Shown: piece after piece, positions 1 through 64,000 of the stretch | How the letters are laid out: every line of letters starts with the position of its first letter | How positions within the stretch are numbered: the first letter of the stretch is position 1 | From: a bacterium | Lineage (GTDB): Bacteria > Patescibacteriota > Minisyncoccia > Phycocordibacterales > UBA9973 | Direction of reading: 5' to 3' | Assembly: GCA_037143195.1 (NCBI GenBank) | Contig: JBAWZD010000002.1 | Coordinates: 207,157 to 271,156, forward strand | DNA length: 64,000 nt | Notes under the pieces: generated by a model | Told to the model about the DNA's origin: nothing | Database searches by the model: none | Seen by the model: only the letters and a program-made list of their open reading frames with translations | Made by a program: the position numbers and the translations under genes

Positions 1-55
1 TGGCAGCAAAACAGCGAGACAGACCGAGAGGCTTATTTCTCAAGGTTGTTTAGAA

Positions 56-373
56 ATGTCGGTTCGAGACCGAGTCGGTTCAAATTTTGCAGAAACCGCA
101 AAATATTTTTTGGTAGCAACATATTTTCTCGAATTTCAAAAGTTTGAGTTCAGGGCGGGTCAATACATATTCTTTGGTAACCAGTGGAAGTGCCTAATAA
201 ATGGGATTTATAGTATAATCATTGAACATATGTCAGTTTCTGAAGAAGAGCAGGATAATCTGAATCTCGAAGAATTGCGTCACGATTTTGATCGTGAATT
301 TGCCGAGTTTATTCAGATACTTACAGAGGAAGAGAAAAAGATTAATAACATTTTAGAAAAGATGCTGCCCTAA
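56..373 (+). CDS. small acidic hypothetical protein; real start probably the internal Met at 230 (MSVSEEEQ...), leaving a 2-nt gap to the next gene
   Basis: ORF track; acidic helical C-terminal half; promoter-like tataat around 213-218 argues against the longer form. Confidence 0.3.
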   Translation: MSVRDRVGSNFAETAKYFLVATYFLEFQKFEFRAGQYIFFGNQWKCLINGIYSIIIEHMSVSEEEQDNLNLEELRHDFDREFAEFIQILTEEEKKINNILEKMLP

Positions 374-374
374 T

Positions 375-1463
375 ATGGAAAATTTCTTTAATTCATCTCC
401 AAGTAAAAAGGAAGAAGCGGGACCGAACGAACAGGAGCCTTTCCGTGATTTTGAACTCCATTCTAGAGAAAATCTCATTGTAGCGGACTCTCTCTTGTCT
501 AAATCCGAATTACTTGAACAAAGAAGTATAAACCTTAATGAGCTTAATCAAAAAGAAAAAGATGAAGTTAAAAGCAGTTTTAGAAAAATTAAGAATGCTG
601 GAAGAAAGCTTAGCAGGATCGTTTTGACCCGTGTGCTACCGGCCTATATGCTCTACTATGGGGGAGTGAATGTTACCGAGAAAAAAGATGGTACTTTCGC
701 AGAGAAAGAACGTGCAAAAACTGAGCTTGCAAAAGATGGTGTTACCTCGGAACAGAAATCTAATTATAAGATTGGGCTTAGCGAGATGGTCTACCGTGGG
801 ATTACCCCACTCATGTATTCGGAGGACGATCCGATGACCTATCTCAAAATTTTTCCGCATATGATAGCGGGACGTGAACACGATAGGATTCCTATGGTAC
901 CCGGGGAACCTGACGTGGAAATGCACTCGCCTTCTTCAGAGGATGCCTGGAGGATGTATCTTGGCCTTGCTCAGAAAAATCATACTTTTGGGATTTCGGA
1001 TTACAAGCCGGAGCATGCGAAAGATGACAAATACTACTACAGAGTAGAGAAATTCCAAGTCGCCTTCAAGCATTTCTTGAGAGAGTACTATGATAACACC
1101 GGCCCAATTACTTTCGATACCCCTGAAGGAGTCAAACTTCTGACGTTCGCGAAGAGGTTGAATGCTGAAGGGGGCTCGAAAGTGATGAATGGGGCGTCAG
1201 GATTCATTGAGTGGAAGCAAGAAGGCAATCTGGTCGATCTTTCGACAGAGCAGGATGTAGGTTATATGCTCGGACATTTTACTATTTCATGTGGTCAAGA
1301 CGAAAAAGGGACATATATTTCATACTATGATCTCTGGGATTTGGCGAGCCCGACGGAGGAGAGCAAGCTAACAGCTATCGGTAGGCCATTCGAGATCTAC
1401 GACCGCTTGTACTATGATTCTCAGACTGGGAAGCTGATTGAGCCCCACTCGGACTCGAACTAA
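375..1463 (+). CDS. hypothetical protein (362 aa), no recognisable domain
   Basis: long ORF, non-repetitive composition, tightly follows the small acidic ORF. Confidence 0.55.
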   Translation: MENFFNSSPSKKEEAGPNEQEPFRDFELHSRENLIVADSLLSKSELLEQRSINLNELNQKEKDEVKSSFRKIKNAGRKLSRIVLTRVLPAYMLYYGGVNVTEKKDGTFAEKERAKTELAKDGVTSEQKSNYKIGLSEMVYRGITPLMYSEDDPMTYLKIFPHMIAGREHDRIPMVPGEPDVEMHSPSSEDAWRMYLGLAQKNHTFGISDYKPEHAKDDKYYYRVEKFQVAFKHFLREYYDNTGPITFDTPEGVKLLTFAKRLNAEGGSKVMNGASGFIEWKQEGNLVDLSTEQDVGYMLGHFTISCGQDEKGTYISYYDLWDLASPTEESKLTAIGRPFEIYDRLYYDSQTGKLIEPHSDSN

Positions 1464-1562
1464 GAATTTTAGAGAAATTAAAAACTAAAATCTATATATG
1501 ACAAGACATTTTTAGAAAAAGTTCGAGTCGCAATGCGGCAGCAACTTAGTTTTAAAATGAAA

Positions 1563-1593
1563 AGAACTTACGAATGTTCTTTTCGTAAGTTCT
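1563..1593. terminator. hairpin (11-bp stem gaacttacgaa/ttcgtaagttc) between convergent genes, T-rich on both sides
   Basis: inverted repeat read directly. Confidence 0.5.
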
Positions 1594-1645
1594 GTAACTT
1601 TGTTTTTCTAAATTGAAATAATGAGATACCCCACCACTTTACAAC

Positions 1646-2128
1646 TTAGTAGAAATCAGGAGGGAAAAGAACTCCCATCCTAACAGGAATGATGGAGTCA
1701 TACTCACTGTCAATCTCTGAATTATCTACCAACTGCACATTGGTTACGAGTATTTTATCAATGACCCCTTTCATCGTTTCGGAGGTGAACACTGGAAGGT
1801 GTCCTTTGAGTAAGAAGTTGTATTCATTCCTCTCAATGTCACTGACCAAGGTCTCAATTTTTGGCGCTGTCTGGGTCACGATTTCAATAATTCCGTTCAA
1901 TGTAACGGGAATTTTTTTGTCATCACCTTTAACAATGTAAATTCCGTTTCCAGAAAAAAAGAATGTGTACTTTCTCATAATAAGTCTGTTTGTGCCTACT
2001 CTAAAACGGTTTTCGGCTACCCCTTTTGTTAACCCAACCCAGTACCGCGTACCGAACTCGGTTAACAAAAGGGCAGACACTATTTTGCTTGAAAAAGCAC
2101 GTATCCTACCTTCTATATAGTATAGCAT
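1646..2128 (-). CDS. hypothetical protein; alternative in-frame ATG at 1978 is more compatible with the predicted promoter at 2119-2147
   Basis: ORF track; the -10 of the upstream promoter module would lie inside the long form. Confidence 0.45.
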   Translation of the reverse strand: MLYYIEGRIRAFSSKIVSALLLTEFGTRYWVGLTKGVAENRFRVGTNRLIMRKYTFFFSGNGIYIVKGDDKKIPVTLNGIIEIVTQTAPKIETLVSDIERNEYNFLLKGHLPVFTSETMKGVIDKILVTNVQLVDNSEIDSEYDSIIPVRMGVLFPPDFY

Positions 2129-2225
2129 ATAATATATCTATATGTCAATAGTAGAAATACCTTTAATTCAAAGGGTCTTTTGATCAAAAAACGTTCCAAC
2201 ATCGTCCCAGACGGCCAGCTAGCTT
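2116..2225. repeat. conserved intergenic module copy 1: minus-strand ttgaca-N17-tatact promoter plus conserved flank ...aaaaaacgttccaacatcgtcccagacggccagctagc
   Basis: near-identical blocks at 5669-5769 and 6661-6760. Confidence 0.6.
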
Positions 2226-2267
2226 GAGATAGGTTCGGAGTTCGAGGTACTTCGGACCTTCTTGTGA

Positions 2268-2840
2268 ATGCGTGATATAATAAATATTATGGAATTTAAT
2301 CCCCTTGAGTACCCAAAACCAGATTTAGCTTCTTCGCAGAAGGAAAATTCTGTTCCAGAGAATTGGCGGGAAGTGCTTGAAGATAAGATGTTTTATGCTC
2401 ATGAGAATGCGGTTCCCTTGGTGATATTACAAAAACCGGAAGATCAGCTCACAGAGGCGGAGAAAAAGCTCTGGGAAAAAGCCTCTATTCGCGTTAAGAC
2501 CCTAGCTGAATACCAGGCCTTGCAGGCAATGCTTCTCCGCAAACAGGAGCATATCGATGACGATATCGCTCACGAAAACGCTCATGCGAACAAAGCTGAG
2601 TCGCTCGGAATGAATTTCCATGGATATAAAGTCATAGTCGGTTATCGACGCAATGGACTTAGTAAGGAATATTTCTATCTTAATTCCGTCGAAATTTCTA
2701 CACCGAATGAATGGTCAGCTGAAAACGACGCCGATGCTTTTAAGCAGGTACTCTTAGCTCCAGACGAAAATGGTGCCAGTGTCTCTTCGGGCTTGGATCA
2801 CAAAATGCTGGATAAGTTGAATCGTGGGGAGTCGCTATAA
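2268..2840 (+). CDS. hypothetical protein with an HExxH motif (IAHENAH), possible zinc metallopeptidase-like
   Basis: ORF; HENAH motif seen in translation. Confidence 0.5.
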   Translation: MRDIINIMEFNPLEYPKPDLASSQKENSVPENWREVLEDKMFYAHENAVPLVILQKPEDQLTEAEKKLWEKASIRVKTLAEYQALQAMLLRKQEHIDDDIAHENAHANKAESLGMNFHGYKVIVGYRRNGLSKEYFYLNSVEISTPNEWSAENDADAFKQVLLAPDENGASVSSGLDHKMLDKLNRGESL

Positions 2841-3176
2841 AAGTGAGTGTCCGAAGTGTGTGAAAAAACTTAAGAAAAAGACAATTGAAAAAGCTTGTGA
2901 GGTAAGGTATGGAAGTATCCGAGACCAAGTTGGTCAGCAATTTAGTTTTTGGCACCAAGTGACCATCAATCCTTGTTGCAAAACAAAAGCTCGTTTGGAA
3001 AAATGCATTTAGTTTAGAACTTTTACCTAGACGGGTCAAAAGTGCTTTTTGTATATTTCTCGACGTGGAATTGGTTCGAGAACAGGAGGGTTTTTGTAAA
3101 TAGTAAATAAAAAACCCACCGCATTACCGATAGGTTTTTTACGATGGGTTTAAAAATTTCGCACAAAATAAATAAT

Positions 3177-3890
3177 TTACACTTCCACTAATTCTTTCTC
3201 CAAAACCATGTCCGGCAAAGCGCAGAAAATGTAGTCGGTTCTGGAAGGGTTAGTGTGGGGGTACGGCTGATCTTTCTTTTCCCCAATCACCGTCCAAGGC
3301 TCTCCCTTAACATTGAATTTTCCGCTTCTTAGTTCGCTGATTCCAACACCATCAGGCATCTCCGTGCCGTCAAAGTCATTCTGCGGCACCCGGTACGTCA
3401 CATACATGGAATCAACGCCTTCAGACTTCAGCGATTCGCGCAAAATGTAATACAGGTCGTGCCCGAGCTTGTCTATTAATTTTTTAGGCACTTTCACGGG
3501 AACATCGCTCAGCATGTCAGGATAGATACTGAAAAAAAGCTTGCCTCTTTTACTTGCCGGGTCCATAGAAAGCATTGCCAGCATAAGATAGTCGGGGGCA
3601 ATATCTACTATCCGGGAGTAATCCTTGTACTTTTTTGTCACGTCTTCAGGGTCAGTGAAGTACACCGCGTCATTGAGAATACGGACATCCTCACTTATCG
3701 CGGGAACAAACAGTTGCATTGCTTCAAACAAGGAAAGCTTGTAGTAGCCTCCCGGGGTGCCGCATTTTTCCAGTTTTAATTGCGGGTTATCCGCAATGAA
3801 TTCCTCGCCCGCAGGCGTCAACTTGAACCAGACATTCTGGTGGATTGTTATTTTGAACATAGAATTGGTTTTTTTAAAAATTTTGCTCAT
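3177..3890 (-). CDS. hypothetical protein; start placed at ATG 3890 (MSKIFKK), upstream part of the track ORF looks non-coding
   Basis: ORF track 3177..4019 trimmed to in-frame ATG. Confidence 0.5.
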   Translation of the reverse strand: MSKIFKKTNSMFKITIHQNVWFKLTPAGEEFIADNPQLKLEKCGTPGGYYKLSLFEAMQLFVPAISEDVRILNDAVYFTDPEDVTKKYKDYSRIVDIAPDYLMLAMLSMDPASKRGKLFFSIYPDMLSDVPVKVPKKLIDKLGHDLYYILRESLKSEGVDSMYVTYRVPQNDFDGTEMPDGVGISELRSGKFNVKGEPWTVIGEKKDQPYPHTNPSRTDYIFCALPDMVLEKELVEV

Positions 3891-4126
3891 ACTGACAATA
3901 AAATAGGGATATGTCAAACAATTATATGTTGAGAAACCCTCTGAGATTAGAACCAAACAAGAAAACCATATTCTAAAGGATAGGATAGACAGTGACATTC
4001 CGAGACCACCAGCCAACATGAGCGACCAGAGGGAGGCATCGTTGTGCTTAGGTTACTTGTCTTTTTATAAAAATATGTTATAGTTATATCCATAAAACAT
4101 TTCTTTTCATAATTAAAAACAGAAAA

Positions 4127-4861
4127 ATGGGCAAGTTGAAAACTCTAGTATCCGAAGCATTGAATCCCCGCCAGTATGATCATCCAGACATGGCCTGGGA
4201 TAATGAAAGCGCTCCAACATCAGCGCACGTTGCATTCTTTTGGGAGCATTTGTCCCCGCACATACAGTCATGGAAAGGAAAGACTGTATTTGAGATAGGG
4301 TCGGGCACAGGCTGGCTTCTTGACCGTTTGCCCCAGTACGGCGTAGCCAATGCGATGGGATGTGAGCCGTCAAAGAAAAACTGTGAAGAAGCCAAGCGTT
4401 TGTATCCTACCGTCGTCTTGGCGCAAAAAACCTTCGAGTCGTGGAAGGTTCGTGACGGGAAGTTTGACCGCATTTTGGCTGTGATGTCGTTTCATCACAT
4501 ACGGGACTTGTTCCACGCTTTTTACAAAATCAAGACGATGCTTGAGAGAGGTGGTGAAGCTGTAATTGTGGTTCCTGATTACGACTATTCCAGGCAGGAA
4601 AGACACGGGTACGTCATCAATGTATGCGACATAGATGAGCGATCCTACGTTGTTGAAGTTACGCGGGAAACGGGCACTATCGCAGACTATGTTGCGAAGA
4701 CAGAGTTGTATGCCGAAACTGCGAAAGATGCAGGCCTTCAGCTTCTGGAAGATTTTTCTATGATGCCCACTGAAAGGCAGATAGAACTGCGGCCTACCTA
4801 TGAGCAATTCAGGAATGTTCCGATTACTCGGCTGCTCAGGTTCGGCTTAATCGAGAAGTAG
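4127..4861 (+). CDS. class I SAM-dependent methyltransferase
   Basis: motif I FEIGSGTGWLLDRL in translation. Confidence 0.7.
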   Translation: MGKLKTLVSEALNPRQYDHPDMAWDNESAPTSAHVAFFWEHLSPHIQSWKGKTVFEIGSGTGWLLDRLPQYGVANAMGCEPSKKNCEEAKRLYPTVVLAQKTFESWKVRDGKFDRILAVMSFHHIRDLFHAFYKIKTMLERGGEAVIVVPDYDYSRQERHGYVINVCDIDERSYVVEVTRETGTIADYVAKTELYAETAKDAGLQLLEDFSMMPTERQIELRPTYEQFRNVPITRLLRFGLIEK

Positions 4862-4920
4862 GGGAAAAGAATGCGGGTAGACAAAAGATTTTATTACAGA
4901 GTTGCTTTTGTCACATTACA

Positions 4921-4954
4921 AAAGGGCTGATTACGTAAAAGTAATCAGCCCTTT
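4921..4954 (+). terminator. intrinsic terminator (14-bp stem aaagggctgattac/gtaatcagcccttt, then T-rich)
   Basis: perfect inverted repeat downstream of the methyltransferase. Confidence 0.6.
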
Positions 4955-5068
4955 GCTAGTTCTTTTCAGGCTTGTATATTTTTCCGCTCGATACTAAAGT
5001 TCAAACAAATCCACCTATGGAGATTAAGATTCCAACATAGTCCCATACGCTCAGCCCGTAAAAATAAA

Positions 5069-5117
5069 AATCGCCAACTCTGACTTAGCAATTTTTATTG
5101 CTAGGGAGTTGGCGATT
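5069..5117 (-). terminator. hairpin with nested stem, T-rich on minus strand; terminator of the lipoprotein gene
   Basis: aatcgccaactc...gagttggcgatt inverted repeat. Confidence 0.5.
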
Positions 5118-5130
5118 TGGAATGATTCTC

Positions 5131-5556
5131 TTAAACTTTTTTCTTGTAGACATACACGTCTACAAAGTAGGTTATTTTACCTGGATTTGAAGACGGGAGG
5201 GTCCCGTCTTCATTGCCGCACGTGAGAAAGTACCCGTGCGGCGGGTTGAAAATAACATTTTTCACCGACTTTTTTCCTAATGGATATGGCATTGGCCATA
5301 TCGTGCTGTCTATGATATAGCCAGATATCCTGAAGCTATCTGCCTGGGCGACAGCGATAGCTACATCAACGGGAAACTCTCTTTCGAGGAGATAATAACT
5401 CCCCGTCTTAACCCAGTCGGTGGAGTCGGTTGTTAGATTATAACCACCGAATCTCTGCAGATCTTGCAGGTTTTCAGTTGGTTCCGGGGATGCTTGTTTT
5501 GTGCAACCCATGGCAATAAAGGCGGCAAGTAAGCCGTAAGAGATAGTTCTTTTCAT
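5131..5556 (-). CDS. putative lipoprotein (signal peptide with lipobox AMGC)
   Basis: MKRTISYGLLAAFIAMGC N-terminus; start trimmed to ATG 5556. Confidence 0.55.
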   Translation of the reverse strand: MKRTISYGLLAAFIAMGCTKQASPEPTENLQDLQRFGGYNLTTDSTDWVKTGSYYLLEREFPVDVAIAVAQADSFRISGYIIDSTIWPMPYPLGKKSVKNVIFNPPHGYFLTCGNEDGTLPSSNPGKITYFVDVYVYKKKV

Positions 5557-5668
5557 ACTTAGTTTGTTGTTTAAATGTGAGATGTTGTTTAAATCCCGCA
5601 AGAGCCAATGAAGCTCCTCTGGGATTTAAACAATACCAACAACAAATCATTTTCAAGGGCCTGATTTT

Positions 5669-5769
5669 TATATATTATACTCCTTACATCGATTATTGTC
5701 AATAGCTCGGGGTCGCACGTAAAGTTCAGAAAAGAATGTTTCAACATCGTCCTAGACGGTCAGCTAGCG
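5669..5769. repeat. conserved intergenic module copy 2: minus-strand ttgaca-N17-tataat promoter plus conserved flank; followed at 5778-5813 by a 15-bp-stem palindrome ctaaaacagaaattg/caatttctgttttag
   Basis: sequence identity to copies 1 and 3. Confidence 0.6.
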
Positions 5770-5849
5770 TTTTTAGCCTAAAACAGAAATTGCTAAAACA
5801 ATTTCTGTTTTAGCAATTTGAATAAATTTAATTTGGTTACTTTTTCGTG

Positions 5850-6539
5850 TTATAAGAATAACTTACACATAGCGATGGTAACCGATGAAATGCAGACGAT
5901 GTTTATCCCTAGATTGTAAATCTGTGACGACAGACTTTTGCTCTTGATTCTAAAAATCAGGACGTACAAATTTCCAGCAATGAAGGGAATCAGCAACGGG
6001 TGTCCTTTGTGAAGTATCACAATTGCTGCAATCATTATACAGAATGCCGCGATTATAATTAGCCTCACCGTTAGGATTGTATTAAATAAGCTTGTGTGTA
6101 AAGAATCGCTTATTTTCCTTCGGCTCAGTTCCCACCACAGATACGGCCCGGTAATACTGATCATCCCCAATAAGGTGTATCCGGCATACCAGCCGGTGTC
6201 GGTGTGGATGTCTCCCCACCATGTTGTCTTGATCACTTCTTCCCATAAATAACGGGTAGAGTCGAGATACACGTATCGTGCAACTCCCATTCGGCCTGAG
6301 TACATTGTTGCATCAATTGTTGGCAATATGGCCGTAGCGAGCCAGCAAAGTGGTGCCATCAGCATCAGGGTCAGCAGTGTATTTTTTATCGTCGGATATT
6401 TCCATATCCAGTCAATTACACGCTTTTTCTTTCCCAGGGTTTCTGGGTCATTATTCAAGAGGGTGCACCCATACGCGTAGGCGATGCATGCCTGTGTCAT
6501 TACGATCGCAACCAGTGCGATAAAAATTGTCTGATTCAT
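5850..6539 (-). CDS. polytopic membrane protein, function unknown (track ORF starts at TTG 6623; ATG 6539 chosen)
   Basis: multiple hydrophobic segments. Confidence 0.5.
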   Translation of the reverse strand: MNQTIFIALVAIVMTQACIAYAYGCTLLNNDPETLGKKKRVIDWIWKYPTIKNTLLTLMLMAPLCWLATAILPTIDATMYSGRMGVARYVYLDSTRYLWEEVIKTTWWGDIHTDTGWYAGYTLLGMISITGPYLWWELSRRKISDSLHTSLFNTILTVRLIIIAAFCIMIAAIVILHKGHPLLIPFIAGNLYVLIFRIKSKSLSSQIYNLGINIVCISSVTIAMCKLFL

Positions 6540-6660
6540 ATTTGTCGTTTTTGTTTTGTGGCGTAAAGCCGGTTTGAGTTGGTTGCCCCAAGGGCCATAA
6601 AGCCTCTCGGGCAACCAATTCAAACCAAAACGACGTTAATTTCAAAGACTATTAATTTGT

Positions 6661-6760
6661 ATTATATCATATAATATGTCTATATGTCAATAGCTGAAAT
6701 ACCCCTTAAGATATAGCTTTTTAAGCAAAAAAAGTTCCAACATTGTCTTACTGTGGCAGA
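6661..6760. repeat. conserved intergenic module copy 3: minus-strand ttgaca-N18-tataat promoter (-35 6685-6690, -10 6661-6666) plus conserved flank
   Basis: sequence identity to copies 1 and 2. Confidence 0.6.
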
Positions 6761-6908
6761 AAAGCCGATGAATATGTGTGGCGAGATTATGGTTGCCACG
6801 GTAAAAGACCCGTGGAAAAATCTGATTGGCCTCATCTATCCCGTTTGACGAAATGGGAGGTTGCCGTTACTATTGTGCCATGACATATAATCCGATATAC
6901 ATTTTTGT

Positions 6909-8030
6909 ATGATAAACACTATTGGCATTATCGGTGGAGGCCAGCTTGGCAGAATGCTTACAGATGCGGCTCATCGTCTCGGTTTTAAAGTACTTATTCT
7001 TGATCCTGAGCCCAATTCTCCTGCCGGACAAGTCGCAGATGGACAAGTCGTAGGAGATTATAAAGACGAAAAAACAATTCTTGAGTTTTCAAAATCAGTT
7101 GACGTTATTACCTACGATATTGAAGGAGTGAGTGATCACGCTTTAGAATTACTTGAGCAGAGTGGATTTCAGGTTCATCCAACATCGAAAACACTTTCGA
7201 TTATTCGAGATAAGTTCACACAAAAAAAACTTCTGAATTCGGTCGGCATCCCCGTTGCAGATTTTATGGAAGTATCGACACCAGCTGATGCAGAGAGAGC
7301 AGGTGAGACATTCGGCTACCCATATATCCTCAAGGCTCGTACGGGAGGATTTGATGGAAGAGGTAATGCGAAAATACATTCACCGAGCGATATTGAACCT
7401 ATGTTTAGGGTGCTTGGCACAAATCTCTGCGCAGAAAAATTTATTCCTTTTGACAGGGAACTTGCAATTGTTGCGGCGAGAACGGTGCAAGGGGAGATTG
7501 CCGTTTTTCCTCTCGTGGAGACTGTCCACGAAGATCATATTTGTAAAATGACATTCACTCCGGCAAACGCGACGAATACTATTCGTGAAAAGGCGTCGTT
7601 GATTGCACAAAAAGTACTTGCTGCTTTTCTAGGTGCGGGTGTTTTTGCAATAGAATTGTTTTTGGTGGGGGATGATCTTCTTGTGAATGAGATTGCTCCT
7701 CGGGTGCACAACAGCGGACATTTTTCTATCGAGGCGTGTGTGACATCACAGTTTGAGCAGCACATACGAGCCATAACGGGGATGCCACTTGGTCCATCAG
7801 AAATGAAAGTTCCGTGTGCTGTCATGGTGAATATCCTTGGTACGCGTGATGGGATTTCGGAACCACGTGGCGTCGAAGAGGCGGAAAAAATTCCTGGTGT
7901 AACGGTGCATATCTATGGTAAATTACAGGTACAAAAAAAGCGAAAAATGGGACATATCACGGCAGTAGCAAGTACGAGAGAAGAAGCACAGCGGAACACA
8001 GAGAAAGCATTAGCGGCTATTACACTATGA
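6909..8030 (+). CDS. purK: N5-carboxyaminoimidazole ribonucleotide synthase (ATP-grasp)
   Basis: IGIIGGGQLGRM N-terminus, ATP-grasp layout, 4-bp overlap with purE. Confidence 0.9.
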   Translation: MINTIGIIGGGQLGRMLTDAAHRLGFKVLILDPEPNSPAGQVADGQVVGDYKDEKTILEFSKSVDVITYDIEGVSDHALELLEQSGFQVHPTSKTLSIIRDKFTQKKLLNSVGIPVADFMEVSTPADAERAGETFGYPYILKARTGGFDGRGNAKIHSPSDIEPMFRVLGTNLCAEKFIPFDRELAIVAARTVQGEIAVFPLVETVHEDHICKMTFTPANATNTIREKASLIAQKVLAAFLGAGVFAIELFLVGDDLLVNEIAPRVHNSGHFSIEACVTSQFEQHIRAITGMPLGPSEMKVPCAVMVNILGTRDGISEPRGVEEAEKIPGVTVHIYGKLQVQKKRKMGHITAVASTREEAQRNTEKALAAITL

Positions 8031-8485
8031 GTAAAAGCAATCCAATCGTTGGAATTATTATGGGATCAGATTCAGACCTGCCAGTCATGAGTGGGGCAGT
8101 TGCAGTGCTCGAACAATTTGGCATCGAATACGAAGTATTAATCGTATCCGCCCATCGAACACCTGACTACATGTTTACGTATTCCAAAACTGCTTCGGAA
8201 AGAGGATTACAGATAATCATCGCTGGTGCTGGAGGCTCGGCTCACTTGCCTGGCATGTGCGCTTCGCTCACGTCTCTTCCTGTCATCGGTGTTCCTGTTC
8301 AGTCAAAAAATATGGACGGAATTGATTCTCTTCTTTCAATAGTCCAAATGCCACCTGGAGTCCCTGTTGCGACTGTCGGTATTGGTGATGCACAGAGTGC
8401 GGGGATTCTCGCAGTTGAAATGCTCGCACTCTCACGCGACGCGCTTACGACACAACTGAAACAGTATAAAAAATTACCCAATTAG
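8027..8485 (+). CDS. purE: N5-CAIR mutase
   Basis: IVGIIMGSDSDLPVM ... AGGSAHLPGM signature. Confidence 0.9.
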   Translation: MSKSNPIVGIIMGSDSDLPVMSGAVAVLEQFGIEYEVLIVSAHRTPDYMFTYSKTASERGLQIIIAGAGGSAHLPGMCASLTSLPVIGVPVQSKNMDGIDSLLSIVQMPPGVPVATVGIGDAQSAGILAVEMLALSRDALTTQLKQYKKLPN

Positions 8486-9327
8486 GGGTTGCATCTCTCG
8501 CACAAGGCAGGCTCTTCAAAAATCTTGTCTTCGCGGGGGACTTCTTTTTCAAGAGCACATTTTTGACATTTTTTAATATATGCACGTGGAGATTCCGTTT
8601 CTTGTTTACAATGGCGACAAAGGAGCCGCCCCTTTGTACCGACAACCACGAAGCCAGGCGTACCGCAGTCGGGACATTCTGATTGAATATTTTTCACAAG
8701 ATCTTCCGTTGCGTTTTGAATATTTTGCATGCGTGTAGGATTCATATGCGCGCGCATGTCTGTCTCAAGGTAGACTTTTTTCGCAAAGAAACCTCGGAGG
8801 AGCGTGTGCACTCTCTGTTCAAGCTCTTCTTGTGTTCGGATTCCTTTATAGAGGGGACGATTACTTTTTTCAGATTTTCGAACGATGAGACCATGCTCCG
8901 GAAATCCGATTTGTTTCGCGAAGGCCCTCGCTTCATCAATGCTCTTCACATATCGGCCAGAAATATTTGTATCCGAAGATCGGGAATGTCCTCGTATCTC
9001 TAGATTGTTTTTCTCATCAACGAGCAAGATAAGTTCAAGATTGGATGGAACAAATGGTATGTTTGGGTCTGATCCAAAGCTACCTTCGCTTGCGATGCCG
9101 AGGTCTGCTCCCATAGTCTTCATGGCTGTTTTGACTTTCAGTCGAGCTGCCTCGAGCTGAGTACCAGTCCTTTTCTTGTCTCGAGTAAATGTGCCAAATT
9201 GGTCGCTATTGAAGTCTTTCGGGACAATCACTTTTACGCCCAACTGCTTTTCAAGGATTGGTGCAATCACTTTTTCTTTTCCATGCATGGTCGCAAGCAC
9301 CAAGATCCTACCAGTAAACATGTCCAT
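8482..9327 (-). CDS. uncharacterised protein with two C-terminal CxxC-x15/17-CxxC zinc ribbons (track ORF extends to 9417; ATG at 9327 MDMFTGR chosen)
   Basis: ORF; two Cys4 ribbons read in translation. Confidence 0.55.
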   Translation of the reverse strand: MDMFTGRILVLATMHGKEKVIAPILEKQLGVKVIVPKDFNSDQFGTFTRDKKRTGTQLEAARLKVKTAMKTMGADLGIASEGSFGSDPNIPFVPSNLELILLVDEKNNLEIRGHSRSSDTNISGRYVKSIDEARAFAKQIGFPEHGLIVRKSEKSNRPLYKGIRTQEELEQRVHTLLRGFFAKKVYLETDMRAHMNPTRMQNIQNATEDLVKNIQSECPDCGTPGFVVVGTKGRLLCRHCKQETESPRAYIKKCQKCALEKEVPREDKIFEEPALCERCNP

Positions 9328-9385
9328 AGACGCATTGTAGTAAAACACACACAAAAGCTCAATGGTGCTGACGGTCAGTATGTAA

Positions 9386-9577
9386 TTTTTATATAATACA
9401 TTTTTTGTTGTCGTCACCGAGATTCAAAATATAGCTATTGAAATTGCTCTTACGAAACTTCACCCCGAACACGATGAGGCGATTGGCCGAAGCAAAGATT
9501 TAGCTTCGGCCGCTGTGGTGTGGGCATTTGTATTTGGAATTATTAGTCTTGTCTTTGTGCTCTGCCATACATTGTAA
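9386..9577 (+). pseudogene. dgkA: 3-prime remnant of diacylglycerol kinase DgkA, no start codon (stop-to-stop open frame 9386..9577)
   Basis: translation AIEIALTKLHPEHDEAIGRSKDLASAAVVWAFVFGII matches the DgkA C-terminus (E. coli AIEAVVDRIGSEYHELSGRAKDMGSAAVLIAII). Confidence 0.5.
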
Positions 9578-9603
9578 AATATTTTAATTATTGGTATCAA
9601 AAC

Positions 9604-9628
9604 AAAAAGCACCCATTGGGTGCTTTTT
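9604..9628. terminator. bidirectional intrinsic terminator aaaaagcaccc-att-gggtgcttttt; second hairpin at 9642-9658
   Basis: A-tract/stem/T-tract read directly. Confidence 0.65.
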
Positions 9629-9663
9629 GTTTTGTATTTGAGGGTACTACGTACCCTTGGTAC

Positions 9664-9870
9664 TTATTTGCGTGCGAGCTTTGGAAGTGTGAATGCTACG
9701 TAGACTGCTGAGAGTCCAACGAGAACATACACGATGCGAGCGAGTACTGACATGTCGCCAAATACTGCGCTGACAAGGTTGAAGTTGAAGGCTCCAACGA
9801 GACCCCAGTTCAAACCACCGACGACGACGAGCACGAGAGCAACCCAATCAAATGTTGTAAGATTTTTCAT
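9664..9870 (-). CDS. DUF378 family small membrane protein
   Basis: GGLNWGLVGAFNFNLV motif. Confidence 0.8.
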   Translation of the reverse strand: MKNLTTFDWVALVLVVVGGLNWGLVGAFNFNLVSAVFGDMSVLARIVYVLVGLSAVYVAFTLPKLARK

Positions 9871-10006
9871 ATTTACTTTCTACTAATTAATAATGTATAT
9901 ATTGTAGCATTCTTTTGTCGAAATGGGTGATGGATTTGATTTTGAGCTATAAAAAAACCAAAGCGCACTTTTTGAGTACGCCTTGGGTGAATGATGTCTG
10001 CGTATA

Positions 10007-10366
10007 TTACGCGGGCCGTTGATAGAGGATGATGGTCTCTCCGTTAATATCTCCCGCAAAATCGCGGACGATTTGGAGGCGGTTTTCATTTACGTCGTCT
10101 TCCCATCGTTTGACGAATTCTTCTATCATCAGCGGTTTGAATCTATCCTCGTACAGCGTACGAGCCTCATTACTTGTAAATTCAAACATGTGTAGTCTAA
10201 AAATCGCCCCGCTATCATTTGCTGGAACCATTTTGTAGCTCACACTCTGGAAGCAGTCGGTTTTCCACATTTTTGGAAAGTGGTCTTCAGTGAACCACTG
10301 CTGAACATCGTTTTGTTTTTCCTTATCAAACGTAAGTAAAACACTGTAATTGAACCCTGTTAACAC
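10007..10366 (-). CDS. hypothetical protein
   Basis: ORF only. Confidence 0.45.
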   Translation of the reverse strand: MLTGFNYSVLLTFDKEKQNDVQQWFTEDHFPKMWKTDCFQSVSYKMVPANDSGAIFRLHMFEFTSNEARTLYEDRFKPLMIEEFVKRWEDDVNENRLQIVRDFAGDINGETIILYQRPA

Positions 10367-10517
10367 TATGCCCCTCCTCCTTTAGGGTGGCTTTTTGTTT
10401 AATCTTAAATTAACACAGAATAATATATATTCAAATACCACTGTTACGCTTGTGGCAGAGTCTCGGTACTGTATAATGCGGACGCGACAAGTCTTAAAAA
10501 TAACAAGGATAAAAAGT

Positions 10518-10931
10518 ATGAAAAAATATAGTAACGTGCTTTTAAAAATTGTGTTTAGTCTCATACTGCTCATCCCAATATTGGGAGCGGTGCATGTATT
10601 CCCAGCACCAACACAAGAGATGTATAACAACCCGCGATCATTTGCGTTCATTCAGATGCTCATGGATTCTGCTTCATACATAAATTATATTATGGCCTTT
10701 GTATTTGGTCTGTCTCTCGTACTCGTCTGGACCAAGCGCATGGCACTCGCTGCGCTTTTGGTGCTACCAATTACCGTTAATATTGTAGCCTTTCATGCGT
10801 TTCTTGATGGGGGATTGATTACTTCAGGAGCTATTCCTGGTGTCGTGTTTGCTGTACTAAACGGTTACTTTTTGTGGCAACAGCGAGCAGCGTATTCTCA
10901 ACTATTTGCATATTGGAGCGATACGGATTAG
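10518..10931 (+). CDS. membrane protein (start at ATG 10518 with aagga RBS)
   Basis: hydrophobic helices; RBS. Confidence 0.5.
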   Translation: MKKYSNVLLKIVFSLILLIPILGAVHVFPAPTQEMYNNPRSFAFIQMLMDSASYINYIMAFVFGLSLVLVWTKRMALAALLVLPITVNIVAFHAFLDGGLITSGAIPGVVFAVLNGYFLWQQRAAYSQLFAYWSDTD

Positions 10932-10950
10932 ATTGAAGAAAATCGTTTCT

Positions 10951-11382
10951 ATGGCATTTAAACTAAAAAAGCACGATGTGCACATTACTTCACAGCATCC
11001 CCAAGTCATGATGACAGGGAAGAAGACATTGGACCACATCGATCCAGATAGTGGTCTCTCTACGATATATTACGACACCTTGCTCGGTGTCGTGACGATT
11101 GCAAAAAGCTGCAACGTGAAGGATTGTCGTAAGATTATTCGGGTCACGAAATGGAAGCCCGTTACCTATGGTGAAAGGTTCAAAAAATTTGGTAAGGTTG
11201 AGACCGATAAAAATCGTCTCAATATCCAACGGTTGGACCGAGAAGTATTTATTTTTTCGGAGCGACTTATCGGCGATCGGCTACGTAAGCTGACAATGAA
11301 AGAAATAAAATTATTTTTGAATTCGATTCAACAAATAATTGAACCAAACGGCACAAAATTTTTCCCAGAAGAAAGTAGTTGA
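10951..11382 (+). CDS. hypothetical protein
   Basis: ORF; start ATG 10951 placed 20 nt after the upstream stop. Confidence 0.45.
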   Translation: MAFKLKKHDVHITSQHPQVMMTGKKTLDHIDPDSGLSTIYYDTLLGVVTIAKSCNVKDCRKIIRVTKWKPVTYGERFKKFGKVETDKNRLNIQRLDREVFIFSERLIGDRLRKLTMKEIKLFLNSIQQIIEPNGTKFFPEESS

Positions 11383-11434
11383 GTTATAAACTCAACTACT
11401 TTTGCGTTTCCTCGCACTTTGAGTCGGGGGCAAC

Positions 11435-12121
11435 CTAGAGAGTTTCCTTATGGAACGAATACCGCGCCATGATTAGCTTATCAATCACGAGTGACGGCAC
11501 GATGCTGAGTATCTGAGTGAGGATGAGCATAAAGACGCCAATACGAATTGAAAGGAAGGAGACGGCCAATGCAAGGAGGTCACTTCCGATAGAGAAGCTC
11601 ATGCGTGATTTGAAACGAAAGATGATGGCGTCTGTTGCGTTGGTGACCACAAGTGTTTGCTTGTCTGTCGCGTACCACCAATGGAGATATAGAATACTTG
11701 TACATACAATGAGGTTGAGTCCATAGAAAATGACGGCCAAAATGTCCGCTGGATATGTCGCAAGCAAGTCGGTGAAGAAAGGGACTAGAACGATGAACAT
11801 GAAAAAGAAAATGTTTATCCAAAGAAACGTACGGTTCGAACGTTGGATCCAATTGTATTGATTGTGGTGTGCGACCCACAAGACTCCGAGACCGATGAAT
11901 GAGAGGACATAGATAATGAATTGCGGAATGAGTCCGACCAGTACGTGTCCGGCTGTACCGAGGGGTTCAGTCGTCGTCGGTAGACGAAAGTTCAACACGA
12001 GGAGTGTCATCGCAAAGGCGAAAATACTATCACCAAGCGCTTGAATTCGGTCCGTGGTCAATCCTGCCGATTGGATAAGTTGTTGGGTGTCGTCGCTTGT
12101 TTGGGTTTTGTTTTTCCACAT
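11435..12121 (-). CDS. TMEM175/DUF1211 family membrane protein (putative K+ channel-like)
   Basis: RIQALGDSIFAFAMTLLVL matches the RxxxFSDGVFAIAITLLVL signature. Confidence 0.7.
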   Translation of the reverse strand: MWKNKTQTSDDTQQLIQSAGLTTDRIQALGDSIFAFAMTLLVLNFRLPTTTEPLGTAGHVLVGLIPQFIIYVLSFIGLGVLWVAHHNQYNWIQRSNRTFLWINIFFFMFIVLVPFFTDLLATYPADILAVIFYGLNLIVCTSILYLHWWYATDKQTLVVTNATDAIIFRFKSRMSFSIGSDLLALAVSFLSIRIGVFMLILTQILSIVPSLVIDKLIMARYSFHKETL

Positions 12122-12155
12122 TTTTCTAGTATACGGGTGCTATACTTTGATTGCA

Positions 12156-12635
12156 ATGAAAGCAATTGAGGAAAAAAGAATATTTGTTGTCTACGAGCTC
12201 GGACTCGTGTTGAAGGCAGTGCAGGCTTTTTTGGAGATTGTTGCCGGCGTGCTTTTTTATTTCATCAACACAAATTCCATCACGACGTTTGTGCTTACTG
12301 TTGCACACGGTGAGCTCACGGAAACTCCGAGAGACTTTTTGTCGAATTTGCTTGCGAACGGTGTGACTCAGCTCAGTACTGCAAGCAAATTTTTTATTGT
12401 ATTTTATTTACTGTCTCACGGCATCATCAAACTCGGCATCATCATCGGGCTCTATCTCAAGAAAAAATGGGCGTTTCCCGTGGCTCTCATCGGGTTTGGG
12501 GGACTGCTCCTGTATGAAGTATATTGCGTGATTGTGAGCTACTCACTATCACTCTCGCTATTCATCCTGATGGATATCGTCATTTTGTGGCTCGTCGTGC
12601 GTGAGCACTATGTTCCAAAACGATACCTCAATTAA
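12156..12635 (+). CDS. membrane protein (DUF2127-like)
   Basis: ORF track 12054 trimmed to ATG 12156. Confidence 0.5.
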   Translation: MKAIEEKRIFVVYELGLVLKAVQAFLEIVAGVLFYFINTNSITTFVLTVAHGELTETPRDFLSNLLANGVTQLSTASKFFIVFYLLSHGIIKLGIIIGLYLKKKWAFPVALIGFGGLLLYEVYCVIVSYSLSLSLFILMDIVILWLVVREHYVPKRYLN

Positions 12636-12679
12636 AAAGAGTTTTTTATGTTGTTACGTGATTTGGTATACTTATAAGT

Positions 12680-13210
12680 ATGACTAATGAAAATCCTCAG
12701 AAGCTATGGCGAGGGCATAAGTATGTCGCGTCTCCAAGTGAATTGAATGCTGAACATCCTCCGTTCAAAATGGATTCAACTCTGGACGTTGATGAAGGTA
12801 TGCTTGGCGATGTTGAGGCAGAAGACTCCTTACACCGAGAAATAAAAAATATTGAAGCAGAAGTTTCTCCCGAAGAAATCGATTCTATCCATGATGAAAT
12901 TCACAAGGAGCATTTTAAGCGTTTTCAAAAAGACACGACTCTCGGCAAAGATGACGATGGTTATGAAAAAGTCGAATTAGCCAAAAAGAAACGCTGGGCT
13001 GAATTGGTCGAGGCGGACAAGATCAAGCTCGATACTGAAGAAATTTTTAACGACAATCAAAAACCAAAATCGCTTGGGCAGTGGGATTCTCTTGATGAGA
13101 ATGACAAAAAAGGATTTTTTGAGGCAAAAAAAGTACAAGATATCCTCAATGTGCTAAAAGGCAAAACGGTAGTGCAACGATGGTTTCGTGGAGGAAATAA
13201 AAATAAATAG
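12680..13210 (+). CDS. acidic hypothetical protein
   Basis: ORF; Asp/Glu-rich. Confidence 0.5.
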   Translation: MTNENPQKLWRGHKYVASPSELNAEHPPFKMDSTLDVDEGMLGDVEAEDSLHREIKNIEAEVSPEEIDSIHDEIHKEHFKRFQKDTTLGKDDDGYEKVELAKKKRWAELVEADKIKLDTEEIFNDNQKPKSLGQWDSLDENDKKGFFEAKKVQDILNVLKGKTVVQRWFRGGNKNK

Positions 13211-13270
13211 TGCAATAGAGAAAACAGCACGACCGATGGGGCGTGCTGTTTTGTGATAATTCGTTGGTGT

Positions 13271-13741
13271 TCACTGAATGAGAAGAGTGATTTTCTTGTA
13301 CACCATTTCGATTTTTTTTCTAATAGAAATCTCCGGATTGTAGAGGTTGTCTAGAAGCATAACATCAGCAGTTGATGTCGTGGGCGTTAGTCCCGACTGG
13401 AGCAAAACGGATAGCTCAATGTCTACTTGGAAACCTTTTTTTGAGATTTGCGCTGATTGTTTCGTGGCGCATGACGAAGTGATTAATCCAAGGTCGACGA
13501 TGAGTTGAAATACATTTGCGGAAGGGTTTAATTTTACATGGAAAATAATTTCACCTTCCGGAATGATTCGTTGCTTCTCAGCAATGACAGCCTTTCTCAT
13601 CAAAGCTTTCGATTCTTTTGATGAATAATATTGAGACAGTATGCTCACTGCCTTCATTTGTGCGACAACGAGGTCTCGCACTTCAGTTTCGAGAGCTCCA
13701 TTCTGCTCGAGGAGCCCCTTTAGTTTTTCAACGTACTTCAT
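13271..13741 (-). CDS. hypothetical protein
   Basis: ORF. Confidence 0.5.
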   Translation of the reverse strand: MKYVEKLKGLLEQNGALETEVRDLVVAQMKAVSILSQYYSSKESKALMRKAVIAEKQRIIPEGEIIFHVKLNPSANVFQLIVDLGLITSSCATKQSAQISKKGFQVDIELSVLLQSGLTPTTSTADVMLLDNLYNPEISIRKKIEMVYKKITLLIQ

Positions 13742-13928
13742 ATTTTTTTGGTTTTGAAAGAATTAAAAAATCGGCCTCAAGGGCCGATGTTTGAACTTGT
13801 TGTGAAGTGGAACTAAATACAAGCATCGGCCATTGAAGAGTGGTCGTTCTGCTGCTGCATACTAGTAGCGCGTGTGTATTTCATTCCTAACCGACTATAG
13901 CATATAATAGGTCTTCAAATCAAAAAAT

Positions 13929-14789
13929 ATGAAAAAAATTATTGCCAAACTGAAGAATGACCAGAACGTAACGGTATTTCCGGATGCAGAGATCGAGGGA
14001 CTCAAAGATGTCTACAAAATCCCAAAAATAACGCTTGCCATACCATTTGAAGTGGATACCCGAGCGCTCGCAGAAGGTGAGTGGTATTTTGTCGTGCTCA
14101 CCGAAGAAGAAAAAGAAGAGATGCTCGGCGGATATGTATCCGAAAGTAGCGGTGCTTTGCTTGATATGATTAGTCCGGATCATTACACCGAAATCAAAGC
14201 ACTGTACGCCGTCGCTGGAGCTGAAATTTTGTTTACCAAAGTCACATCGCGTCAGGTTGCGCGCGCCCAAAAATATATTGCGTTCAACGAGAAGCCTGAG
14301 CTTGTTCAGCAAGGTAATACGCTCGTGCTCACGGGCCAAGTCGATGCGTATTGGAATGGATCACTGCTCTATTTCAAAAAATTCACATTCATTCGTTCGC
14401 TCTTCCCAGGGATTCACAAAATGTACAAACAAATCACAGAAGAAGGTACGAATGCATTTCTCTCAAGTCCAATGTTCGAATTGCAGTCTGAAATGAGTAG
14501 CGATGTCATTGGACTCGGGAACAGGCGCAAGATTGTGTCGATTGTTTTGGACAAGACGATCGATCTCAATGATCCAATGACCTATGGCAAATATCTCACT
14601 TACGCGATGCAGTATGATTTGGGTCTTGAGATTGAGAGCGGGAAGATTGCGCTCGTCAACAACACTGATATCGGCAAAGTCATCAGTCTTCTCAGTGAGA
14701 AATTCTATACTACAGAAGTCACCGGTGAAAAACGTGAAATCCGTACGAGTCGCAAATTGGCCCCAGTTAAGAAAAAACAAGGAAAATAG
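13929..14789 (+). CDS. hypothetical protein (286 aa), no recognisable motif
   Basis: ORF. Confidence 0.55.
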   Translation: MKKIIAKLKNDQNVTVFPDAEIEGLKDVYKIPKITLAIPFEVDTRALAEGEWYFVVLTEEEKEEMLGGYVSESSGALLDMISPDHYTEIKALYAVAGAEILFTKVTSRQVARAQKYIAFNEKPELVQQGNTLVLTGQVDAYWNGSLLYFKKFTFIRSLFPGIHKMYKQITEEGTNAFLSSPMFELQSEMSSDVIGLGNRRKIVSIVLDKTIDLNDPMTYGKYLTYAMQYDLGLEIESGKIALVNNTDIGKVISLLSEKFYTTEVTGEKREIRTSRKLAPVKKKQGK

Positions 14790-14804
14790 TATACTTACAA
14801 TCAT

Positions 14805-15224
14805 ATGATTTCAATCAATATTGTTGCAGTGGTGGTGTCTGCGGTTGTCGCCTTTGTGCTCGGATTTTTGTTTCATGGTCCGCTTCTTGGAAAATTGTGG
14901 ATGAAGCTTGCGAACATTCACCCAACGGGAAACGAAAAATTGTCAGACATGGTCCCGCAAATGGTGGGGAATATAGTTTCAAATATTGTTACTGCTTTTG
15001 TTCTCGCAATTATGTATCGATTTGTTGCGACATCGCCACTTTCTGGTGGACCAGGTGCATGGACGGGGGTAGTGTCTGCGCTTTGGGTTTGGATTGGCTT
15101 CTTGGTGACATCAAGTTCGATCGAGGTGCTTTGGATGGGTCGTAGCGTCAAGTTGTGGCTCTTTGAGGTTGGTTGTTCTCTTGTGGTCATGGTTACCATG
15201 GGAGCAATTATCGGTAGTTGGTAG
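14805..15224 (+). CDS. small four-helix membrane protein (DUF1761-like)
   Basis: hydrophobic profile. Confidence 0.5.
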   Translation: MISINIVAVVVSAVVAFVLGFLFHGPLLGKLWMKLANIHPTGNEKLSDMVPQMVGNIVSNIVTAFVLAIMYRFVATSPLSGGPGAWTGVVSALWVWIGFLVTSSSIEVLWMGRSVKLWLFEVGCSLVVMVTMGAIIGSW

Positions 15225-15237
15225 TAGAATACCAAGT

Positions 15238-15879
15238 ATGGAGAAAGCACTCGACCCGAATATCTACTGTACGCTCTATCTCATTCGTCACGGTGAGACT
15301 GAGTGGAATGTGAAGCAGTTGATACAAGGTCACGCAGATTCTCCGCTGACAGCGCTCGGAATCGAACAGGTGACAGAGAGGGCGAATGCGCTTGCCGATG
15401 TTCATTTTGATGCTATTTTTTCGTCTGATTCTGCACGAGCAGTTCAGACAGCTCAGATTATAAAATTGGATAGAGAGATTGTCGTGCAAGCGTCACACCT
15501 TTTGCGTGAGCGAAGTCATGGTCAATACGAGGGACTTCATTATGATGAGTATCGCGAACGACTCAAAGACAAACTTGCCGAACGTGATCGACTGCCACTT
15601 GATGAACAAGAAACATGCAAGATCGACGACATAGAAAGTGACGATGAGCTCATGTCGCGTGTCATTCTACAACTTCGTGAGATTGCGCTTGCGTATCCTT
15701 CGAAAACTGTGGCTGTCGTGACGCACGGCGGATGCCTGTATGCGCTCCTCGTTCGTCTTGGCTACGCAAAACGTAACGAGCTTACGTGGTCGTCGATCAA
15801 AAACGCTGCGTGTGTCACCGTCCGTTCTGACGGAGTAAATTTTTTTGTAGGGGATATGTGGGGCGTGCACAAAATATAA
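15238..15879 (+). CDS. histidine phosphatase family protein (phosphoglycerate mutase-like)
   Basis: LYLIRHGETEWN catalytic motif. Confidence 0.75.
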   Translation: MEKALDPNIYCTLYLIRHGETEWNVKQLIQGHADSPLTALGIEQVTERANALADVHFDAIFSSDSARAVQTAQIIKLDREIVVQASHLLRERSHGQYEGLHYDEYRERLKDKLAERDRLPLDEQETCKIDDIESDDELMSRVILQLREIALAYPSKTVAVVTHGGCLYALLVRLGYAKRNELTWSSIKNAACVTVRSDGVNFFVGDMWGVHKI

Positions 15880-15936
15880 TCACATGATGACATTTATAAA
15901 AAAAGAAATTGTTTTTTTATTGTCGAATCAGTATTG

Positions 15937-16869
15937 ATGCTCGGTATGATGATTAAAACACCTAAGCAGGTACTTATTATAGGAGGTTCAGGATTCATCG
16001 GCACAAAGCTTGCCGATGCGTTGCTTGAGCGTGGCAGTCACGTCGTGATTGCTGATTTGGTTCCGCCGCGCGTGATTGACCCGCGTGTTATTTTTCATAA
16101 GGTAAACTTCATTGAAGACACGATTGATCCGAGTATTTTTGAAGGATGCGATGCCGTCATCAATCTTGCCGGAGCTCCAATCAGCAAGCGCTGGACTCGC
16201 GAGTACAAAAAGGTGATGTACGCGAGCCGCATCATGACGACGCGAAAGATTGTTGCGTTGCTAGGCCAACTTGAAACGAAACCACACGTCCTCGTGAATG
16301 CATCAGCGTCTGGATTCTACGGCGATTGCAAAGAAGTGTTGCTTAGCGAAGACCATGTATGCGGAGCGGATTTTTTGGCGGAACTGTGTCGCGATTGGGA
16401 AGCGGAAGCTCTGAAAGCGGAATCTTTTGGGGTGCGTGTCGTCTGCGTGAGAACGGCCAACGTGCTTGGTCCAGGTGGACTCCTCACGACACTCACACCG
16501 CTCTTCAAAAAAGGACTGGGTGGATATTTTGGTAGTGGCGCACAGCGCATGCCGTGGATACATTGGAGAGATATTGTTCGTGTGTATTTGTTTGCACTCG
16601 ATAGGGAGATTGCGGGTCCAGTGAATGTTGGCGCAGGAAATACGCCCACGCAAAAAGAATTGTTTCGGGCATTACAAAAATCAATCCACGCACCATTTCT
16701 GTGGCGGATTCCATATTTCGTTGCACGTATCGTGATTGGAGAATTTGCAGAGGCGCTCGTCGGAAGTCAGAATACTGATTCACAAAAATTGCGCGATGCT
16801 GGATTCGTCCATGAATTTTCAAATAGCGATCAAGCACTAGATGATATTGTTCGTGCATCGAGCTCATAG
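15937..16869 (+). CDS. TIGR01777/YfcH-like NAD-dependent epimerase family protein
   Basis: VLIIGGSGFIG Rossmann motif, DUF1731-like C-terminus. Confidence 0.75.
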   Translation: MLGMMIKTPKQVLIIGGSGFIGTKLADALLERGSHVVIADLVPPRVIDPRVIFHKVNFIEDTIDPSIFEGCDAVINLAGAPISKRWTREYKKVMYASRIMTTRKIVALLGQLETKPHVLVNASASGFYGDCKEVLLSEDHVCGADFLAELCRDWEAEALKAESFGVRVVCVRTANVLGPGGLLTTLTPLFKKGLGGYFGSGAQRMPWIHWRDIVRVYLFALDREIAGPVNVGAGNTPTQKELFRALQKSIHAPFLWRIPYFVARIVIGEFAEALVGSQNTDSQKLRDAGFVHEFSNSDQALDDIVRASSS

Positions 16870-16952
16870 CTCGGGGAAGTGATACTCCTTATTCAGATCA
16901 CAATCTTTGATTCTGATCTAGATAAGGAGGGTGATAAATCACCCTCAACTTC

Positions 16953-17240
16953 TTAAACTTTTTGTGCTAGCCATGAAGTGATGTCAATATGAAACGTATT
17001 GACGTGTTTGGTCGCCTTCAAACTGCCCTTAGGACAATTGAAAGTCTTCACGAACACTTCCTCAGCCTCTTGAGAAAGTGTTTCATAGTTACTCCCAACC
17101 TTGAGAGTCACTTTGAACGTTCCTGGCTTTGATTGTGAATGTGTAGCACATATACAATCTTTGGCTGAAAATGCCTGTTCAACCTTTTCTTTGGCGATTC
17201 TGAGACGATACCGCTGATCTACTTCTAACGTATATTGCAT
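16953..17240 (-). CDS. hypothetical small protein
   Basis: ORF; hairpin 16928-16947 between convergent genes. Confidence 0.4.
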   Translation of the reverse strand: MQYTLEVDQRYRLRIAKEKVEQAFSAKDCICATHSQSKPGTFKVTLKVGSNYETLSQEAEEVFVKTFNCPKGSLKATKHVNTFHIDITSWLAQKV

Positions 17241-17337
17241 TGTGTCCCCTTTTTTGGTTTTAAATTTTCGGGTTAATTATATTAAAGCATTTTAATTCAA
17301 TATTGTCAAATTCTGTATATCGTGTATACTCGTATGT

Positions 17338-17574
17338 ATGATATATATCGACGTGCGAACGAAGGGGGAGCATGATATGGGTTCAGTTGCCGGAGCGATC
17401 CACCATGACATTATGGAAATGATGCAAGGGGTATTTCCTGACGTCCCGAAGGACACGGAGATAACGCTTTTTTGTGAGTCAGGCAATCGTTCGATGATGG
17501 CGTGCTCACTCATGGAACAGGCCGGATTCACTCACGTGACAGACGGAGGAAGTATTGAAAACTTCCGCGCATAA
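17338..17574 (+). CDS. single-domain rhodanese-like sulfurtransferase
   Basis: IDVRTKGEH and CESGNRS active-site loop; ttgtca-N17-tatact promoter upstream. Confidence 0.65.
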   Translation: MIYIDVRTKGEHDMGSVAGAIHHDIMEMMQGVFPDVPKDTEITLFCESGNRSMMACSLMEQAGFTHVTDGGSIENFRA

Positions 17575-17659
17575 GACACAAAACCCTTCTCGCTATTGCT
17601 TTTTGGACGATAAACCACTAAGCTCGAGGGACACTACTAATATAACCTATTGAAGTTTT

Positions 17660-18271
17660 ATGAAAGATTTTCGAAGACCAAGCGGACAAGGACGTGATCG
17701 TGACGGAGGACAAGGATTTGGTGGCGGATACAACAAGTATTCGAGCAATCGCGATAGTGGCGAACGTGGCGAGCGCCGTGAGGTGCTTCATCGTGCCGTG
17801 TGTTCAGAATGTAACAATACCTGTGAAGTGCCATTCCGTCCAAACGGATCGAAGCCGGTGTATTGTAAGGATTGTTTCGGAAAGAAAAAGGGAGCATATC
17901 CAAGTAACAATGAAAAACCTGCGTTTGCTCCACGCGCTGAACACACACAAGCACCGCGTCCACAAACTCAGGCTCCAGACGGCCGTATCGACAAGCTCGT
18001 CTCAGAGATGAACGCAGTACACGCGAAACTTGAGCGCATCATCAAAATGATTGAGAATAATTCTTCAGTACGTTCTGTCGAATCTGTTGTTGTTCCTGCT
18101 ATGAAAAAGGCATACGACGCAGTCGAGAAAATTGTTGAGAAAGCTCCAGTAAAAAGTATCGAAAAAAACGCAGTCAAAGCTCCAGCAAAAAAGAAAGCTG
18201 TCGTTGTTGTAAAAAAGCCAGTTGCAAAAAGTGCTCCAAAGGCAAAACCGATCACAAAGAAAAAGAAATAA
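17660..18271 (+). CDS. zinc-ribbon protein with Gly/Arg-rich N-terminus and Ala/Lys-rich histone H1-like C-terminal tail
   Basis: CSEC-x17-CKDC and AKAPAKKKAVVVVKKPVAKSAPKAKPITKKKK. Confidence 0.6.
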   Translation: MKDFRRPSGQGRDRDGGQGFGGGYNKYSSNRDSGERGERREVLHRAVCSECNNTCEVPFRPNGSKPVYCKDCFGKKKGAYPSNNEKPAFAPRAEHTQAPRPQTQAPDGRIDKLVSEMNAVHAKLERIIKMIENNSSVRSVESVVVPAMKKAYDAVEKIVEKAPVKSIEKNAVKAPAKKKAVVVVKKPVAKSAPKAKPITKKKK

Positions 18272-18281
18272 TAGGTACGAG

Positions 18282-18644
18282 CTACGCTCTGCCGTACGCA
18301 TCACTGATGCGGAAGATATCTCCCTCGTCGAATTCGCCGAGGGAGATTTCTAAAAATTCGACATCGTCAGTGGGTGCACTGATGCGATGTGTTTGTTTGC
18401 GTTGAATAGTAAATTCGTCACCTTTGTGTGCGGTTGTTTTTGTATCCCCAATTTCAACGATCGGGGTGCCACTTACGATATGCCAAAATTCTTCGCGATG
18501 GTTGTGATATTGCAGACTCAGTACGCCACCTTTTTTGACGGAGATTATTTTTATCGTTGCGGGTGTGTTTTGTGTAAACAGGCGAAACATACCCCATGGT
18601 CGTTCAGTATTTTCTGGATGTAGTTGCATATGATTATTCTCCAC
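18282..18644 (-). CDS. cupin domain protein (mannose-6-phosphate isomerase type II-like)
   Basis: GGVLSLQYHNHREEFWHIVSG cupin motif. Confidence 0.65.
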   Translation of the reverse strand: MENNHMQLHPENTERPWGMFRLFTQNTPATIKIISVKKGGVLSLQYHNHREEFWHIVSGTPIVEIGDTKTTAHKGDEFTIQRKQTHRISAPTDDVEFLEISLGEFDEGDIFRISDAYGRA

Positions 18645-19404
18645 TTAAGATATCGTTGATAATTCGTTTTGTTTCTTCGGGTCCGGATGTTTCGCGCGTG
18701 TGTGAACCAAGCCGGTGTACTGATGCGTCATTGCCACCTTCGAAGAGGGCATCGCCGATGTAGAGGAGCTCCTGTGGGAGAATGGTGAGATGATTCATGA
18801 GGCGTTCAAGACCAGAGGCTTTGTCGATGCCTTGCTTGGTGATGTCTATCGAGGTGCTTCCGCCGATGCGAACGGAGAATTCGGGAAGGCGGGCACGAAG
18901 CGCGAGCGCGATGCGCTCGCGCTTCGCATGGTCTGGATCCCAACCTTCCTTGAGTGCAAGCGGTGCCTCGCTCCCAAATGCCGAAAAAGTAATCTGTGAA
19001 TCTCTGTCCTCAATCAAAATTCCGTGTACTGTTTCTGGGTATACAAATCCTGTTTCACTGAGAGCCTCGTCAAATGCCTGAAAGATTTTTTTCTTTTCGT
19101 CGCTCGTGAGTACGCTTGTGTGGAGTGTGTTCCACGTATCGCCATATTCATACAGACTCGCGCCATTGGTCGAGATGATATGGACACGTCCCGCGTGATC
19201 CCTTCGTGGAGTGAATGTCGAGAGAAATTGCTTTTCAAATTGTTGAAATGCTGCACCTGACACTATTGCCACATGCATCTCATCGAGCAGACGAGTCAGT
19301 AAGTCTGCCATTTCCGGAGTCAATCGAGATTTGCTCTCGGCGAGTGTTCCGTCGAGATCAAAGGCGATGAGTTTCAAATTCTTTTTTGATGCAGGGATTT
19401 TCAT
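18634..19404 (-). CDS. HAD-IIB (Cof-like) sugar phosphatase
   Basis: LIAFDLDGTLAESK motif I. Confidence 0.7.
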   Translation of the reverse strand: MKIPASKKNLKLIAFDLDGTLAESKSRLTPEMADLLTRLLDEMHVAIVSGAAFQQFEKQFLSTFTPRRDHAGRVHIISTNGASLYEYGDTWNTLHTSVLTSDEKKKIFQAFDEALSETGFVYPETVHGILIEDRDSQITFSAFGSEAPLALKEGWDPDHAKRERIALALRARLPEFSVRIGGSTSIDITKQGIDKASGLERLMNHLTILPQELLYIGDALFEGGNDASVHRLGSHTRETSGPEETKRIINDILSGE

Positions 19405-19413
19405 ACCGTCTGA

Positions 19414-19845
19414 TTATGCTTTTTCTTCATATGCCTTCAGAAGCTCTGAAGAACTGCGGAGTTTGCCTCCGCCGACATTGAATACCATTTCTACACCGAG
19501 TTCTCGACAGACAGCTGATTCAGGAATGTCTTTCTCATCTTTGCGGTCACCACCGTTGGCGAAGATTGCGGGCTTGTACAATGCAATGGCTTCGCTCACA
19601 TCAGAAAGCTTGCTTTCAAGGACATACACATGGTCGACGCAGGAGAACCCACGAATGATTTCAGCGCGGTCAGCTGAGGACATGAATTTGCGACCTTTCT
19701 TGCGCATCAACCAATCATCACAATTGATGACGACGAGCAATTCGTCGCCGAGCGCCTTGGCTTCTTGAAACATGCGCAAATGTCCGACATGGATTGGGTC
19801 GAATCCACCGCTTACCATGACGAGTTTTTTCGAGTTTGGTTTCAT
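19414..19845 (-). CDS. cytidylyltransferase-like nucleotidyltransferase (TagD/RfaE domain II-like)
   Basis: GGFDPIHVGH HxGH motif. Confidence 0.7.
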   Translation of the reverse strand: MKPNSKKLVMVSGGFDPIHVGHLRMFQEAKALGDELLVVINCDDWLMRKKGRKFMSSADRAEIIRGFSCVDHVYVLESKLSDVSEAIALYKPAIFANGGDRKDEKDIPESAVCRELGVEMVFNVGGGKLRSSSELLKAYEEKA

Positions 19846-20528
19846 AGTTGTTGTAAAAATCGTTCAATATATCCGAGGACTACTTCGGGATTGTCATCCA
19901 TTACGTGCGTGCCGTTTTCAGAGAGGATAATGTCAGTGTGTGCATTCGTGCATTTGTTTGCGTATTCGGTAAGGACGCGATAATCGGCAACGCTGTCTTG
20001 CTTGCTCTGAACAAAGAGAACATGCGTGGTGATTTTCTCAAGTCCCTGCAAGAAACGATTCTGCATATAGTCGACAGCCATGCGAAGTGCTCCAATTGGG
20101 AACATACGACGACTTTTCTTTTTTTCGAGTGGACGATAGAGCGGGTAGATGATTGGCGCAATGTACGAACCAAGACGAATGAGTCGAGGATAGCGGAGTC
20201 GAAATGGTGTTCCAATGCTCACGATACCGTCGAGATCGTGGTGGGTCTTTTCATGCTCGAGGAGCATCGCTCCGCCAAGACTAATACCGACGCCGACGAC
20301 TTTTTGGTGTGTTGTTTTTGCATCGCGGATTATTGCTTCGATCGATGTAAGTGCATTGGGAATGGTGATCTTTGAAAAATCGTCCGAAGGAACAGCTCCA
20401 AAGAAATTCGTGCTCACAGCCTGATAGCCACGTTCGGTGAGGAGCGTCTTTAGTTTTTGTACTGGTACATCATCAGGCGCAAACCCGGGGAGTAGTACGA
20501 AGCAGATATTTTTGGGAGGAATATGCAT
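19842..20528 (-). CDS. alpha/beta hydrolase
   Basis: GVGISLGGAM nucleophile elbow. Confidence 0.6.
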   Translation of the reverse strand: MHIPPKNICFVLLPGFAPDDVPVQKLKTLLTERGYQAVSTNFFGAVPSDDFSKITIPNALTSIEAIIRDAKTTHQKVVGVGISLGGAMLLEHEKTHHDLDGIVSIGTPFRLRYPRLIRLGSYIAPIIYPLYRPLEKKKSRRMFPIGALRMAVDYMQNRFLQGLEKITTHVLFVQSKQDSVADYRVLTEYANKCTNAHTDIILSENGTHVMDDNPEVVLGYIERFLQQL

Positions 20529-20539
20529 ACGTTTGAATA

Positions 20540-21193
20540 TTAGGGTAATGCTTCTTGGGTTCCTGTGTGAAAGATTGAGAGGTCTTTTGCAAAGAAGATT
20601 GTCGCAAGGCGGAAGATCGTGTAGGTGATATAGAATGCACCAAGAACATCAATGGAATAATGGTAGTGTCCAAGGAGAACGACGATTCCAAAGAAGATAG
20701 AGCAAAAGATAAAGAAGTAACGAAGCCATGGACGGTCCCAACAGATAAGAGCCATGAGAAAGGGGAAGCCGGTATGAGCTGAGAAGAATAAATCAGCGGC
20801 AAATGTGTATTGTTGGATGAGCCACGGAATGTTTTGGTTGACGGGAACGAATGGTCCAAGATGTGTCAGCGAAATAAATACTGCACGAGTTACAATGAAG
20901 AGTGAGATTGCTTTCAGTGTAAACGGGAGACGCTTTGGTTCGTAGATTGAGAGATACGAAAAGAAGAGCCACATGAGTACCGGTGCGTAGGTGAAGATGA
21001 TTGCAACATTGAATACCGGCACGTTACTGAGTACGATATCCGTGACCGTGCTACTTGCGTGCGTCGTAGCATAACGACTCGCGTAGAAATTGATGACGAG
21101 GCTCACGATGAGCATAACGATCCCAAGTGCGAGCGATGTTTGGAAATATCTACTTCGAATGTCGTTTTTGTTTTTATGAATCCAATTTTTCAT
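20540..21193 (-). CDS. PAP2-superfamily membrane phosphatase/phosphotransferase
   Basis: FFSAHTG and GHYHYSIDV motifs, six helices. Confidence 0.6.
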   Translation of the reverse strand: MKNWIHKNKNDIRSRYFQTSLALGIVMLIVSLVINFYASRYATTHASSTVTDIVLSNVPVFNVAIIFTYAPVLMWLFFSYLSIYEPKRLPFTLKAISLFIVTRAVFISLTHLGPFVPVNQNIPWLIQQYTFAADLFFSAHTGFPFLMALICWDRPWLRYFFIFCSIFFGIVVLLGHYHYSIDVLGAFYITYTIFRLATIFFAKDLSIFHTGTQEALP

Positions 21194-21194
21194 A

Positions 21195-22364
21195 CTACTT
21201 TTGTGTCACACGTGTATAGATTGTTTCAAACGCACCGATTGTCGATTTGATTCCGTGAGGATTGATGATCTCAAGACTTTTTGCACCCATCTGTGCACGG
21301 AGTTTTTCATTCGTGAAGAGGAGCGTAATTTTTTCTGCGATCGTCGTGTAGTCTGCAGGTTCAAAGAGAAAACCATTTTCTCCGTCGTGCACGAGTTCGG
21401 GAAGGGCGAGTGCGTTGACTGCAATGATCGGGAGGCCTGAAGCCATTGCTTCCATCACGACGATACATTGGAGCTCTACCATGCAGGCAATCGTGAAGCA
21501 CGTACTTGTTGCATAGAGTGCTGGTAGATCTTCGTCAGGGACAAATCCGAGGAACGTGACGCGGTCGAGGATCTCGAGTTTTGCGGCAAGCTTTTGCAGA
21601 CGAACTTGTTCTTGGCCCTTGCCGGCGATTGCAAAGTGAAGGCTTACGTTTTTGGGAACGAGTTTGATTGCGTGCAAAATATGGTCAACATTTTTTTCTT
21701 TGTCGAGACGGCCAACATACAGGAGGAGAGGTTTGTTTGGTAAACCATATTTTGCGCGAATCGATTCGTCTTTGTTGCTTGGGTTGAATCGAGTGAGGTC
21801 GATACCACAGGAGATAGCATGGACTTCTTGTGAAAATCCGTTTTTGCGAACAAGATTCGCGGCGCTTTCAGTTGGTGTTGTGACTGCGCTGAGTGGGTCA
21901 AAGACTTTGCGGAAATCACCCCATGCAAAATCCATCACCATTTTTTCGAGCTTTTTAGGGAGGTGGAGATAGTGAACAAGATTCTCTGGCATGAAATGGT
22001 TTGTGCCAACAATCGGAGTATTCTTATTGTGTGTTTTTACCCCTTTGATGACTTTTTTTGAAACGGCGAAATGTCCTTGGAGGTGCACAACATCAGGATT
22101 GAATTCTTTGATCGTTTGCGTGATACGGCCTTGGATGAGGACGGGAATGACAACACGGAATCCAAACGACATGACAGGGATTGAAGGTACGCCGAACATT
22201 CTGACTCCATTAAAATTTGCGTTTTCAAATCCAAACTTTGTTGCTGGTGCAATCACGAGTACGTCATGACCTTGTTCTTTGAGATAGTAGGCGAGACGCT
22301 GAGTGAAGTATGATGCGCCGTTGACGTGCGGGTAATAGGTGTCTGAAGAAATAAGTATTTTCAT
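21195..22364 (-). CDS. GT4-family glycosyltransferase
   Basis: EAMASGLPIIA...ELVHDGENGFLF. Confidence 0.85.
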   Translation of the reverse strand: MKILISSDTYYPHVNGASYFTQRLAYYLKEQGHDVLVIAPATKFGFENANFNGVRMFGVPSIPVMSFGFRVVIPVLIQGRITQTIKEFNPDVVHLQGHFAVSKKVIKGVKTHNKNTPIVGTNHFMPENLVHYLHLPKKLEKMVMDFAWGDFRKVFDPLSAVTTPTESAANLVRKNGFSQEVHAISCGIDLTRFNPSNKDESIRAKYGLPNKPLLLYVGRLDKEKNVDHILHAIKLVPKNVSLHFAIAGKGQEQVRLQKLAAKLEILDRVTFLGFVPDEDLPALYATSTCFTIACMVELQCIVVMEAMASGLPIIAVNALALPELVHDGENGFLFEPADYTTIAEKITLLFTNEKLRAQMGAKSLEIINPHGIKSTIGAFETIYTRVTQK

Positions 22365-22993
22365 CGAATTCGAGTTTTAAATTTGATAATAAGAAAAACG
22401 ATAAGCGTGATACCGACGACGGCAGTTATGATTCCAAAATAGCCGAGGTATGTGTTGAGTTGTTGATATGCATGACCGAACAGTATGCCAAGGAGGAGGA
22501 ATACTGCAGATTGAATGAGGGAAATGCCAAGACAAGTGAAAAAGAATTTTTTGTATGAGATGTGCAGGCTTCCAGCTGCGACGAGTCCCGAGATGCCAAC
22601 ACCATGTACAATCTTCGACATCACAAGCGCTTTGTGATGATGGGTAGTGAAATATTCACGCGCTTCATCGAGCTTTTGCTGGTTGATTGATTTTCCAAAG
22701 AAGCGATGCACGACACTTCGACTGCCTCGTCCAAACCAATAGAGGAATGAATCACCGATCGCATCGCCTGCGACAACGAGACCGTACACTATAAATGGGT
22801 TAAAGATATGTGTGGTAACAAAGAAACCGGCAATAATAGTAATGATAGGTCCTTCGATAATCGCAAGTGGAAATATGAAGACATACCTATACGAGAGAAG
22901 TAACGAAAGTATTTTCGACATGGTAAACATGGCTACCAGTATGCCCGAATGAATATGAAAATAAGATGAAGAATACGATATGGACGTCGTCAT
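22361..22993 (-). CDS. DedA/VTT family membrane protein (start at ATG 22993; track ORF extends into the RR gene)
   Basis: FPLAIIEGPIITIIAGFF DedA motif. Confidence 0.6.
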   Translation of the reverse strand: MTTSISYSSSYFHIHSGILVAMFTMSKILSLLLSYRYVFIFPLAIIEGPIITIIAGFFVTTHIFNPFIVYGLVVAGDAIGDSFLYWFGRGSRSVVHRFFGKSINQQKLDEAREYFTTHHHKALVMSKIVHGVGISGLVAAGSLHISYKKFFFTCLGISLIQSAVFLLLGILFGHAYQQLNTYLGYFGIITAVVGITLIVFLIIKFKTRIR

Positions 22994-23014
22994 GTTCCGT
23001 GGTAGTATCGAGGA

Positions 23015-23683
23015 ATGAAGATCTTGGTCGTCGAAGATGAGCCGAAACTCGCACTGTCGATACAAAAAGGCCTTATGCAAGAAGGGTATGTTGTCGATGT
23101 GCTTGGAGATGGTCTTCACGCACTCCATCGAATCAAAGAGAACTCTCACGGATATGATCTTGTGATTCTTGACTTGATGCTTCCAAACAAAGATGGGCTC
23201 GCGGTATGTCGAGAGGTGCGAGCAGCACGTATTTTTATACCACTATTGATGCTCACGGCACGAGATACGAAGAGTGATGTTGTAGTTGGGCTTGATGCTG
23301 GTGCGGATGATTATCTGATTAAACCGTTTTCTTTTGAAGAGTTGCTCGCGCGCATACGCTCGCTCGCTCGTCGCCCAATCCAATTTGAGTCCGAACAATT
23401 AGAATCTCGAGGGCTCGTGATGAACACAAAGACTCGTGTGGTGCTACAAAATGGAGAAGAAATTGCACTCACATTTAAAGAATTCGCACTCCTTGAATTC
23501 TTGATGAAGCACAGAGGGCAGGTTGTCACACGCGAAGAACTACTCGAACATGTCTGGGACTTTGCATTTGATTCGTTTAGTAACGTGGTCGATGTTCATA
23601 TTAAAAACCTTCGAAAAAAAATAAACACACATGAAGAAATTTTGGAAACAGTGCGTGGGGTGGGGTACCGCTTATTGGCGTAA
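23015..23683 (+). CDS. OmpR-family response regulator
   Basis: receiver plus winged-helix domains. Confidence 0.9.
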   Translation: MKILVVEDEPKLALSIQKGLMQEGYVVDVLGDGLHALHRIKENSHGYDLVILDLMLPNKDGLAVCREVRAARIFIPLLMLTARDTKSDVVVGLDAGADDYLIKPFSFEELLARIRSLARRPIQFESEQLESRGLVMNTKTRVVLQNGEEIALTFKEFALLEFLMKHRGQVVTREELLEHVWDFAFDSFSNVVDVHIKNLRKKINTHEEILETVRGVGYRLLA

Positions 23684-23714
23684 TATTTTTCTCCGTACTC
23701 GAATCGTCCTTACG

Positions 23715-24644
23715 ATGTATTACGTGCTCGTGGTGACCGTCATCATGTCGGTGTTTAGTACATTTTTGTATCTTGCACTCGAAAAAAATTTGCAGGATTC
23801 GATGGGTGAACTGCCTATTGTTGCGGTCTCAACACGACACTTGCTCCACATGGCACGCGAACATTTGGCGCATACTATTATTACGGTCGACGGGCTGACT
23901 CTTATCATTGTCGCGGTGTTGTGTTATCTGCTCGCGGGGTGGACACTTCGTCCAATCAAACGAGCACTTGATGACCAGCGTGCCTTTAGTGCCGATGCTT
24001 CACATGAATTGCGCACGCCACTCGCAGTCATCCAAAGCGAATCTGAAGTTTTGCTTCGGACCGCTTCACCAACGATTGATGAGTATCGTCACGTTGTAAA
24101 GAGTGCGCTCGAGGAAGTCATGCGAATGAAGAAGATCGTTGATGGTCTGCTTGTTCTCGCTCGTTCCGAACAAATCACGAGCGGACGATTCCAGCCTGTC
24201 GATCTTGGTCGTTTGCTCGATGATATTGTTGGTACCTTCGCTCCAATCGCGATTGCGCGCACTGTCATACTCTCAAGTCACAATATACAAGAGACCGTGA
24301 TGGTGAAGGGGCATGAGACAAAATTGAGGCATGCGTTTGGAAATGTTCTCAAAAACGCGCTTGATTTTACTCCTTCCGGAAAATCAGTGATTGTCCGTCT
24401 TCTGACACAAGGGAATCGCGCCGTCGTAGAGATTGTTGATACAGGGTCAGGGATTACAAACGAGGATCTGCCTCATGTATTTGAGCGATTCTATAAATCA
24501 AACGGACCACGCGAAGAACGGAATGGGACAGGGCTCGGGCTTGCGATCACAAAAGAAATTGTTGAAAACCATAACGGCACTGTGTCTATCACGAGTACAC
24601 TTGGTGAAGGCACGTGCGTTGTGTTTGATTTTCCGCTCATGTAA
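23715..24644 (+). CDS. sensor histidine kinase (alternative start ATG 23631 overlapping the RR)
   Basis: SHELRTPL H-box, HATPase_c motifs. Confidence 0.85.
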   Translation: MYYVLVVTVIMSVFSTFLYLALEKNLQDSMGELPIVAVSTRHLLHMAREHLAHTIITVDGLTLIIVAVLCYLLAGWTLRPIKRALDDQRAFSADASHELRTPLAVIQSESEVLLRTASPTIDEYRHVVKSALEEVMRMKKIVDGLLVLARSEQITSGRFQPVDLGRLLDDIVGTFAPIAIARTVILSSHNIQETVMVKGHETKLRHAFGNVLKNALDFTPSGKSVIVRLLTQGNRAVVEIVDTGSGITNEDLPHVFERFYKSNGPREERNGTGLGLAITKEIVENHNGTVSITSTLGEGTCVVFDFPLM

Positions 24645-24649
24645 CATAA

Positions 24650-25348
24650 ATGTATATGGATACTTCATCTACGATAATTGATTTAACACATACGATCTCG
24701 TCCAAGACACCGACGTTCGATGGCGGATGTGGATTCTATCTTTCGACTACGGTCGATTATCACGAGTGTACAGAACCGAATTTGTTTCGAGTGCAAAAGA
24801 TTGATATGCGTGCAGGTATTGGTACGCATATTGATGCGCCAGCGCATTGTATCGAAGGTGGTGAGACAATTGAATCACTCAAGCTTGAGAATCTCGTGAC
24901 TGCATGTGTGATGATCGCTGTTGATACGGGTGGCGAAGAAACATTTCGAATCCTTCCTGAGATCGTAGAAGCATTTGAAAAAACGCACGGACAAATTGCA
25001 TCAAATTCATTTGTTATTTTTTATACAGGGTGGGACAAGTACTGGGACACCGCAGAAAAATATTTGAATGATCACAAATCACCGAGTATCGATGTTCGCA
25101 CGGCCGAGCTTTTACTTGCTCGAAATGTCTCAGGAATTGGCATTGATACATTGTCCGCGGATAGCGGAGCAGAAGATTTTCCCGTGCACCGTGCAGTGCT
25201 TGGTGCAGGGAAGTATCTCGTAGAAAATATTGCGAATGCATCAAAACTTCCGTCGGTTGGTGCGCAGAGTATCGTGCTTCCGATGAAAATACAGGATGCA
25301 ACAGAATCACCAGTGCGTCTGATTGCGCTCGTTCCGTCAAAAATCTAG
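24650..25348 (+). CDS. cyclase family protein (kynurenine formamidase-like)
   Basis: GTHIDAPAHCIEGG motif. Confidence 0.7.
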   Translation: MYMDTSSTIIDLTHTISSKTPTFDGGCGFYLSTTVDYHECTEPNLFRVQKIDMRAGIGTHIDAPAHCIEGGETIESLKLENLVTACVMIAVDTGGEETFRILPEIVEAFEKTHGQIASNSFVIFYTGWDKYWDTAEKYLNDHKSPSIDVRTAELLLARNVSGIGIDTLSADSGAEDFPVHRAVLGAGKYLVENIANASKLPSVGAQSIVLPMKIQDATESPVRLIALVPSKI

Positions 25349-25378
25349 TCGAGCATCGTGTGGTATACTAGGTGAATT

Positions 25379-26101
25379 ATGACAACACAACGCGACCCAA
25401 TCGTACACACAGAAATTCACGCGACGACTATCAACTCAAAGCTGAATTGGTTGCGCGCTGCGGTTCTCGGAGCGAATGACGGAATCGTTTCTGTCTCATC
25501 TGTTGTTGTGGGTGTTGCGGGTGCGACAAACACGACCGGATTTATTTTGACTGCAGGTGTGGCGAGTCTCGTTGCCGGAGCACTTTCGATGGCTGTTGGT
25601 GAATATGTGTCCGTCAGTACACAGCGCGATACCGAACGTGCACTTCTTGAAAAAGAGCGTTGGGAATTGGTGAATGAACCAGAAGCTGAACAACAAGAAC
25701 TTGCGACGATTTACCAGCAAAAGGGTTTGTCAGAAAAGACAGCTCAGCTCGTAGCGCAAGAATTGACTGATCACGATGCGTTTGCTGCACACGTCGACGC
25801 AGAACTCGGACTCGACCCAGATGATCTCACGAACCCATGGCATGCAGCGTATGCTTCTGGTGCGGCGTTTTTCTGTGGAGCGATTATTCCACTTCTTGCA
25901 ATTGTATTACCACCCGCATCAATTCGTATTCCGGTCACATTCGGCGCAGTCATTATTGCCCTTATAATCACGGGAGGATTGAGTGCTCATGCAGGAGGTG
26001 CAAGCAAGCGCAAAGCGACACTTCGCGTTGTTGGAGGAGGATTGATTGCGATGCTTGTAACATTCGGAATCGGAAAATTGTTCGGCGTTGCGGGAATATA
26101 A
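25379..26101 (+). CDS. VIT1/CCC1 family iron/manganese transporter
   Basis: LRAAVLGANDGIVSVSSVVVGVAGA. Confidence 0.8.
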   Translation: MTTQRDPIVHTEIHATTINSKLNWLRAAVLGANDGIVSVSSVVVGVAGATNTTGFILTAGVASLVAGALSMAVGEYVSVSTQRDTERALLEKERWELVNEPEAEQQELATIYQQKGLSEKTAQLVAQELTDHDAFAAHVDAELGLDPDDLTNPWHAAYASGAAFFCGAIIPLLAIVLPPASIRIPVTFGAVIIALIITGGLSAHAGGASKRKATLRVVGGGLIAMLVTFGIGKLFGVAGI

Positions 26102-26104
26102 TCG

Positions 26105-26761
26105 CTAGTGAGTGATTCCAGGAATAATAAAGAAACCGTACAATACGGCGCAGAAATTGAGTGCTGCGTGTGAGAGGATAATGAGTGGCAAACTTGGGTA
26201 ACGAAGATACATCACGGCAAACCCAATACCACCAACGAACGCGACTGGCAACCCGACCATCGGGTTTGGAAATATTGTATGCAAGAAAACGAAGATGAGT
26301 GTATTGGTAATGACAATCATCGGTACATTGCGTGAGAGTTTGCCGAGTGCCGGAATGAGATACCCACGATACGCAACTTCTTGAAAGAACGATACGACAA
26401 AAAAGAGATAGAGGAAATGACTGTGCGTCCACCAACGTTTGATCTCTTCATTTTTAATAATATATTCACCGAATCCAATCAGGAGGAGCATCATGATGAT
26501 GGTGAATGCGAGATAGGGGAGGAAGTATTTTTTTAGAGTGCTTCTTTCCAAGAAAAACATACTTGGCGTCCATTTTTCATACACCAGAATCCCCGTGAAG
26601 AGTGTCACCATACCGACAAGTACAAATACTCGATCAGTAATCGGGATAATCTTTGCGTAAATGAGAGCGACTGGGATGATAAAAACAAGCACGATTTGAA
26701 TGAAAATTTCTATTCGGCTTGTTTCGATGCGACGAATCGCATGACTGACGCTTCTATGCAT
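26105..26761 (-). CDS. CPBP (CAAX) family intramembrane metalloprotease
   Basis: EEVAYRGY and FLH motifs. Confidence 0.7.
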   Translation of the reverse strand: MHRSVSHAIRRIETSRIEIFIQIVLVFIIPVALIYAKIIPITDRVFVLVGMVTLFTGILVYEKWTPSMFFLERSTLKKYFLPYLAFTIIMMLLLIGFGEYIIKNEEIKRWWTHSHFLYLFFVVSFFQEVAYRGYLIPALGKLSRNVPMIVITNTLIFVFLHTIFPNPMVGLPVAFVGGIGFAVMYLRYPSLPLIILSHAALNFCAVLYGFFIIPGITH

Positions 26762-26794
26762 ATCGATTTTAGTATATCATGGTGCGTATTCAAT

Positions 26795-28135
26795 ATGACA
26801 GAGTCACCAAAGCTTAAAACATATGTATTTCACGTTCACGGAATGCACTGCCATTCATGTGTTCTTTTGACAGAAAGGGAGCTTGGTTCTCTCTCATCAG
26901 TTTCAAACATTAAGACAAGCCTGAAGGAACGGACCATCACGGTACACGCTGTGTCTTCTCTGGACGTAGAATCTATTTTGGAAGAATGTAATGAAAAACT
27001 TCGTTCGTATGGATACTCACTTTCGCTTCAGAAGGAACGTATCAAACAAAAGTTTTCAGAATTCATCGTGGCCATTCCCGTTGCAATTGGTTTTATTGCC
27101 TTGTTTCTTTTTTTACAAAAGATTGGATTGTTTCATTTTGGCACGACTGGAACAGTGACTTATGGTAGTGCTTTTATTATTGGACTCGTTGCCTCTGTTT
27201 CGACGTGCATGGCAATTGTCGGTGGTTTGGTGCTTTCACTTGGAGCGACGGTTGCAAAAGAAGGAAGGTCAATGCGTCCGCAAATACTTTTCCATAGTGG
27301 ACGCATCCTCTCGTTTTTTGTTTTCGGAGGTCTGATTGGAATGCTTGGTGAAATTTTTAGCATTGGAACGACTGCAACACTGTTTTTGAGTTTTCTTACT
27401 GGGTTTGTCATGCTCATTCTGGGCATCAATTTGCTCCATGTCTTTCATTGGTCCAAACGATTACAGTTTGTCATGCCAAAAGCATTATCTAAGCATGCAT
27501 TCGGAATGACACAATTGAATCACACCTTTACACCGTTTCTTATTGGTGTCGCGACGTTCTTCTTGCCATGTGGTTTTACTCAGGCAATGCAAGTATATAC
27601 TTTGACGGCCGGAGGATTTCTCCATGGCGGACTCATTATGGGTGCGTTTGCGCTCGGAACACTTCCCGTACTTGCAGGTATCTCCCTGAGTTCGTTTTCG
27701 ATTACGAATAGCCGGCACTCGGGAATGTTTTTTAAAACGGTTGGAATTGTTGTTATCTTTTTTGCATTGTTCACGTTGAGCAGTAGTCTTGCACTTACTG
27801 GTATTTCTGTGCCAACACTATCGTATTCTCGAGGGGCAAGTCTTGTGAAAAAAAATGTATATATTGTAGATGGAGTACAGGTAATTGCAATAAAAGCGGG
27901 TGAGGGGTATTCTCCAAGTACGACTATTGCAAAGGCTGGTATTCCAACTATTGTTCGATTTACTACGAATGGGTCACTTGATTGTTCGTCGTCTGTTCGG
28001 ATTCCGAGTTTGAATATGTCTCGTTTTTTGAATCTCAATGGCACGACAGATGTTGATCTTGGAATACCGAAAGTTGGGTTACTTGGAGGAATGTGTGGTA
28101 TGGGAATGTTTCCGTTCTCGATTGATTTTAAATAA
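26795..28135 (+). CDS. HMA-domain fused TauE/SafE-like membrane protein with C-terminal cupredoxin-like domain
   Basis: HGMHCHSCV metal-binding motif; polytopic core; start ATG 26795. Confidence 0.6.
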   Translation: MTESPKLKTYVFHVHGMHCHSCVLLTERELGSLSSVSNIKTSLKERTITVHAVSSLDVESILEECNEKLRSYGYSLSLQKERIKQKFSEFIVAIPVAIGFIALFLFLQKIGLFHFGTTGTVTYGSAFIIGLVASVSTCMAIVGGLVLSLGATVAKEGRSMRPQILFHSGRILSFFVFGGLIGMLGEIFSIGTTATLFLSFLTGFVMLILGINLLHVFHWSKRLQFVMPKALSKHAFGMTQLNHTFTPFLIGVATFFLPCGFTQAMQVYTLTAGGFLHGGLIMGAFALGTLPVLAGISLSSFSITNSRHSGMFFKTVGIVVIFFALFTLSSSLALTGISVPTLSYSRGASLVKKNVYIVDGVQVIAIKAGEGYSPSTTIAKAGIPTIVRFTTNGSLDCSSSVRIPSLNMSRFLNLNGTTDVDLGIPKVGLLGGMCGMGMFPFSIDFK

Positions 28136-28157
28136 GGTGTAGAATGATAAACAGTAT

Positions 28158-29240
28158 ATGTATACAAAAATAATTAAGCCGATTTTGTTCCGTTTTGATC
28201 CTGAGCATGTGCATGATTTCTTTGTCGCGACGGGGCGAGTGCTTGGGGCGACCGCGCTCACGCGCGGTCTTGTCAGCATGTTTTGTCGCTACGAAAATCC
28301 AATGCTCGAGACAACGGTCTCGGGGATTCACTTCAAAAACCCCATCGGCCTCGCGGCTGGATTCGACAAGGACGTGCAGCTCACGAGTGTCATGCCCGCA
28401 GTTGGCTTCGGATATATGGAAGTCGGTGCGGTGACGCGCCACCCGTATGAAGGCAACAAAGGTCTTCGTCTCGCACGGTTACCCGCGGATCAATCACTCA
28501 TTGTGTACTACGGACTCAAAAATATTGGTGCCGTTGAGATCGAAAAGAAACTCAAGAAACTTTCGTTTTCATTTCCCGTTGGACTCAATATCGCCAAGAC
28601 AAATCGCGCAGACATTATGGGAGAGAAGTCCGTCGAAGATTATGTCGAGACATATCGTATGCTTGGCAAGTATTTCGCGTATGTGACGATCAACGTCTCA
28701 TGCCCGAATGCGCAAGACGGATGTACGTTTCAAGATCCTGCCATGCTCGACGACTTGCTCGGCGCATATGCCAAAGAGGAAAAAGTGTGTCCAATCTTTC
28801 TCAAAATTTCGAGTCATTTGAGTGAGCAAGAGATCGATGCCATTCTCGCCGTCGTAGAAAAGTATTCATTCATCGATGGATTCATCACCGGCAATCTTTC
28901 AAAGCGTCGCGATATTCTTGATTTGAAATCAGACAAGGCGCGTTTGGATTTGATTCCTGCGGGTGGAATTTCTGGCAAGCCAGTGCAAGAACTCACCACA
29001 AACGAGATTCGATATATCTACCAGAAGACAAAAGGGAAGTATGTCATCATCGGTCTTGGTGGCGTCTTCACCGCCGAAGATGCATATGAAAAGATAAAAG
29101 CTGGAGCATCGCTCGTGCAAATCATCACTGGCCTCATTTACGGCGGTCCAACAACAGTAAAAGACATCAACAAAGGTCTCGTCGCGCTCTTGAAACGCGA
29201 TGGCTACAAAAATATCGCTGAAGCTGTAGGGAAAGAATAA
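28158..29240 (+). CDS. pyrD: dihydroorotate dehydrogenase (quinone), class 2
   Basis: N-terminal membrane-association extension, NVSCPN and GLGGV motifs. Confidence 0.9.
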   Translation: MYTKIIKPILFRFDPEHVHDFFVATGRVLGATALTRGLVSMFCRYENPMLETTVSGIHFKNPIGLAAGFDKDVQLTSVMPAVGFGYMEVGAVTRHPYEGNKGLRLARLPADQSLIVYYGLKNIGAVEIEKKLKKLSFSFPVGLNIAKTNRADIMGEKSVEDYVETYRMLGKYFAYVTINVSCPNAQDGCTFQDPAMLDDLLGAYAKEEKVCPIFLKISSHLSEQEIDAILAVVEKYSFIDGFITGNLSKRRDILDLKSDKARLDLIPAGGISGKPVQELTTNEIRYIYQKTKGKYVIIGLGGVFTAEDAYEKIKAGASLVQIITGLIYGGPTTVKDINKGLVALLKRDGYKNIAEAVGKE

Positions 29241-29379
29241 GCTTGGGTTCGCAAAAAACAAAAAAGCACTTTTGAAAGTACCGGCGTAAATTTCTGAAGA
29301 AATTTCGCCTCACGCTCGCGCCGTCGCGCTCCGCGAGTACTTTCAAAAGTGCTTTTTTGTTTTTTGCGAACCCAAGCTT
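29239..29379. repeat. 141-bp palindromic terminator element A: perfect 43-bp outer arms spanning stop codon to stop codon of convergent genes, with GC-rich core homologous to the element at 58974-59096
   Basis: inverted repeat and core identity read directly. Confidence 0.7.
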
Positions 29380-29935
29380 ACTGCGTCTTCGCTGTCAGCG
29401 TACCTTTGTGCCACGGCGTGCCAAGAGCGGGAAGTGCCCAGTAATCAAGTCCGAGATATCCCACGACGCGCCACGCAAGGATGAGTCCAAGCGAAAGGAT
29501 AAGGAGCACGGGGTTTACGCTCACCGTTCCCGCGAGGAGATAGTTGAGATTCATAAAGAATCCAAAGAATGCGGCGATGCCAGCAAACAATCCAATGATG
29601 AGCGCAACACCGACGAGCACTTCGCCGTATGCAACGACGTGTGACCACAATGCTGCATGAGGAAGAATGGCGTGAGAGAGGAACCATCCATACCAACTTT
29701 GGACATCAGGATGGTCGCCAACAGTTTTGGCGAGGGCTGCTCGCAAAAATCCTGTAAGTGCGCCACCTGCTTGTCCACCAACCCACGCAGGTGAGTGGAC
29801 TTTGTCCAAGCCTGCTTCCAGCCATTGCCATCCGACATACACGCGGACGATGAGCCAGAACCAGGCGAACTTGGGACTTTGTAAAATAAACTGCGCGAAC
29901 TTTGGTTCTTCAATTACCTGTGAAGAAGTATTCAT
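29378..29935 (-). CDS. DoxX family membrane protein
   Basis: hydrophobic profile, DoxX-like N-terminus. Confidence 0.6.
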   Translation of the reverse strand: MNTSSQVIEEPKFAQFILQSPKFAWFWLIVRVYVGWQWLEAGLDKVHSPAWVGGQAGGALTGFLRAALAKTVGDHPDVQSWYGWFLSHAILPHAALWSHVVAYGEVLVGVALIIGLFAGIAAFFGFFMNLNYLLAGTVSVNPVLLILSLGLILAWRVVGYLGLDYWALPALGTPWHKGTLTAKTQ

Positions 29936-30139
29936 ACTTTTTACTGTTATAAATTCACCTAATAATAAAAACGAACTTTACCTATCATACAACTTTGTGT
30001 CGTTTTAGTTATCCACCATTGCTCTGGTTTTGTGCGAGGGCGTATAATGGCAGTCCACTAGTTTCGATATATCGCAACTATTTGATTATTTACTCCTCAT
30101 CCGTCAGTCGCGGAAGGGAATACTAGAACAACAACACAC

Positions 30140-30688
30140 ATGGATACGAGAAAAAAATGGGCTCGCACACTTGGTGCATTTATGATTTGTTTGATTGTTC
30201 GATTGATTCCTGTTCGCGCTCCAAATGTTGAGCCTATACTCGCCGTACAGATGCCATTTGCGAAGCGATACGGCCCGCTCCTTGCGTTTTTGTTTGGGTT
30301 CGCGAGTATTCTCCTCTATGACATCATAACGAGCCGTGTGGGCATCTGGACGCTTATTACAGCCATTGCCTACGGAGCACTTGGAATTGCAAGTTCGCTC
30401 TATTTCAAACACCGTTCTGGTACCCGAAAACAGTTTGTGGCGTTCGCGATTGGTGCAACGATCCTCTATGACGCGATTACGGGGCTCACGATTGGACCAT
30501 TGTTCTTCCATCAGAGTTTTGTGACTTCGTTTGTCGGTCAAATTCCATTTACTGCATTCCACTTGCTCGGAAATATCCTCTTCGCTCTTGTACTCAGTCC
30601 TGCAATCAATCGTTACCTTACGTTTGATGATGCTCGAAGTCGTTCATTCGTCGAAAATCCAATTACAAATCCATCATTCATCTCATAA
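30140..30688 (+). CDS. membrane protein, possibly an ECF-transporter S component (CbrT-like), first gene of the nrdJ operon
   Basis: about 180 aa with 5-6 helices; context with B12-dependent RNR; 3-nt gap to nrdJ. Confidence 0.4.
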   Translation: MDTRKKWARTLGAFMICLIVRLIPVRAPNVEPILAVQMPFAKRYGPLLAFLFGFASILLYDIITSRVGIWTLITAIAYGALGIASSLYFKHRSGTRKQFVAFAIGATILYDAITGLTIGPLFFHQSFVTSFVGQIPFTAFHLLGNILFALVLSPAINRYLTFDDARSRSFVENPITNPSFIS

Positions 30689-30691
30689 CCT

Positions 30692-32968
30692 ATGAAAAAT
30701 CTCAAAAAATACTCTGCACTCAAAAGTATCCAGAAGCGCGACACTTCAATCGTTCCCTTTGATCCAAAGCGTATCGAACGCGCGCTCGCGCGCGCTATGG
30801 AAGTAGCGAACGAGGGAGGAAGTAAAGAGGCAGAGCATGTCATGTTCAAAGTGCTCGACACATTGCTTGCACTCAAAGCGGAAAAGAAGAACAAGAATTT
30901 CATTCCATTCGTTGAGACGATTCAAGACGTCGTTGAAAACGAACTCATTGCAGCAAATTTTTCACAGACAGCCAAGGCATACATTTTGTACCGTAAGGAG
31001 CGCTCGCTCGTGCGTGAGAAAGTTGGATTTGTTCCAGAGAAAGTCAAAGAGCTTGCAACTGAGAGTAAAAAATATTTCCGCAATCCGCTTGCAGAGTTTG
31101 TGTACTACCGCACCTACTCACGTTGGATCCCAGAAGAGGGACGTCGAGAGACATGGGTGGAGACCGTTGATCGTTACATGAGCTTCATGCGCGAGAACCT
31201 CGGTTCAGGTCTCACCGAAAAAGAATATGCAGAAGTCCGCGAGGCGATTCTTCGCCAAGAAGCAATGCCATCGATGCGCCTTTTGCAGTTTGCAGGCAAG
31301 CCCGCACGCCGCTCAAACGTGTGTGCGTACAACTGTTCATTCATTGCGCCTCGATCATTCCAAGATTTCGCTGAGATAATGTACATCTCCATGTGTGGTA
31401 CTGGAGTCGGCTGGAGTGCTGAAAGTGAAAATATTCAAGCGCTTCCACAAATCAAACGCCAGACAGGAAAGAAGCTTCCAACATATCTCGTGCCAGACAG
31501 CAAGGAAGGATGGGCAGATGCATTTAGCTTTGCGATGAAGACATGGTTTGATGGTAATGATGTTTCGTTCGACTACTCACTCATTCGTCCAGCAGGTTCA
31601 CGTCTCAAGACAATGGGAGGCAAGAGTTCTGGTCCAGAGCCACTTCGTTCATTGCTCGATTTCACTCGTGAGCGTATTCTTCGTCGCCAAGGACGTCACC
31701 TCACAAACCTCGATGCACACGACATCATGTGTAAGATTGGAGAATGTGTCGTTGCCGGTGGTGTTCGACGCAGTGCGATGATCTCGCTCTCTGATCTTGA
31801 TGACGAAGCAATTCGTGATTCAAAGAAAGGTCAGTTCTATCTCGCCGAAGCTCAGCGTATGCTCGCAAACAACTCTGCGGTCTACCTCGAGAAACCATCT
31901 GCATCAGAATTCCTCGATGAATGGGTCGCACTCATGAAGAGTGGATCAGGAGAGCGTGGTATTTTCAATCGCGGATCACTCGCAAAGACATTGCCAAAGC
32001 GTCGTCTTGATCAATGGAAAGATGGTATCTATCCATCATGGGGCACAAACCCATGTGGAGAAATCATTCTTCAGTCAAAACAATTCTGTAACTTGTCAGA
32101 AGTTGTTGCGCGCGCAGAAGACACACTCGAAGATCTCGAACGTAAGATTCGCGTTGCCACGATTCTCGGTACGTACCAATCAACACTCACATACTTCCCA
32201 TACCTTTCAAATGAATGGAAGCGCAATTGTGAGAAGGAACGTTTGCTCGGAGTTTCAATCACTGGTCAGTGGGATTCTTCAGTTGCACGTAAGCCAGAAG
32301 TACTTGAACGTCTCAAAACAGTTGCAGTTGATCTCAACAAGAAACTCGCAAAGCGTCTCGGTATCAATCAGTCACTCACTGTTACGTGTGTGAAGCCATC
32401 AGGCACAGTGTCACAGACAGTGGACTGCGCAAGTGGCATGCACCCACGTCATGCTCCATATTACATTCGTCGTGTTCGCATCTCTGCGAGTGATGCACTC
32501 TTCAAGATGCTCCGTGATCAGGGCGTGCCATATCTTCCAGAAGTTGGACAAACAATGGAAGGCGCATCAACATTCGTATTTGAATTCCCAATGAAGGCTC
32601 CAAATGGCGCAATTTGTCGCGATGATATCGACGCAATCAGACAGCTCGAACATTGGAAAGTCGTTAAAGTGAATTACACAGAACACAATCCATCCGTAAC
32701 TATTTCTGTCGGTGAAGATGAATGGATCAAGGTGGGCAACTGGGTCTATGAAAACTGGGATATCGTTGGAGGACTTTCATTCTTGCCACGCTCAAACCAT
32801 GTCTACCAGCTCGCACCATATGAATCCATCACCAAGGAGCAGTACGAAGCAATGCTCGGCAAGGTCTCGCATTTGGATTTCTCAAAGATTGTGACGTACG
32901 AGGTCGAGGACGAGACAGAAGTGAAGCGTGAGCTCGCCTGTGTCGCCGGAGTGTGTGATACCGCATAG
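30692..32968 (+). CDS. nrdJ: class II adenosylcobalamin-dependent ribonucleotide reductase
   Basis: ATP-cone N-terminus, NPCGEI active-site motif, size. Confidence 0.9.
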   Translation: MKNLKKYSALKSIQKRDTSIVPFDPKRIERALARAMEVANEGGSKEAEHVMFKVLDTLLALKAEKKNKNFIPFVETIQDVVENELIAANFSQTAKAYILYRKERSLVREKVGFVPEKVKELATESKKYFRNPLAEFVYYRTYSRWIPEEGRRETWVETVDRYMSFMRENLGSGLTEKEYAEVREAILRQEAMPSMRLLQFAGKPARRSNVCAYNCSFIAPRSFQDFAEIMYISMCGTGVGWSAESENIQALPQIKRQTGKKLPTYLVPDSKEGWADAFSFAMKTWFDGNDVSFDYSLIRPAGSRLKTMGGKSSGPEPLRSLLDFTRERILRRQGRHLTNLDAHDIMCKIGECVVAGGVRRSAMISLSDLDDEAIRDSKKGQFYLAEAQRMLANNSAVYLEKPSASEFLDEWVALMKSGSGERGIFNRGSLAKTLPKRRLDQWKDGIYPSWGTNPCGEIILQSKQFCNLSEVVARAEDTLEDLERKIRVATILGTYQSTLTYFPYLSNEWKRNCEKERLLGVSITGQWDSSVARKPEVLERLKTVAVDLNKKLAKRLGINQSLTVTCVKPSGTVSQTVDCASGMHPRHAPYYIRRVRISASDALFKMLRDQGVPYLPEVGQTMEGASTFVFEFPMKAPNGAICRDDIDAIRQLEHWKVVKVNYTEHNPSVTISVGEDEWIKVGNWVYENWDIVGGLSFLPRSNHVYQLAPYESITKEQYEAMLGKVSHLDFSKIVTYEVEDETEVKRELACVAGVCDTA

Positions 32969-32971
32969 TCT

Positions 32972-33541
32972 ATGCTGTATACCAGAAAAGGAGATAAAGG
33001 AACGACGAAACTCTTCGACTGTCCGCAAGGAACGCGGATGTCGAAGAGCGCCGTGACCTTTGAAGCGCTCGGAACACTCGACGAGTTGAATTCTTCGCTT
33101 GGATATGCCAAAGTGTTGGCTGCTCGTAGTGAGGCCCACCTCATGATGGCAGGAGAGAAGCATTTGTATACGTCGCTCATTGGGCGAATACAGAACATGC
33201 TTTTTACGACGCAGGCAGAGCTTGCGGGAGCGCAGAAACAAGTCACTGAAGCAGATGTGTTGTTTGAAGAACAGGTCATCGCCGAGGTTGAAAAAGATTT
33301 GCCACCGATTACGTCGTTTATCGTCGCAGGTGGTGGCGAGACGGGTGCGTATCTTGATGTCTGTCGTACGATTGCTCGACGTGCAGAACGCGGAGTGATC
33401 GACGCGATGGAGACAGACAAGCGTGCGGTGTCTGATGAGACATTAAAATTCTTGAATCGTCTCTCGAGTGTGCTCTACGCACTCGCTCGATATGCGAATC
33501 ATCAAGAAGGATTTGCGGAGCGTGCGCCAGAGTATAGTTGA
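32972..33541 (+). CDS. PduO-type ATP:cob(I)alamin adenosyltransferase
   Basis: TRKGDKGTT hallmark. Confidence 0.85.
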   Translation: MLYTRKGDKGTTKLFDCPQGTRMSKSAVTFEALGTLDELNSSLGYAKVLAARSEAHLMMAGEKHLYTSLIGRIQNMLFTTQAELAGAQKQVTEADVLFEEQVIAEVEKDLPPITSFIVAGGGETGAYLDVCRTIARRAERGVIDAMETDKRAVSDETLKFLNRLSSVLYALARYANHQEGFAERAPEYS

Positions 33542-33569
33542 GGGTGATGTGCGGTGCGATTACAAATGA

Positions 33570-33735
33570 ATAATCATGATTGGGGAAGTGAGGTGAAAAT
33601 CCTCCACAGTGCCGCTACGGTTATAGTCCGACTACCAATCATTGATGTAGTAATGAAACTTTTTGTTTCATCCCGAGCAGGAAATGGTCGCGCGTACGCG
33701 CGACCCCGGTACTCCTCTCCTCGGGGGAGTTTTTT
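33570..33735 (+). promoter_or_regulatory. candidate cobalamin riboswitch with terminator-type expression platform (hairpin plus TTTTTT at 33709-33734)
   Basis: GGGGAAg-tga-GGTGAAAATCC-tcca-CaGtgCCGCtACgGTtA matches the AdoCbl core GGGAA..GGUGnAAnUCC..CnGnCCCGCnACnGUnA; AGCAGGAAA resembles a degenerate B12 box. Confidence 0.6.
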
Positions 33736-33740
33736 AGTAT

Positions 33741-34160
33741 ATGAAAAAAAATAAGCAATGGTTCGTGGCGGGAGGAGTGCTGATTGTTTTGGTTCTTGTG
33801 ACGACGAGTATGTTTGCAGAGGTGCATCGATTTCAAAAAACGGTTCCGCAATCTGGAGCACCGATTTCATCGACGAATGATCCTCTCGTTTCGTTTGAAG
33901 CAGGGACTGTTCACCTCTCGCTTCCTTTCCGCGCGGGAGAGACGCTGTATGATGCGATGACTGACGCGAAGAACGCGGGCACACTTACATTTTCAGGCAA
34001 AGAATATTCTGGTCTCGGATATTTTGTCACAAGTGTTGGTTCTCTCTCTGAAGGAAACGGGAAGCACCTCATGTATTTTATTAATGACAAGGAAGCATCG
34101 GTTGGTGTTTCAACGTACGCTCCCAAAAACGGCGATACTATTATGTGGAAATTGAAGTAG
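33741..34160 (+). CDS. DUF4430-like secreted/anchored protein (transcobalamin beta-domain-like)
   Basis: signal anchor; riboswitch immediately upstream. Confidence 0.6.
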   Translation: MKKNKQWFVAGGVLIVLVLVTTSMFAEVHRFQKTVPQSGAPISSTNDPLVSFEAGTVHLSLPFRAGETLYDAMTDAKNAGTLTFSGKEYSGLGYFVTSVGSLSEGNGKHLMYFINDKEASVGVSTYAPKNGDTIMWKLK

Positions 34161-34163
34161 TCT

Positions 34164-36323
34164 ATGAAAATCATTCAAAAAATCTCACTCTGCGTGCTCA
34201 GTGTTCTCGTCGCATTTTCAGTTGTTTCATCAGTTCGCGCAGATGATGCAACTCCGCCAGCTGATACGACACCTCCAGTCATTACACTCGTGGGTGACGC
34301 CTCGGTTTCCATTTCACAAGGCGCGACATATACCGATAGCGGAGCGACCGCAAGCGATGATGTCGATGGTAATATCACTGCAAACATTCATGTTGCAGGC
34401 ACTGTTGATACAACGACCGCAGGTTCCTATACACTGACATATTCGGTGAGTGATGCTGCGGGGAATCCTGCCACTCCGGTCACGCGCACGGTCACAGTTA
34501 CACCTGTCGTGGTGGTTCATCCTCTGACAGAAACAGTGTTGATTCGTAATGGAAGTACGATTATCGATCAAGAAACAGTTTCGCTTCCAGCTTCTGGCAC
34601 GGTCACAATCACCGATGATGCTGGTGCGACGCATTCAGTGAATGCAGATAGTGTGCTCGGACTATTGTTTGCAATGAGTCAGGGCGGAACATTTTCGTTG
34701 TCTGATCTTACGTATTACAGCTCGTTTAGTTCACTCTACCTAAAGTGTCTTACTCCAAATGGTGGAAGTGCGCTCTGTGACAATTGGCAATTCGTCGTCG
34801 GTGGTACATCGCCATGGACGAGTATTGATCAGACAATTCTTTCAGGAGGGGAGACAGTTGGTCTGTATTTTGGATCATCACACAGAGTGCGTTTTGATAC
34901 GACACAGGTAACGACTGGCGGATCCGTACATGCAACAGCAGAACAATACAACTATCTCGACAATTCATGGAGTCCACTCACCGGTGTCTCTGTTGGGGTG
35001 ACTGTACCAAATCCAAACGATCCATACAATCCGACAGTCGTGAGTTCTGTTCCTGTCGATGCACAGGGAAATGCAACTCTCTCGTTTCCAAACAGTGGCA
35101 CATTTTCTGTCGGTGTTGTCGAAGACTATTATTTCCCATCATATACCGTGACAGCAACTGCAGCTGTACAAACGAGTGGTGGTGGAGGTGGTTCGGGTGG
35201 TGGGGTGCTGCTTGAAACAACTTCGCCCCAAAAAACTGCGCTCGTGTTGAACACACAAAATGCTTTTACGTTTTTGAAACAAAATCAGAATACTGACGGC
35301 TCTTTCTCTGGCGGTGATATGTATACCGATTGGGCAGGCGTTGCATTTGGCGCGATTGATAAGAATCAAACGGATCCTGCAACACAGAAATTGATTCAGT
35401 ACTTGAGTACACACGCACTCGTTAAACCACGCTTGACTGACTATGAACGTCGCGCGATTGCAGAACTTGCACTTGGACAAAATCCATACACATTCGGCGG
35501 TGTTGATGTCGTTACGCCTGTCGTACAATCGTTTGACGGAACACAATTTGGCGATGCCAATTTGATCAACGATGATGTGTTTGCGCTCATCGCGCTTGAA
35601 AGTGCTGGCTACACGAGTAGTGATGCACTCATCGCAAAAGATGTTGCATATATTCTTTCGAAACAAGGCACCGATGGATCATGGGAGGCAGGTGTCGATA
35701 TGACTTCAGCTACCGTGCAGGCACTCAGCCCGCTCGCAAGTGTGAATGGTGTTTCGGACGCACTCAAAAATGCGTCGACATATCTGGCGCAGAGTGAGGC
35801 GAGTGATGGAGGATTCGGTTCTGCATATACGACGAGTTGGGTTGCACAAGCGATGAATGTTTTGAAAGCATCATGGACAAAGAACGGACATGATGCGCTT
35901 GGATTCCTCGCAGGTTCCCAACAAACTGACGGAGGACTTTTGCTCGCAAGTGACACGATGCCAAATCGTATTTGGGCAACGAGTTATGCTATCCCTGCAG
36001 GTCTCGGACTTTCATGGAATGCGGTTTTGCACTCAGTCGCGCGACCTGTTGTTGCGCCGAAACTTGATCAGACTGTTGCACCTGTTTCAAAAACAGTTTC
36101 GTCAGTCGGCGAGAATGATGGAGCGAAACCAAAACAAAGTGCGCGACACAATCTTGGGGCACTATCCACCGCTCTTGCCGTCCAAGCCCTCGAAAATCCG
36201 ACCCAAACATCGACGCAAAACGCACCGCAAACACCGGCCGAACAGTCACATCCAAAAAAGACATTCAAACAATCAGTAATTGCAATTTGGCATACCTTGG
36301 TACATACTCTTACATCATGGTAA
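34164..36323 (+). CDS. large secreted protein: signal peptide, DUF5011-like Ig domain, Gly linker, alpha/alpha-toroid (prenyltransferase/transcobalamin alpha-domain-like) repeats
   Basis: repeated TDGSF/TDGSW/SDGGF/TDGGL motifs; GGGGGSGGG linker. Confidence 0.6.
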   Translation: MKIIQKISLCVLSVLVAFSVVSSVRADDATPPADTTPPVITLVGDASVSISQGATYTDSGATASDDVDGNITANIHVAGTVDTTTAGSYTLTYSVSDAAGNPATPVTRTVTVTPVVVVHPLTETVLIRNGSTIIDQETVSLPASGTVTITDDAGATHSVNADSVLGLLFAMSQGGTFSLSDLTYYSSFSSLYLKCLTPNGGSALCDNWQFVVGGTSPWTSIDQTILSGGETVGLYFGSSHRVRFDTTQVTTGGSVHATAEQYNYLDNSWSPLTGVSVGVTVPNPNDPYNPTVVSSVPVDAQGNATLSFPNSGTFSVGVVEDYYFPSYTVTATAAVQTSGGGGGSGGGVLLETTSPQKTALVLNTQNAFTFLKQNQNTDGSFSGGDMYTDWAGVAFGAIDKNQTDPATQKLIQYLSTHALVKPRLTDYERRAIAELALGQNPYTFGGVDVVTPVVQSFDGTQFGDANLINDDVFALIALESAGYTSSDALIAKDVAYILSKQGTDGSWEAGVDMTSATVQALSPLASVNGVSDALKNASTYLAQSEASDGGFGSAYTTSWVAQAMNVLKASWTKNGHDALGFLAGSQQTDGGLLLASDTMPNRIWATSYAIPAGLGLSWNAVLHSVARPVVAPKLDQTVAPVSKTVSSVGENDGAKPKQSARHNLGALSTALAVQALENPTQTSTQNAPQTPAEQSHPKKTFKQSVIAIWHTLVHTLTSW

Positions 36324-36649
36324 GGATCTTAAACAAGATCATCAAAAAGATTAAACAACCGCTCCCACGCACGGCCTACCGTCGCAATGCCGAAATCTAC
36401 AAAGTCCTTGCAAATCCAAAGCGATTAGAGATTCTTGACCTGCTCCGCGAACAAGAAATGTGCTGTGACGAGCTCGTCCGAATTCTTGGAGTTTCAAAAG
36501 CAAACATCTCCCAACATCTCGCACTTTTGCGAAATGCCAATCTCGTCTCCGTGCGTCGCGAGGGAGTCAACGGCTATTATCGCATCATCGACCCCGCCGT
36601 CATCGAGCCGTGTCGCGTTTTGTATCGACTTGCTCAAGAGGGGAAATAG
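36317..36649 (+). CDS. ArsR/SmtB family transcriptional regulator
   Basis: HTH CDELVRILGVSKANISQHLALL. Confidence 0.8.
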   Translation: MVRILNKIIKKIKQPLPRTAYRRNAEIYKVLANPKRLEILDLLREQEMCCDELVRILGVSKANISQHLALLRNANLVSVRREGVNGYYRIIDPAVIEPCRVLYRLAQEGK

Positions 36650-36665
36650 ATACGCCTCTTGCACA

Positions 36666-36698
36666 AAGAACCTTATAACATAAGGTTTTTTGTGCCTG
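36666..36698 (+). terminator. intrinsic terminator (15-bp stem, T-tract)
   Basis: cacaaagaaccttat/ataaggttttttgtg. Confidence 0.6.
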
Positions 36699-36749
36699 CA
36701 CCACCGGAAGATTTTGTGAAAATAGTTACGGCGAGATATAATTGTTTAC

Positions 36750-37886
36750 ATGGAAACGAACCAACCGAATGGGTTGTCAGATAGCGGACCTCAAGAATCA
36801 TCCGAGGAAAAGGGTGATTCAACCGTAATCGAAAACATAGATTCTTGGAAAATCAAGAACTATTATCAAGTGCTCGGGGTTACGAACAAGGCAACACCCG
36901 AAGAAATAAAGAAATCATACCGTAAGCTTGTAACCAAATATCACCCTGACAAAGTTGCTTCCTCGGGTTTAGAAGCAGTCAAGAAAAATTACGAAGAAAT
37001 AATCAAAATAATTAATCAGGCGAATGATGTTATTTCTGACAGTCGTCTTCGAGTAGCCTACGATGAAAAAATTCTTGCAAAGGAGCAGGCTGGTTTTTCG
37101 AGCTCTACTCAAGAAGCAACATTCGAAGGTTCTTCTGGTTCAGTTCAGTTTAATCAGGAAATATACGAGCGGATGTTAAAAGATATTGATGCCTTATTTG
37201 AAAATCGCCAGTCATTCCCTGGTAGATATGAAAGAAAAGTACGCCCAGTTTTTCAGCAGTACGAATCGATGGTCAATGCGAAGAAAAAAGAAGCTTCAAT
37301 AATCGCAGATGATGATATAAAAAAGTTTGAGTTAAATGTAACAACAAAGAATGGAGCCAAAAGAGTCAGCTTGATGAAAGAGCAAATTACAAATAAGCTG
37401 AAGAGCAGTTATTTGTTCGGTGCCTTTAAGAGGTATGAGCAACAGAAAAATATGGTCAATCTATCAAAAGAGTATGCAAAAATTCAGATAGAGAATGGAA
37501 TACTCATTGCTACTGATGCCTACGTGCAACCCCCGATGTCCTTTAGTGGCGCTATCGATGGCAAAATGGATAATTATGTATATGGGAAAGATTCGAATGC
37601 TGATGCAGAAGCGAGTTATTACAAAATATTAGATCCTGATAGTGGGAAGGAGCTTACGTCAGCCGCATATAAAAAAATTGAATTTAGTAAAAAAGGGAAA
37701 GATGATAAGGAGATAGAATTAATTATTGGACATCAGCCATACAAAGTAAAAAACGAAAATCTCATCACTCAGAGTAATAATTCAAATTATAGCTACGGAA
37801 TTTTGAATAATAATATTTCCCGAATTCTAGGTTATAAGGAGAATGGCAAACTCTATTTTCTTTTGGAAGATGTGTCTCCCTACTAA
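36750..37886 (+). CDS. J-domain (DnaJ-like) protein with uncharacterised C-terminal region
   Basis: YYQVLGV...KKSYRKLVTKYHPDK J-domain. Confidence 0.7.
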   Translation: METNQPNGLSDSGPQESSEEKGDSTVIENIDSWKIKNYYQVLGVTNKATPEEIKKSYRKLVTKYHPDKVASSGLEAVKKNYEEIIKIINQANDVISDSRLRVAYDEKILAKEQAGFSSSTQEATFEGSSGSVQFNQEIYERMLKDIDALFENRQSFPGRYERKVRPVFQQYESMVNAKKKEASIIADDDIKKFELNVTTKNGAKRVSLMKEQITNKLKSSYLFGAFKRYEQQKNMVNLSKEYAKIQIENGILIATDAYVQPPMSFSGAIDGKMDNYVYGKDSNADAEASYYKILDPDSGKELTSAAYKKIEFSKKGKDDKEIELIIGHQPYKVKNENLITQSNNSNYSYGILNNNISRILGYKENGKLYFLLEDVSPY

Positions 37887-37908
37887 TTAAAAAAAGTGGG
37901 GCGGTTTG

Positions 37909-38493
37909 TTACTCAAGCGGAGCATCTCCAGTCGGCACACGCTTTCGCTTGATTAAAACTGTCATGAGCGAATTCGTCGTGATCATTGCGATCGAGTGCA
38001 GTGTTGTCGCGAGGTTGTAGGCTTGGAGTGAGAAGAGCATCAAGATGTGACGAAGCACGTTCATGCTGTAGAGCATCGGTGTTTCGGTTTCTGGGTGGCT
38101 CCACGTCTTACGAATTGTCGGCACGAAGGCAATCAAATCAATACTGACGGCGATGATGACAGACACGGTTGGATCTTTTGTCAGAATCCATGGAATGATA
38201 CCGAGGAGCGCAATGACGAGGAAGAGTGTGTCGACTTTGCGAATACTTTTAAATCCATATTGGAGTGAAAAAAAGAAAATGATGACAGTAAAAATTTCGC
38301 TTGCTGCGGTCGGGATTGCGCCGATGCCTGCGCCCTTGGCGAGCTGACCAAAAAAGATGATACACGAGACGATGGTCCACACGAGCCATGTGTATGGATG
38401 TGGTTGCACACGTTTGCGGATAATATCACGGAGATAGGGGACATTTCCGACGACGGCAAGGAGCGAGGCGACGAGCGCAATGTAAAATTTCAT
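37909..38493 (-). CDS. polytopic membrane protein, unknown function
   Basis: hydrophobic profile. Confidence 0.5.
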   Translation of the reverse strand: MKFYIALVASLLAVVGNVPYLRDIIRKRVQPHPYTWLVWTIVSCIIFFGQLAKGAGIGAIPTAASEIFTVIIFFFSLQYGFKSIRKVDTLFLVIALLGIIPWILTKDPTVSVIIAVSIDLIAFVPTIRKTWSHPETETPMLYSMNVLRHILMLFSLQAYNLATTLHSIAMITTNSLMTVLIKRKRVPTGDAPLE

Positions 38494-38554
38494 GATTCTA
38501 GCATACCACCGCGCACGCTTTATTTATAGGGGAAAATTGGTATACTAGCCGTAT

Positions 38555-39070
38555 ATGCAATACAATCTTCATCCGCTGTTTGTGCACTTCCCAGTTGCCA
38601 TGTTGTTCGTCTATTCGATTATCAAAATCCTCCCAACAGAGCGTTGGTTTCCGACGGTCGCGTGGAAACACATTGAGCGTGCGCTTCTTGTGTTTGGAGT
38701 AGCTGGTGCATTTCTTGCGCTCGCGACTGGTGATACTGCAGAACACCTCTCGACTGCGAGTCGACCACTGATTGAAATGCACTCGACATTCGCCGGACTT
38801 GCGACAGCACTCTACGGAGCACTCCTTGCTGGAGAATTTTTGAATGTTGTAAATCCGATGCTTGTTCCAAAAATCAAAAACACCACACTCGTGTCACTTC
38901 TCACATGGCTTGAAAAAATCCTCACCAACAAAATCTTTTCAATCGTGCTCGCTACGCTCGCACTCATCGCGATTACCGTGACTGGTTTGCTCGGAGGAGT
39001 CATCGTCTATGGAGTTTCGGCTGACCCAATGGCAGGTATCGTCGTCAAAATGCTCGGCTTGAGTCTCTAG
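38555..39070 (+). CDS. membrane protein (DUF2231-like)
   Basis: hydrophobic profile. Confidence 0.45.
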   Translation: MQYNLHPLFVHFPVAMLFVYSIIKILPTERWFPTVAWKHIERALLVFGVAGAFLALATGDTAEHLSTASRPLIEMHSTFAGLATALYGALLAGEFLNVVNPMLVPKIKNTTLVSLLTWLEKILTNKIFSIVLATLALIAITVTGLLGGVIVYGVSADPMAGIVVKMLGLSL

Positions 39071-39075
39071 TCCCC

Positions 39076-39645
39076 GTGAAAATTCATTCAGCACAATTCG
39101 TCAAAGGCATCATCGGTGATGATGAAATCTTGCACAAGAAAAAACCGGAGATTGCTTTCATTGGGCGATCAAACGTTGGCAAGTCGAGTGTGATTAATTC
39201 ATTCTTGAATGCACGTGAGCTTGCACGCACGGGCAAGAAGCAAGGCAAGACGACGGAAATCAATCTCTTTCTCGTGAATGAGAAATATTATTTCGTCGAT
39301 CTCCCCGGGTATGGATTTGCTGAGGGTGGCCACGAGGCGCGTGAAAACATTCGCGCGATGATCATCAATTATTTCACCCGCAAGACTGATTCGATTCGAT
39401 GCGTCGTTGTGATTCTCGATGCCAAAGTCGGTATCACGGATTACGATCGCGATATGCTTGAAATCTTGTTTGATAACGGACGAAATGCTATTGTCGTGTT
39501 GAACAAGACGGACAAGCTCACGCAAAAGGAAGTCTCGCAAGCAGTGAAGACAATCGCAAACGAATTTCCCGAGCTTGAAGTGTTTCCGTATTCGGCAAAA
39601 TTGAGCAAAGGCGCAGGACGAATTTTAGAAAGAGTAATACAATAG
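39076..39645 (+). CDS. engB: ribosome biogenesis GTPase YsxC/EngB
   Basis: GRSNVGKSS P-loop, DLPGYG. Confidence 0.85.
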   Translation: MKIHSAQFVKGIIGDDEILHKKKPEIAFIGRSNVGKSSVINSFLNARELARTGKKQGKTTEINLFLVNEKYYFVDLPGYGFAEGGHEARENIRAMIINYFTRKTDSIRCVVVILDAKVGITDYDRDMLEILFDNGRNAIVVLNKTDKLTQKEVSQAVKTIANEFPELEVFPYSAKLSKGAGRILERVIQ

Positions 39646-39651
39646 ATATAT

Positions 39652-40128
39652 ATGAATGCAACATTCCACACAAACAAGGGTGAGTTTACGATTGAGCTTT
39701 TTGACAAAGAGGTGCCAAACACCGTCGCCAATTTTGTGAAGCTCGCGAAGTCTGATTTTTATAACGGAGTGAAATTCCACCGCGTGATTGCGGGATTCAT
39801 GATTCAAGGTGGCGATCCGCTCACCAAAGATGATGCTATGAAGCCACGCTGGGGGACAGGTGGTCCAGGCTACAGTTTCAATGATGAGATTAGCGACGTG
39901 AACAAAAACGTAATGGGCACGATTTCAATGGCAAACGCTGGTCCAAACACCAACGGCAGTCAGTTTTTCATCAACTGTAACGACAACAATTTCCTTGATC
40001 GCAAGCACACCGTCTTCGGTCATGTCACCGACGGCATGGAAGTCGTGCAAGATATCGAAGCAACGCCTGTCGATGGACGTGATTGTCCAATCGAGAGTGT
40101 AGTGATTGAATCAATCATCATTAGTTAA
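39652..40128 (+). CDS. peptidyl-prolyl cis-trans isomerase (cyclophilin type)
   Basis: FHRVIAGFMIQGGDP. Confidence 0.9.
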   Translation: MNATFHTNKGEFTIELFDKEVPNTVANFVKLAKSDFYNGVKFHRVIAGFMIQGGDPLTKDDAMKPRWGTGGPGYSFNDEISDVNKNVMGTISMANAGPNTNGSQFFINCNDNNFLDRKHTVFGHVTDGMEVVQDIEATPVDGRDCPIESVVIESIIIS

Positions 40129-40235
40129 TCGATTAGGAGTCATTATACGTGGGGCACATTCTGGTTATTAAAATAGTATAGAATATAAAAATGGTCGCCA
40201 AGAAAATAAATTCAAGACGACCATACTCTGATTGA

Positions 40236-40475
40236 CTAATTCCACTCTTTAAAAGAAATAACAATTTTTTTCCAATTTTCTCGAAGGCTTTTTTGGGGGT
40301 CGTACAGACTGTCGTTCCATGCAACAAAACCTGATATACCGCCTATGAGAGCATAAAAAAAAGGATTGACATGTGTTAATAGTGTCAACAAAGGGAATAT
40401 AATAATTCCCAAAAACGTTGATATCATTCGTTGTTTAGTTATTCGAGGTACATTCATCTTGATTACAATTTCCAA
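40236..40475 (-). CDS. small membrane protein
   Basis: ORF; diverged copy of the promoter module (ttgaca-N18-tataat on minus strand) upstream at about 40470-40510. Confidence 0.4.
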   Translation of the reverse strand: MEIVIKMNVPRITKQRMISTFLGIIIFPLLTLLTHVNPFFYALIGGISGFVAWNDSLYDPQKSLRENWKKIVISFKEWN

Positions 40476-40538
40476 TATTATATAATATATTTACATAATT
40501 TGTCAAGTCTTTAGGAAAAAACGGTTATCCACACTTGC

Positions 40539-40558
40539 ATGTGAACGAACGTTCACAT
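40539..40558. promoter_or_regulatory. candidate LexA (Cheo-type) operator ATGTGAACG-AA-CGTTCACAT
   Basis: perfect 9-bp inverted repeat containing GAAC-N4-GTTC, upstream of the small ORF and lexA. Confidence 0.5.
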
Positions 40559-40607
40559 ATACTTCTTACAGAGGTCGCAAGTAGAAATAATCAAAAAGAA
40601 ATCATTT

Positions 40608-40805
40608 ATGTCTCGTCAAGAATATCTCAAATTGCTCGAAAAAGAGCTCCAGCGTGTGAACAAAATTATCGACTACAAGATCCTGCATGGTATGGAATAT
40701 CGTAGTGAGGCGCGTGATCACAAATTGCTTCTCCGCAAAGTCCGTCAGAATAATCACCGCAGTTTCTTGAACAAAATGTTTCCAACGCTTTCGTTTTTTT
40801 CTTAG
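40608..40805 (+). CDS. small basic protein upstream of lexA
   Basis: ORF only. Confidence 0.35.
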   Translation: MSRQEYLKLLEKELQRVNKIIDYKILHGMEYRSEARDHKLLLRKVRQNNHRSFLNKMFPTLSFFS

Positions 40806-40826
40806 TGTTCACCCCACGAATCTTTT

Positions 40827-41393
40827 ATGGAAACTGATTACAAAAAAATTCTCCTCAATTTCTACAGTAGGGAAAAGCGCATGCCGACATATTCGGAAAT
40901 GCTCAGTCTCTTTGGCTTCAAGTCAAAGAATGCAGTCAATCGCATTGTCGAGAAATTGCTCGATGCAGGCATCGTAGCCAAAGACCGCCTTGGTCGCCTG
41001 ATACCAACTGCGAGCTTCACCGAAGTGCCACTTCTTGGACTCGTGAAGGCTGGATTTCCCGCCGAAGCAGACACACTCGTCGAGACGACTATTAACCTTG
41101 ATAGTTTTCTCATACAAAAAAAGGAATCGACATTCATTCTTGAAGTTGATGGCGACTCAATGATTGAAGCACATATTGCTGACGGAGATATGGTGATAGC
41201 TGAACGCACCGAACACGCACGAGACGGACAGATTGTGATTGCCGAAGTCGATGGTGAATTTACGATGAAATATTTTCGCAAGGAAGGTGATACAATATGG
41301 CTCGAGCCCGCCAACAAGCACTTTAAACCGATTTACCCTGAGCGTTCACTCAACATCAAGGCGATCGTCAAAGGCGTGGTTCGAAAATATTAA
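40827..41393 (+). CDS. lexA: LexA repressor (S24 peptidase)
   Basis: N-terminal HTH, GDSMIEAHIADGD serine-protease motif. Confidence 0.85.
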   Translation: METDYKKILLNFYSREKRMPTYSEMLSLFGFKSKNAVNRIVEKLLDAGIVAKDRLGRLIPTASFTEVPLLGLVKAGFPAEADTLVETTINLDSFLIQKKESTFILEVDGDSMIEAHIADGDMVIAERTEHARDGQIVIAEVDGEFTMKYFRKEGDTIWLEPANKHFKPIYPERSLNIKAIVKGVVRKY

Positions 41394-41644
41394 TGAAAGA
41401 GCGAATTACTTTTAATACTGTCGCGCAAATTTGTTTGGTGCTCTTTACGAGTCTTGGTTTCCTTTTGACCGCACTCAAGCTCCCTGCATATGGTCTCGTT
41501 TCAAACTTGCTCGCGCAAGTTTTTTGGATTTACAGCACATATCGTTCGTGGAAGCAGGCCAACCAAGTTGGCGCCTTTATCAATACGATCATCACAACGG
41601 TCATTATCGTTGCCGGAGTCATCAATTACTGGTTTTTGAAATAG
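41393..41644 (+). CDS. small membrane protein
   Basis: ORF, two helices, start overlaps lexA stop. Confidence 0.45.
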   Translation: MKERITFNTVAQICLVLFTSLGFLLTALKLPAYGLVSNLLAQVFWIYSTYRSWKQANQVGAFINTIITTVIIVAGVINYWFLK

Positions 41645-41709
41645 GCATGATTGCTTGATACGGCGAGCTAATTAAGTTACTATCGTGTCTGGGAACCGAA
41701 TCGATTCAT

Positions 41710-42261
41710 ATGGAACACAAAAAATACATCATTGCCTTCGTTGGACACGCCTGCACCGGCAAGTCTGCTGCTGCACGTGCCCTCGCTGAAAAAGCCTCTG
41801 ATATCTATCTCGTTTCGACAGACAAACAAAAGTGGCTCCTTTCAGGATACGATCGTAATACGCATCCGGTACCTATCAAGGAGATTACGTTTGGATTGTT
41901 TAAAGCTGTATGCAAAACGGGACTTCCGATTCAGCTTGAATACATTCGAACAAAGGAAGACTATTTTGCATGTCGACGCGTGGCGAAAAAATTTGGGTAT
42001 GAATTGTTTGTGTTCGAGTTTCTCGCTCCGCTCCCCGTACTCCTCGAACGATTCCATGCACGTGTTGCAGATGCGAAGGCGACTGGCAAGAAAATTTCCA
42101 TCACTACTGAAGAAGTATTTTTACAAAATATTCAAAAAGGATACTATGCTCCGTCGAACGCAATGCGATTTGATACGACACAAGTATCGACTGAGGAAAT
42201 TGTCGCGAAGGTTATCGATCGGCTCGGATCAGATTTTACTCATATTGAATTACAACCATAA
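41710..42261 (+). CDS. P-loop NTPase/kinase-like protein
   Basis: Walker A GHACTGKS. Confidence 0.6.
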   Translation: MEHKKYIIAFVGHACTGKSAAARALAEKASDIYLVSTDKQKWLLSGYDRNTHPVPIKEITFGLFKAVCKTGLPIQLEYIRTKEDYFACRRVAKKFGYELFVFEFLAPLPVLLERFHARVADAKATGKKISITTEEVFLQNIQKGYYAPSNAMRFDTTQVSTEEIVAKVIDRLGSDFTHIELQP

Positions 42262-43121
42262 TGGAACAAGAATATATCGTTTTACTTTTTTATAAATTCG
42301 TCGATATCGCAGATCCAAAAGGATTTGCGGATGTGCATCGCGCGAAAGCTACAGAACTTGGACTCAAAGGCCGATTGCTCGTGGGTGAAGAGGGTATCAA
42401 TGGCACACTCGAGGGCACACGTACTTCGACGGATGCGTACAAGGAATTCATGAAGCAGGACCCTCTGTTTCGCGATATGAAAATCAAGGAAAGCGTCGGT
42501 ACTGGAAAGTCATTTCCAAAATTGAAGGTCAAAGTGCGTGATGAGATTGTGACGCTCGGTGCAGGACGTTTTAACGTTGCAGAAGAAACAGCGACTGAAC
42601 TTTCACCACGCGAACTCGAAGAATGGTATGAAAACGACAAAGACTTCGTCGTGCTTGATTTGCGCAACGACTTTGAAATCAAAAGTGGAAAGTTTGACCG
42701 CACGATCGATCCAGGGCTCGTACATTTCCGCGACTTGCCACAAAAGATGGAATCGATGAAAGATTTGAAAAACAAAAAAGTGGTGACTGTCTGTACCGGA
42801 GGGATTCGTTGTGAAAAGGCGACATGTCTCTTGAAACGTGAAGGATTCACCGATGTGTATCAACTCAAAGATGGTATCCATACATATATGGAGCAGTACC
42901 CAGGCAAGCATTTCAAGGGAACACTCTTCGTGTTCGACGATCGTATGACCACAGACGTCGTTCCAACTCCAGAAAAAGAAGTCATCGGCACCTGTTTTTT
43001 CTGCGGAACACAAACTGAAAACTATTGTTCTGACGACAGCGTCCGCCCATCACGTAAGATTCTAGTGTGTGCTAGTTGTTACGAAGTAGAAAAACATCGA
43101 CTTCGCGCAAACGTAAAGTAA
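42261..43121 (+). CDS. trhO: rhodanese-domain tRNA uridine(34) hydroxylase (UPF0176/YceA)
   Basis: LLFYKF...GRLLVGEEGINGT N-terminus, rhodanese Cys loop. Confidence 0.8.
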   Translation: MEQEYIVLLFYKFVDIADPKGFADVHRAKATELGLKGRLLVGEEGINGTLEGTRTSTDAYKEFMKQDPLFRDMKIKESVGTGKSFPKLKVKVRDEIVTLGAGRFNVAEETATELSPRELEEWYENDKDFVVLDLRNDFEIKSGKFDRTIDPGLVHFRDLPQKMESMKDLKNKKVVTVCTGGIRCEKATCLLKREGFTDVYQLKDGIHTYMEQYPGKHFKGTLFVFDDRMTTDVVPTPEKEVIGTCFFCGTQTENYCSDDSVRPSRKILVCASCYEVEKHRLRANVK

Positions 43122-43135
43122 GGTTCATTGTACAA

Positions 43136-43253
43136 CCGGACAAATAAAAAACTCTTTTGAAGAAGGCCTTTCGCAGGCGCTTGGCGCCGAGAAGCTCGCG
43201 CGCGAGCACGCGTGACGAGTTGCCTTTTCAAAAGAGTTTTTTAATTTGTCCGG
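43136..43253. terminator. 118-bp palindromic bidirectional terminator between convergent genes
   Basis: ccggacaaataaaaaactcttttgaa / ttcaaaagagttttttaatttgtccgg arms with GC-rich core. Confidence 0.65.
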
Positions 43254-43257
43254 CTAT

Positions 43258-43404
43258 TTAGCGAACCGGATTTTTGGACATTCGTATGAGAGTTAATATA
43301 ACTGCTACTACGAGGAGAAGGTGAATGTACATACCTCCGACATGGAATACGAACGCTCCGAGAATCCATGCGACGCCGAGAACAAATGCGATTGTTGCAG
43401 ACAT
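43258..43404 (-). CDS. lmo0937-family small membrane protein (48 aa; below the ORF-track cutoff)
   Basis: MSATIAFVLGVAWILGAFVFHVGGMYIHLLLVVAVILTLIRMSKNPVR resembles the family consensus. Confidence 0.65.
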   Translation of the reverse strand: MSATIAFVLGVAWILGAFVFHVGGMYIHLLLVVAVILTLIRMSKNPVR

Positions 43405-43413
43405 AGAGATTGA

Positions 43414-43776
43414 TTATGTGCGAGCTTTTTTGGCTGCAGGCATCTTAGCTTTGAGATCTTTGACCATTCCACGGAAATTCTTTTTGAGCATCGTGACTTC
43501 AGCTTCGAGGTCGCTTGGGTCAACATTTTTCATATCCTTGTATTTCATTGCAAGAGCGTCAACCATCTCTTCATATGCAGGTGTTGTAAGCTCTTCGATT
43601 TTTTCCATCTTGTCGAGTGCGTCAGCTTTCATCTTGAGCATCCAACTCTTCAAATTCTTCTGATGCTTTTTGCCCTCAGGTCCAAAGAGGAGATATGCTG
43701 CACCTGCGAGACCTATCACTCCTGCACCAATTGCAATCTTGAGTCCTGTTGTATTCGTTGCTGTTTTCTTTGCCAT
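43414..43776 (-). CDS. YtxH-like membrane-anchored protein
   Basis: N-terminal helix then charged coiled region. Confidence 0.55.
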   Translation of the reverse strand: MAKKTATNTTGLKIAIGAGVIGLAGAAYLLFGPEGKKHQKNLKSWMLKMKADALDKMEKIEELTTPAYEEMVDALAMKYKDMKNVDPSDLEAEVTMLKKNFRGMVKDLKAKMPAAKKART

Positions 43777-43859
43777 AATAGTATGTGTTTGTTACGGATA
43801 ATAATGCACGTATTGTACGCTTATGCTGGAGCACACGCAATAAACCAAATAGGTGGGGA

Positions 43860-44123
43860 TTATTCTGCCTTTTGTTTCGTTTGACGTTTTGCCTTTCGTC
43901 CAAAAAGAAGATTGAACAAAAAGCTTTCCTTGATTGATTGCGAGAGGGCGTCAGCATGGTCGAAGGTAGATTCGATGCTCTGCTCGAGTCTGTCGCTTGC
44001 TCGCTTGATATTCTTGAGGATTTTGATGAGATAAACAGCAATAATAACACCCAGAATCGTAAAAATACCTACGGCAATAGTGGTAATAAAGAAAAATATG
44101 TCGGCTTTCATGAATGTATCCAT
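43860..44123 (-). CDS. DUF948-like small membrane protein
   Basis: single N-terminal TM plus coiled region. Confidence 0.55.
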   Translation of the reverse strand: MDTFMKADIFFFITTIAVGIFTILGVIIAVYLIKILKNIKRASDRLEQSIESTFDHADALSQSIKESFLFNLLFGRKAKRQTKQKAE

Positions 44124-44200
44124 ACTTGTATTCTACCATTTTTAGCGAAATGCAGTATACTGATAGGTGTCGACTTATGTGCGCCTATTGTAAAATTTTT

Positions 44201-44497
44201 ATGGAACATACATCATCAAAAAAGACTATCGGTATCATTGTTATTCTCGTTATTATCATCGTCGGTATTTTGCTCATGATGAAGAAATCAGCACCGATTA
44301 CCGTGCCAACTTCAACAGCAAATACTCCTTCGACGAGCCAGCCAGCACCAGCTCCTGTCGTAGACACAAGCCCAGCAGGACTTATCAAATCAAGTGGCAC
44401 AGCAACAGCAAGTTTGGAGCAAGACTCTGCGTCAGTTGATGCAGCATTAAAAGGTTTGAGTACTGACACAACTTCAGCAAACCAAGCAGTACAGTAA
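44201..44497 (+). CDS. membrane-anchored Pro/Thr/Ser-rich protein
   Basis: ORF trimmed to ATG 44201. Confidence 0.4.
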   Translation: MEHTSSKKTIGIIVILVIIIVGILLMMKKSAPITVPTSTANTPSTSQPAPAPVVDTSPAGLIKSSGTATASLEQDSASVDAALKGLSTDTTSANQAVQ

Positions 44498-44525
44498 CCA
44501 TTATTCATTCATCATATTTTATTCT

Positions 44526-45332
44526 ATGAATACACATACAACCCGAAAAATTGCGACCGCCGTGCTCCCGATTATCTGCGCACTTGCATTTGCAACGCCA
44601 ACGTTTGCGACAACAACTCCAAAGGTAGTTCATCCTACTGCACAAACTGCAGCAAAGAACACTGCCAAGACAACGACTCCTTCAGCCGCGAAAGTATCAA
44701 AGACTGAAACAGAAATCGATTCACGCGTGAGCGCACTCACCGCACTTGAGAATCGTATTACTACGATGACTCGCGTCAGTCAGGATGTAAAAAATCAGTT
44801 GACGACAACTATTCAGTCAACAATCGCCTCACTCGGTGCATTGAAGACCAAGCTTTCGACTGACACTGCAGCTGAACTCAAGGCAGACACACTTACTATG
44901 ACTGCTGGTACTCGCGTGTACGCACTCGTCGTTCCACAGGTTCGCATTCTTGCAGCAGCTGATCGTGCAAATACTGTTGCCGACATGCTTACCAATGTTG
45001 ATGCGAAACTCAAGACACGTCTCTCTGATGCAACGACTGCAGGCAAAGACGTAACAGCACTCGCCACAGCTGAGACTGACATGGAAGCAAAGATCAGTGA
45101 TGCGAATACACAGATTCAGGCCGTACTTTCTGGTGTTTCAAACCTTACTCCAGATGGTGGGGACAAGACCAAGCTTGCATCAAACACACTCGCACTCAAG
45201 ACTGCTCGCACAGCACTCAAGACCGCTGAACAGGACCTTACTGCAGCTCAAAAGGACTCAAAGACCATCGTAAATGGTCTCAAGGCAATGGAGGGAGCAA
45301 AGACACAGACAGAGACCACAACGACTCACTAA
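44526..45332 (+). CDS. secreted Ala/Thr-rich coiled-coil protein
   Basis: signal peptide; low-complexity helical. Confidence 0.5.
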   Translation: MNTHTTRKIATAVLPIICALAFATPTFATTTPKVVHPTAQTAAKNTAKTTTPSAAKVSKTETEIDSRVSALTALENRITTMTRVSQDVKNQLTTTIQSTIASLGALKTKLSTDTAAELKADTLTMTAGTRVYALVVPQVRILAAADRANTVADMLTNVDAKLKTRLSDATTAGKDVTALATAETDMEAKISDANTQIQAVLSGVSNLTPDGGDKTKLASNTLALKTARTALKTAEQDLTAAQKDSKTIVNGLKAMEGAKTQTETTTTH

Positions 45333-45368
45333 GGAGACAATACGCTGATACTGTGCTAGCCTAAGAGT

Positions 45369-46145
45369 ATGAGCCAAGAAAAAATATATATGTACGGAAA
45401 GCATGCGCTCATCGAAGCGCTTCTTTCCGCTCCAGAGATGCTTGAACACGTGTATCTCATGGAAAAACCAGACGGTGAACTCGCCGGATTGATTGAGTCG
45501 ACAGGACTCGCGTATTCACGTTTTGATTCAAAGACGATTCCACGTGGTGTTGAGCGCGATGCGAACCACCAGGGATATATTGGATCAATTCGCATGGGGC
45601 GTTTGGTCAAAGATTATGGGACGTTCATCTCAGGACTTGAGGTGACGAACGACACAGCTCTCGTTGTGATGGGTGAATTGCAAGACCCCCAAAACGTTGG
45701 AGCGGTGATCCGCACGGCAGCAGCGTTTGGTATCAAAGGAGTGCTCATTCCAGAACACAACCAAGCACAAGTCACTGGCACTGTCGTCAAAGTATCTGCT
45801 GGAATGGCATTTCGAGTTCCACTCGTTTCAATCGGCAATGTGAACGACACGCTTCGTGATTTGAAAGAACGCGGTTTTTGGATGTACGGTCTCGATGGGG
45901 AAGCAAAGCAATCAATCGTCGACGAAGCATTCGAAGCACCATCAGTATTCGTTTTTGGAAATGAACAAAACGGTATCCGTGAGAAGACACTTGAACTGTG
46001 CGATATTCCGCTTTCGATTCCGATGAGTCCAGATTGTGAATCACTCAACGTCGCAGCAAGTGCTGCTATTGCGCTCTACGCGTGGAGTACAAAGCATGAA
46101 AACGCACTCGGTCGCCCATGGAAAGGAGGTCGCTCTAAAAAATAA
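45369..46145 (+). CDS. TrmH/SpoU family RNA 2-prime-O-methyltransferase (RlmB-like)
   Basis: SPOUT motifs VFVFGNEQNGI, LNVAASAAIALY. Confidence 0.8.
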   Translation: MSQEKIYMYGKHALIEALLSAPEMLEHVYLMEKPDGELAGLIESTGLAYSRFDSKTIPRGVERDANHQGYIGSIRMGRLVKDYGTFISGLEVTNDTALVVMGELQDPQNVGAVIRTAAAFGIKGVLIPEHNQAQVTGTVVKVSAGMAFRVPLVSIGNVNDTLRDLKERGFWMYGLDGEAKQSIVDEAFEAPSVFVFGNEQNGIREKTLELCDIPLSIPMSPDCESLNVAASAAIALYAWSTKHENALGRPWKGGRSKK

Positions 46146-46160
46146 TCATCAATCAATTCT

Positions 46161-47021
46161 ATGCACTGGTTTCTCTATGCAATAACTGGTTCGATACTCG
46201 TTGGAGTGTTCGTTGCGTTGTTTAAAATTCCTGCACATAAAGGATACAAAAGTTTACCCGTATTACTTTTCTCGTTCTTAACATCAGGCATCGTTGCAAT
46301 CGGACTCTTTCACAACGCCTTTGCACTTACGAGCGTGGGTGTTCTCGTGTGTGCATTTTTATGGGGACTGAGTTTTGCTGTTGCTTCTGCGGTACAGATG
46401 CACGCGCTCCGTCATGTTGACGTTGCTGTGCTCTCGCCACTCACTGCGTCGCTCGGGCTTTCTGTGAGCGTCGTGCTCGGAATCTTTTTCTTTCACGATC
46501 CAATTTCATATTCCGCATGGAGTGGAATTACGCTCGTTATTTTGACGATTCTATTTTTGTCTGAGAAAAAGGAAAAGGATGAAGGCTCATTTTTTGGCGC
46601 GGGATTTTGGTTTGTACTTGTTATTGTTGCGCTCGGAGTATTTGGAACATTTTTGGTCAAATACGAAACAGTGCACTATTCAATTCAGGCGATTCAGCTC
46701 TACCAATATTTCTTTGCGATGCTTATGACCGGATTACTCATTCCAATCACCAAACAACATCGTGAAGGAAAGATTACGAAAAAGGATTGCATGGATGCTG
46801 CACCGTGGGGAATCGCGCTCGGACTTTTGTCTGTTGTCGGTGGCTACTTGATGTACCTCTCGTTCCAGACTGGTCCATTCGCAATCGTGAACGCGATCAA
46901 CTCGCTCTATATTATTGTCACAGTCATTGTGGCGGCAGTTTTGTTTAAAGAAAAACTCACCAAAAAGCGTGCCTTGCTCGTATTGTTTGCAGTTGTTGCG
47001 CTCATCCTCATGAATTTTTAA
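46161..47021 (+). CDS. EamA/DMT family transporter
   Basis: 10-TM duplicated EamA profile. Confidence 0.7.
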   Translation: MHWFLYAITGSILVGVFVALFKIPAHKGYKSLPVLLFSFLTSGIVAIGLFHNAFALTSVGVLVCAFLWGLSFAVASAVQMHALRHVDVAVLSPLTASLGLSVSVVLGIFFFHDPISYSAWSGITLVILTILFLSEKKEKDEGSFFGAGFWFVLVIVALGVFGTFLVKYETVHYSIQAIQLYQYFFAMLMTGLLIPITKQHREGKITKKDCMDAAPWGIALGLLSVVGGYLMYLSFQTGPFAIVNAINSLYIIVTVIVAAVLFKEKLTKKRALLVLFAVVALILMNF

Positions 47022-47798
47022 GTGAGTGTCTCCCGCGTTGCAAATGCTCACTCTTTGAGCTACGATTGCGGTATGACACCAGTCATTCTCTCGCTCCTCA
47101 CATTTTTCTCCACATTTTTTGGAGGGCTTTTTTCGCTCAAGAACAAGAATCGTCTGCACCTTATTATGGGCTTCACTGCGGGCGTATTGCTCGGCGTTGT
47201 TGCCTTTGATATTTTTCCAGAAATTATTTCACTCGTGAATGATGGGGGACGCAACCCTCTGTATCCGATGATCGCACTCGTGGCGGGATTTTTGATTTTT
47301 CATATTCTTGAGAAATCGATTCTCATTCACCATTCGCATGAAGATGAATACGAAGACCACAAACATCCCGATGTTGGAGTATTTTCTGCGCTCGCACTTG
47401 CGGGGCATAGCTTCATGGACGGCGTGGGTATTGGGCTCGGATTTCAAGTTTCAAACTCTGTTGGGATTCTTGTTGCGATCGCAGTGATTGCTCACGATTT
47501 CACTGACGGCATGAATACAATTACACTCATGCTGACAAACAAGAACAGCGTTAGCCGTGCGCGCTGGTTTCTCCTGATTGATGCGCTCGCTCCAGTACTT
47601 GGAGCTATATCGACACTTTTCTTTCATGTTTCAAATGGCTTTTTGGTGCTGTACCTCGGATTTTTTGCGGGATTCCTTTTGTATATCGGCGCGTCAGATA
47701 TTTTGCCTGAGGCACACAGTAAACACAGCTCATGGAAAACGATCGCCCTTACCGTGCTCGGCGTCGTGCTTACCTTTTGCGTGACACGCGTCGTCTAG
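47022..47798 (+). CDS. ZIP family metal cation transporter (alternative start ATG 47073)
   Basis: HSHEDEYEDHKH loop; GHSFMDGVGIG. Confidence 0.8.
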   Translation: MSVSRVANAHSLSYDCGMTPVILSLLTFFSTFFGGLFSLKNKNRLHLIMGFTAGVLLGVVAFDIFPEIISLVNDGGRNPLYPMIALVAGFLIFHILEKSILIHHSHEDEYEDHKHPDVGVFSALALAGHSFMDGVGIGLGFQVSNSVGILVAIAVIAHDFTDGMNTITLMLTNKNSVSRARWFLLIDALAPVLGAISTLFFHVSNGFLVLYLGFFAGFLLYIGASDILPEAHSKHSSWKTIALTVLGVVLTFCVTRVV

Positions 47799-47835
47799 TT
47801 TGAGAATACCGGCGAAGTTGCTAGAATAGCGGGAT

Positions 47836-48756
47836 ATGGAATCAAAATCAAAAAGCCTGTTTTCTGGGCCTCTACTCATTGTTATCGCCGCACTCCTTTG
47901 GGGTATCGACGGTATTTTGCGTCGTTCACTCTATACGCTTCCACCAATCACGATTGTGTTCTTTGAGCATTTGATTGGCTTTGTAATTTTGTTCCCATTC
48001 ATTTGGAAGAGTTTTAAGACAGAAACATTGTCAAAGAAAGAATGGTCTGCGATCGTGTTTGTCGCGCTTCTCTCGGGTCTTCTCGGTACGCTTTGGTTTA
48101 CGACTGCATTGCTCGATACGATGTTCATTTCTTTTTCTGTTGTATTTTTGCTCCAGAAATTACAACCAATTTTTGCCATCACAACTGCACGTATTTTTCT
48201 CAAAGAACGAGTCGGCAAAGGATATCGTCTCTGGGCACTCCTTGCGCTCGTCGCCGCGTATTTTGTCACGTTTCCAAACGGTGTCGTGAATTTTAAAACA
48301 GGCGCAGGTACGATCATCGCCGCACTCTTTGCTATTGGTGCGGCCTTCGCATGGGGCACATCGACGACATTTTCCAAGATTGCACTTCGTGATCGCTCGA
48401 GCAATTACATTACTGCACTGCGATTTTTGCTCACACTCGTGATGGCATTCGTCGGAGTGCTTCTCCTCGGCAAAGCGCCAAGTCTCTCGACTATCAATCA
48501 CACACAGATTCTCACGCTCGTCGTCATCGCGCTCTCAAGTGGTATGGTCTCACTCCTGATTTATTACCGCGGACTCAAGACGACGCCGGTGTCTGTCTCG
48601 ACTATTCTTGAATTATTTTATCCACTCGTTGCCGTCGTGATCGACGTAGTCTTGTATCACAACGTGCTCGCATGGTCACAATATCTCGCCGCAGCAATCT
48701 TGCTCTACGCAATGTACCGCGTCGGCAAACTCGCACACGATCCAGTTTCGGCGTAG
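47836..48756 (+). CDS. EamA/DMT family transporter
   Basis: EamA duplication. Confidence 0.7.
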   Translation: MESKSKSLFSGPLLIVIAALLWGIDGILRRSLYTLPPITIVFFEHLIGFVILFPFIWKSFKTETLSKKEWSAIVFVALLSGLLGTLWFTTALLDTMFISFSVVFLLQKLQPIFAITTARIFLKERVGKGYRLWALLALVAAYFVTFPNGVVNFKTGAGTIIAALFAIGAAFAWGTSTTFSKIALRDRSSNYITALRFLLTLVMAFVGVLLLGKAPSLSTINHTQILTLVVIALSSGMVSLLIYYRGLKTTPVSVSTILELFYPLVAVVIDVVLYHNVLAWSQYLAAAILLYAMYRVGKLAHDPVSA

Positions 48757-48764
48757 AAATATGT

Positions 48765-49142
48765 ATGATGCATTTTGAGTCCACAACAGTTCATGGTTAC
48801 GGGAGAGGCAAAGGACTTGGTTTCCCGACTATTAACATGGTTGTACCTCTGCACGGATTTTCTGACATGCGCCACGGTGTGTACGCAGCACGCGCGAATG
48901 TGGACGGCGTGGAGTACGGTGGAGCCCTCTACTATGGTCCCGCACCAACATTCGACCAAAACGAAATCGCACTTGAGATTTATTTGCTCGACGCACCACA
49001 TTTTTCGATCGAAAAAGGCGCTCCTGTCGCAGTCGATATCGTTCAATTCATTCGACCCGTCATGAAATTTGATACGCCAGAACTTCTCGTGCAACAAATG
49101 CAGAGAGATGAGCAGGCGATACGGCAGGTTCTCAAAATTTAG
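48765..49142 (+). CDS. monofunctional riboflavin kinase domain protein
   Basis: GYGRGKGLGFPTIN motif. Confidence 0.7.
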   Translation: MMHFESTTVHGYGRGKGLGFPTINMVVPLHGFSDMRHGVYAARANVDGVEYGGALYYGPAPTFDQNEIALEIYLLDAPHFSIEKGAPVAVDIVQFIRPVMKFDTPELLVQQMQRDEQAIRQVLKI

Positions 49143-49170
49143 TTGATTGATATCATAAAATTAGCGTCTA

Positions 49171-49198
49171 AAACAGCCCCAGAACATCGGGGCTGTTT
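49171..49198 (+). terminator. intrinsic terminator aaacagcccc-agaacatc-ggggctgtttttt
   Basis: stem plus T-tract. Confidence 0.7.
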
Positions 49199-49235
49199 TT
49201 TATCTGAAATATCAATTTTGTGCTATAACTACACT

Positions 49236-51809
49236 ATGAAATCAAAGAAATTAGCGACCCAATCTGTGCGACTTTCGGGAGCGGTTGTGCCGACCAATTA
49301 CCGTGTGTTTTTGCACCCAGACCTTGAGGCTCATACCTTTTCGGGCGAGGAGACTATTTCGCTTTTGGTGGTGAAGCCGGCGAAGGAAATTACGCTTCAT
49401 TCGAGCGAGCTCGCGATAGCGAGCGTGAGTGTGCAGTTCGGCAAAGAAACACATTCGGTTGCAAAGATTTCGTACGATACAAAATCCGAAACAGCAACGT
49501 TTCATTTCACAAAACCAATTCCAAAGGGCAAAGCAAAACTCACCATCGCATGGACCGGAATTCTCAAAGACAACATGCGTGGATTTTACAAGAGTCGCTA
49601 CGTTGTCGATGGTGCTGAGCGATTCATGGCAACAACGCAATTTGAGGCGACTGATGCGCGTCGTTGTTTGCCGTGTTTTGACGAGCCAGCAATCAAAGCA
49701 ACATTTGAAGTATCACTCGCCGTCGCGGGAGACAGAACTGCGATTTCAAATACGCTTCCTGAGGCAGTGCGTGAACACGAAGCAGGATACAAAATCATTT
49801 CATTTGCTCCGACACCTAAAATGTCGACCTATTTGCTTGCGTTCATCGTCGGAGATTTTGAAGCAATCGAGCAGAAGACGAAGTCGGGCGTACTCGTTCG
49901 TGTACTGACTGTGCCGGGCAAAAGTCATCAAGCACAATTTGCACTTGACGTGACTGTGCGCTGTTTGGAATTTTACGAATCATATTTCCAGATTCGCTAT
50001 CCGCTCAATACGCTCGACATGATTGCGATTCCGGATTTTGCGTCACTTGCGATGGAAAACTGGGGAGCGATTACGTTTCGAGAAATAGGGTTACTCGTTG
50101 ATGAAGCAAACACTTCGACCTCGACCAAAGAGCTCGTCGCCGAAGTTATTGCTCACGAACTCGCACACCAATGGTTTGGCAATCTTGTCACCATGGAATG
50201 GTGGACGCATTTGTGGCTCAACGAAGGATTTGCGTCATATATTCCATATCTCGCGCTCACCGAACTTTTCCCGGAATGGAATGTGTGGGACAAATTTGCG
50301 ACCGACACACTTGCCACCGCACTCAAACTCGACGCACTCGAACACACGCATCCAATCGAAGTCGACGTGCATCACCCAAATGAAATTGGTGAGATTTTTG
50401 ACGCGGTTTCATATTCAAAAGGCGCATCAGTCATTCGCATGCTCGCCGAATATCTCGGCGCGAAGATGTTCCAGAAGGGTCTCACGTACTACCTCAAGAA
50501 GCACAGCTACGCGAATGCAAGTACGATCGACTTGTGGGATGCATTTGAGAAGGTATCAAAGAAGCCTGTCAAAAAGATGATGGCAGTCTGGACCAAGCAA
50601 AGTGGCTATCCGCTTGTTTCGATTGAAGACATGGGCACGAAATGTGTCGTGAGCCAAAAGCGATTTTTCTCAAGTTCGGCAAGTGCCAAAAAATCAAAAG
50701 AGAGTACGACATGGCCAATTCCTCTTTCGTATGTCACCGAAAAAGGGGAGAAGCAACTCGATCTCATGACCAAGAAAAAATTGGTTATGCCAAAGCCGAA
50801 TGCGCTTTGGCATAAATGGAACGCACACGAAGGCTCACTGTATCGCGTGCGTTACAGTGAATCTCTCCTCTTTGCGCTCGGCGACGGTATCGTCAAAAAA
50901 CAATTGTCACCGAGTGATCGTCTTGGAATTATTCGTGATTTGTTTGCACTCGCTGAAGCAGGTGAAGTACCGACGACGACCGTGCTCCAATTCGCCAAGC
51001 TCTACAAAGATGAGACAGAATATATCGTGTGGGTAGAGATTGTGTCTGGTATGCGATATATTGCAAACCTTCTGTATGGATCACCTTCGTACAAACCATT
51101 TCGTGCATATGCTCGAGAAATGTTCCACGCTGTGGCGACACGAATTGGATTTGATGCGAAACCAAACGAATCACATGACACGACATTGCTTCGACCGCTC
51201 GTGCTCGGATCGGCATCGTTCTTCGGCGACGAGATTGTCATCACCGAAGCATTGAAACGATTTACTGAACACGCAAAGCGACCAATCAATCCTGATATTC
51301 GCGGAGTCATTTATGCAACAGTTGCGCGTACAGGAGGAGAAAAAGAATATGCACAATTGCTCGCTATGTATCGCGCCGAGACATTGCATGAGGAAAAGAA
51401 TCGTTTGCTTGGAGCGCTCGGTATTTTTCAAGACAAGAAATTGCTCGCAAAGACGCTCGCATTCACAATGACAGACGAAGTCCGCATGCAAGATCGCAAT
51501 GGCGCATTTGCAAGTGTGCTTGTAAATCCGGCAGGCCGCGCGCTTGGCTGGCAGTATCTTAAGAAAAATTGGGACAAAATTGGTGCATCATACGGTGAAG
51601 GCAATCATTTGCTCTCGCGCCTCATCCAAGTACTCAATCGCAACACGACTCGCGACGCATACACCGATATCAAAACATTCTTCAAGACACATTCCGCTCC
51701 CGCAGCAGAACGCACGACACTTCAAACACTTGAGAATATTGATTCAAATATTCGTTGGCTCGCGCGCGATGAGAAAAAAATCGAGCAGTGGTTCAAAGCA
51801 GAGAAATAA
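49236..51809 (+). CDS. pepN: M1-family aminopeptidase N
   Basis: HELAHQWFGN...NEGFASY (HEXXH-x18-E), GAMEN. Confidence 0.9.
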   Translation: MKSKKLATQSVRLSGAVVPTNYRVFLHPDLEAHTFSGEETISLLVVKPAKEITLHSSELAIASVSVQFGKETHSVAKISYDTKSETATFHFTKPIPKGKAKLTIAWTGILKDNMRGFYKSRYVVDGAERFMATTQFEATDARRCLPCFDEPAIKATFEVSLAVAGDRTAISNTLPEAVREHEAGYKIISFAPTPKMSTYLLAFIVGDFEAIEQKTKSGVLVRVLTVPGKSHQAQFALDVTVRCLEFYESYFQIRYPLNTLDMIAIPDFASLAMENWGAITFREIGLLVDEANTSTSTKELVAEVIAHELAHQWFGNLVTMEWWTHLWLNEGFASYIPYLALTELFPEWNVWDKFATDTLATALKLDALEHTHPIEVDVHHPNEIGEIFDAVSYSKGASVIRMLAEYLGAKMFQKGLTYYLKKHSYANASTIDLWDAFEKVSKKPVKKMMAVWTKQSGYPLVSIEDMGTKCVVSQKRFFSSSASAKKSKESTTWPIPLSYVTEKGEKQLDLMTKKKLVMPKPNALWHKWNAHEGSLYRVRYSESLLFALGDGIVKKQLSPSDRLGIIRDLFALAEAGEVPTTTVLQFAKLYKDETEYIVWVEIVSGMRYIANLLYGSPSYKPFRAYAREMFHAVATRIGFDAKPNESHDTTLLRPLVLGSASFFGDEIVITEALKRFTEHAKRPINPDIRGVIYATVARTGGEKEYAQLLAMYRAETLHEEKNRLLGALGIFQDKKLLAKTLAFTMTDEVRMQDRNGAFASVLVNPAGRALGWQYLKKNWDKIGASYGEGNHLLSRLIQVLNRNTTRDAYTDIKTFFKTHSAPAAERTTLQTLENIDSNIRWLARDEKKIEQWFKAEK

Positions 51810-51812
51810 TGT

Positions 51813-52667
51813 ATGTGGATATTGTACGCGAGTATTTCAATGCTGAGTTCGTCGATCAGGCGTGTGTATGACAAACGACTCACGAGTCACTTCGGCAATG
51901 TGTCGATGCCATTGGTGATCAATATTTTTTCGCTGTTTACACTGCTTCCACTCGTGTTTTTCTTCCCAATGCCACACGATATCTGGCATCTCTCGGTACG
52001 ATTTTGGATTCCACTCCTCCTTTCAGCCGTTGTTGTATATCCGCTGCAGGTCTATTTCTATGTGCGCGCTGTACGAGAAGGGGAATTGTCTGCCGTTGCT
52101 CCGCTCATGACGATTACGCCAATTTTTAATATCGTAACGTCGCTTGTGTTGCTTGGAGAAATTCCGTCACGCATCGGAGTGCTTGGTATTGCAAGTATTG
52201 CCGTTGGAGTCTATTTGCTTCTTGAGAAAAAAATTCCGACAAAAGTGAAGTGGAGACCAGAAGTCATTATGGCAGTGTCGATGTTTTTCTACGCACTTGC
52301 GAGTTCGCTCGACAAGATTGCGATCACAGCTTCAACGGCAGTTTTTTACAGTGTCGTGAATATGATCATCTCGATTCTTGTGTTGTTTGTGTATGTATAT
52401 ATGTCAGGCCAGCAAAATGATCTCAAGAAAATGAGACCACTATTCAAAAACATTTTATTGGTTGGCTCACTACTGACTGTATCGTTTGTCGGTGCAGAGC
52501 TTGCCTTCTCATATGGTCCAACAGCCTACGTGCTCGCGATTCGCAACGGCGCATTCGTACTCACGACGATTTGGGCCGTCATCAAACTCAAAGAATCATT
52601 CTCACTTCAAAAGGGTATCGCAATCGCACTCTTTTTTGCCGGTGGACTCATGCTCGCGTTTGCGTAA
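51813..52667 (+). CDS. EamA-like membrane protein
   Basis: hydrophobic duplicated profile. Confidence 0.6.
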   Translation: MWILYASISMLSSSIRRVYDKRLTSHFGNVSMPLVINIFSLFTLLPLVFFFPMPHDIWHLSVRFWIPLLLSAVVVYPLQVYFYVRAVREGELSAVAPLMTITPIFNIVTSLVLLGEIPSRIGVLGIASIAVGVYLLLEKKIPTKVKWRPEVIMAVSMFFYALASSLDKIAITASTAVFYSVVNMIISILVLFVYVYMSGQQNDLKKMRPLFKNILLVGSLLTVSFVGAELAFSYGPTAYVLAIRNGAFVLTTIWAVIKLKESFSLQKGIAIALFFAGGLMLAFA

Positions 52668-52692
52668 TTTTGTCTGTATACTCTGCATATAT

Positions 52693-54474
52693 ATGATGAA
52701 AAAACAGAATCTTATTGGCGCGGGAGTCATTGTGCTCGTGAGTATCGGGAGTTTTTTCTTTTGGAAGTATTGGGATAAGCATGAAGCACTTTTGGCAAAT
52801 CGCGAAGGGGTGACAGACGATTCTGTGCAGAATATACAATTCCCACTACCAACACCACAAATACAATCACCAGATTTGCCATCGGTAATGATGCAAAATG
52901 ACCCTGAAGCCAAACCTTTGTATCTTTCAGTTGTGTGGAGTACTCCAGTAGAAATTTCACAACCTGATATCATCAAGAAAGATCATTTTCTCGCGCAAGA
53001 TGATACCTATTTTTTTGCCGAGGTAGCGAAAAAAACTCATTTTTACAAACTTGGCACGGTAACAGGAGATACCTATGATGGCGCGACTGTTTTGCTCGTC
53101 AAGACCGTTTCAGAGGGTCCCGGAGGAGACAATTATCAGAAAATGCTGCAAACCAAAGATGGCTACGTCGTGTTTGGTGGCTCAGGATTGCAGTACTATT
53201 TTGACGCATCAAAAATCAAGATTGATGTCGGACACACGTTCGCAACGAAAGATACAGAAGTACCACGAACAATTCAAGACAAGCAGACAGGAAAGACATT
53301 TCTGCTTCCATATACTGCTGAGCAACAAGGCCCATTCAAGGGTGCTTTTGGTCAGCAAGACAAAATATTTTTTGATCCAAAAGGACTCACACTCGCATTC
53401 ACTGACCCTGTCGTCGGACCAGTGTATTTTGCTTCAAAAAATCAAAGTTCGATTCCACAGGAATATTCCAATCATGGTTTTTATGTTGGTCTTCCTGATG
53501 GGAGTTTTGTGACATATGGTGAACAATTTTTTGGAAATAAAGAACTCTTTTCTTTCGACACTTTTACTCCTCCTATTACATGGAATGGTGGAATAAAAAA
53601 TACGGCGAAATATGTTCCGTCACAACAAACAGGATGTGGTACTCAGTATTTGGTTGATGTCGTAAACGATGAGGCGGGTATTAATGATTTGGTTTTTGCG
53701 GGGAAGGCCGACACCGGCGAGAAAATCTTCTTACTCAAGGACGAGAATGCGAAATCGCTTAAACAATTTTTTGAGGAAGTGAACAATGCTACGAATGGTC
53801 GCTATGCTATTTATTCTCCGATGAGTTACCGTCAGTTTATTGATGCGCGACCGTTCTTGTTTATGATTGATCCATACGGACGCATCGTTCGTTTTTTTAG
53901 TGACGATGTATTTCAGCCAACTGGTGGTTGTGGCAAACCCGTGATTTATCTTTATCCACAAAATGCGGAAACTGTTTCGGTCAAAATCGCACCTCAGGGC
54001 GGATTCACCAAGACAGAACCAGCGTACGGCACAGGTTGGACGGTATTCGCCAAACCGAATGGTGAACTCAAGAATCTTTCGGATGGAAAATCGTATCCGT
54101 ATCTCTTCTGGGAAGGACACGGAGGTCTCTATCAAACTCCAGACAAAGGTTTCGTTGTTGCCCAAAACGATGTGCACACATTTCTCGTCTCGAAACTCAC
54201 TGAACTCGGCTTGAATACAAAAGAAACGGCAGACTTTATCGAATTTTGGGAGCCTCGCATGACTGGTTCTCCATACTATTTTGTTACGTTCCTCGGAAAT
54301 CAAACCATGGATCAAATTGCACCGCTCTCAATCAGTCCAAAACCAGACACCGTCATTCGTATTTTGATGGACTTCACTCCATTGACTACACCGAAACATT
54401 TCGATCCGATTACGATACACACGCCGATACGAAAAGGATTTACTGTTGTTGAGTGGGGAGGGGTTTTGCGATAA
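52693..54474 (+). CDS. secreted/anchored hypothetical protein (593 aa)
   Basis: N-terminal TM MMKKQNLIGAGVIVLV; start chosen to avoid overlap with upstream gene. Confidence 0.55.
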   Translation: MMKKQNLIGAGVIVLVSIGSFFFWKYWDKHEALLANREGVTDDSVQNIQFPLPTPQIQSPDLPSVMMQNDPEAKPLYLSVVWSTPVEISQPDIIKKDHFLAQDDTYFFAEVAKKTHFYKLGTVTGDTYDGATVLLVKTVSEGPGGDNYQKMLQTKDGYVVFGGSGLQYYFDASKIKIDVGHTFATKDTEVPRTIQDKQTGKTFLLPYTAEQQGPFKGAFGQQDKIFFDPKGLTLAFTDPVVGPVYFASKNQSSIPQEYSNHGFYVGLPDGSFVTYGEQFFGNKELFSFDTFTPPITWNGGIKNTAKYVPSQQTGCGTQYLVDVVNDEAGINDLVFAGKADTGEKIFLLKDENAKSLKQFFEEVNNATNGRYAIYSPMSYRQFIDARPFLFMIDPYGRIVRFFSDDVFQPTGGCGKPVIYLYPQNAETVSVKIAPQGGFTKTEPAYGTGWTVFAKPNGELKNLSDGKSYPYLFWEGHGGLYQTPDKGFVVAQNDVHTFLVSKLTELGLNTKETADFIEFWEPRMTGSPYYFVTFLGNQTMDQIAPLSISPKPDTVIRILMDFTPLTTPKHFDPITIHTPIRKGFTVVEWGGVLR

Positions 54475-54496
54475 ATATTTGTGGTAGAATTGGCGC

Positions 54497-55321
54497 GTGA
54501 AAAAATCGGAAATCCAGAAATTCCAAAAACTCATACTCGATTGGTACGCTCGCGAAGGTCGGCATGATTTGCCATGGAGGAAGACAACGAATCCGTATCG
54601 AATCCTTGTATCTGAGGTCATGCTCCAGCAGACGCAGGTTGAGCGGGTCGTGCCCAAATATCGGGCTTTTTTGAAACGATTCCCGAATATTGTGTCGCTC
54701 GCGAGGGCCCCACTTGCGGACGTTCTAGCCCTTTGGAGCGGGCTTGGCTACAATCGCCGTGCTCTCTATCTCAAACGCGCTGGAGAGGCGATTATAGCCC
54801 TTCATAAGGGGGTCTTTCCGAAGGACGCCGAGACGCTTGAGACTCTCCCGGGGATTGGTCCCTATACGGCCCGTGCCGTTGCAACCTTTTCGCACGATGC
54901 TTCGTATATATTCATTGAGACCAATATTCGTCGGGTCTTTATTCATACCTTTTTCGAAGACAAAAAGAACATACCAGACAGCGAACTTATTCCATGCATC
55001 CGAGCGACCCTTCCCAAGGGTACATCTCCGCGCGAATGGTATTGGGCGCTCATGGATTATGGAAGTCATTTAAAAAAGACCGTCCCGAATCCAAACAAGC
55101 GCAGTGCCCATTACCTCAAGCAGAGCACGTTTCGCGGATCAGTCCGCGAACTCCGTGGCGAGTTTGTTAGAATCTGCACTCAAAAGGCAGTTTCAAAACG
55201 AACCTTACTTGCGCCATATATGAAAACGGATGAAGCGCGTGCCCGAAAGGCGCTTGATGGATTGGTGAGCGACGGTATTCTTGACGTTGATACTCGGGGG
55301 TATGTTAAAATTGCGAAATGA
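54497..55321 (+). CDS. HhH-GPD DNA glycosylase (MutY/endonuclease III-like, no NUDIX domain)
   Basis: LPGIGPYTARAV HhH motif, MutY-like N-terminus. Confidence 0.7.
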   Translation: MKKSEIQKFQKLILDWYAREGRHDLPWRKTTNPYRILVSEVMLQQTQVERVVPKYRAFLKRFPNIVSLARAPLADVLALWSGLGYNRRALYLKRAGEAIIALHKGVFPKDAETLETLPGIGPYTARAVATFSHDASYIFIETNIRRVFIHTFFEDKKNIPDSELIPCIRATLPKGTSPREWYWALMDYGSHLKKTVPNPNKRSAHYLKQSTFRGSVRELRGEFVRICTQKAVSKRTLLAPYMKTDEARARKALDGLVSDGILDVDTRGYVKIAK

Positions 55322-55349
55322 TTATTAAGTTTTAATACAATAAGTAGTT

Positions 55350-56660
55350 ATGGATATCCATTCGTTTAAACAGTTGTGTGAGCGTCCTATCGTCAAGACT
55401 ATTCTTGCGAGTGCCTTGACCGTTATTGTTATTCTTTTGATAACTTCTGCTGTTATTTGGCGCGAGCGTGGACGCATTTTTACGTACTTCGCGCGTGGCT
55501 ATGCGCAGTCAGTTGCATCGGCTGAACACAAAAATGATCCAAAGACAGGACTTCCTGAATTACAGCCAGAATTACCGGCCGTATTTTCTACAGAGTCCAC
55601 TGTCGAAAACGCTGTTCAATCTGCTAACCCAGCTGTCGTCGCTATTACGATTTCAAAGCAAGTGCCACAATACACGACGTCATATCAAAACGTCGATCCA
55701 TTCCAGCAATTTTTCGGTGGTGATGGCAGTAACCCATTCGGCAATTTCCAATTTCAAGTTCCAACTCAAACTCCAAACGGAACGAAAGAGCAAGAAGTCG
55801 GAGCCGGATCAGGTTTCATTGTTTCTTCCGATGGCTTGATCGTGACCAATCGACATGTCGTTGAAGACAAGACGGCGAAATACACAGTCTTCCTTTCAAA
55901 CGGCAAGAAGTACGATGCAAAAGTCCTTGCACGTGACGCTATCCTTGACGTTGCAGTGGTAAAGATCGAAGCGAGTGGTTTGCCATATCTTCCACTCGGC
56001 AATTCTGATGCACTCAAGCTCGGTCAAAGTGTGATTGCGATTGGGAATGCGCTTGGTCAATTCCAAAATACAATTTCAGTTGGAGTTGTGTCGGGACTAT
56101 CTCGCTCAATTACCGCAGGTGATCAGTCTGGTTCGTCTGAATCGCTCGACCATGTTATCCAAACTGATGCCGCGATTAACCCAGGCAACTCAGGCGGACC
56201 ACTCCTCGATCTCGAAGGTCATGTAATTGGTGTTGATACTGCAATCGTTCAAGGTTCACAAAATATTGGCTTCGCACTTCCAATCAACAGTATCAAAACA
56301 GTGATTGATTCGGTTCGCACGACAGGCAAAATCGTTCGTCCATATCTCGGCATTCGTTACCAAGTCATTACACCCGAGATGAAAGACAAGAATAATCTCA
56401 CGGTTGATTCCGGAGTCATTGTTCAAAAAGGGTCAGACAAGAGCGAGCTTGCTGTTATCCCAGGATCACCTGCAGACAAAGCTGGTATTGTCGAGAACGA
56501 TATCATCACTGAAGTCGACGGTACGAAGCTCGATAGCGATCATGATTTGGCTCAAATGATTCGTGCGAAAAAAGTCGGGGACAGTGTTGTGCTCACCGTG
56601 CTCGGAAAAGGCACACAGAAAAAAGTCACGGTCGTTCTTCAGGCCGCTCCGCAGGAATAA
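55350..56660 (+). CDS. HtrA/DegP-family serine protease with PDZ domain
   Basis: GNSGGPLLDLEGHVIGV. Confidence 0.85.
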   Translation: MDIHSFKQLCERPIVKTILASALTVIVILLITSAVIWRERGRIFTYFARGYAQSVASAEHKNDPKTGLPELQPELPAVFSTESTVENAVQSANPAVVAITISKQVPQYTTSYQNVDPFQQFFGGDGSNPFGNFQFQVPTQTPNGTKEQEVGAGSGFIVSSDGLIVTNRHVVEDKTAKYTVFLSNGKKYDAKVLARDAILDVAVVKIEASGLPYLPLGNSDALKLGQSVIAIGNALGQFQNTISVGVVSGLSRSITAGDQSGSSESLDHVIQTDAAINPGNSGGPLLDLEGHVIGVDTAIVQGSQNIGFALPINSIKTVIDSVRTTGKIVRPYLGIRYQVITPEMKDKNNLTVDSGVIVQKGSDKSELAVIPGSPADKAGIVENDIITEVDGTKLDSDHDLAQMIRAKKVGDSVVLTVLGKGTQKKVTVVLQAAPQE

Positions 56661-56686
56661 AAAGTGCGTAAAAAAAATAAGCATCA

Positions 56687-56711
56687 CTCGGTTATCTGAG
56701 CGATGCTTATT
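56687..56711 (+). terminator. intrinsic terminator after the HtrA-family protease gene
   Basis: aataagcatc...gatgcttatt then T-rich. Confidence 0.55.
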
Positions 56712-57119
56712 TTATTGTTCATGCAAGTTGAGCTAAATTTGTTGTCAAATGATTTTCAATTAGGACGAGGTCCTCACTGCTGAATGATTGTACCTCAAGT
56801 ACCATATCTGTGACATAAAAAGTAATCGTCACTTTTGTTTCTGTTGTGACTTCTGTGGCATTGTTTTGAATCAGATATGCAATGCTTCCTGCTGTAGGAT
56901 TTTTTACTTTTTTAATCTTAAAGCAATACTCATCATTGTTTTCGAGTTCTTGAAAAGCCTGATGTATCTCTTTTTCTAGCCTGTTTTTTTGCTTGGTAAG
57001 CCAAACCGAATTGTTGAGTTGTGAGACATGAAAGTAATTTTTGGTTTGTTTTCACATTACTGATTGAAGTCATTTTTGTCAAATTTCGGCTCATGACGTC
57101 ACTTGGGTATACTATCCTT

Positions 57120-57761
57120 ATGCATATCAAAAAAATTGGCCATTGTTGTCTTGTTATAAACACCGGCTCCGTCACTATCATGACTGATCCAGGTGGCTTT
57201 AGTACGGCGCAGAACGACGTGCGGGGTATCGATATCGTACTCGTTACCCATGAGCATCACGATCATTTTCACATTGATTCAGTGAAGCAAATCATTGCGA
57301 ATAATCCGAACGTAAAAATCATCACCAATGCTACTGTTGGCGCTCTTTTGACCGCAGAGAATATTCCATTTGAATGTGTCGCACAAGGAGGAGAAAACAA
57401 AGCTCACGGGGCTCATATCGAAGGCTACGGATGTACGCACGCGACGATATATCAAGACATGGGTCAGACAGAGAATACTGGATACTTTATCGATGGCAAA
57501 CTTTTCTATCCAGGAGATGCATTTACGAATCCAAATCGTCCTATTGATATTCTCGCGCTTCCATCAGCTGGTCCGTGGATGAAGGTAAGTGATGCAATTA
57601 CCTATGCATGTATGCTTAAACCACGTGTGGCCTTTCCGGTACACGATGCGATCATGAGTCAGCACTTCGTTGGATTCTTACATGGAATGCTTGAGAAAAT
57701 ACTCAGTCAAAATTCGGTGACCTTTATCGGATTGAAAGAGGGAGAAGAAAAAGATTTTTAG
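57120..57761 (+). CDS. MBL-fold metallo-hydrolase (alternative start 57093)
   Basis: HEHHDH motif; tatact -10 at 57107-57112 suggests near-leaderless start. Confidence 0.65.
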   Translation: MHIKKIGHCCLVINTGSVTIMTDPGGFSTAQNDVRGIDIVLVTHEHHDHFHIDSVKQIIANNPNVKIITNATVGALLTAENIPFECVAQGGENKAHGAHIEGYGCTHATIYQDMGQTENTGYFIDGKLFYPGDAFTNPNRPIDILALPSAGPWMKVSDAITYACMLKPRVAFPVHDAIMSQHFVGFLHGMLEKILSQNSVTFIGLKEGEEKDF

Positions 57762-58945
57762 TCTCGGTGTGAAGGTACCCACCATGTCTCGTTTTTTTCG
57801 AGATAGAATGATACAACGAAACCAATCATGAGGATGATGCCGAGGACGGCGAAAATCATTTGAAAGGGAAGGACGGCGAGCGCAAGCGCTCCAAGGAGTG
57901 GTGCGAGGACATACGAGAGTGGTCGCACATCTGCGAAGAGGGCGATAACACCAGGGTCGTCTTCTTTTGCGACTTTGAAGAAATGAATCTCTGTCATTGC
58001 TTCGACTGTTGCTGCTCCGATACGTGAGATGAAAAGGAGTGCTCCAACAGTCAGTGCTGTAGGTGTATTGAGGAGTGCGAGTGAAAAGACGCTTCCTGCC
58101 ATGAGCAAGAATCCAAGAGCGGAGAGTTCTTTTTCACTGCCAAGCCAATCAGCAATCTTGCCGAGTGGGTAGTCGAGTATCACAAAGGTTGCGAGCATGA
58201 CGGAGAAAATTATTCCGATCGTATCCCATGAGAATCCGAGATATTTCGAGAGATAGATTGGCGTATAGACGACCATCCATGCGTAAAAGAATTGCAGAAT
58301 GAAGTTTGCCGAAATTACATTGCGGAGTGTACGCGTGCGGAGCGTGTGACGAAAGGCACTTTCGAATTTTCCAAAGTCATAGGTCGTATCTTTGTACTCA
58401 CCGAGACCGATATATGTCGCGATTGCGAGCACTGCAAAAATAGCGAGACCAAGTACATATGTTCCCGCGTATCCACCGAGGTCGATGACTTTGCCTGCGC
58501 AAAACGGCCCGAGCATGATACCGACGTTTCCAAGCAGAAGGAAGAAGCCACGTGCAAGACCGCGCCCTTTTTTGGGTTCAAGATGATGAAAGAAAATATT
58601 GAGTGAGAACAAAAGCATGTTCATCGTGACGAGATACACGATGAGTGCAACGACATGCAAAATAGTGTTTACTGGTGCTGACAATACGAGAAGAGAGAGT
58701 GCGTAGCATGTTCCGCTCGCAAAGAAGTACATTTTGTTTCCGTATCGTTTGAGCGTTGGTCCTGCTTTCGTCAATATGAGAATACTTACGATTGCACTGA
58801 GCGCATACAGCAATCCAACCTTTTCAGGACCAATACTATTTTCAATATAACTTGAGTTTGTGTAGAGCGTTACTGCTCCGGCAAACGAAAAAAGAAAATT
58901 AATGAGATACACTACTCCGCGCATGCGGATCGTCTTTTTGTGCAT
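57758..58945 (-). CDS. MFS transporter
   Basis: 12-TM profile. Confidence 0.8.
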   Translation of the reverse strand: MHKKTIRMRGVVYLINFLFSFAGAVTLYTNSSYIENSIGPEKVGLLYALSAIVSILILTKAGPTLKRYGNKMYFFASGTCYALSLLVLSAPVNTILHVVALIVYLVTMNMLLFSLNIFFHHLEPKKGRGLARGFFLLLGNVGIMLGPFCAGKVIDLGGYAGTYVLGLAIFAVLAIATYIGLGEYKDTTYDFGKFESAFRHTLRTRTLRNVISANFILQFFYAWMVVYTPIYLSKYLGFSWDTIGIIFSVMLATFVILDYPLGKIADWLGSEKELSALGFLLMAGSVFSLALLNTPTALTVGALLFISRIGAATVEAMTEIHFFKVAKEDDPGVIALFADVRPLSYVLAPLLGALALAVLPFQMIFAVLGIILMIGFVVSFYLEKNETWWVPSHRD

Positions 58946-58973
58946 GTGTATATTTTAGCAGAGTATATGTTAT

Positions 58974-59096
58974 TTGCCGAATTAAAAATACCCACTTTCA
59001 AAAGTACCGGCGTAAAATCCTGAAGGATTTTTGCCTCACTCTCTCGCCGTCGCGCTCCGAGAGTACTTTTGAAAGTGGGTATTTTTAATTCGGCAA
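58974..59096. repeat. 123-bp palindromic terminator element B, abutting the rnj stop codon; core homologous to element A (29239-29379) with compensatory substitutions
   Basis: perfect 34-bp arms; 56-nt core about 84 percent identical to A. Confidence 0.7.
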
Positions 59097-59101
59097 ATTG
59101 C

Positions 59102-61255
59102 CTACACTGCGAGAAGAACTGGAATCACGAGAGGACGCTTCGCTGTTTTTTGGAACAAGAATTTCGAGAGATTGTCTCCGAGTGTTCCACGGAGCATCTC
59201 GAAGTTTACTTGTTGCATGTCATGTGCGCCATCTTCGATGGAATGCTTCACGATTTGGCGTGCCTCATGCAAGAGTTCTTGTGATTCTTTGAGGTACACG
59301 AATCCGCGAGAGATAATATCAGGAGACTTCTTGAGTTTGCCTGTCTTCTGGTCGATTGTCGCAACGATAACGAACATACCGTCTTGAGCGAGCATTTGTC
59401 GGTCACGAATGACGACTTCCTGTTCATCTCCAACAGTAAATCCATCCACCATCATGAGTCCACTTGCTGCCTTTTCCTTGCGGAGAGTCATCTTTTGACC
59501 GTCAGCCGAGATTTCAATAATCGATCCGTTGTCTGGGACAACGATGTGTGATTCTGGAATACCAATCTCTATTCCCAGACGCTTGTGTGACTGAAGCATG
59601 TAGTGACTACCGTGGATTGGAATGAAGAATTTTTCATTCACTTTGCGGTGAAGCCACTTGATGTCTTCTTTGTTTCCGTGACCTGTCGCGTGGACGTAGT
59701 CTTCTCCACTCGTTCGGTAGGTGACGATGTTCACACCTTGGCGAGCGAGACCATCTTTCATTTTTGCGACCTGAACTTCGTTTCCAGGGACAATCGAAGC
59801 TGAAAGAATGATTGTGTCGTTCTTCTTGAGTGAGAATTTCTTGTGTGTCTTTTGTGCGGCACGATTGAGTGCGGCAAATTCTTCGCCTTGGGCACCAGTC
59901 ATGAGAATGATGATGCGATCAGGAGGGAAGTTGTCGATCTCTTCAATCGAGATGAGTGTGTCCTTCTTTGGTTTGAGCAATCCTGCTTCGATAGACACTT
60001 CCATGTTTGTTTTCATGGAGCGACCTTCGAGCACGACTTTCTTTCCGAGTTCTTCGGCGATCTCGATGATCTTGATGAGACGAGTGATGTGTGAGGCGAA
60101 GGCTGCGATGATGAGACGTCCGCCTTTGTTTGCACGGATGAGACGATCGAGACCTTGGTGCACGCGCACTTCAGGCAATGCGAATCCTTCATTCTCAACG
60201 TTGGTTGAGTCTGTCATGAGAAGCAAGGTCTTATTTTTGTCGAAGATAGAGTATTCCTTTTCTTCGTCATCAGAAACGATACCGTCGATCTGGTCGAGCT
60301 TGTAGTCTCCTGGGTTTACGATCCAGCCGTGTGGTGTTTCGAGAATGATACCCATCGAGTCTGGCACCGTGTGTGTCACACCGAAGAATTTCACGCGCAT
60401 TTTGCCGACAGTGATGACTTCGTCACGCTCAACAACAATCGCATTGAGTGGTGGAAGATGTGGGAATTCTGTCTGGCGCTTCTTCATGAGAAGCACTGTA
60501 AGGTTACGAGAATACACTGGTGGATTGCCGATACGTGAAAGTACGAGTGGAAGTCCTCCGATGTGGTCAAGGTGACCGTGGGTGATGAAGACCGCGCGGA
60601 TTTTGTCCTTGCGTTCTTCGAGGTACGTTGTGTTTGGAATAATGTAGTCGATACCAGGGGTACTGTCGCCAGCAAATTGCATTCCCGCATCAATGACGAT
60701 GATGTCATCTTTGGTTTCGATTGCAGTGAGGTTCTTTCCGACTTCTTCGACTCCTCCGAGTGGAATGATACGGTACACACCTTCTTCTGGCGGAGGAATT
60801 TGTGGGCCACGCTTTCGTGGAGCATTTTCTGTACTGCCAGCTTCGGGCATGCGTGGGTGACTTGGAGCCTTACCACGACGCTTGTGTTCTGGATATTGAT
60901 ACGATGGACGTGATGAATGACGCGCGCCACCTTGATGTGCAGGTTTTGCACCTGCGACAGGGGTATGTGCGCCCGCCACTGCTACGCCTGCTTCACGATT
61001 TGGATTGTGAGGCATACGCTGGGGATTGTTTGGATTGTGTGGACGATGATTTGGATTGTGTCCACCTGGTCCGCGATGATGATGTGGGCGACGTGGTCCG
61101 AGTGGGGGAAGCGATGCTCCTCCGACGCCTGCAGTAGCACGTTCGATTGCTCCGTCGATTCCAGAACCTCCACCGATGTTTGATCGGGGGATGTCGTTCT
61201 TGAGTGACTGGAGAATTGCGCCGAGTGGCGACTTTGGTTTTTGATTTCTAGGCAT
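59102..61255 (-). CDS. rnj: ribonuclease J with about 170-aa disordered Gly/Pro/His-rich N-terminal extension
   Basis: ITHGHLDHIGG metallo-beta-lactamase/beta-CASP motifs. Confidence 0.85.
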   Translation of the reverse strand: MPRNQKPKSPLGAILQSLKNDIPRSNIGGGSGIDGAIERATAGVGGASLPPLGPRRPHHHRGPGGHNPNHRPHNPNNPQRMPHNPNREAGVAVAGAHTPVAGAKPAHQGGARHSSRPSYQYPEHKRRGKAPSHPRMPEAGSTENAPRKRGPQIPPPEEGVYRIIPLGGVEEVGKNLTAIETKDDIIVIDAGMQFAGDSTPGIDYIIPNTTYLEERKDKIRAVFITHGHLDHIGGLPLVLSRIGNPPVYSRNLTVLLMKKRQTEFPHLPPLNAIVVERDEVITVGKMRVKFFGVTHTVPDSMGIILETPHGWIVNPGDYKLDQIDGIVSDDEEKEYSIFDKNKTLLLMTDSTNVENEGFALPEVRVHQGLDRLIRANKGGRLIIAAFASHITRLIKIIEIAEELGKKVVLEGRSMKTNMEVSIEAGLLKPKKDTLISIEEIDNFPPDRIIILMTGAQGEEFAALNRAAQKTHKKFSLKKNDTIILSASIVPGNEVQVAKMKDGLARQGVNIVTYRTSGEDYVHATGHGNKEDIKWLHRKVNEKFFIPIHGSHYMLQSHKRLGIEIGIPESHIVVPDNGSIIEISADGQKMTLRKEKAASGLMMVDGFTVGDEQEVVIRDRQMLAQDGMFVIVATIDQKTGKLKKSPDIISRGFVYLKESQELLHEARQIVKHSIEDGAHDMQQVNFEMLRGTLGDNLSKFLFQKTAKRPLVIPVLLAV

Positions 61256-61395
61256 GTGATTTATAATTTTTGATTACGTAATTGGTAGATTAGAAAATAC
61301 AACTCCTTCATTCGGACTTCTATGTTCTAGCGTACCAATTACTCAATCAATAGTGATTGCTAATTGATAACGTGTTGGTAATGATGCACCTGCTC

Positions 61396-63141
61396 TTATT
61401 TCTTTGCGAACAATTTCCACACTTTGCTTGTTGCGAGATACCATGATTCGATGCCACTGAAACGATCTTCTGCTGTTGCTACGTGTCCGAGTGTAATACC
61501 AGTCTTGTCTGTACGGGTTACGTAAATGTACGAAGGGGAATAGACGAAGACTGCAGGAATATCGTTTGCGATTTCTTTTTCAAACGAAGCATAGAGTGTG
61601 TTTTCTTTGCTTTGATCGAGTGTGGCGAGACCCTGTTCAAGAAGCTTGTCTACTTTTGGATTCACATAGCTTGAAATATTGAGTCCTGGATCGTTGCGCT
61701 GTGATGAGTGCCAGAATGCGTATAAGTCTGACTGGTTTGAAACGACTTCACCAAAGAAGAGCGCTTGGAATTTGCGAGGACGAATGATGTCTTGGTTGAG
61801 ACTTCCTGTCTCGTAGACCTTTGGTGTTGCTTCGATACCTATGGTCTTGAGATCTTCACTAATGAGCGTGACTGCTTGGGTGAGTTCTGGTGTGTTGTTT
61901 GTCGCAATCTCAAACGAAAGACGTTGTGGATCTTTTTTGGCGACGGGCTTCATGTAGATTCCGTCTGAACCAAGTTTCCATCCGTCTTTCTCAAGAATCT
62001 TTTTTGCCTGATCGACATCAATCGTACTTGGACCTTCTGCATCACCTTGAGCCATTTCAGAACTTGCGGGGATAGCACCATTTGTTGGTGTTCCATATCC
62101 TTTCAAGACACTTTTCACAATGCCTGATTTGTCGATGGCGAGTGAGATTGCCTGGCGAACATTTTTGTCTGCAAAAATCTTGGCCTGTGTTTGATTGAAG
62201 AAAAGTCCAAACACTCGTGGAAGCGGGGAAGTCATGACGCGACTTCCTTCGTTTGCAAGCATCTCTGCATTCTCTGGATCAATACCACCGAATGTATCGA
62301 TGTCTCCCGCCTTGTATGCTGCAACGAGCGTACTTTCTGATGCGTAAAAATGGATACGAACCGTATCGATGAGTGGTTTCAAACCACCTTTCGCCTTTGA
62401 TCGTTCGAGTTCGTAGTACGCAGGAATACCTGATGCCCCAGCGACGACAGACTTTACTTGATATGCACCTTCGCCAACGGCGTTCTTGCCATTGTAATCA
62501 GTGTAGGCCCAATTTTCATAGGAAATTTTGCCCCAAATATGTTTTGGCACAATTCCGAGCGTCGTGTTTTCGAGGAATGGAGCGTATGGCTGTTTGAGTG
62601 TAAATGTTACGGTGTTTGCGTCTGGAGCATTTGCGATGACACCTTCCCATGCGACACGTTGTGCACTCTTCAAGAGTGGGTCTTGTGCGCTCTTGATTGT
62701 GTAGACGACATCGTCACTCGTTACTTTTTCACCATCTTGGAAATATGCTTCGCGGAGTGTGAATGTGTAGGTGAGTCCATCATCTGAAACAGTGTATTTT
62801 TCTGCGAGATCCGGAACAAGTTCGCCTTCGCTGTTTACTTTCATCAATCCACGATATACGAGACTCGTGAGATCGCGATCTGCGTCGGTCACTGCGAGGA
62901 GCGGGTTGACGAAGCGGGGAGTCCCGATGATGCCTTCTTCGAGTGTGCCACCAGTCGAGGGTACGGCCACCATGAAGTGTTCGTTGACTTGATAGACGAG
63001 CGAGAGTGCGCAGACTGTTCCAACGAGGACGGCGAGAATGAATCCCCCACGTTCGATTGGATTAAATGCACCAAGTGCACGTTTCATCTCAGCATGCATT
63101 CCTGCGAGGCGAGTGGTTTTTTTGTTTGATTGTTCGTCCAT
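61396..63141 (-). CDS. ABC transporter substrate-binding protein, family 5 (peptide/nickel type), membrane-anchored
   Basis: size and SBP_bac_5-like composition; N-terminal TM. Confidence 0.8.
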   Translation of the reverse strand: MDEQSNKKTTRLAGMHAEMKRALGAFNPIERGGFILAVLVGTVCALSLVYQVNEHFMVAVPSTGGTLEEGIIGTPRFVNPLLAVTDADRDLTSLVYRGLMKVNSEGELVPDLAEKYTVSDDGLTYTFTLREAYFQDGEKVTSDDVVYTIKSAQDPLLKSAQRVAWEGVIANAPDANTVTFTLKQPYAPFLENTTLGIVPKHIWGKISYENWAYTDYNGKNAVGEGAYQVKSVVAGASGIPAYYELERSKAKGGLKPLIDTVRIHFYASESTLVAAYKAGDIDTFGGIDPENAEMLANEGSRVMTSPLPRVFGLFFNQTQAKIFADKNVRQAISLAIDKSGIVKSVLKGYGTPTNGAIPASSEMAQGDAEGPSTIDVDQAKKILEKDGWKLGSDGIYMKPVAKKDPQRLSFEIATNNTPELTQAVTLISEDLKTIGIEATPKVYETGSLNQDIIRPRKFQALFFGEVVSNQSDLYAFWHSSQRNDPGLNISSYVNPKVDKLLEQGLATLDQSKENTLYASFEKEIANDIPAVFVYSPSYIYVTRTDKTGITLGHVATAEDRFSGIESWYLATSKVWKLFAKK

Positions 63142-63231
63142 ATGAGTGAGTTAAGAGTAGTAAGCAAAATCGAAAGACACTTCTTCCTTTTGAAGGCTCA
63201 ATATACTAGATACAATCGCTTGAAAGTGCGA

Positions 63232-63468
63232 TTAGAAGATCACTGCGAGAACGCAAAGTGTAGCGAACAAAACGCCGAGGACGATAGTCGCGATGAAGAG
63301 AAATTTCTCGAAGCCACGCTTCGTGCGGAAATTTTGCATGCCGTCAGAACCGCCAAAAGTACCTCCGATTCCTGCGGTGGAAGGTTGAAAGAGGACAGCG
63401 GCTATGAGGAGCGCGCCGACGAGTATTTGAGCGGCCGGCAAGATGCTCGGCAGAAGTGAACGTAACAT
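63232..63468 (-). CDS. secG: preprotein translocase subunit SecG
   Basis: two TM segments with Gly-rich loop GIGGTFGGSDG. Confidence 0.8.
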   Translation of the reverse strand: MLRSLLPSILPAAQILVGALLIAAVLFQPSTAGIGGTFGGSDGMQNFRTKRGFEKFLFIATIVLGVLFATLCVLAVIF

Positions 63469-63567
63469 TGCAAGAGGATTCTATCATATGAGACGAAAAA
63501 AGCAACTTCTCAGGTCAATAGATAGGCTCAACTATAGAGTGTGTTTGGATCGCACCAGATAACATAA

Positions 63568-63599
63568 AATCCGCTTAGACAATGGTGTCTAAGCGGATT
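63568..63599 (-). terminator. intrinsic terminator (14-bp stem aatccgcttagaca/tgtctaagcggatt)
   Basis: inverted repeat, T-rich on minus strand. Confidence 0.6.
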
Positions 63600-63621
63600 C
63601 TAATTAATTCTGCAATTTTTT

Positions 63622-63987
63622 TTACTGCTTACCCTGTGGGGTAGCAGCTGCTGCTGGTGCAACTGGCGCAGCCCCTGCACCAGTTGTGGGGTCGGCTTCT
63701 AATACTAGAAGCTCATCCCCGTTTTGGTAAATCATTCTACCTGAACGATTCCCATTCTTAATCTCAATAAACATACTATTGATGTTTGCTGTCGTATAGG
63801 ATGGGACATTCGGCACGGTGCGGGGAGCAGCCGCATAGTAATTATGATTTACCACCGGTGGCTGCACCGGAGCAACTGGCTGTGGTAACGGCGCCCTGAG
63901 CCGGCGCACTATTTCAACAGTAAACAATACGATTACGCCTAAGCCTAGAATCGTACACAAGCTATACCATAGCCATTCCCATGGCAT
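63622..63987 (-). CDS. hypothetical membrane protein with Pro/Ala-rich segments
   Basis: ORF. Confidence 0.45.
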   Translation of the reverse strand: MPWEWLWYSLCTILGLGVIVLFTVEIVRRLRAPLPQPVAPVQPPVVNHNYYAAAPRTVPNVPSYTTANINSMFIEIKNGNRSGRMIYQNGDELLVLEADPTTGAGAAPVAPAAAATPQGKQ

Positions 63988-64000
63988 GGTATAGCCTGGG

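Follow-up and report, generated by a model that had tools for sequence, protein, structure and literature searches.

Genomic islands that are anchored at tRNA genes and contain repeated partial-tRNA att sites have reportedly been found as the islands of Prochlorococcus and as tycheposons. The T4-type phages are said to carry mobile regulatory cassettes known as promoter-early stem-loop (PeSL) elements. Patescibacteria have tiny genomes and depend on hosts, and the gain and turnover of their accessory genes are poorly understood. In the patescibacterial DNA analyzed here (the window, a stretch of 64 kb) we found four copies of a short sequence, the box, which is a Paceibacteria-wide repeat of ~35 bp. 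Our comparisons establish a repeat family with tRNA-Gln ancestry and linkage, co-oriented copies, homology limited to cassettes and hypervariable arrays. With a probability of roughly 55%, we read the box, a descendant of the 3' end of tRNA-Gln, as an attachment-site-like sequence that bounds mobile cassettes of one gene each. A literature search covering the sequence itself as well as islands, cassettes and partial tRNAs of Patescibacteria yielded no description of the repeat, and an integron-like cassette organization in this phylum has apparently not been described previously.

Three blocks on the minus strand of the window, A (2105-2235), B (5660-5780) and C (6650-6775), are mutually homologous by alignment. 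With an nhmmer model made from these same three blocks they scored E-values of 7e-33 to 3e-27, and block A is 79% identical to block C over 90 nt. Both analyses confirm the sequence homology that a first-pass annotation of the window had reported on the minus strand for 2116-2225, 5669-5769 and 6661-6760. Each block comprises, in this order, a box, a spacer of 32-41 nt and a promoter-like site of the form CTATTGACA-N17/18-TATAaT. The box sequence is ttgCTGGCAGTCTGGGACGATGTTGGAACctttnt, and the consensus of the copies in blocks A-C is GCTAGCTGnCCGTCTrGGACGATGTTGrAAC. The boxes and promoter-like sites of the window are:

2187..2221, minus strand: box A; core 26-mer at 2193-2218, CTGGCCGTCTGGGACGATGTTGGAAC; family profile E-value 2e-11
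5023..5055, minus strand: box E; core at 5029-5054; nhmmer E-value 0.02 with box E left out of the model, family profile E-value 4e-6
5732..5766, minus strand: box B; core at 5738-5763; family profile E-value 3.5e-8
6728..6761, minus strand: box C; core at 6734-6759; family profile E-value 4e-5, the most degenerate of the four
2119..2148, minus strand: promoter-like site A, TTGACA-N18-TATACT with a TG upstream of the -10 element; score 11/12
5674..5702, minus strand: promoter-like site B, TTGACA-N17-TATAAT; score 12/12
6661..6690, minus strand: promoter-like site C, TTGACA-N18-TATAAT; score 12/12

Box A is the nearest of the four to the family consensus and matches the pattern of our genome scan (see below) exactly; conservation, as judged by the family profile, drops from A to C. 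Box E is a solo copy with neither a promoter nor a downstream gene. It sits between convergent terminators, that of gene B and that of a methyltransferase gene on the plus strand. The near-consensus sigma70-type promoters that had been proposed for the minus strand of the three blocks were recovered at 12, 12 and 11 of 12 positions and are the top three promoter matches within 1400-7000. Perfect TTGACA-N16-18-TATAAT sites occur three times in the 64 kb compared with 0.02 expected; besides those of blocks B and C, the third is located at 40477-40506. The region around it (40470-40535) had been described as a fourth copy of the module. Its promoter is indeed perfect, but box homology was not observed (nhmmer E-value 63; nothing at E < 10 with the family profile). 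The true fourth box is box E, which the first-pass annotation had missed together with the stable 5' UTR hairpins of all three modules described below. The 5' UTR at the 40.5-kb promoter is short and unstructured. A DnaA-box-like 9-mer is contained in 'aaaaaacggttatccaca' of the 40.5-kb site, and its frequency in the window is at chance level. Another weak box match, at 31465, lies inside a coding gene and was taken as chance. Box, spacer and promoter have spread within this lineage as one unit of ~100 nt, which is why they had been perceived as a 'module'.

The genes downstream of promoters A-C and the predicted structures in their 5' UTRs are:

1646..1978, minus strand: gene A, 110 aa, no Pfam match, no hydrophobic segment
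2021..2073, minus strand: long hairpin in the 5' UTR of gene A; fold z -3.8, with flanks that pair with the region right before the ATG
5131..5556, minus strand: gene B, 141 aa, lipoprotein-like N-terminus (…AAFIAMGC), no Pfam match
5563..5646, minus strand: long hairpin and outer helix in the 5' UTR of gene B; fold z -4.8
5850..6539, minus strand: gene C, 229 aa, polytopic membrane protein, no Pfam match
6571..6626, minus strand: long hairpin in the 5' UTR of gene C; fold z -7.6

The first reading had assigned secreted or membrane proteins to all copies. This holds for the lipoprotein-like protein B and the polytopic protein C and fails for protein A, which lacks a hydrophobic segment. Protein C is a strict ORFan, matching only itself among 5.8 billion proteins. 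Proteins B and C were found solely on contigs of this genome, and the searches thus gave no second genomic context in which to compare the mobility of the window's own cassettes.

The 5' UTRs are 110-135 nt long, and each contains a very stable hairpin of different sequence. In all three the segment 5' of the hairpin is predicted to pair with the 10-20 nt ahead of the ATG. The outer helix of gene B covers this stretch, and in the predicted fold of gene C the region ahead of the ATG is masked by an outer helix (6544-6634). The 5' UTRs of B and C can be aligned in register with compensatory pairs, and the G·U pairs in the folds favor the mRNA strand. Most simply, the structured 5' UTRs would be cis-acting translational or stability elements of the cassette genes, since three independent, significantly stable folds share one architecture. 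A full-length match to the Rfam family DUF805b RNA was obtained in the 5' UTR of gene A only (1993-2026, minus strand, E-value 4e-6); with 31.7 bits it stays below the gathering threshold of 35.6. We also inspected the hairpins for attC-like cores and rejected this candidate, as GTTAAC-type arms are present in hairpin A only.

All four boxes are located next to purK. In relatives whose PurK is 80-85% identical, no box was found within 10 kb of purK, and other genes lie upstream of it. Homology to these relatives picks up at 6843/6844 and, on the other side, only at 1448-1542, which places all four boxes within a lineage-specific insert of ~5.3 kb. The boxes divide this insert into cassette C (~1.0 kb), cassette B (~0.7 kb), a three-gene segment (2.8 kb) and cassette A:

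1543..6843, unstranded: lineage-specific segment with all four boxes, missing around purK in the relatives
2222..5022, unstranded: three-gene segment bounded by boxes A and E, with genes at 2289-2840 (plus strand) and 3177-3890 (minus strand) and the methyltransferase gene at 4127-4861 (plus strand)

Three properties of the insert count against a cassette reading. Its right end is located 82 nt past box C and not at box C, the 64-kb window contains no tRNA gene, and its left anchor (~1517-1545) is weakly tRNA-like. An inverted repeat at 1440-1545, which is weakly tRNA-like and conserved in the relative, may be the anchor of the insert. The protein encoded at 375-1463 shows no homology to the gene at the corresponding position in locus L109.

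To determine the range of the box we searched 185,579 species genomes for a degenerate 26-mer pattern to which all four copies of the window conform. The scan yielded 105 genome stretches, with ~1 chance match expected according to our bit-count estimate. Nearly all of them belong to Patescibacteria (Paceibacterota, Parcubacteria, Kaiser- and Nomurabacteria), and an 8-kb block frequently contains several copies. The pattern matched exactly at 145 copies, 141 of them outside the window, and the consensus over ~140 copies is ttG CTGGCAGTCTGGGACGATGTTGGAAC CTTTnT. Conservation breaks off sharply at -3 and +32, and positions left free by the pattern are still ~90% conserved. A family profile detected 282 copies in the 105 loci, with hits on both strands in only one locus. 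The median spacing between copies is 562 nt, up to 7 copies occur per 8 kb, and a genome contains ~10-12 exact copies. Two observations on the family count against a cassette reading. The box is absent from the viral contigs of IMG/VR, where we had looked for a phage or plasmid donor, and its conservation shows no gradient along the arrays with distance from tRNA-Gln.

The box itself has no fold: the DNA of the consensus and of window copy A has a minimum free energy of 0 to -2.6 kcal/mol (z +0.4 to +1.1). The asymmetric consensus contains neither a palindromic unit nor terminal inverted repeats of the kind expected for REP or MITE elements. An RNA structure formed by the box and its long form (see below) was considered as well and rejected, as the candidate stems lack covariation and the box does not fold.

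Read in the opposite direction, the box resembles the end of a tRNA gene. Its reverse complement, AGGTTCCAACATCGTCCCAGACTGCCAGCAAT, which lies on the G-rich plus strand of the window, can be aligned to the 3' end of tRNA-Gln and its flank (AGGTTC---GATC--CCTAGTCTCCCAGCAAT). Among the 38 tRNAs in the loci tRNA-Gln gave the best alignment, with a score of 27 compared with a shuffle mean of 12.7; 1 of 5000 shuffles reached this score. Relative to the tRNA, the box is a derived form with a 5-nt insertion. We further found ~33 solitary 3' fragments of tRNA-Gln and intermediate forms that are co-oriented with the boxes, and many of the solitary fragments carry the box-like TCTGCCAGC. tRNA-Gln also accounts for 22 of the 38 tRNA genes in the loci, and in all 22 cases a co-oriented box follows 312-1900 nt downstream. 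At the level of sequence comparison, these findings demonstrate that the box descends from the 3' end of a tRNA-Gln gene, from the T-loop to the discriminator, plus ~3 nt of downstream flank. The fragments contain genomic flank (AAT) and not CCA, which means that copying took place at the DNA level. Direct repeats homologous to the 3' part of a tRNA, as known from tRNA islands, are present; variable DNA that starts at a tRNA 3' end and contains co-oriented repeats was found in the loci but not in the window.

The DNA between the boxes differs even between close relatives. Four pairs of loci allow a direct comparison:

L003 and L028: 77% identical and collinear to the last base of tRNA-Gln, then 3-4 vs 6 boxes and unrelated genes
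L008 and L077: collinear to a solitary tRNA-Gln 3' fragment, then 6 vs 3 boxes
L007 and L039: both flanks conserved, 5 vs 2-3 boxes in between
L046 and L079: collinear to the 3' end of tRNA-Ala, with boxes alone shared beyond

In sister genomes nothing but the boxes matches past the anchor, and at solitary tRNA-Gln fragments core collinearity ends 1-16 nt away. The cargo is correspondingly diverse: 85% of 228 proteins in arrays are singletons compared with 61% outside arrays, the genes neighboring the boxes (including those of the window) are ORFans, and no protein family recurs in the arrays or beside boxes. Several cassette families are nevertheless shared between genomes (F31, F35, F49, F50, F61, F69, F76 and F110), and their high-scoring segment pairs end 0-15 nt from the boxes on both sides. 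Between two genomes whose core proteins share 51-79% identity, the cassette protein of F35 is 88% identical.

Alignments of the cassette junctions show that, in tRNA sense, homology sets in where the left site ends and includes the right site. In family F69 the left sites differ in type, and identity starts only at GCCAGC. In family F35 the left fragments have 5 mismatches over 29 positions, and the cassette right after CCAGCAAT is nearly identical. The F69 junction, together with the homology through the right site, indicates that each cassette owns the site on its 3' side (tRNA sense). In the minus-strand orientation of the first-pass annotation this cassette-owned site is the box at the 5' end, ahead of the promoter.

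Based on these comparisons we propose the following mechanism. The box would act as an attachment-type recombination site. A single gene with its own promoter and leader, preceded by a box and followed by a terminator, would make up a cassette (in the minus-strand orientation used above). Insertion or exchange of cassettes would proceed by recombination at the CCAGC/AA end, which is common to tRNA-Gln, the solitary fragments and the boxes, and would give rise to co-oriented arrays that have a tRNA 3' end or a solitary fragment as their anchor. The four boxes of the window would bound cassettes C and B, the three-gene segment and cassette A, and the near-consensus promoters and structured 5' UTRs would be cassette-borne expression signals rather than targets of a shared activator. 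The recombinase would act in trans and would be encoded elsewhere in the genome.

From the ancestry and anchoring at tRNA 3' ends and from the F69 junction we infer that recombination at the box is probably site-specific and enzyme-mediated. This part of the proposal is weakened by the lack of a linked recombinase. A crude motif search for tyrosine recombinases found one candidate among 1224 crude proteins of the 105 loci and none in the window. The candidate (locus L011) is XerA/XerC/XerD-like and is encoded beside a box; we rejected it as a linked integrase, as boxes are near only 3 of 80 homologous metagenome loci. Neither intI next to the arrays nor an element-encoded integrase, as expected for a tRNA island, was found. 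The wider proposal, for which we would give slightly less than even odds, is that Paceibacteria possess an integron-like cassette system with a ~35-bp unstructured, tRNA-Gln-derived site, with tRNA genes or fragments as primary sites and a recombinase acting in trans. This enzyme would insert, excise and exchange single ORFan genes equipped with promoters of their own, and the four boxes of the window would represent one array of the system.

The main rival is PeSL-like homologous recombination between boxes. The boxes would then be homology anchors of mobile regulatory cassettes, and RecA-type recombination between them would shuffle ORFs with no dedicated recombinase. Homology that is limited to cassettes is equally expected in this case, and the shared-cassette homology does take in whole boxes on both sides. 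The missing recombinase in the loci, the conserved promoter fused to the box in 24 of 141 copies (the long form) and the propagation of box, spacer and promoter as a ~100-nt unit in the window are consistent with this explanation as well, and competence genes are common in the phylum. However, stretches of 26-35 identical bp are about as short as RecA-dependent exchange tolerates. Homology anchors also leave unexplained why the box descends from tRNA-Gln, why arrays are anchored precisely at tRNA 3' ends and why the junction lies at GCCAGC where the left sites differ in type. We consider this explanation rather unlikely.

Alternatively, the boxes could be inert scars, i.e. decaying remnants of past integrations of tRNA-targeting elements with no present function. 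Graded decay is indeed visible over the four copies of the window (profile E-values from 2e-11 to 4e-5), degenerate copies are common (282 profile hits compared with 145 exact matches), and the motif search of the loci found no integrase. On the other hand, the derived form with the 5-nt insertion is ~90-100% identical over many species-level genomes with unrelated flanks, and the same cassettes are found again between boxes in distant genomes. Both findings argue for continuing use and selection of the box, and we give the scar explanation little credence.

The orientation of the boxes, which is independent of genes, supports an attachment-site-like cassette boundary as well. The strand bearing the box as written has a negative GC skew in 79 of 98 loci, and among loci with strong skew the ratio is 44 vs 3. 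Long contigs show a single orientation switch, and the sole locus with boxes on both strands contains dnaA/dnaN. Box orientation tracks GC skew and not the adjacent genes: of 96 boxes, 40 run against both of their neighboring genes, 15 share the direction of both, 21 have convergent neighbors and 20 have divergent ones, which are approximate counts from crude longest-ORF calls. Convergent pairs flank 22% of the box copies.

Polarity of this kind, together with ~10-12 exact copies per genome, would also be expected of a replication-polar protein-binding site (a Ter-like fork barrier or a chromosome-organizing site) that merely tends to lie in variable intergenic regions. The box core ATGTTGGAAC appears to resemble the Ter core of E. 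coli, ATGTTGTAAC. A Tus-Ter barrier would be an asymmetric site of ~23 bp that is polar relative to replication and occurs in two opposed groups. The boxes show polarity and single orientation switches; their tight clustering and the cassette boundaries fit such a barrier poorly. Copies cluster at a spacing of 300-1000 nt around single ORFans, the homology of shared cassettes stops at the boxes, and the same polarity is expected of sites that derive from, and are co-oriented with, a tRNA gene. A replication-polar site is accordingly a very improbable explanation of the box.

The relation of boxes to promoters is variable outside the window. A recognizable promoter follows 46 of the 141 non-window copies at distances of 5 nt or more. 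In 24 of the 141 it belongs to the long form, which comprises the box followed by CTTTnTGCAAc…TGnTAnnnT…cTGTCTAGAC, a Shine-Dalgarno sequence and ATG, with the TTGGAA of the box at -35 spacing from a conserved extended -10 element. A further 22 copies have a TTGACA promoter 5-30 nt after the box, and 95 have neither type. A reading of GGAAC as part of a sigma-54 or ECF-type promoter was rejected, as the spacings misfit.

The first-pass annotation had suggested a shared activator or UP-type site at -60 to -100 that defines a small regulon of envelope proteins. The box is indeed located upstream, slightly further away, at ~75-110 nt from the inferred start sites. That it is an activator-binding or UP-type element co-regulating adjacent promoters is hardly tenable and largely refuted by the context statistics: the three window boxes 32-41 nt upstream of near-consensus promoters and the -35 spacing of TTGGAA in the long form would suit it, but no promoter follows box E or 95 of the 141 other copies, convergent genes flank 21 of 96 copies, orientation is tied to GC skew and not to the neighboring gene, promoter distances range from 5 to 41 nt, and the adjacent genes share no family or function. 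A test for an UP element or class I activator site gave the same picture, as neither the orientation of the box nor its distance relative to a promoter or gene is constant and box E lacks a promoter, and no functionally coherent gene set was found among the box neighbors. The regulon reading of the window is to be dropped, and the promoters are cassette-borne. The alternative suggestion of that annotation, a remnant of a mobile promoter-carrying element, comes close to our comparisons, according to which the box forms the conserved end of mobile cassettes that hold a single gene and have their own promoter.

As the boundary of mobile cassettes the box would be a searchable marker of 26-35 nt, by which a flexible gene pool (mostly ORFans, among them many envelope proteins) could be catalogued from metagenomes. 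Its orientation would allow the orientation of replichores to be inferred in fragmentary MAGs, and phylogenetic profiling with the marker would allow a search for the enzyme responsible for cassette movement. An unlinked recombinase with the box as its substrate, if there is one, would constitute a compact new site-specific recombination system.

Among the described systems, PeSL elements are similar in that the ORFans of hyperplastic regions are framed by short conserved intergenic sequences, which are associated with promoters and terminators and mark off the shuffled units; the terminator-box-promoter layout of the window is comparable. In contrast to PeSL elements, the box is found in a cellular genome and not in a phage, its conserved part is tRNA-derived and often promoterless, and the stem-loop lies outside the repeat. 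Xer-dependent modules (dif-like sites on Acinetobacter plasmids; IMEX) are likewise bounded by sites of ~28-35 bp and lack a recombinase of their own. By analogy, it is conceivable that a housekeeping recombinase acts in trans on the boxes. The box differs from these sites in lacking an 11-6-11 dyad, its copies are direct and not alternating, and there is no linkage to an Xer-like gene.

With tRNA-anchored islands the boxes share variable DNA that starts exactly at a tRNA 3' end and is punctuated by co-oriented direct repeats homologous to this end. Unlike in these islands, the units are single genes of 300-1000 bp without an integrase, the most frequent repeat is not an exact copy of the tRNA end but a variant derived from it and strongly conserved, and boxes also occur far from any tRNA gene, for example in the window.

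Differences from integrons concern the site, the cassettes and the arrays. The box is a simple, sequence-conserved site of ~35 bp, whereas attC is an imperfect palindrome conserved in structure; since the box has no fold, it is not an attC. Box cassettes have their own promoters and mixed gene orientation, whereas integron cassettes are mostly promoterless and depend on a common Pc promoter. Several arrays occur per genome, located at tRNA genes or fragments, and no integron-type integrase adjoins them. The organization is nonetheless similar to that of integrons: co-oriented arrays of mostly single-ORF, mostly ORFan cassettes, one recombination-type site per cassette at a fixed end, a content that is hypervariable between close relatives, and an array orientation that is tied to the direction of replication.

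Of the 141 copies of the box (the tRNA-Gln-derived cassette border) that lie outside the window, 24 are fused to a conserved stretch of ~36 nt, CTTTnTGCAAc..TGnTAnnnT.cTGTCTAGAC, which is followed by a Shine-Dalgarno sequence and then by an ATG. Together, box and stretch form a conserved promoter unit of ~62 nt heading unrelated genes. Examples from the compared genome stretches (loci, L-numbers) are:

L034, 4642-4710: fused box-promoter unit
L083, 1230-1294: fused box-promoter unit
L042, 1436-1500: fused box-promoter unit

In loci L002-L106, many genes carry a TAnnnT hexamer 6-8 nt before the ATG, often with a TG ahead of it. The same genes (e.g. in L029, L054, L087 and L022) are devoid of a Shine-Dalgarno sequence. 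Leaderless mRNAs appear to be widespread in the genomes concerned.

The minus-strand cassette genes A, B and C of the window each possess a long hairpin in the 5' UTR:

2021-2073, minus strand: hairpin of gene A (fold z -3.8)
5563-5646, minus strand: hairpin of gene B (fold z -4.8)
6571-6626, minus strand: hairpin of gene C (fold z -7.6)

The hairpins differ in sequence and are all very stable. In an outer helix of these leaders, the 10-20 nt preceding the ATG are paired with the upstream flank. This looks like a conserved leader with a translation-sequestering or stabilising role. The 5' UTR of gene A also matches the Rfam DUF805b RNA motif. The match (1993-2026, minus strand; E 4e-6) is full-length and sequence-rich, and its score of 31.7 bits is slightly below the cut-off of 35.6. 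Pfam gave no DUF805 assignment for the product of gene A.

In one lineage, the end of a tyrosine recombinase gene lies 1-23 nt away from a box:

L011, 4195-5142: XerA/XerC/XerD-like recombinase gene
L127, 6001-6888: XerA/XerC/XerD-like recombinase gene

No such linkage was observed across 80 homologous loci.

Boxes occur on both strands at a single one of the 105 loci found by the box pattern scan:

L056 (LFCQ01000002.1, 64-72 kb), both strands: boxes, with the end of dnaA and dnaN

Box orientation is a possible marker of the replication origin; the switch on this contig places a candidate origin between about 67.0 and 71.7 kb.

Further elements were located within the window:

33563-33645, plus strand: AdoCbl-II (cobalamin) riboswitch (55 bits, exceeding the gathering score)
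29260-29358 and 58986-59084: two copies of a 99-nt element, 82% identical

The 99-nt element is bounded by terminal inverted repeats of ~22 nt, AAAAAAGCACTTTTGAAAGTAC … GTACTTTCAAAAGTGCTTTTTT, and looks like a MITE-like element or a bidirectional terminator. At 40525-40558, a DnaA-box 9-mer, TTATCCACA, adjoins the palindrome ATGTGAACGAACGTTCACAT, which is of the GAAC-N4-GTTC LexA-box type. The perfect promoter at 40477-40506 has both elements on its upstream side. DnaA-box-like 9-mers occur in the window at chance level.

An intergenic piece at 1440-1545 contains an inverted repeat, ACTCGAAC … GTTCGAGT, and has its counterpart at 6908-7002 of L109, a relative of the window. This piece is 74% conserved, yet the genes on its flanks are unrelated. 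The halves of the repeat resemble tRNA T-arm fragments. The cassette array may be anchored here, but the piece shows weak similarity to the tRNA-Gln fragment (p about 0.035). Both relatives, L109 and L111, encode an OLD-like ATPase and a UvrD-type helicase at 1900-5475, a few kb upstream of purK. Given this Gabija-like pair, the region near purK is a hot spot of variation or defence within the lineage.

Follow-up and report, generated by a model that had tools for sequence, protein, structure and literature searches.

A resident DUF6671 gene and a dead half of dgkA abut beside purEK in a Paceibacterota genome, and DUF6671 is a candidate accessory of bicarbonate supply

In the window, the 64-kb stretch of Paceibacterota DNA analysed here, positions 8482-9577 hold two unrelated things that abut: an intact DUF6671 gene, of a widespread family and resident at its place beside purE and purK, and the 3' remnant of a dgkA gene. 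What is said here of structure and evolution at the locus, namely the fold and zinc ribbons of the DUF6671 protein, the nature of the remnant and the residence of the gene, is very likely correct. We think the explanation as a whole, which joins a dgkA remnant to a resident DUF6671 gene with a role in bicarbonate supply, is probable. The name of the family was already known; what is newly seen is a tight, co-directional and distance-dependent tie of DUF6671 to genes of inorganic carbon, together with a fusion of DUF6671 to DabA.

The DUF6671 gene lies on the minus strand at 8482..9327 and is intact, with an ATG at 9327 and a second ATG at 9321, whereas translation from an alternative GTG at 9417 would lengthen the protein by 30 residues, absent in homologues. 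Its product matches PF20376 with an E value of 3.6e-65 and a score of 220.2 bits where the cutoff is 23.8, residues 64-281 cover the profile completely (1-217 of 217), and NCBI already lists it as a 'DUF6671 family protein'; NCBIfam returned nothing for it. A search of a 5.8-billion-protein set gave, at E<=1e-5, 6,983 homologues with lengths of 278-291 residues in almost every case, and found no relative above 75% identity. The family comprises about 7,000 protein clusters and is carried by Bacteroidota, Proteobacteria, Cyanobacteria, Chlamydiota, Bacillota, Verrucomicrobiota and the candidate phyla radiation (CPR), and no paper mentioning it was found in the literature searched. Judged by its sequence, the window protein is a full-length, intact member: it has the length, the eight cysteines and the invariant residues of the Pfam family, and nothing sets it apart.

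Two zinc ribbons form its C-terminal part. The first, C218-x2-C221-x15-C237-x2-C240 (8608..8676, minus strand), appears as beta-hairpins in the AlphaFold2 model; the second, C254-x2-C257-x18-C276-x2-C279 (8491..8568, minus strand), is also present in the model and is followed at the very C-terminus by the invariant N280 and P281. All eight ribbon cysteines are invariant in an alignment of 61 homologues, and the N-terminal domain has the invariant polar residues H15, K17, E18, D42, R53, K64, E81, E98, D104, E110, K161, E188, D190, R192, H194 and R199. The GC content of the gene, 43-47%, is like that of its flanks, with no compositional anomaly. A consensus scan predicts a promoter-like TTGAGC-17-TACAAT at 9334..9362 on the minus strand, its -10 element ending 7 nt before the ATG. 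The earlier note, made from the sequence alone, had described a convergent gene of 280 residues and unknown family, with a globular N-terminus and two ribbons spaced CxxC-x15/17-CxxC. The orientation, the two ribbons and the want of a functional characterization stand; the protein has 281 residues and belongs to a known family, and the spacings are x15 and x18 rather than x17.

The profile search and structure prediction that the note had proposed gave the full-length PF20376 match and an ITPase-like fold with a double ribbon. In the AlphaFold2 model (pLDDT 93, pTM 0.88), the globular domain of residues ~1-215 (8683..9327, minus strand) shows a distant likeness to the ITPase/Ham1/YjjX/Maf group. 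The likeness to ITPases is one of fold, with a TM of about 0.4 and sequence identity of 8-19%. Neither Pfam nor NCBIfam gave a match to Ham1, Maf or NTPase families at E<=0.1, and a PDB profile search returned no ITPase-like match at E<=1, its only matches being spurious ones to zinc ribbons. Comparison by hhalign with RdgB and YjjX gave weak E values of 0.01 and 0.1; in these short, weak alignments, K17 falls opposite the motif lysine of RdgB, and the strand that carries E81 is paired with the acidic strand of YjjX. The ITPase-like pyrophosphatases (Ham1/RdgB/ITPA, YjjX and Maf) share the distant fold but do not have the double C-terminal zinc ribbon, DUF6671 has extra secondary-structure elements besides, and the gene context of DUF6671 is one of inorganic carbon and not of nucleotide housekeeping. 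By the model, DUF6671 has a fold distantly like the nucleotide-binding one of ITPase, YjjX and Maf, with two Cys4 zinc ribbons behind it, and nucleotide binding by DUF6671 is a prediction.

The neighbours of DUF6671 across bacteria point to inorganic carbon. A tblastn census of 82 loci, drawn from many phyla, found at least one of DabAB, an SbtA-like transporter (Sbt_1), PurEK, Sua5/TsaC and isocitrate dehydrogenase (IDH) within 5 kb in 56 of them, and none of these inorganic-carbon genes in 26. The matches fall away steeply with distance (97 at 0-2.5 kb, 9 at 2.5-5 kb and 1 at 5-10 kb), and at least 90% are co-directional with DUF6671, except those to purE and purK, about half of which are. 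Pfam domains of the flanking ORFs were chiefly IDH (14), DabA (10), DabB-type (10), LysR (10) and Sbt_1 (5) upstream, and Sua5 (16), Sbt_1 (12), IDH (4) and AIRC (3) downstream. The order dabB-dabA followed by DUF6671 occurs in 16 of the 82 loci, one locus (L070) reads DabB-DabA-DUF6671-PurE-PurK and another (L081) PurE-PurK-DUF6671, and Chlamydiota have DUF6671 as a C-terminal fusion to DabA, which was verified in one locus (L051) and is present in no fewer than 23 protein clusters. The 64-kb window holds no dabAB, sbtA, sua5 or icd; in it and in the two nearest relatives found (L001 and L003) DUF6671 runs towards purE and does not share an operon with it, and the closest Paceibacteria loci (L005-L013) had no inorganic-carbon neighbours in the census. 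We lean towards a link of DUF6671 to the import, production or consumption of CO2 and bicarbonate.

Why would such a gene sit next to purEK? PurK is a bicarbonate- and ATP-dependent N5-CAIR synthetase, and a link to inorganic carbon would account for the position of DUF6671 in this genome. PurK uses HCO3-, and purK mutants require high CO2 (PMC10880623); in heterotrophs, DABs provide bicarbonate (10.1101/476713). We speculate that DUF6671 is a cytosolic accessory of the cellular bicarbonate supply, most likely a regulatory or auxiliary subunit that binds a phospho-nucleotide, and that it would couple inorganic-carbon uptake by DAB or SbtA to the demand of bicarbonate- and ATP-dependent enzymes such as PurK. 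More specifically, DUF6671 could be a widespread but unrecognised component of inorganic-carbon homeostasis in the cytosol, an ITPase-fold zinc-ribbon protein that docks on transporters of the DabA and SbtA type (and is a fused domain in Chlamydiota) and tunes uptake to the needs of PurK and TsaC/Sua5; we hold this to be a serious possibility, if one somewhat on the doubtful side. That DUF6671 itself works as a regulator, through its predicted nucleotide binding, is a more tentative suggestion, and no feature of the protein separates a regulator from an enzyme.

SbtB, the PII-like regulator of SbtA, offers a possible analogy in role, not in fold. SbtB is a small cytosolic nucleotide binder encoded beside the gene for the bicarbonate transporter SbtA; DUF6671 is likewise small, would be cytosolic and is encoded next to bicarbonate transporter genes, and its nucleotide binding is presumed from gene context. 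In structure the two differ, SbtB being a PII ferredoxin-like trimer and DUF6671 an ITPase-like domain with zinc ribbons, and DUF6671, unlike SbtB, also accompanies DabAB, PurEK, Sua5 and IDH. Nor is DUF6671 among the described subunits of the DAB pump (DabA and DabB, with DabC in DAB1), although homologues, and not the window gene, lie in dabAB operons or are fused to them. DabAB by itself is sufficient in E. coli (10.1101/476713), and no cytosolic accessories of DAB or SbtA were found in the literature searched. DUF6671 as DabC was considered and ruled out, DabC being a NuoM-like membrane protein of another family (bioRxiv 10.64898/2026.05.01.722082).

Two other functions were weighed. DUF6671 might be an ITPase-type nucleotide (pyro)phosphatase that serves in house-cleaning or salvage, acting on purine-type or carbamoyl/carboxy-nucleotides (ITP/XTP, N5-CAIR or threonylcarbamoyl-AMP), so that its neighbours would reflect nucleotide chemistry and not the regulation of uptake. 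The ITPase/YjjX-like fold, the many invariant acidic and basic residues, which have the look of an enzyme, and the labile N-carboxy or carbamoyl nucleotides produced by the neighbours PurEK and Sua5 all speak for it. We nevertheless find it unlikely, given that it leaves the commoner neighbours DabAB, Sbt_1 and IDH and the fusion to DabA unexplained, and that its sequence matches none of the Ham1, Maf and YjjX families. Less plausible still is a new CO2- or bicarbonate-converting enzyme, of the carbonic-anhydrase kind, or a zinc-ribbon regulator of a low-CO2 regulon that binds nucleic acid. Zinc ribbons are often nucleic-acid binders, LysR regulators are frequent neighbours, the association with producers and consumers of bicarbonate is steady, and the conserved E188-x-D190-x-R192-A-H194 and H15 could be metal ligands. 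However, DabA already carries a beta-carbonic-anhydrase site, so the use of a second, fused one is not evident; fusion of a transcription factor to a subunit of a membrane complex is improbable; and all eight cysteines make two Cys4 sites typical of structural zinc and not a catalytic site with three ligands. Against both alternatives, we keep to an accessory of bicarbonate supply as our proposal.

The other half of the locus is the remnant of dgkA. On the plus strand, a frame at 9386-9577 is open between a TAA at 9383-9385 and the TAA at 9575-9577 that ends it, and contains no ATG, GTG or TTG ahead of the GTG in '..AAVVW..', that is, until the last ~24 codons; having no start, it is absent from the list of ORFs of at least 40 residues. 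The earlier note took this frame for the C-terminus of DgkA, the prokaryotic lipid kinase (diacylglycerol/undecaprenol kinase), rightly: it matches DAGK_prokar (PF01219) with an E value of 3.6e-10 and scores 40 bits where 22.3 is the cutoff, and its last 58 codons show 88% identity to the DgkA of a relative (tblastn, E 1e-29) and include the conserved DgkA segments 'TEIQN.AIE' and 'GRSKD..SAAV'. The match is confined to profile positions 48-102 of 102, and the similarity to DgkA begins at 9401 both in DNA and in protein (blastn and tblastn against L003 and L087), which sets the remnant at 9401..9577 (plus strand), codons 60-117 and the TAA. An intact DgkA in the Paceibacterota clade has 117 residues, the length of nearly all of the best 120 of 214 matches, so that 58 of 117 codons are retained and about half are gone, not the two-thirds that the note had supposed. 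A complete DgkA has an N-terminal amphipathic helix, three transmembrane helices, a start codon and about 117 residues; codons 1-59, which encode the N-terminal helix, TM1 and the greater part of TM2, are missing here with the start codon, and tblastn, with a word size as small as 2 and E values as high as 50 allowed, found neither a second dgkA nor the missing 5' half in the window, only chance matches. Beyond the remnant, in the gap before the DUF378 gene, is a bidirectional terminator-like hairpin (9598..9634) with a perfect 18-nt inverted repeat and A/T-run flanks. A similar hairpin lies 3' of DUF378 in L003.

The remnant is the first element of a 2.1-kb block (9343..11470) that reaches from DUF6671 to TMEM175 and is missing at this position in L003, where DUF6671 directly follows TMEM175. 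Within the block, Pfam recognizes DUF378 (9664-9870) and DUF4286 (10007-10366), both on the minus strand, and these are followed on the plus strand by a 138-residue membrane protein (p138, ~10520-10931) and a 158-residue ORF (p158, 10906-11382). In blastn, L003 is otherwise colinear with the window from 26491 to 6844. The variable side of the locus is the one 5' of DUF6671, occupied by TMEM175 in L003, by a gene for 189 residues in L001 and by the block here. The same locus bears comparable gene scars in L001 and L003. We propose that a local rearrangement placed dgkA'-DUF378-DUF4286-p138-p158 between DUF6671 and TMEM175 and that one of its breakpoints, now the left edge of the block, fell inside dgkA and thereby would have brought the 3' half of that gene beside the resident DUF6671. 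The context of dgkA differs in each of the three genomes, which do not fix the polarity of the rearrangement, and neither the window nor L003 has anything that corresponds to the flanks of the nearest relative's intact dgkA (L087), which were compared to find the donor site. A reading of TGA as a sense codon, which would rescue the dgkA of L003, was rejected, as purK ends in TGA at a conserved length.

Could the junction be an artefact of assembly, with dgkA whole in the chromosome itself? The contig is part of a metagenome-assembled genome (MAG), the DUF6671 protein was found on just this one contig and the remnant is almost undecayed. We consider it very unlikely all the same: both ends of the block return to the backbone colinear with L003, which argues against a chimeric assembly, every piece is similarly diverged in the comparison with L003 (73-86%), the junction has no repeat that could mislead an assembler, and the scars in L001 and L003 lie at this very locus. 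It is most improbable that the frame is expressed as a functional mini-protein of two transmembrane helices, its translation beginning at a non-canonical codon or on a leaderless transcript. In its favour, the frame is without stop or frameshift, dN/dS against relatives is ~0.09 and a consensus scan predicts a promoter-like CTGACG-18-TATAAT (9368-9397) just 5' of it. But no usual start codon precedes its last ~24 codons; none of the 120 homologues listed is comparably short, the shorter entries being on sub-kilobase or 1-kb contigs; and the active site of E. coli DgkA requires the N-terminal helix and all three transmembrane helices, parts of which the remnant is missing. Even with dS above 1, an intact frame and a low dN/dS mean that decay has scarcely started, as expected if the truncation is recent. 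The segment 9401-9577 is, so far as its sequence tells, a recent and ordinary pseudogene, the dead 3' half of dgkA.

DUF6671, for its part, seems to be resident at this place and not inserted. As the earlier note had said, it lies directly beside purEK: its stop codon and that of the convergent purE (8027..8485, plus strand, 152 residues) overlap by 4 bp, and purK (6909..8030, plus strand, 373 residues) comes next. DUF6671 has 75% identity to its counterpart in L001 and 71% to that in L003, and in both genomes it forms the same convergent, near-abutting junction with purE, followed by purK; identity there is 76-78% for purE and 80-85% for PurK, which in L001 and L003 has the Pfam domains ATP-grasp and PurK_C. 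The gene is therefore ancestral at the locus, a finding that the note had itself named as telling against its idea that insertion of the zinc-ribbon gene destroyed dgkA. Farther afield, purE and purK again adjoin DUF6671 in further loci, distant Bacillota among them (L070, L075, L081 and L086), and lie 2.4-2.7 kb from it in two more (L035 and L073), so that the suggested search for homologues beside purine genes bore fruit. As to the note's question whether dgkA is intact at this position in relatives, L001 and L003 do not have it there. Arrival of DUF6671 by an insertion or deletion that replaced the 5' part of dgkA, attractive in that a mere 74 bp part the remnant from the start codon of DUF6671, whose position the lost half would occupy, is scarcely credible, since both nearest relatives keep the junction with purE and purK and distant phyla show it again, the gene and its flanks do not differ in GC content, the relatives have no dgkA at the position, and neither the gene nor the 2.1-kb block is flanked by repeats or mobile-element signatures, only by short chance repeats and the terminator hairpin.

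By itself the dgkA remnant is an ordinary gene scar, and all that it tells is that genes near purEK are shuffled and lost in this Paceibacterota lineage. DUF6671 matters more, as a concrete and cloneable candidate for bicarbonate supply, and its inorganic-carbon neighbours are a testable lead to its function. That function touches on how heterotrophs and pathogens are supplied with bicarbonate at ambient CO2 and on how DAB and SbtA are regulated outside cyanobacteria. If the proposal is true, the DUF6671 gene kept beside purEK in a reduced Paceibacterota genome would belong to a minimal module of bicarbonate supply for purine carboxylation.

The gene that converges on purE (window 8482-9327, minus strand) encodes a full-length DUF6671 protein of 281 aa (Pfam PF20376; 220 bits, E 3.6e-65, profile positions 1-217 of 217), and the identical NCBI entry carries the title 'DUF6671 family protein'. 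The earlier note had described a convergent 280-aa gene of unknown family next to purEK: the orientation and the neighbour stand, but the length and the lack of a family do not. After the identical entry, the next matches are at 75% and 71% identity, with none closer than 75% found in the databases searched, and at E<=1e-5 there are 6,983 matching clusters. Among named genomes, the closest are MAGs of Candidatus Paceibacteria/Paceibacterota, and the DgkA relatives likewise bear the names Paceibacterota or Parcubacteria, which places the window in a bacterium of the candidate phyla radiation (CPR, Patescibacteria). We found no paper mentioning DUF6671 within the searchable library. As a member of a catalogued DUF family the window gene is unexceptional, and what is new is a functional lead for the family, not the locus. 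A longer GTG start at 9417 was rejected, as homologues are 278-291 aa long and align from residues 1-3. The sole promoter-like site upstream of the gene (9327-9362, minus strand) has a -10-like TACAAT ending 7 nt before the ATG, and we see nothing resembling a Shine-Dalgarno sequence, so that a leaderless mRNA is possible.

Which element moved at this locus? In the ORF list, purK (6909-8030, plus strand) and purE (8027-8485, plus strand) lie upstream, and the purE stop codon shares 4 bp with that of DUF6671, bearing out the immediate adjacency noted from the sequence. We also note an intact purK-purE pair (6909-8485) in what is a CPR (Paceibacterota) genome. In the nearest relative by DUF6671 identity (L001, 75%), DUF6671 lies tail-to-tail with a purE fragment, followed by an 879-aa PG_binding_1 gene and then intact purE-purK; in the second (L003, 71%), TMEM175 > DUF6671 > < purE < purK is the gene order, and 6 bp separate the two 3' ends. 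By blastn, L003 is colinear with window 26491->6844, the sole exception being a 2.1-kb stretch (9343-11470) that is missing in L003 between TMEM175 and DUF6671 and that contains the dgkA remnant, DUF378, DUF4286, a 138-aa membrane protein (p138) and a 158-aa ORF. The L003 homologues of DUF378, p138 and dgkA are located beyond purK instead, and the intact 117-aa dgkA of L001's genome lies ~18 kb off in yet another context, so neither relative keeps dgkA at the syntenic position. What is conserved and ancestral, therefore, is the DUF6671/purE/purK junction. The 5' side of DUF6671, where L003 has TMEM175, L001 a 189-aa gene and the window the dgkA stub, is a rearrangement hot spot, and the displaced block has its left edge within dgkA, which it cuts. 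The proposal that the unknown gene had been inserted, destroying dgkA, is thus refuted by what the earlier note itself had named as refuting it, a zinc-ribbon gene ancestral to this locus. The GC content of the DUF6671 gene equals that of its flanks, and no repeats bordering the 2.1-kb block were found. A chimeric assembly at the block junction is unlikely because both block ends return to the colinear backbone at similar divergence. In L001 itself, the purE fragment next to DUF6671 is a partial duplicate (AIRC profile 80-143); after it come an incomplete second copy of the 189-aa gene, whose first copy precedes DUF6671, and then PG_binding_1 and purE-purK (L001 8848-9245 and 7418-7987). These are duplication or insertion scars at the same junction.

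The startless frame beside the junction (9386-9577, plus strand; FLYNTFFVVVTEIQNIAIEIALTKLHPEHDEAIGRSKDLASAAVVWAFVFGIISLVFVLCHTL) is indeed a dgkA remnant, as the earlier note had recognized. It is preceded by a TAA at 9383-9385, is closed by a TAA at 9575-9577, and matches Pfam DAGK_prokar (PF01219; E 3.6e-10) over profile positions 48-102 of 102 only; ORF calling listed no ORF of >=40 aa there because no ATG, GTG or TTG precedes the GTG within 'AAVVW'. A search with the L003 DgkA found 214 homologues, and among the 120 listed nearly all are 117 aa long at 75-95% identity, the shorter entries sitting on sub-kilobase or 1-kb contigs, and no homologous short protein is present among those 120, which leaves the reading of the frame as a genuine small protein without support. 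Intact DgkA sequences in relatives begin with MNYWIKRLSNPFRGLRYAFTRDFAVRFE. Counted against them, codons 60-117 are kept (58 codons, 9401-9574), and DNA homology to L003 and to the intact copy of L001's genome (L087) begins exactly at 9401: half of dgkA is missing, not two-thirds; no further DgkA-like sequence, including any trace of the N-terminal half, was found within the 64-kb window. Over the final 61 codons (58 homologous plus 3 at the edge), the Nei-Gojobori method gives dN 0.106 and dS 1.22 against L003, 0.122 and 1.6 against L087, and 0.029 and 0.89 between L003 and L087. With low dN and no stop or frameshift found within these 61 codons, the stub has spent nearly the whole divergence time under purifying selection, and its truncation is recent relative to the split from its relatives. 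The stub is an ordinary pseudogene. Just 5' of it lies a good sigma-70-like match (CTGACG-18-TATAAT, 10/12; 9368-9397, plus strand), a putative promoter from which a non-coding or antisense transcript might run toward the 9598-9634 hairpin. The L003 dgkA (11361-11700, minus strand) is also 5'-damaged: it resembles the intact 117-aa protein only from ~codon 20 onward, a TGA and indels lie upstream of that point, and all that is left is a 93-aa ORF with a GTG start. Decay of dgkA may be recurrent in this sub-clade. Elsewhere in the window, an AdoCbl-II (cobalamin) riboswitch aptamer (33563-33645, plus strand) matches the full-length model at 55.4 bits, where the gathering score is 36.5.

The functional lead comes from the genomic neighbours of DUF6671. 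We called ORFs around the 80 top-ranking loci in contigs representing one genome per species, as well as in the metagenomic relatives, and compared the two nearest ORFs on each side with Pfam. Upstream were DabA (10 loci), DabB-type Proton_antipo_M (10), Sbt_1 (5), Iso_dh with Isocitrate_DH_C_bact (14) and LysR (10); downstream were Sua5_yciO_yrdC with Sua5_C (16), Sbt_1 (12), Iso_dh (4), AIRC (3) and LysR (3). Individually checked orders include DabB-DabA-DUF6671 (L017), IDH-82aa-DUF6671-Sbt_1 (L016) and DUF6671-Sua5-Sbt_1 (L029). In a tblastn census, 56 of 82 loci had at least one of DabA (16), Sbt_1 (25), Sua5 (20), IDH (23) or PurE+PurK (8) within 5 kb. Matches fell from 97 at 0-2.5 kb to 9 at 2.5-5 kb and 1 at 5-10 kb, with comparable flank available per bin, and 90-96% were on the strand of DUF6671, except for purE and purK (about half). 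Several partners can share one locus: DabB-DabA-DUF6671-PurE-PurK in L070 (Bacillota), PurE-PurK-DUF6671 then Sbt_1 in L081, IDH-DUF6671 then Sua5, PurE and PurK in L073, and PurE, PurK, Sbt_1, DUF6671 in L035 (Azonexus). In a Chlamydiota locus (L051, 7724-10840), a 1,038-aa protein fuses DabA (residues 63-712) to DUF6671 (819-1038); at least 23 clusters of such fusions (including P0241-P0259, P0263, P0265, P0287 and the more divergent P0304, 46% identity), ~1,000-1,180 aa long, occur in Parachlamydia- and Waddlia-like Chlamydiota. A family of ~82-119-aa proteins without a Pfam match, absent from the window, directly adjoins DUF6671 in 16 Bacteroidota and Akkermansia loci (among them L016 9653-9901, L025 9721-10008 and L056 9666-10025), 5' and co-directional in 15 and 3' in one (L042), in several (e.g. 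L016) between icd and DUF6671, and is a possible partner.

Sua5/TsaC converts bicarbonate/CO2 and ATP to threonylcarbamoyl-AMP, isocitrate dehydrogenase releases CO2, and Sbt_1 is the SbtA bicarbonate-transporter superfamily. DabAB performs vectorial CO2 hydration (10.1101/476713; 10.64898/2026.05.01.722082), and PurK consumes HCO3- and ATP, with purK mutants needing high CO2 (PMC10880623). The common denominator of all DUF6671 partners is inorganic carbon, so that the purEK adjacency picked out in the earlier note exemplifies a pattern seen across the family. Locally, the inorganic-carbon queries hit purK-purE alone, and the 64-kb window contains none of dab, sbt, sua5 and icd; the tblastn census found no inorganic-carbon neighbours in the other Paceibacteria loci (L005-L013), and in the window, L001 and L003, DUF6671 is convergent with purE, not operonic. 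We consider a link of DUF6671 to inorganic carbon probable.

AlphaFold2, given a 61-sequence alignment, modelled the protein confidently as one body (mean pLDDT 93, pTM 0.88). In Foldseek, it matched YjjX (E 5e-5), RdgB (1.6e-4), ITPA (2.5e-4) and Mj0226 (9e-4), each at probability 1.00 and with TM-scores of only ~0.4, and the model thus shows residues ~1-215 as a very divergent ITPase-like fold. Pfam, NCBIfam and PDB profile searches found no significant sequence-level link to ITPase-like proteins; hhalign against RdgB and YjjX sequences was weak (RdgB E 0.01, YjjX E 0.1), pairing 'VLATM-HGKEK' with RdgB 'VLATGNVGKVR' and 'GIASEGSFG' with YjjX 'VAIEAGIDG', segments that in ITPases form the phosphate-binding Lys loop and an acidic strand. 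We conclude that two structural Cys4 zinc ribbons follow this domain (C218-x2-C221-x15-C237-x2-C240 and C254-x2-C257-x18-C276-x2-C279), with 8/8 Cys invariant in the alignment; two ribbons had been read from the sequence, but with spacings of x15 and x17. Sixteen polar residues are also invariant (H15, K17, E18, D42, R53, K64, E81, E98, D104, E110, K161, E188, D190, R192, H194 and R199), a pattern more often met in ligand-binding or catalytic sites than in scaffolds, and residues ~1-215 probably bind a phospho-nucleotide.

How might such a protein act? We infer that DUF6671 is a cytosolic accessory of bicarbonate supply; its fusion to DabA, itself cytosolic, and its place behind transporters in operons favour a subunit docked on the uptake machinery. 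On that view, its ITPase-like pocket would sense a phospho-nucleotide (as a sign of energy charge, or as a purine intermediate), with the zinc ribbons forming a docking or structural module. This regulatory mechanism is tentative. Its role would resemble that of SbtB for SbtA, with an unrelated fold. DabC, described as the third subunit of DAB, is a membrane protein of the NuoM type and has no relation to DUF6671 (10.64898/2026.05.01.722082); DabAB by itself is enough for function in E. coli (10.1101/476713). A rather unlikely alternative, in keeping with the ITPase-like fold and the invariant polar set, is a nucleotide (pyro)phosphatase whose substrates are labile nucleotides bearing a carboxy or carbamoyl group, and a new CO2/bicarbonate-converting enzyme or a zinc-ribbon nucleic-acid-binding regulator is improbable. 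The reproducible, multi-phylum link of DUF6671 to CO2/bicarbonate systems and its ITPase-like fold open this uncharacterised, very common protein to direct tests.

Follow-up and report, generated by a model that had tools for sequence, protein, structure and literature searches.

In the stretch of DNA analysed here (64,000 nucleotides; the window), the dihydroorotate dehydrogenase gene pyrD and a gene encoding a DoxX/DoxD-family membrane protein are transcribed towards each other, and a palindrome of about 141 bp lies between them. We refer to this palindrome as copy A. Its parts, with the stems P1 to P3 named as in the family consensus given below, and its neighbors are as follows.

28158..29240, + strand: pyrD, whose stop codon makes up the opening 3 bp of the palindrome
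29238..29281: left arm of copy A (5' half of P1), 44 bp, perfectly complementary to 29337-29380; contains the pyrD TAA (29238-29240), an A-tract (29253-29265) and the inner conserved arm CACTTTTGAAAGTAC (29267-29281)
29282..29336, + strand: core of copy A, 55 nt
29283-29286 / 29306-29309: P2, outer part, ggcg/cgcc
29288-29294 / 29299-29305: P2, AT part, aaatttc/gaaattt, with the loop tgaa
29318-29329: P3, GCGC-CGTC-GCGC, flanked by the helix cgc/gcg (29313-29315 / 29333-29335)
29337..29380: right arm of copy A (3' half of P1), opening with the inner conserved arm GTACTTTCAAAAGTG; contains a T-tract (29353-29365, TTTTTTGTTTTTT) and the DoxX stop codon, TTA on the + strand (29378-29380)
29378..29935, − strand: DoxX/DoxD-family membrane protein, convergent to pyrD; the palindrome closes with the 3 bp of its stop codon

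All 137 bp separating the two stop codons are palindromic, and copy A indeed reaches from the stop codon of pyrD to that of the convergent DoxX gene, as the preliminary description of this DNA had it. The same description gave a perfect inverted repeat of 43 bp around a 56-nt core; the repeat is perfect, and we count 44 bp and 55 nt, one base per junction being counted differently. The GC content is 34% in the arms versus 60% in the core. Folding predicts a long stem that branches at its tip, the same on either strand, with energies of −88 kcal/mol for the + strand RNA (z = −14.5), −93 kcal/mol for the − strand RNA and −66 kcal/mol for DNA; the z-scores across the RNA and DNA folds are between −14 and −15. 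A 47-aa open frame through copy A had no match among 1.84 billion protein representatives, and the only Rfam 15 matches around copy A were generic long-hairpin (miRNA-precursor) ones, far below the gathering score.

On both strands, the stem GCAC...GTGC of copy A is followed by TTTTTTGTTTTTT, i.e., a hairpin with U6GU6. Since the arms are perfect and carry A6CA6 and T6GT6, the pyrD and DoxX transcripts would both end in a very stable hairpin plus U6GU6. Logan contigs of the same strain end about 27 nt into each copy A arm (about 25–30 nt when the Logan contigs are taken together); hence short-k assemblies break at the palindrome, which helps to explain the rarity of such palindromes in assemblies. 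Elements of this kind are thus systematically under-represented in metagenome assemblies.

Copy B and element C

Two further palindromes of this architecture are located in the window.

58972..59098, + strand: copy B, perfect 36-bp arms (58972-59007 / 59063-59098) around a 55-nt core (59008-59062) oriented as in copy A
59102-61255, − strand: RNase J
57758-58945, − strand: MFS gene
43136..43251: element C, arms that are AT-rich, carry A/T tracts and end in CTTTTGAA, around a 65-nt core with 68% GC
42261-43121, + strand: gene whose stop codon precedes element C
43258-43404, − strand: convergent 48-aa ORF on the other side of element C

Copy B begins 3 nt past the RNase J stop codon and 26 nt ahead of the MFS start. 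As both genes are encoded on the minus strand, the copy B core would appear in their transcript as its reverse complement. Copies A and B are homologous, as had been proposed: the window contains exactly two occurrences of the 24-nt junction motif CACTTTYRAAAGTACCGGCGTAAA, against 0 expected from shuffles. About nine core differences had been claimed, and over the 56 nt compared we count eight substitutions. The compensatory pairs were recovered, two of them in the AT-rich hairpin and one (g-c to t-a) beside the GC hairpin, as was a TG/CA swap in both arms; beyond the inner ~15 nt, the arms have little sequence similarity.

The core of element C is unrelated to that of copies A and B. U-rich runs are found on both strands of copy B and element C as well, and all three palindromes probably also serve as bidirectional terminators. 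Like known bidirectional intrinsic terminators, copy A and element C are situated between convergent genes and have a stem flanked by an A-tract and a T-tract. Unlike in such terminators, the "loop" here is a conserved, structured module of 55–65 nt common to distant genomes, the stems are 36–44 bp long, and some further members of the family are situated within an ORF or have no U-tracts. The earlier label of a terminator element therefore suits copy A, with its hairpin followed by U6GU6 on both strands, but not the whole family, as the nifS copies described below have no U-tracts. Terminator use would be a local, secondary property set by the arms, and the core does not appear to be needed for it on the evidence collected here. 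Long perfect hairpins without a core are also present in the window (e.g., 9598-9634). The sole Rfam 15 match at or near the gathering score in the window, an AdoCbl-II riboswitch, lies elsewhere.

Census, architecture, and covariation of the family

Homologues of RNase J, pyrD, and DoxX assign the window to Candidatus Paceibacterota, a part of the CPR (Patescibacteria). The search set consisted of 80 metagenomic RNase J neighborhoods and the loci obtained by exact-protein look-ups, altogether 1.16 Mb of Paceibacterota DNA. It was scanned for AT-rich inverted repeats with a spacer of 30–110 nt, and profile searches used nhmmer and the covariance model R1. The resulting family has 11 distinct copies at five loci in eight Paceibacterota sequence sources, namely, the window (winA and winB, i.e., copies A and B) and seven others recovered with nhmmer and the covariance model: L201 (L201B), L228 (L228a), L248 (L248b), L264 (L264c), L276 (L276c), L278 (L278b, L278c), and L288 (L288a, L288b). 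The assumption that only the two copies in the window exist, with no further covariation, thus does not hold. The copy number in the sampled DNA is low (11 in the 1.19 Mb searched). A role as a DNA-uptake sequence, considered for the similarity of GCCGTC to the Neisseria DUS, was ruled out by a copy density that is far too low.

Scans of wider collections did not extend the family. No family member was present among the listed matches to TACCGGCG-N36-48-CCGTCGCGCTCC in genome contigs, which included chance matches in GC-rich genomes, and a metagenome scan with AAGTACCGGCG-N36-48-CCGTCGCGCTCC gave no matches. Three scans of viral contigs returned only chance matches within coding regions and no covariance-model hits; phage and plasmid collections contained no family match. 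In six related loci, Rfam 15 matched only tRNAs.

The family consensus is a three-way junction of P1, P2, and P3. P1 is the long stem formed by the arms and is largely locus-specific, P2 is an AT-rich hairpin of 7–10 bp with a 4-nt loop, and P3 is GCGC-CGTC-GCGC. The core of ~55 nt is asymmetric and conserved, and it folds on either strand; the complete elements measure about 85–140 bp. Unpaired nucleotides are conserved as well, in the CGTC loop and in the junction (TC...TC...CTC...AG), which suggests sequence-specific recognition by something, possibly an RNA-binding protein. The inner arm is shared over ~15 nt by copies A and B and over about 25 nt by L248b, L278b, L288b, L278c, and L264c. 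The arms of the nifS copies are different, and the outer arms are locus-specific. The hammerhead-like CTGAAGA in the P2 loop of copy A was dismissed: copy B has CTGAAGG, other loops are unrelated, and there is no Rfam ribozyme match.

Changes on both sides were observed at 27 of the 32 consensus pairs over the 11 copies. At these 32 pairs, 89.8% of cells are paired versus 67% in shuffled alignments and 43–58% when the partner is slid, and none of 500 shuffles reached any of the observed covariation measures. The conservation of structure through double substitutions, initially seen in one pair of copies, hence holds over 11 copies from eight sources. In 9 of the 11, the copy starts 0–23 nt past a stop codon. 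Cores of other families, apart from that of element C in the window, were found in related loci (types D, E, and F).

Exchange, occupancy, and orientation of cores

The genomes L278 and L288 (RNase J 81% identical at the nucleotide level) allow cores and arms to be compared separately. The cores of L288a, L278b, and L278c are 95–96% identical, although they occupy three loci with unrelated arms in the two genomes, whereas the orthologous copies L278b and L288b have arms that are 85% identical and cores that are only 57% identical. L288a and L228a likewise combine similar arms with dissimilar cores. Thus, cores have been swapped within orthologous arms.

L288a and L228a are situated inside the cysteine desulfurase (nifS) ORF, in frame, between IRHFRK and YPLFHTDA. 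Both are free of stop codons and have no U-tract, and the ORFs carrying them encode 471 aa and at least 422 aa, respectively. Over 18 loci, the insert at this nifS site varies from 27 to 141 nt and is always a multiple of three; several of the longer inserts are palindromic, and the one in L234 belongs to a different core family (type E).

The elements are present at a given site in some genomes and missing from it in others. A relative whose RNase J fragment is 95% identical lacks copy B and has an RNase J–MFS spacer of 18 bp, and in a 79% relative a plain GC-rich terminator occupies the site instead. Copy A is absent from a relative with an 80% identical pyrD, in which pyrD and DoxX overlap by 24 nt and there is no palindrome. 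At the site ahead of a conserved tRNA gene, three genomes have no element (12–40 nt, no hairpin), two have the family core in one orientation and one has it in the other, while the seventh has a different core family. As points against mobility, comparison of filled and empty sites revealed no recognizable target-site duplication, the relatives being too distant to exclude a duplication of 2–4 bp, no transposase was noticed in the ORF list of the window, and no autonomous partner came to light. Insertion into an existing terminator hairpin was rejected as a general rule, as the empty tRNA-upstream, nifS, and pyrD–DoxX sites contain no palindrome. Certain copies (L278c/L264c; L248b/L288b) are old, have been inherited vertically and have compensated stems; these also fit a selected function.

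Relative to transcription, the core is sense at two loci, antisense at two, and mixed at one. With respect to the transcript of the upstream gene, locus b and L276c have it in sense orientation, and winB/L201B, the nifS copies, and L278c/L264c in antisense. G·U cells in the family stems are as frequent as A·C cells (14 vs. 13), hence neither strand is favored. A programmed inversion switch was rejected, since no orientation polymorphism was seen among three ENA scaffolds and the window.

The arms of copy A can be compared with those in strain ERR4193932, where pyrD is 96% identical. Contigs entering copy A on its pyrD and its DoxX side show that both arms there are TAA-ACTCGGGCGCAAAAATAAAAATACC, against TAA-GCTTGGGTTCGCAAAAAACAAAAAAGCAC in the window. 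The two arms mirror each other in about six substitutions and several indel positions, and the pyrD–DoxX spacing is 131 nt versus 137 nt in the window, i.e., 3 nt less per arm. Because the indels are mirrored over a short divergence, arm-to-arm copying is an easier explanation than selection on independent mutations, and the changes in copy A point to such copying rather than to selected compensatory mutation. In E. coli genetics, quasipalindrome template-switch mutagenesis is known to copy one arm onto the other, producing simultaneous "compensatory" changes that include indels. The mirrored substitutions and indels between the two strains' copies are similar to its products, although template switching is a mutational mechanism, whereas the Paceibacterota repeats are a family of elements. 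In an ENA strain whose RNase J is 98% identical to that of the window in protein (90% in nucleotides), copy B shows two fully compensated arm pairs (one C-G to G-C transversion) and also uncompensated mismatches and a bulge.

Nature of the elements

Judging from the sequence comparisons, we consider it rather probable that copy A is a member of a dispersed, mobile or convertible family of palindromic DNA elements in Candidatus Paceibacterota. With copies both after genes and in frame within a gene, the family behaves like selfish mobile DNA and not like a dedicated RNA gene. The core would spread or be replaced at the DNA level, the candidate routes being transposition into hairpin tips or repair of hairpin-tip breaks templated by other copies. 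Intrastrand template switching or arm-to-arm conversion would keep the arms perfectly complementary, and this copying may extend outwards until it meets coding sequence, which would explain why copy A fills the pyrD–DoxX region from stop to stop. Where an element lies between genes and has A/T tracts in its arms, as copies A and B and element C do, it would act as a factor-independent bidirectional terminator and 3'-end hairpin. More tentatively, the ~55-nt core itself may be the minimal mobile cassette, read as folded single-stranded DNA by a putative CPR recombinase or nuclease and inserted specifically into long-hairpin tips and exchanged there; cores of several unrelated families (A/B, C, D, E, and F) might then share this niche, including the permissive nifS loop.

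A different explanation, that the family is a cis-acting structured RNA, seems unlikely to us. It would be a three-way-junction 3'-UTR or terminator element, bound by a protein or processed (e.g., by RNase III) and kept by selection at the RNA level. The strong covariation in all three helices and the conserved loop and junction nucleotides are in its favor, but about half of the loci have the core in antisense to the transcript, and G·U cells show no excess over A·C cells. The same explanation would account for the start of 9 of the 11 copies just past a stop codon and for the retention of orthologous copies across genomes with only about 80% nucleotide identity in RNase J; yet the element is missing from the same sites in close relatives, two copies lie within a translated ORF and have no U-tract, there is no Rfam match, and selection on point mutations would hardly produce the mirrored indels seen in copy A of a near-identical strain. 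Of the selection on secondary structure inferred in the preliminary description, the structure conserved through double changes stands, while selection on RNA is not the best reading in view of the two core orientations, the G·U and A·C counts, the in-frame nifS copies, and the mirrored arms of ERR4193932.

Recognition at the DNA level by a host protein, i.e., a recombinase, nuclease, or replication protein that would bind the core as a module of folded single-stranded or cruciform DNA, appears improbable. Such a site would in principle be comparable to integron attC sites or to phage attachment sites that fold. The few copies are found at unrelated loci, one of them inside a gene, close relatives do without them, no partner protein was identified, and the arm ends have no attC R/L boxes; these points weigh against an orientation-independent, strand-symmetric Watson–Crick conservation, stable DNA hairpins, a short GC hairpin with an invariant loop, and a cassette-like exchange of cores inside fixed arms, all of which a DNA site would explain. 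There is very little chance that the palindromes are ordinary intrinsic terminators, alike by coincidence or through one local duplication and forming no family. Although A/T tracts flank the stems of A, B, and C and long perfect hairpins without a core exist in the window, this does not explain a 24-nt junction motif found twice versus 0 expected, homologous cores at seven more loci from other Paceibacterota sources, cores 95–96% identical across species at different loci, or the copies inside an ORF. Chance or plain terminators are excluded as an explanation.

A mobile or convertible element family, the reading we prefer, can be set beside several known types of repeats. REP/REPIN sequences, mobilized by RAYT, are extragenic palindromes that form long hairpins, often at the 3' ends of genes, with conserved REP units as arms and a variable spacer. 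The Paceibacterota repeats share the long hairpins, often at gene 3' ends, and a similarity that is higher within than between genomes, but conservation is the opposite, as here the arms vary and the interior is conserved. In integron attC sites, the outer R''/R' boxes (RYYYAAC ... GTTRRRY) are conserved and the center is variable; the arm ends of copy A (AAGCTTGGG...) and copy B (ATTTGCCG...) contain no such boxes, and it is the center, not the ends, that is conserved. In classical MITEs, the terminal inverted repeats are conserved, the interior varies, and target-site duplications are present. The 11 dispersed copies resemble MITEs in their presence or absence between relatives (the copy A, copy B, and tRNA-upstream sites are empty in some), and differ from them in having a conserved interior, unique outer arms, and no duplication found.

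The MITE-like SPRITE, BOX, and RUP repeats of Streptococcus pneumoniae, the Correia elements (CREE), and ERIC are dispersed, non-coding, and usually intergenic, and form hairpins in transcripts; some of them (SPRITE) resemble or act as Rho-independent terminators, and Correia elements can invert and give RNA that is cut by RNase III (PMC10969869). The Paceibacterota repeats are likewise dispersed, hairpin-forming, and mostly intergenic. Rickettsia palindromic elements (RPEs), of about 100–150 bp, occur in a reduced genome both between genes and in frame in conserved metabolic genes, where translation turns them into additional peptide segments, and several of their families coexist (PMC10969869). 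The Paceibacterota repeats are also small and palindromic, both intergenic and in frame, with several core families. The likeness is one of behavior, and the phylum is another; moreover, an asymmetric three-way-junction core is conserved here while the arms are largely locus-specific, the only genic hot spot seen is nifS, and most copies directly follow stop codons. By its distribution, therefore, the family behaves like RPEs and terminator-like MITEs, but with the opposite pattern of conservation.

Genomes of CPR bacteria (Patescibacteria) are tiny and thought to be poor in repeats. Full-text literature searches gave no account of dispersed palindromic repeats in such genomes, and as far as the searched literature shows, the family is apparently new for CPR bacteria. 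Copy A also calls for caution in covariation-based discovery of RNA motifs, as its textbook "compensatory substitutions" are better explained by arm copying. If the core is indeed a cassette targeting hairpin tips, it would represent a new class of element and supply ultra-small genomes with new terminators and protein insertions. As the family shows, intergenic "terminators" of CPR bacteria can consist of imported modules open to exchange, and these modules can also come to lie in frame within the gene of an essential-type enzyme.

Core families beyond A and B

Besides copy A (between the convergent genes pyrD and DoxX) and copy B (between the RNase J and MFS genes), the window contains a third palindromic element, element C, and three further core families, types D, E, and F, were found in related Paceibacterota loci:

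window 43136-43251, element C: AT-rich arms ending in CTTTTGAA, 65-nt core, 68% GC
L234:4417-4526, L243:4422-4527, L248:4403-4501, L248:6479-6587, type D core (tcgcttatccctc...cgcccacacctactc)
L234:2925-3009, L248:6022-6110, L275:13405-13480, type E core (ggtctggct...tccgaggac), AT-rich arms
L277:5813-5890, L280:9212-9295, L281:2211-2288, type F core (gtagggcccctttggggtaaag), AT-rich arms

Element C is flanked by convergent genes; its core is unrelated to those of A and B, and no relative of this core turned up among 1.2 Mb of related DNA (RNase J neighbourhoods from metagenomes and loci fetched via exact-protein look-ups). Type D, with inner arms AAAATTTCT, forms a separate family, and at an orthologous locus its core is inverted in L234 as compared with L243 and L248. 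Types E and F are two additional small families, their cores enclosed by AT-rich arms.

Insertions within nifS

The cysteine desulfurase gene nifS contains an insertion hot spot between the segments encoding IRHFRK and (Y/F)PLFHTDA:

L288:2709-3158, L228:465-899, L234:2755-3180 and 15 other loci, nifS insert site

The inserts at these loci are 27-141 nt long and in frame every time; among them are members of the A/B family, a type E core, and, at L274, L276, L277, and L282, further short palindromes.

Other inverted repeats and assembly breaks

Two other structures were also recorded:

L259:2767, 15990, 16570; L261:16400; L276:19219; L288:3614 and others, 14-nt inverted repeat ATCCCGTTAGAAGC
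window 9598-9634, hairpin of a perfect 18-bp stem and a 1-nt loop (CAAAACAAAAAGCACCCA / TGGGTGCTTTTTGTTTTG)

The former, which recurs in many Paceibacterota loci with AT-rich spacers of about 90-97 nt between its halves, is a repeat different from the palindromic core families. The arm of the latter is similar to copy A's outer arm (AAAACAAAAAAGCAC), and this hairpin may be a core-less relative or just a similar A/T-tract terminator.

Logan contigs L001, L204, L289, and L291, representing two strains, all break off approximately 25-30 nt inside copy A's arms; hence, short-k assemblies lose long palindromes of this type.

Genes and signals in the window

window 33563-33645, plus strand, AdoCbl-II (cobalamin) riboswitch, 55 bits
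window 58946-58971, minus strand, conserved TGCTAAAAT, extended -10-like (compared with L208:5606-5680)
window 59102-61255, minus strand, RNase J, extended at its N terminus by about 150 aa

Genes for class II ribonucleotide reductase and cobalamin adenosyltransferase lie in the neighbourhood of the riboswitch. The RNase J extension is of low complexity, with abundant Pro, His, Asn, and Gly, and its length differs between relatives (proteins of 540-719 aa). The conserved TGCTAAAAT is situated only about 6-7 nt upstream of the MFS ATG, both in the window and in one relative (L208). Its conservation so near the start codon suggests that the MFS mRNA is leaderless or near-leaderless, with its own predicted promoter just downstream of copy B.

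Follow-up and report, generated by a model that had tools for sequence, protein, structure and literature searches.

A probable two-tier locus for B12 acquisition and use, with a riboswitch-preceded pair of SLBB and toroid proteins, in a CPR/Patescibacteria-type bacterium

Transcobalamin, intrinsic factor and haptocorrin hold B12 sandwiched between a beta domain and an alpha/alpha toroid. Secreted bacterial proteins in which an SLBB domain occurs together with an alpha/alpha toroid, often along with Ig folds, were predicted to be B12 scavengers by Burroughs, Balaji, Iyer and Aravind (2007, Biol Direct 2:4; PMC1796856). In these proteins the toroid lies on either side of the SLBB domain, and another SLBB paralog is frequently encoded in the operon. 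Their hosts are organisms without B12 synthesis; the proteins were described from Firmicutes and some euryarchaea, where the genes are found beside CbiO/CbiQ-like genes (PMC1796856). The lsa1836-1840 operon of L. sakei encodes an ECF-S, EcfAA' and EcfT along with two secreted proteins, the transcobalamin beta-like Lsa1839 and the alpha-like Lsa1840; capture outside the cell followed by hand-off to the S component was proposed as the mechanism, and the authors favour heme as the ligand (bioRxiv 10.1101/864751). In L. delbrueckii, an nrdJ-cbrS-cbrT-pduO cluster encodes the transporter CbrT, which carries cobalamin and cobinamide (Rodionov 2009; Santos et al. 2018 eLife, PMC5997447, PDB 6FNP).

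We analysed a 64-kb stretch of DNA, called the window throughout, whose host is a CPR/Patescibacteria-type small-genome bacterium. Our analysis suggests that the genes collected in Table 1 probably constitute a two-tier locus for the acquisition and use of B12. The original prediction had described a tight operon of three genes with a pair of genes downstream and had read the whole as a cobalamin locus that encodes a class II, AdoCbl-dependent RNR, a PduO-type adenosyltransferase and a membrane protein that might be an ECF S component. All five open reading frames were found where it had placed them, on the forward strand and with spacers of 3, 3, 199 and 3 nt in order, and the family assignments support the cobalamin reading; the observation is confirmed almost fully.

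Table 1. Features of the locus, in nucleotide positions of the window or in residues of the 719-aa protein
Feature	Position	Strand	Basis
182-aa polytopic membrane protein, ECF S-component family, CbrT-like	30140..30688	+	PF07155, DUF6580
758-aa class II AdoCbl-dependent RNR, RTPR type, N-terminal ATP-cone	30692..32968	+	Pfam, TIGR02505, 1L1L
189-aa PduO-type ATP:cob(I)alamin adenosyltransferase	32972..33541	+	PF01923, TIGR00636
Cobalamin riboswitch aptamer, RF01689 AdoCbl-II, clan CL00101	33563..33645	+	covariance model, 55.4 bits
Invariant expression-platform element UCCCGAGCAGGAA	33671..33683	+	10-locus alignment
Terminator-like hairpin and U-run (hairpin 33708-33731)	33708..33736	+	terminator scan, RNA fold
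139-aa protein, N-terminal membrane anchor and SLBB/DUF4430 domain	33741..34160	+	PF14478
719-aa secreted multidomain protein	34164..36323	+	domains by residue, below
Signal peptide	residues 1-26		
Ig-like domain	residues 39-113		
SLBB/transcobalamin-beta-like domain	residues 120-236		
Beta-sandwich	residues 240-332		
Gly-rich linker	residues 338-356		
Alpha/alpha toroid	residues 364-621		
Disordered region	residues 631-700		
Amphipathic C-terminal helix	residues 702-718		
ArsR/SmtB-family HTH regulator gene	36317..36649	+	HTH_5 E = 6.8e-17; NF033788 E = 1e-25

By its sequence, the 758-aa protein is a divergent class II RNR of the RTPR-like kind and carries an ATP-cone in addition. Its Pfam domains are ATP-cone, RNR_Alpha, RNR-II_ins_dom and Ribonuc_red_lgC (barrel), and it matches the RTPR model TIGR02505 with 299 bits (E = 6e-89), which is under the equivalog cutoff of 340 bits. 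The B12-RNR insertion domain PF21995 scores above its gathering cutoff (GA), and the best PDB relative is the RTPR of L. leichmannii (1L1L, E = 1.3e-51). These assignments agree with the AdoCbl-dependent nrdJ that had been proposed here. The same holds for the adenosyltransferase, which was named for its TRKGDKGTT motif: the motif is present, and both PF01923 (156.7 bits, cutoff 24, E = 7.5e-46) and TIGR00636 PduO_Nterm (145 bits, cutoff 108) are matched above their cutoffs.

The 182-aa membrane protein, suspected earlier to be an ECF S component, matches the corresponding family PF07155 with 34.3 bits (GA 26.7) and DUF6580 with 28.7 bits (GA 27). A phmmer search against the PDB found S components, i.e. 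4HZU_S (E = 0.0044) and CbrT, 6FNP_A (E = 0.006). Its own family has over 2,200 matches, the best of which are all from CPR and several of which are named 'ECF transporter S component' by NCBI, and 14 of 15 family members match PF07155. When the family profile was compared with the PDB, CbrT was the only credible match (E = 0.029), with residues 13-149 aligned to 17-157. The B12-specific CbrT appears to be the closest solved relative, at a marginal similarity of E = 0.006-0.03. We regard the protein as a candidate corrinoid transporter, whose specificity for cobalamin is suggested by the nrdJ/pduO context together with this marginal similarity. No ORF with an ABC signature that could represent the ECF energizing module (EcfA/EcfT) was found in the 64-kb window, nor did inspection of related loci reveal one adjoining the S-component gene. 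For group II S components, the energizing module is normally encoded elsewhere.

The first gene of the downstream pair had been described as a DUF4430-type gene under a riboswitch, and both parts of this description agree with our data. PF14478 (DUF4430) covers residues 66-139 of the 139-aa protein with 50.2 bits (GA 23.8), and a sequence search against the PDB returned transcobalamin beta domains as the only matches (best E = 0.006). A hydrophobic N-terminal anchor is present in 61 of its 65 orthologs. The aptamer, which is the sole Rfam match at gathering level in the window, lies in the 5' leader of this gene, ends 95 nt before its ATG and covers model positions 1-81 of 81 (E = 8e-11, GA 36.5 bits). 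The predicted cobalamin riboswitch thus stands, but not its assignment to RF00174, the match being to the clan-mate RF01689. Class-II Cbl aptamers can favour small upper ligands.

The hairpin in front of the 139-aa gene holds the SD (GGGGGAG) in its 3' arm, 10 nt ahead of the ATG at 33741, and hence would serve as both a terminator and an SD sequestrator in the OFF state. A like platform was found in at least 13 related loci with two riboswitch classes: it has a U-run and an SD-like 3' arm, and the start codon follows 4-21 nt further on. The element UCCCGAGCAGGAA is unchanged across an alignment of ten loci in which the hairpins on either side vary. An exact 11-mer of it has a single forward-strand occurrence in 64 of 85 loci, and in 56 of the 68 eligible loci (51 distinct versions) it precedes the DUF4430 domain by at most 900 nt, where 0.4 would be expected by chance. 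In the MFE fold this element pairs with the 5' arm and the loop of the terminator, and we consider it a candidate anti-terminator or ligand-dependent docking strand.

The arrangement is widely conserved. In about 76 of 84 related loci the toroid gene comes immediately after the DUF4430 gene, and a riboswitch of the B12 clan directly precedes the pair in 37 of 49 scanned sequences. These riboswitches belong to three Rfam families, i.e. RF01689, RF01482 and RF00174, and none of this clan was found elsewhere in the scanned sequences (~676 kb). No riboswitch was detected at the remaining 12 of the 49 loci, a syntenic one (L003) among them. Since the order of riboswitch, DUF4430 gene and toroid gene recurs in dozens of independent metagenomic loci, it is not due to chance, and the comparative evidence linking the riboswitch to the pair is strong. 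Within 4 kb of the pair, about 38 loci have the RNR and S-component genes and about 17 have PduO. Roughly half of the loci have the pair by itself amid unrelated housekeeping genes, apart from the S component. On the 3' side, the start of the ArsR gene overlaps the stop of the toroid gene by 7 nt, the two are possibly co-transcribed, and an ArsR homolog follows the toroid gene in about ten related loci.

The same folds could serve a different tetrapyrrole or cofactor in place of cobalamin, for instance heme, or else a precursor or analogue of corrinoids (cobinamide, pseudo-B12), which we consider unlikely overall. Heme uptake was argued for the homologous ECF and beta/alpha pair Lsa1839/1840 by its authors (bioRxiv 10.1101/864751), the reviewers of the 2007 prediction warned of possibly diverse SLBB ligands (PMC1796856), and CbrT carries cobinamide as well as cobalamin (PMC5997447). 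Against the heme version, the riboswitches of three classes tie the expression of the pair to corrinoid status, and the neighbouring genes are nrdJ and pduO, with no heme-related genes present. The data are compatible with a true ligand that is a precursor or an analogue of corrinoids, a reading that overlaps with our main explanation.

The 719-aa protein had been described as secreted, with an Ig domain and repeated DGSF/DGSW/DGGF motifs. We found the motifs, an Ig-like domain matching PF16403 at E = 4.5e-23, and signal peptides in 46 of 48 homologs, many of which are surface-anchored through a C-terminal TM segment. The proposal that the two downstream genes form a split transcobalamin, with one half on each protein, does not hold, as the large protein has a beta-like SLBB domain of its own. 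With a model of this middle domain (pLDDT 89.6), each of the top 19 Foldseek matches is to transcobalamin, intrinsic factor, haptocorrin or 3U7Z, with TMt of 0.61-0.66 against isolated beta domains, and generic ubiquitin-like folds follow only at E > 0.1. The alignment of this domain with the DUF4430 family by hhalign gave E = 9e-5, with negative controls run. Pfam DUF4430 matches the corresponding domain in the homologs P0092 and P0117 with 31.9 and 34.7 bits, and the same Pfam search gave no match for the middle domain of the window's own protein. The large protein therefore comprises both halves in reversed order, and the 139-aa protein is a second, membrane-tethered SLBB paralog. A transcobalamin-like sandwich of the domains is not established, because the geometry between them is uncertain in the model (pTM 0.48).

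A toroid of the transcobalamin alpha type had also been predicted, of which the toroid fold is borne out and the type is not supported by sequence. The alpha-domain model PF01122 gave no match to the toroid segment at E <= 5, and the homologs P0080, P0083 and P0095 pass it marginally (25.4-29.1 bits, GA 25) over only ~50-75 residues. The nearest sequences are repeats of the squalene-hopene-cyclase type: SQHop_cyclase_C (PF13243) matches with 31.1-33 bits (GA 26.1), Prenyltrans with E = 0.016, and the profile of the toroid family matches the squalene-hopene cyclase 1GSZ with E = 2e-12. In a structural search with the toroid, terpene cyclases rank slightly above the cobalamin carriers. We count these results against our main explanation. 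A rival reading is an extracellular enzyme or envelope protein, either terpene-cyclase/prenyltransferase-like or a glycan-acting (alpha/alpha)6 protein, whose expression is merely linked to B12 status. Such a protein might act, e.g., in B12-independent envelope remodelling or host attachment, with the SLBB domains binding a polysaccharide or another soluble ligand. We give this reading only a slight chance, for several reasons. The catalytic DxDD motif (D.DD) is missing both in the window protein, which reads INDD, and in 43 of the 48 homologs, and the structure model has one toroid domain of ~260 residues, whereas class II cyclases have a beta-gamma didomain. Both SLBB domains match the beta domains of cobalamin carriers only, after which the scores drop sharply. 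A secreted cyclase would fit none of the known types of B12-riboswitch targets, which to our knowledge are B12 transport, B12 biosynthesis and B12-independent isozymes.

We propose that the locus works in two tiers. The first (30140-33541) has no riboswitch of its own: the CbrT-like S component would import a corrinoid, the PduO-type adenosyltransferase would turn it into AdoCbl, and the RTPR-type RNR would use AdoCbl for dNTP synthesis. The second tier (33563-36323, perhaps with the ArsR gene) would be gated by the cobalamin riboswitch, and transcription may also read through into it from the upstream operon. When B12 is replete, the bound ligand would let the terminator form and the SD be sequestered, switching expression off. 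Under B12 scarcity, the 5' arm of the terminator would be taken up in pairing with the invariant CCCGAGCAGGAA strand, so that both surface proteins are made. The large secreted protein, through its SLBB domain and toroid, and the small membrane-anchored SLBB protein would then trap scarce corrinoids extracellularly and hand them on to the membrane transporter. Repression by B12 through an OFF-type platform would suit an uptake system that is switched on when the vitamin runs short.

That the proteins instead sequester or store B12 at the cell surface, competing for it with the host or neighbours or withholding it from them, with no hand-off to the S component, is highly improbable: the lack of an ECF energizing module in the window, the separation of the pair from the S component in about half of the loci and the C-terminal TM anchor of many homologs would favour it, but B12 repression would fit scarcity-induced uptake, and the RNR of the organism requires AdoCbl, with an S-component gene nearby in the ~38 loci mentioned above.

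Beyond the two-tier explanation, one could speculate that CPR/Patescibacteria, unable to make B12 and reliant on an AdoCbl-dependent RNR for all their DNA precursors, widely use a relay of three modules. A permuted single-chain 'bacterial transcobalamin' would capture corrinoid from the host or neighbours, a tethered SLBB protein would shuttle it, and import would fall to a solitary CbrT-like S component, which might need no ECF ATPase module, while an intra-operonic riboswitch with the lineage-specific CCCGAGCAGGAA would induce the capture tier only. We hold this broader relay to be possible but rather doubtful. If it is true, the locus would offer the first tractable bacterial model for the working and the origin of transcobalamin-type carriers, and the dependency on B12 could be exploited for culturing CPR organisms.

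If the proteins do bind corrinoids, the locus would provide the cleanest genomic argument yet that the bacterial SLBB and toroid proteins predicted in 2007 are B12-capture devices, because three classes of B12 riboswitch converge on one gene pair in dozens of independent genomes. This convergence also bears on the ambiguity between heme and B12 raised by the L. sakei work. Our data indicate a nutritional dependency of CPR/Patescibacteria that would run from B12 through AdoCbl and RNR to dNTPs, which bears on their life as episymbionts and on attempts to cultivate them. In addition, the locus supplies compact soluble domains of a candidate bacterial analogue of transcobalamin.

In the mammalian transcobalamin, intrinsic factor and haptocorrin, an N-terminal alpha6/alpha6 toroid is followed by a C-terminal beta domain, whereas in the 719-aa protein the SLBB domain precedes the toroid. 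The window also adds a beta-sandwich and a long Gly linker between the two folds, as well as an Ig domain and a further SLBB protein, and its toroid, with no match to PF01122, is closer in sequence to repeats of the squalene-cyclase type. Among bacteria, the surface lipoproteins BtuG and BtuH of Bacteroides reportedly capture B12. These riboswitch-regulated, surface-exposed proteins have a high affinity for B12 and supply a membrane transporter, and BtuG has a beta-propeller fold. The functional logic would be alike in the window, but the folds appear unrelated, no homology is known, and the Bacteroides system works at a diderm outer membrane with BtuB.

A close likeness is to the systems of Burroughs et al. 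(2007), with which the window shares every listed feature, i.e. SLBB domain, toroid, Ig domain and a second SLBB paralog. It differs from them in belonging to CPR/Patescibacteria, in having no ABC or ECF module nearby and in placing the pair under a B12 riboswitch; the 2007 paper does not discuss a riboswitch, and roughly half of the loci here have the pair next to nrdJ, pduO and a cbrT-like gene. In L. sakei the pair is a genuine split, each protein having a single domain, and a complete ECF module sits alongside, while the large protein of the window unites SLBB domain, toroid, Ig domain and beta-sandwich, has no EcfA/EcfT nearby and is under B12-riboswitch control. The cluster of L. delbrueckii, a B12 auxotroph, combines an RTPR-type nrdJ with a small S-component gene and a PduO adenosyltransferase as the window does, but the similarity to CbrT is marginal, as given above, and the CPR RNR has an ATP-cone. 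The Lactobacillus cluster has not been described with a riboswitch-gated SLBB/toroid pair, which the window has downstream. The novelty claimed in the original prediction is overstated: the occurrence in CPR appears undescribed in the searchable literature, but the design was predicted in 2007 and has precedents in L. sakei and L. delbrueckii. Nothing here is conceptually new, and the value of the locus is therefore confirmatory and lineage-extending, not paradigm-changing. From these likenesses, we judge it to be a new-lineage example of a B12-scavenging design that was already predicted for Gram-positive bacteria.

Our analysis suggests that the locus serves two-tier B12 acquisition and use. 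In the first tier, a CbrT-like protein would import the cofactor, the PduO-type enzyme would adenosylate it and an RTPR-type ribonucleotide reductase (RNR) would use it. The second tier would be a surface capture apparatus induced by scarcity, consisting of a large secreted Ig-SLBB-sandwich-toroid protein, a putative permuted single-chain analogue of transcobalamin, and a membrane-tethered protein with SLBB, the beta-grasp domain type of the transcobalamin beta domain. Both proteins would act outside the cell, binding corrinoids and passing them on to the transporter. We consider some B12-related role very probable, and corrinoid capture specifically is likely, at a clearly lower confidence. 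The five open reading frames are all present on the forward strand at exactly the positions of the original prediction, with spacers of 3, 3, 199 and 3 nt.

Features of the B12 locus and its neighbors in the window, with the domains of the 719-aa protein given by residue
Feature	Position (strand)	Assignment
Membrane protein, 479 aa	26696-28135 (+)	multiple TM segments; N-terminal heavy-metal-associated-like CxxC motif (HVHGMHCHSCV)
DoxX/DoxD-family membrane protein	29378-29935 (-)	divergent, upstream of S-component gene
S component, 182 aa	30140-30688 (+)	ECF S-component family PF07155, 34.3 bits (GA 26.7); also DUF6580
Class II RNR, 758 aa	30692-32968 (+)	ATP-cone, RNR_Alpha, B12-RNR insertion domain, barrel
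PduO-type adenosyltransferase, 189 aa	32972-33541 (+)	PF01923, E = 7.5e-46; TIGR00636 over cutoff
Cobalamin-clan aptamer, full length	33563-33645 (+)	RF01689 AdoCbl-II, 55.4 bits vs 36.5, E = 8e-11
Invariant element UCCCGAGCAGGAA	33671-33683	12-mer, 26 nt downstream of aptamer match
Hairpin, then U-run	33708-33731	terminator-like structure
DUF4430 protein, 139 aa	33741-34160 (+)	PF14478, 50.2 bits (GA 23.8)
Toroid protein, 719 aa	34164-36323 (+)	PF16403 Ig-like domain, E = 4.5e-23; squalene-cyclase-type alpha/alpha toroid PF13243, 31.1 bits (GA 26.1)
Toroid protein	residues 1-26	signal peptide
Toroid protein	residues 39-113	Ig domain
Toroid protein	residues 122-236	beta-rich domain with one helix
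Toroid protein	residues 240-332	beta-sandwich
Toroid protein	residues 338-356	Gly-rich linker
Toroid protein	residues 364-621	all-alpha toroid
Toroid protein	residues 631-700	disordered tail
Toroid protein	residues 702-718	short amphipathic C-terminal helix
ArsR/SmtB-family regulator	36317-36649 (+)	7-nt overlap with toroid gene stop

The grouping of the S-component, nrdJ and pduO genes mirrors the nrdJ-cbrS-cbrT-pduO cluster of L. delbrueckii, a B12 auxotroph whose ECF-CbrT was demonstrated to transport cobalamin and cobinamide (PMC5997447). The solved structures closest to the 182-aa protein are ECF S components, including the B12-specific CbrT (6FNP chain A; PMC5997447). The CbrT alignment runs nearly end to end at marginal E values (0.006 with the single sequence, 0.029 with the profile of the family), and CbrT is the sole credible match of that profile among solved structures. 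No ABC ATPase or ECF module is encoded within the 64-kb window. The RNR matches TIGR02505 (RTPR) with E = 6e-89, under the equivalog cutoff, and its nearest solved structure is the L. leichmannii RTPR (1L1L, E = 1.3e-51). A DoxX/DoxD-family gene lies divergently upstream of the S-component gene also in L003, a distant relative (3211-3756, minus strand), so this neighborhood is conserved between the two.

The large protein holds both transcobalamin folds, with the beta domain ahead of the alpha domain. We obtained an AlphaFold2 model of it from 48 homologs (mean pLDDT 84) and modelled the beta-rich middle domain by itself (pLDDT 89.6, pTM 0.84). The best 19 Foldseek PDB matches of this domain are exclusively the beta domains of transcobalamin, intrinsic factor and haptocorrin and the R. 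gnavus structure 3U7Z, with TM scores of 0.61-0.66 against isolated beta domains and then a steep fall to generic ubiquitin-like folds. Profile-profile alignment with the DUF4430 family of the related loci is in register with E = 9e-5, the beta-sandwich and the toroid as controls giving E = 0.2-0.4 in the same test. Two divergent homologs (P0092 and P0117) match Pfam DUF4430 above threshold at the middle-domain position. It is the agreement of these three results that places both folds in one chain, with the 139-aa protein as one more SLBB paralog. The original prediction had read the small and large proteins as the beta and alpha halves of a split transcobalamin; its B12-capture reading is well supported, and the split is ruled out by the SLBB domain inside the large protein. 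P0092 and P0117 were also considered as C-terminal toroid-DUF4430 fusions of the Rosetta-stone type and rejected, the DUF4430 match being N-terminal to the toroid.

The expected toroid was recovered in the 719-aa protein, and its likeness to the transcobalamin alpha domain is at the level of fold only, no direct sequence homology between the two being found; PF01122 gave marginal matches in three homologs. An invariant N469-D470-D471-x-F473 motif marks the toroid family in the region of residues 464-475, and numerous aromatic and acidic residues are invariant too (Y387, D389, W390, E428, R429, Q461, W507, W559, Q586, W604, Y608 and W618). In the middle SLBB domain, two cysteines (C195 and C205) that probably form a disulfide are invariant, with W208 after them. 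These invariant residues are candidates for the ligand pocket.

The DUF4430-toroid pair recurs in dozens of CPR loci and is found under three classes of B12 riboswitches. Database searches gave 1,165 relatives of the large protein, and CPR lineages (Nomurabacteria, Paceibacteria and Saccharibacteria-labelled MAGs) account for essentially all of them. A contig scan with the single protein yielded 4 loci only and a word-index search with the 139-aa protein at least 4 matches; the comparison set has 84 related loci. The DUF4430 gene is directly upstream of the toroid gene in ~76 of them, most exceptions being truncated by the end of a contig. The RNR and S-component genes lie no more than 4 kb upstream in ~38 of the 84 loci and PduO is present in ~17; elsewhere in the set the pair stands alone amid unrelated housekeeping genes. 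Rfam scans at the gathering threshold of the window and 48 loci (~676 kb) gave a B12-clan riboswitch in 37 of the 49 sequences, from families RF01689, RF01482 and RF00174, always just ahead of the DUF4430 gene on its coding strand and nowhere else, and one further locus has a sub-threshold match. The exact 11-mer of the invariant element occurs once, on the plus strand, in 64 of 85 loci; of the 68 eligible loci, 56 have it no farther than 900 nt upstream of the DUF4430 domain (51 distinct versions; chance expectation 0.4).

Since three aptamer classes converge on the same gene pair, its function should concern corrinoids, and we take this convergence as the strongest evidence. The alternative that survives best is that the ligand is another tetrapyrrole or a corrinoid analogue; a heme claim made for the homologous L. 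sakei system (bioRxiv 10.1101/864751) speaks for it. The pair could also be an extracellular enzyme or adhesin whose expression is simply linked to B12 status. Last comes sequestration without import, and we favor corrinoid capture with relay to the transporter.

Several further features were observed around the pair. The Saccharibacteria-labelled L003 is fully syntenic (S component, RNR, PduO, DUF4430, toroid and ArsR), and no B12 riboswitch was detected by Rfam in its 190-nt spacer (7336-7528) even at E <= 1, so that it is either lost or too divergent to detect. The 11-mer of L003 was rejected as a riboswitch trace and taken as a chance match because it lies inside a CDS. An ArsR homolog is downstream of the toroid gene in ~10 related loci (e.g. 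L002, L003, L007, L015, L048 and L053), and the ArsR gene may be co-regulated by the riboswitch. In L027 (5705-6295) and L047 (5323-5934) the riboswitch is separated from the DUF4430 gene by an extra ORF of ~200 aa; its N-terminus, like MFFNRRQFLV, resembles a Tat signal and it could belong to the regulon as well.

The riboswitch of the window may work as a classical OFF switch. A cobalamin riboswitch had been predicted in the 199-nt spacer, correctly, with the family being RF01689 rather than its clan-mate RF00174. It is the sole gathering-level Rfam match in the 64 kb, where no tRNA, rRNA or other Rfam family reached that threshold (GC content is 45% in the window and 48% in the locus). In these CPR loci the UCCCGAGCAGGAA element accompanies B12 aptamers of all three classes, either downstream of them or right at their 3' edge, and the 81-nt RF01689 model does not extend over it. 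It may serve as an anti-terminator or as a strand whose docking depends on the ligand, and its invariance puts its pairing beyond the reach of covariation. The 3' arm of the hairpin contains the SD (GGGGGAG) 10 nt ahead of the ATG. Hairpins built alike recur in at least 13 loci and two riboswitch classes: the 3' arm is SD-like, a U-run is present, and the start codon lies 4-21 nt further on. The invariant CCCGAGCAGGA strand is paired, in the fold of minimum free energy, with the 5' arm and loop of the terminator, on which ground we propose it as an anti-terminator that would be captured by the ligand-bound aptamer; the switch would comprise CCCGAGCAGGAA and the terminator arms. Replete B12 would cause termination and SD occlusion, and scarcity would allow expression.

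No sigma-70-like promoter or terminator was found between the PduO stop (33541) and the aptamer (33563), and a promoter of the riboswitch unit's own was rejected, with no sigma-70-like site on the plus strand from 33400 to 33560. We therefore infer that transcription reads through from the operon upstream, and the lack of both signals is why the riboswitch could be an intra-operonic attenuator. Transcription of the transporter, RNR and adenosyltransferase genes would then go on regardless, with B12 gating read-through to the capture genes.

Both proteins are extracytoplasmic and the small one is probably membrane-tethered, judging from their signal sequences and anchors. Of 48 large proteins, 46 carry an N-terminal signal sequence and 33 have a C-terminal hydrophobic TM segment followed by a basic tail; of 65 small DUF4430 proteins, 61 start with a hydrophobic anchor. 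In these 33 large homologs (P0004, P0005, P0008, P0017, P0047, P0082, P0118 and others) a terminal motif resembling L(S/T)A(S/T)A..S...IP.P precedes the TM helix and basic tail and looks like a sorting or anchoring signal. The window's 719-aa protein and its closest relative P0002 end instead in the amphipathic SVIAIWHTLVHTLTSW, which leaves a C-terminal TM anchor unsupported in the former (Kyte-Doolittle 0.55).

The arrangement had been thought new for small-genome bacteria, which overstates its novelty. Secreted bacterial proteins with SLBB and toroid domains were already described by Burroughs et al. 2007 (PMC1796856), with the toroid on either side of the SLBB domain, Ig-domain fusions and a second paralogous SLBB gene in the operon; they were found in B12 non-producers, predicted to scavenge B12 and proposed as the origin of animal transcobalamin. 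The same study noted SLBB-ArsR fusions as possible B12 sensors, unlike which the ArsR protein of the window has no SLBB domain. In L. sakei, lsa1836-1840 encode a truly split beta/alpha pair adjoining a full ECF transporter (bioRxiv 10.1101/864751). Among open-access texts we found no paper describing such a system in CPR, and nothing relevant on CPR or Patescibacteria with cobalamin and riboswitches or RNR. In view of the two precedents, the locus is a case in a new lineage, CPR, of a known and so far predicted kind. The concept will not surprise a specialist; through the riboswitch comparison and the compact, well-folded domains, both the long-predicted bacterial transcobalamin analogue and the dependence of CPR on B12 become directly testable. 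The locus differs from the precedents in its Ig-SLBB-sandwich-toroid architecture without an adjacent ECF module, in its near-universal gating by B12 riboswitches, with a switching strand that is invariant throughout the lineage, and in the frequent fusion of the CPR pair with an nrdJ/pduO/cbrT-like operon.
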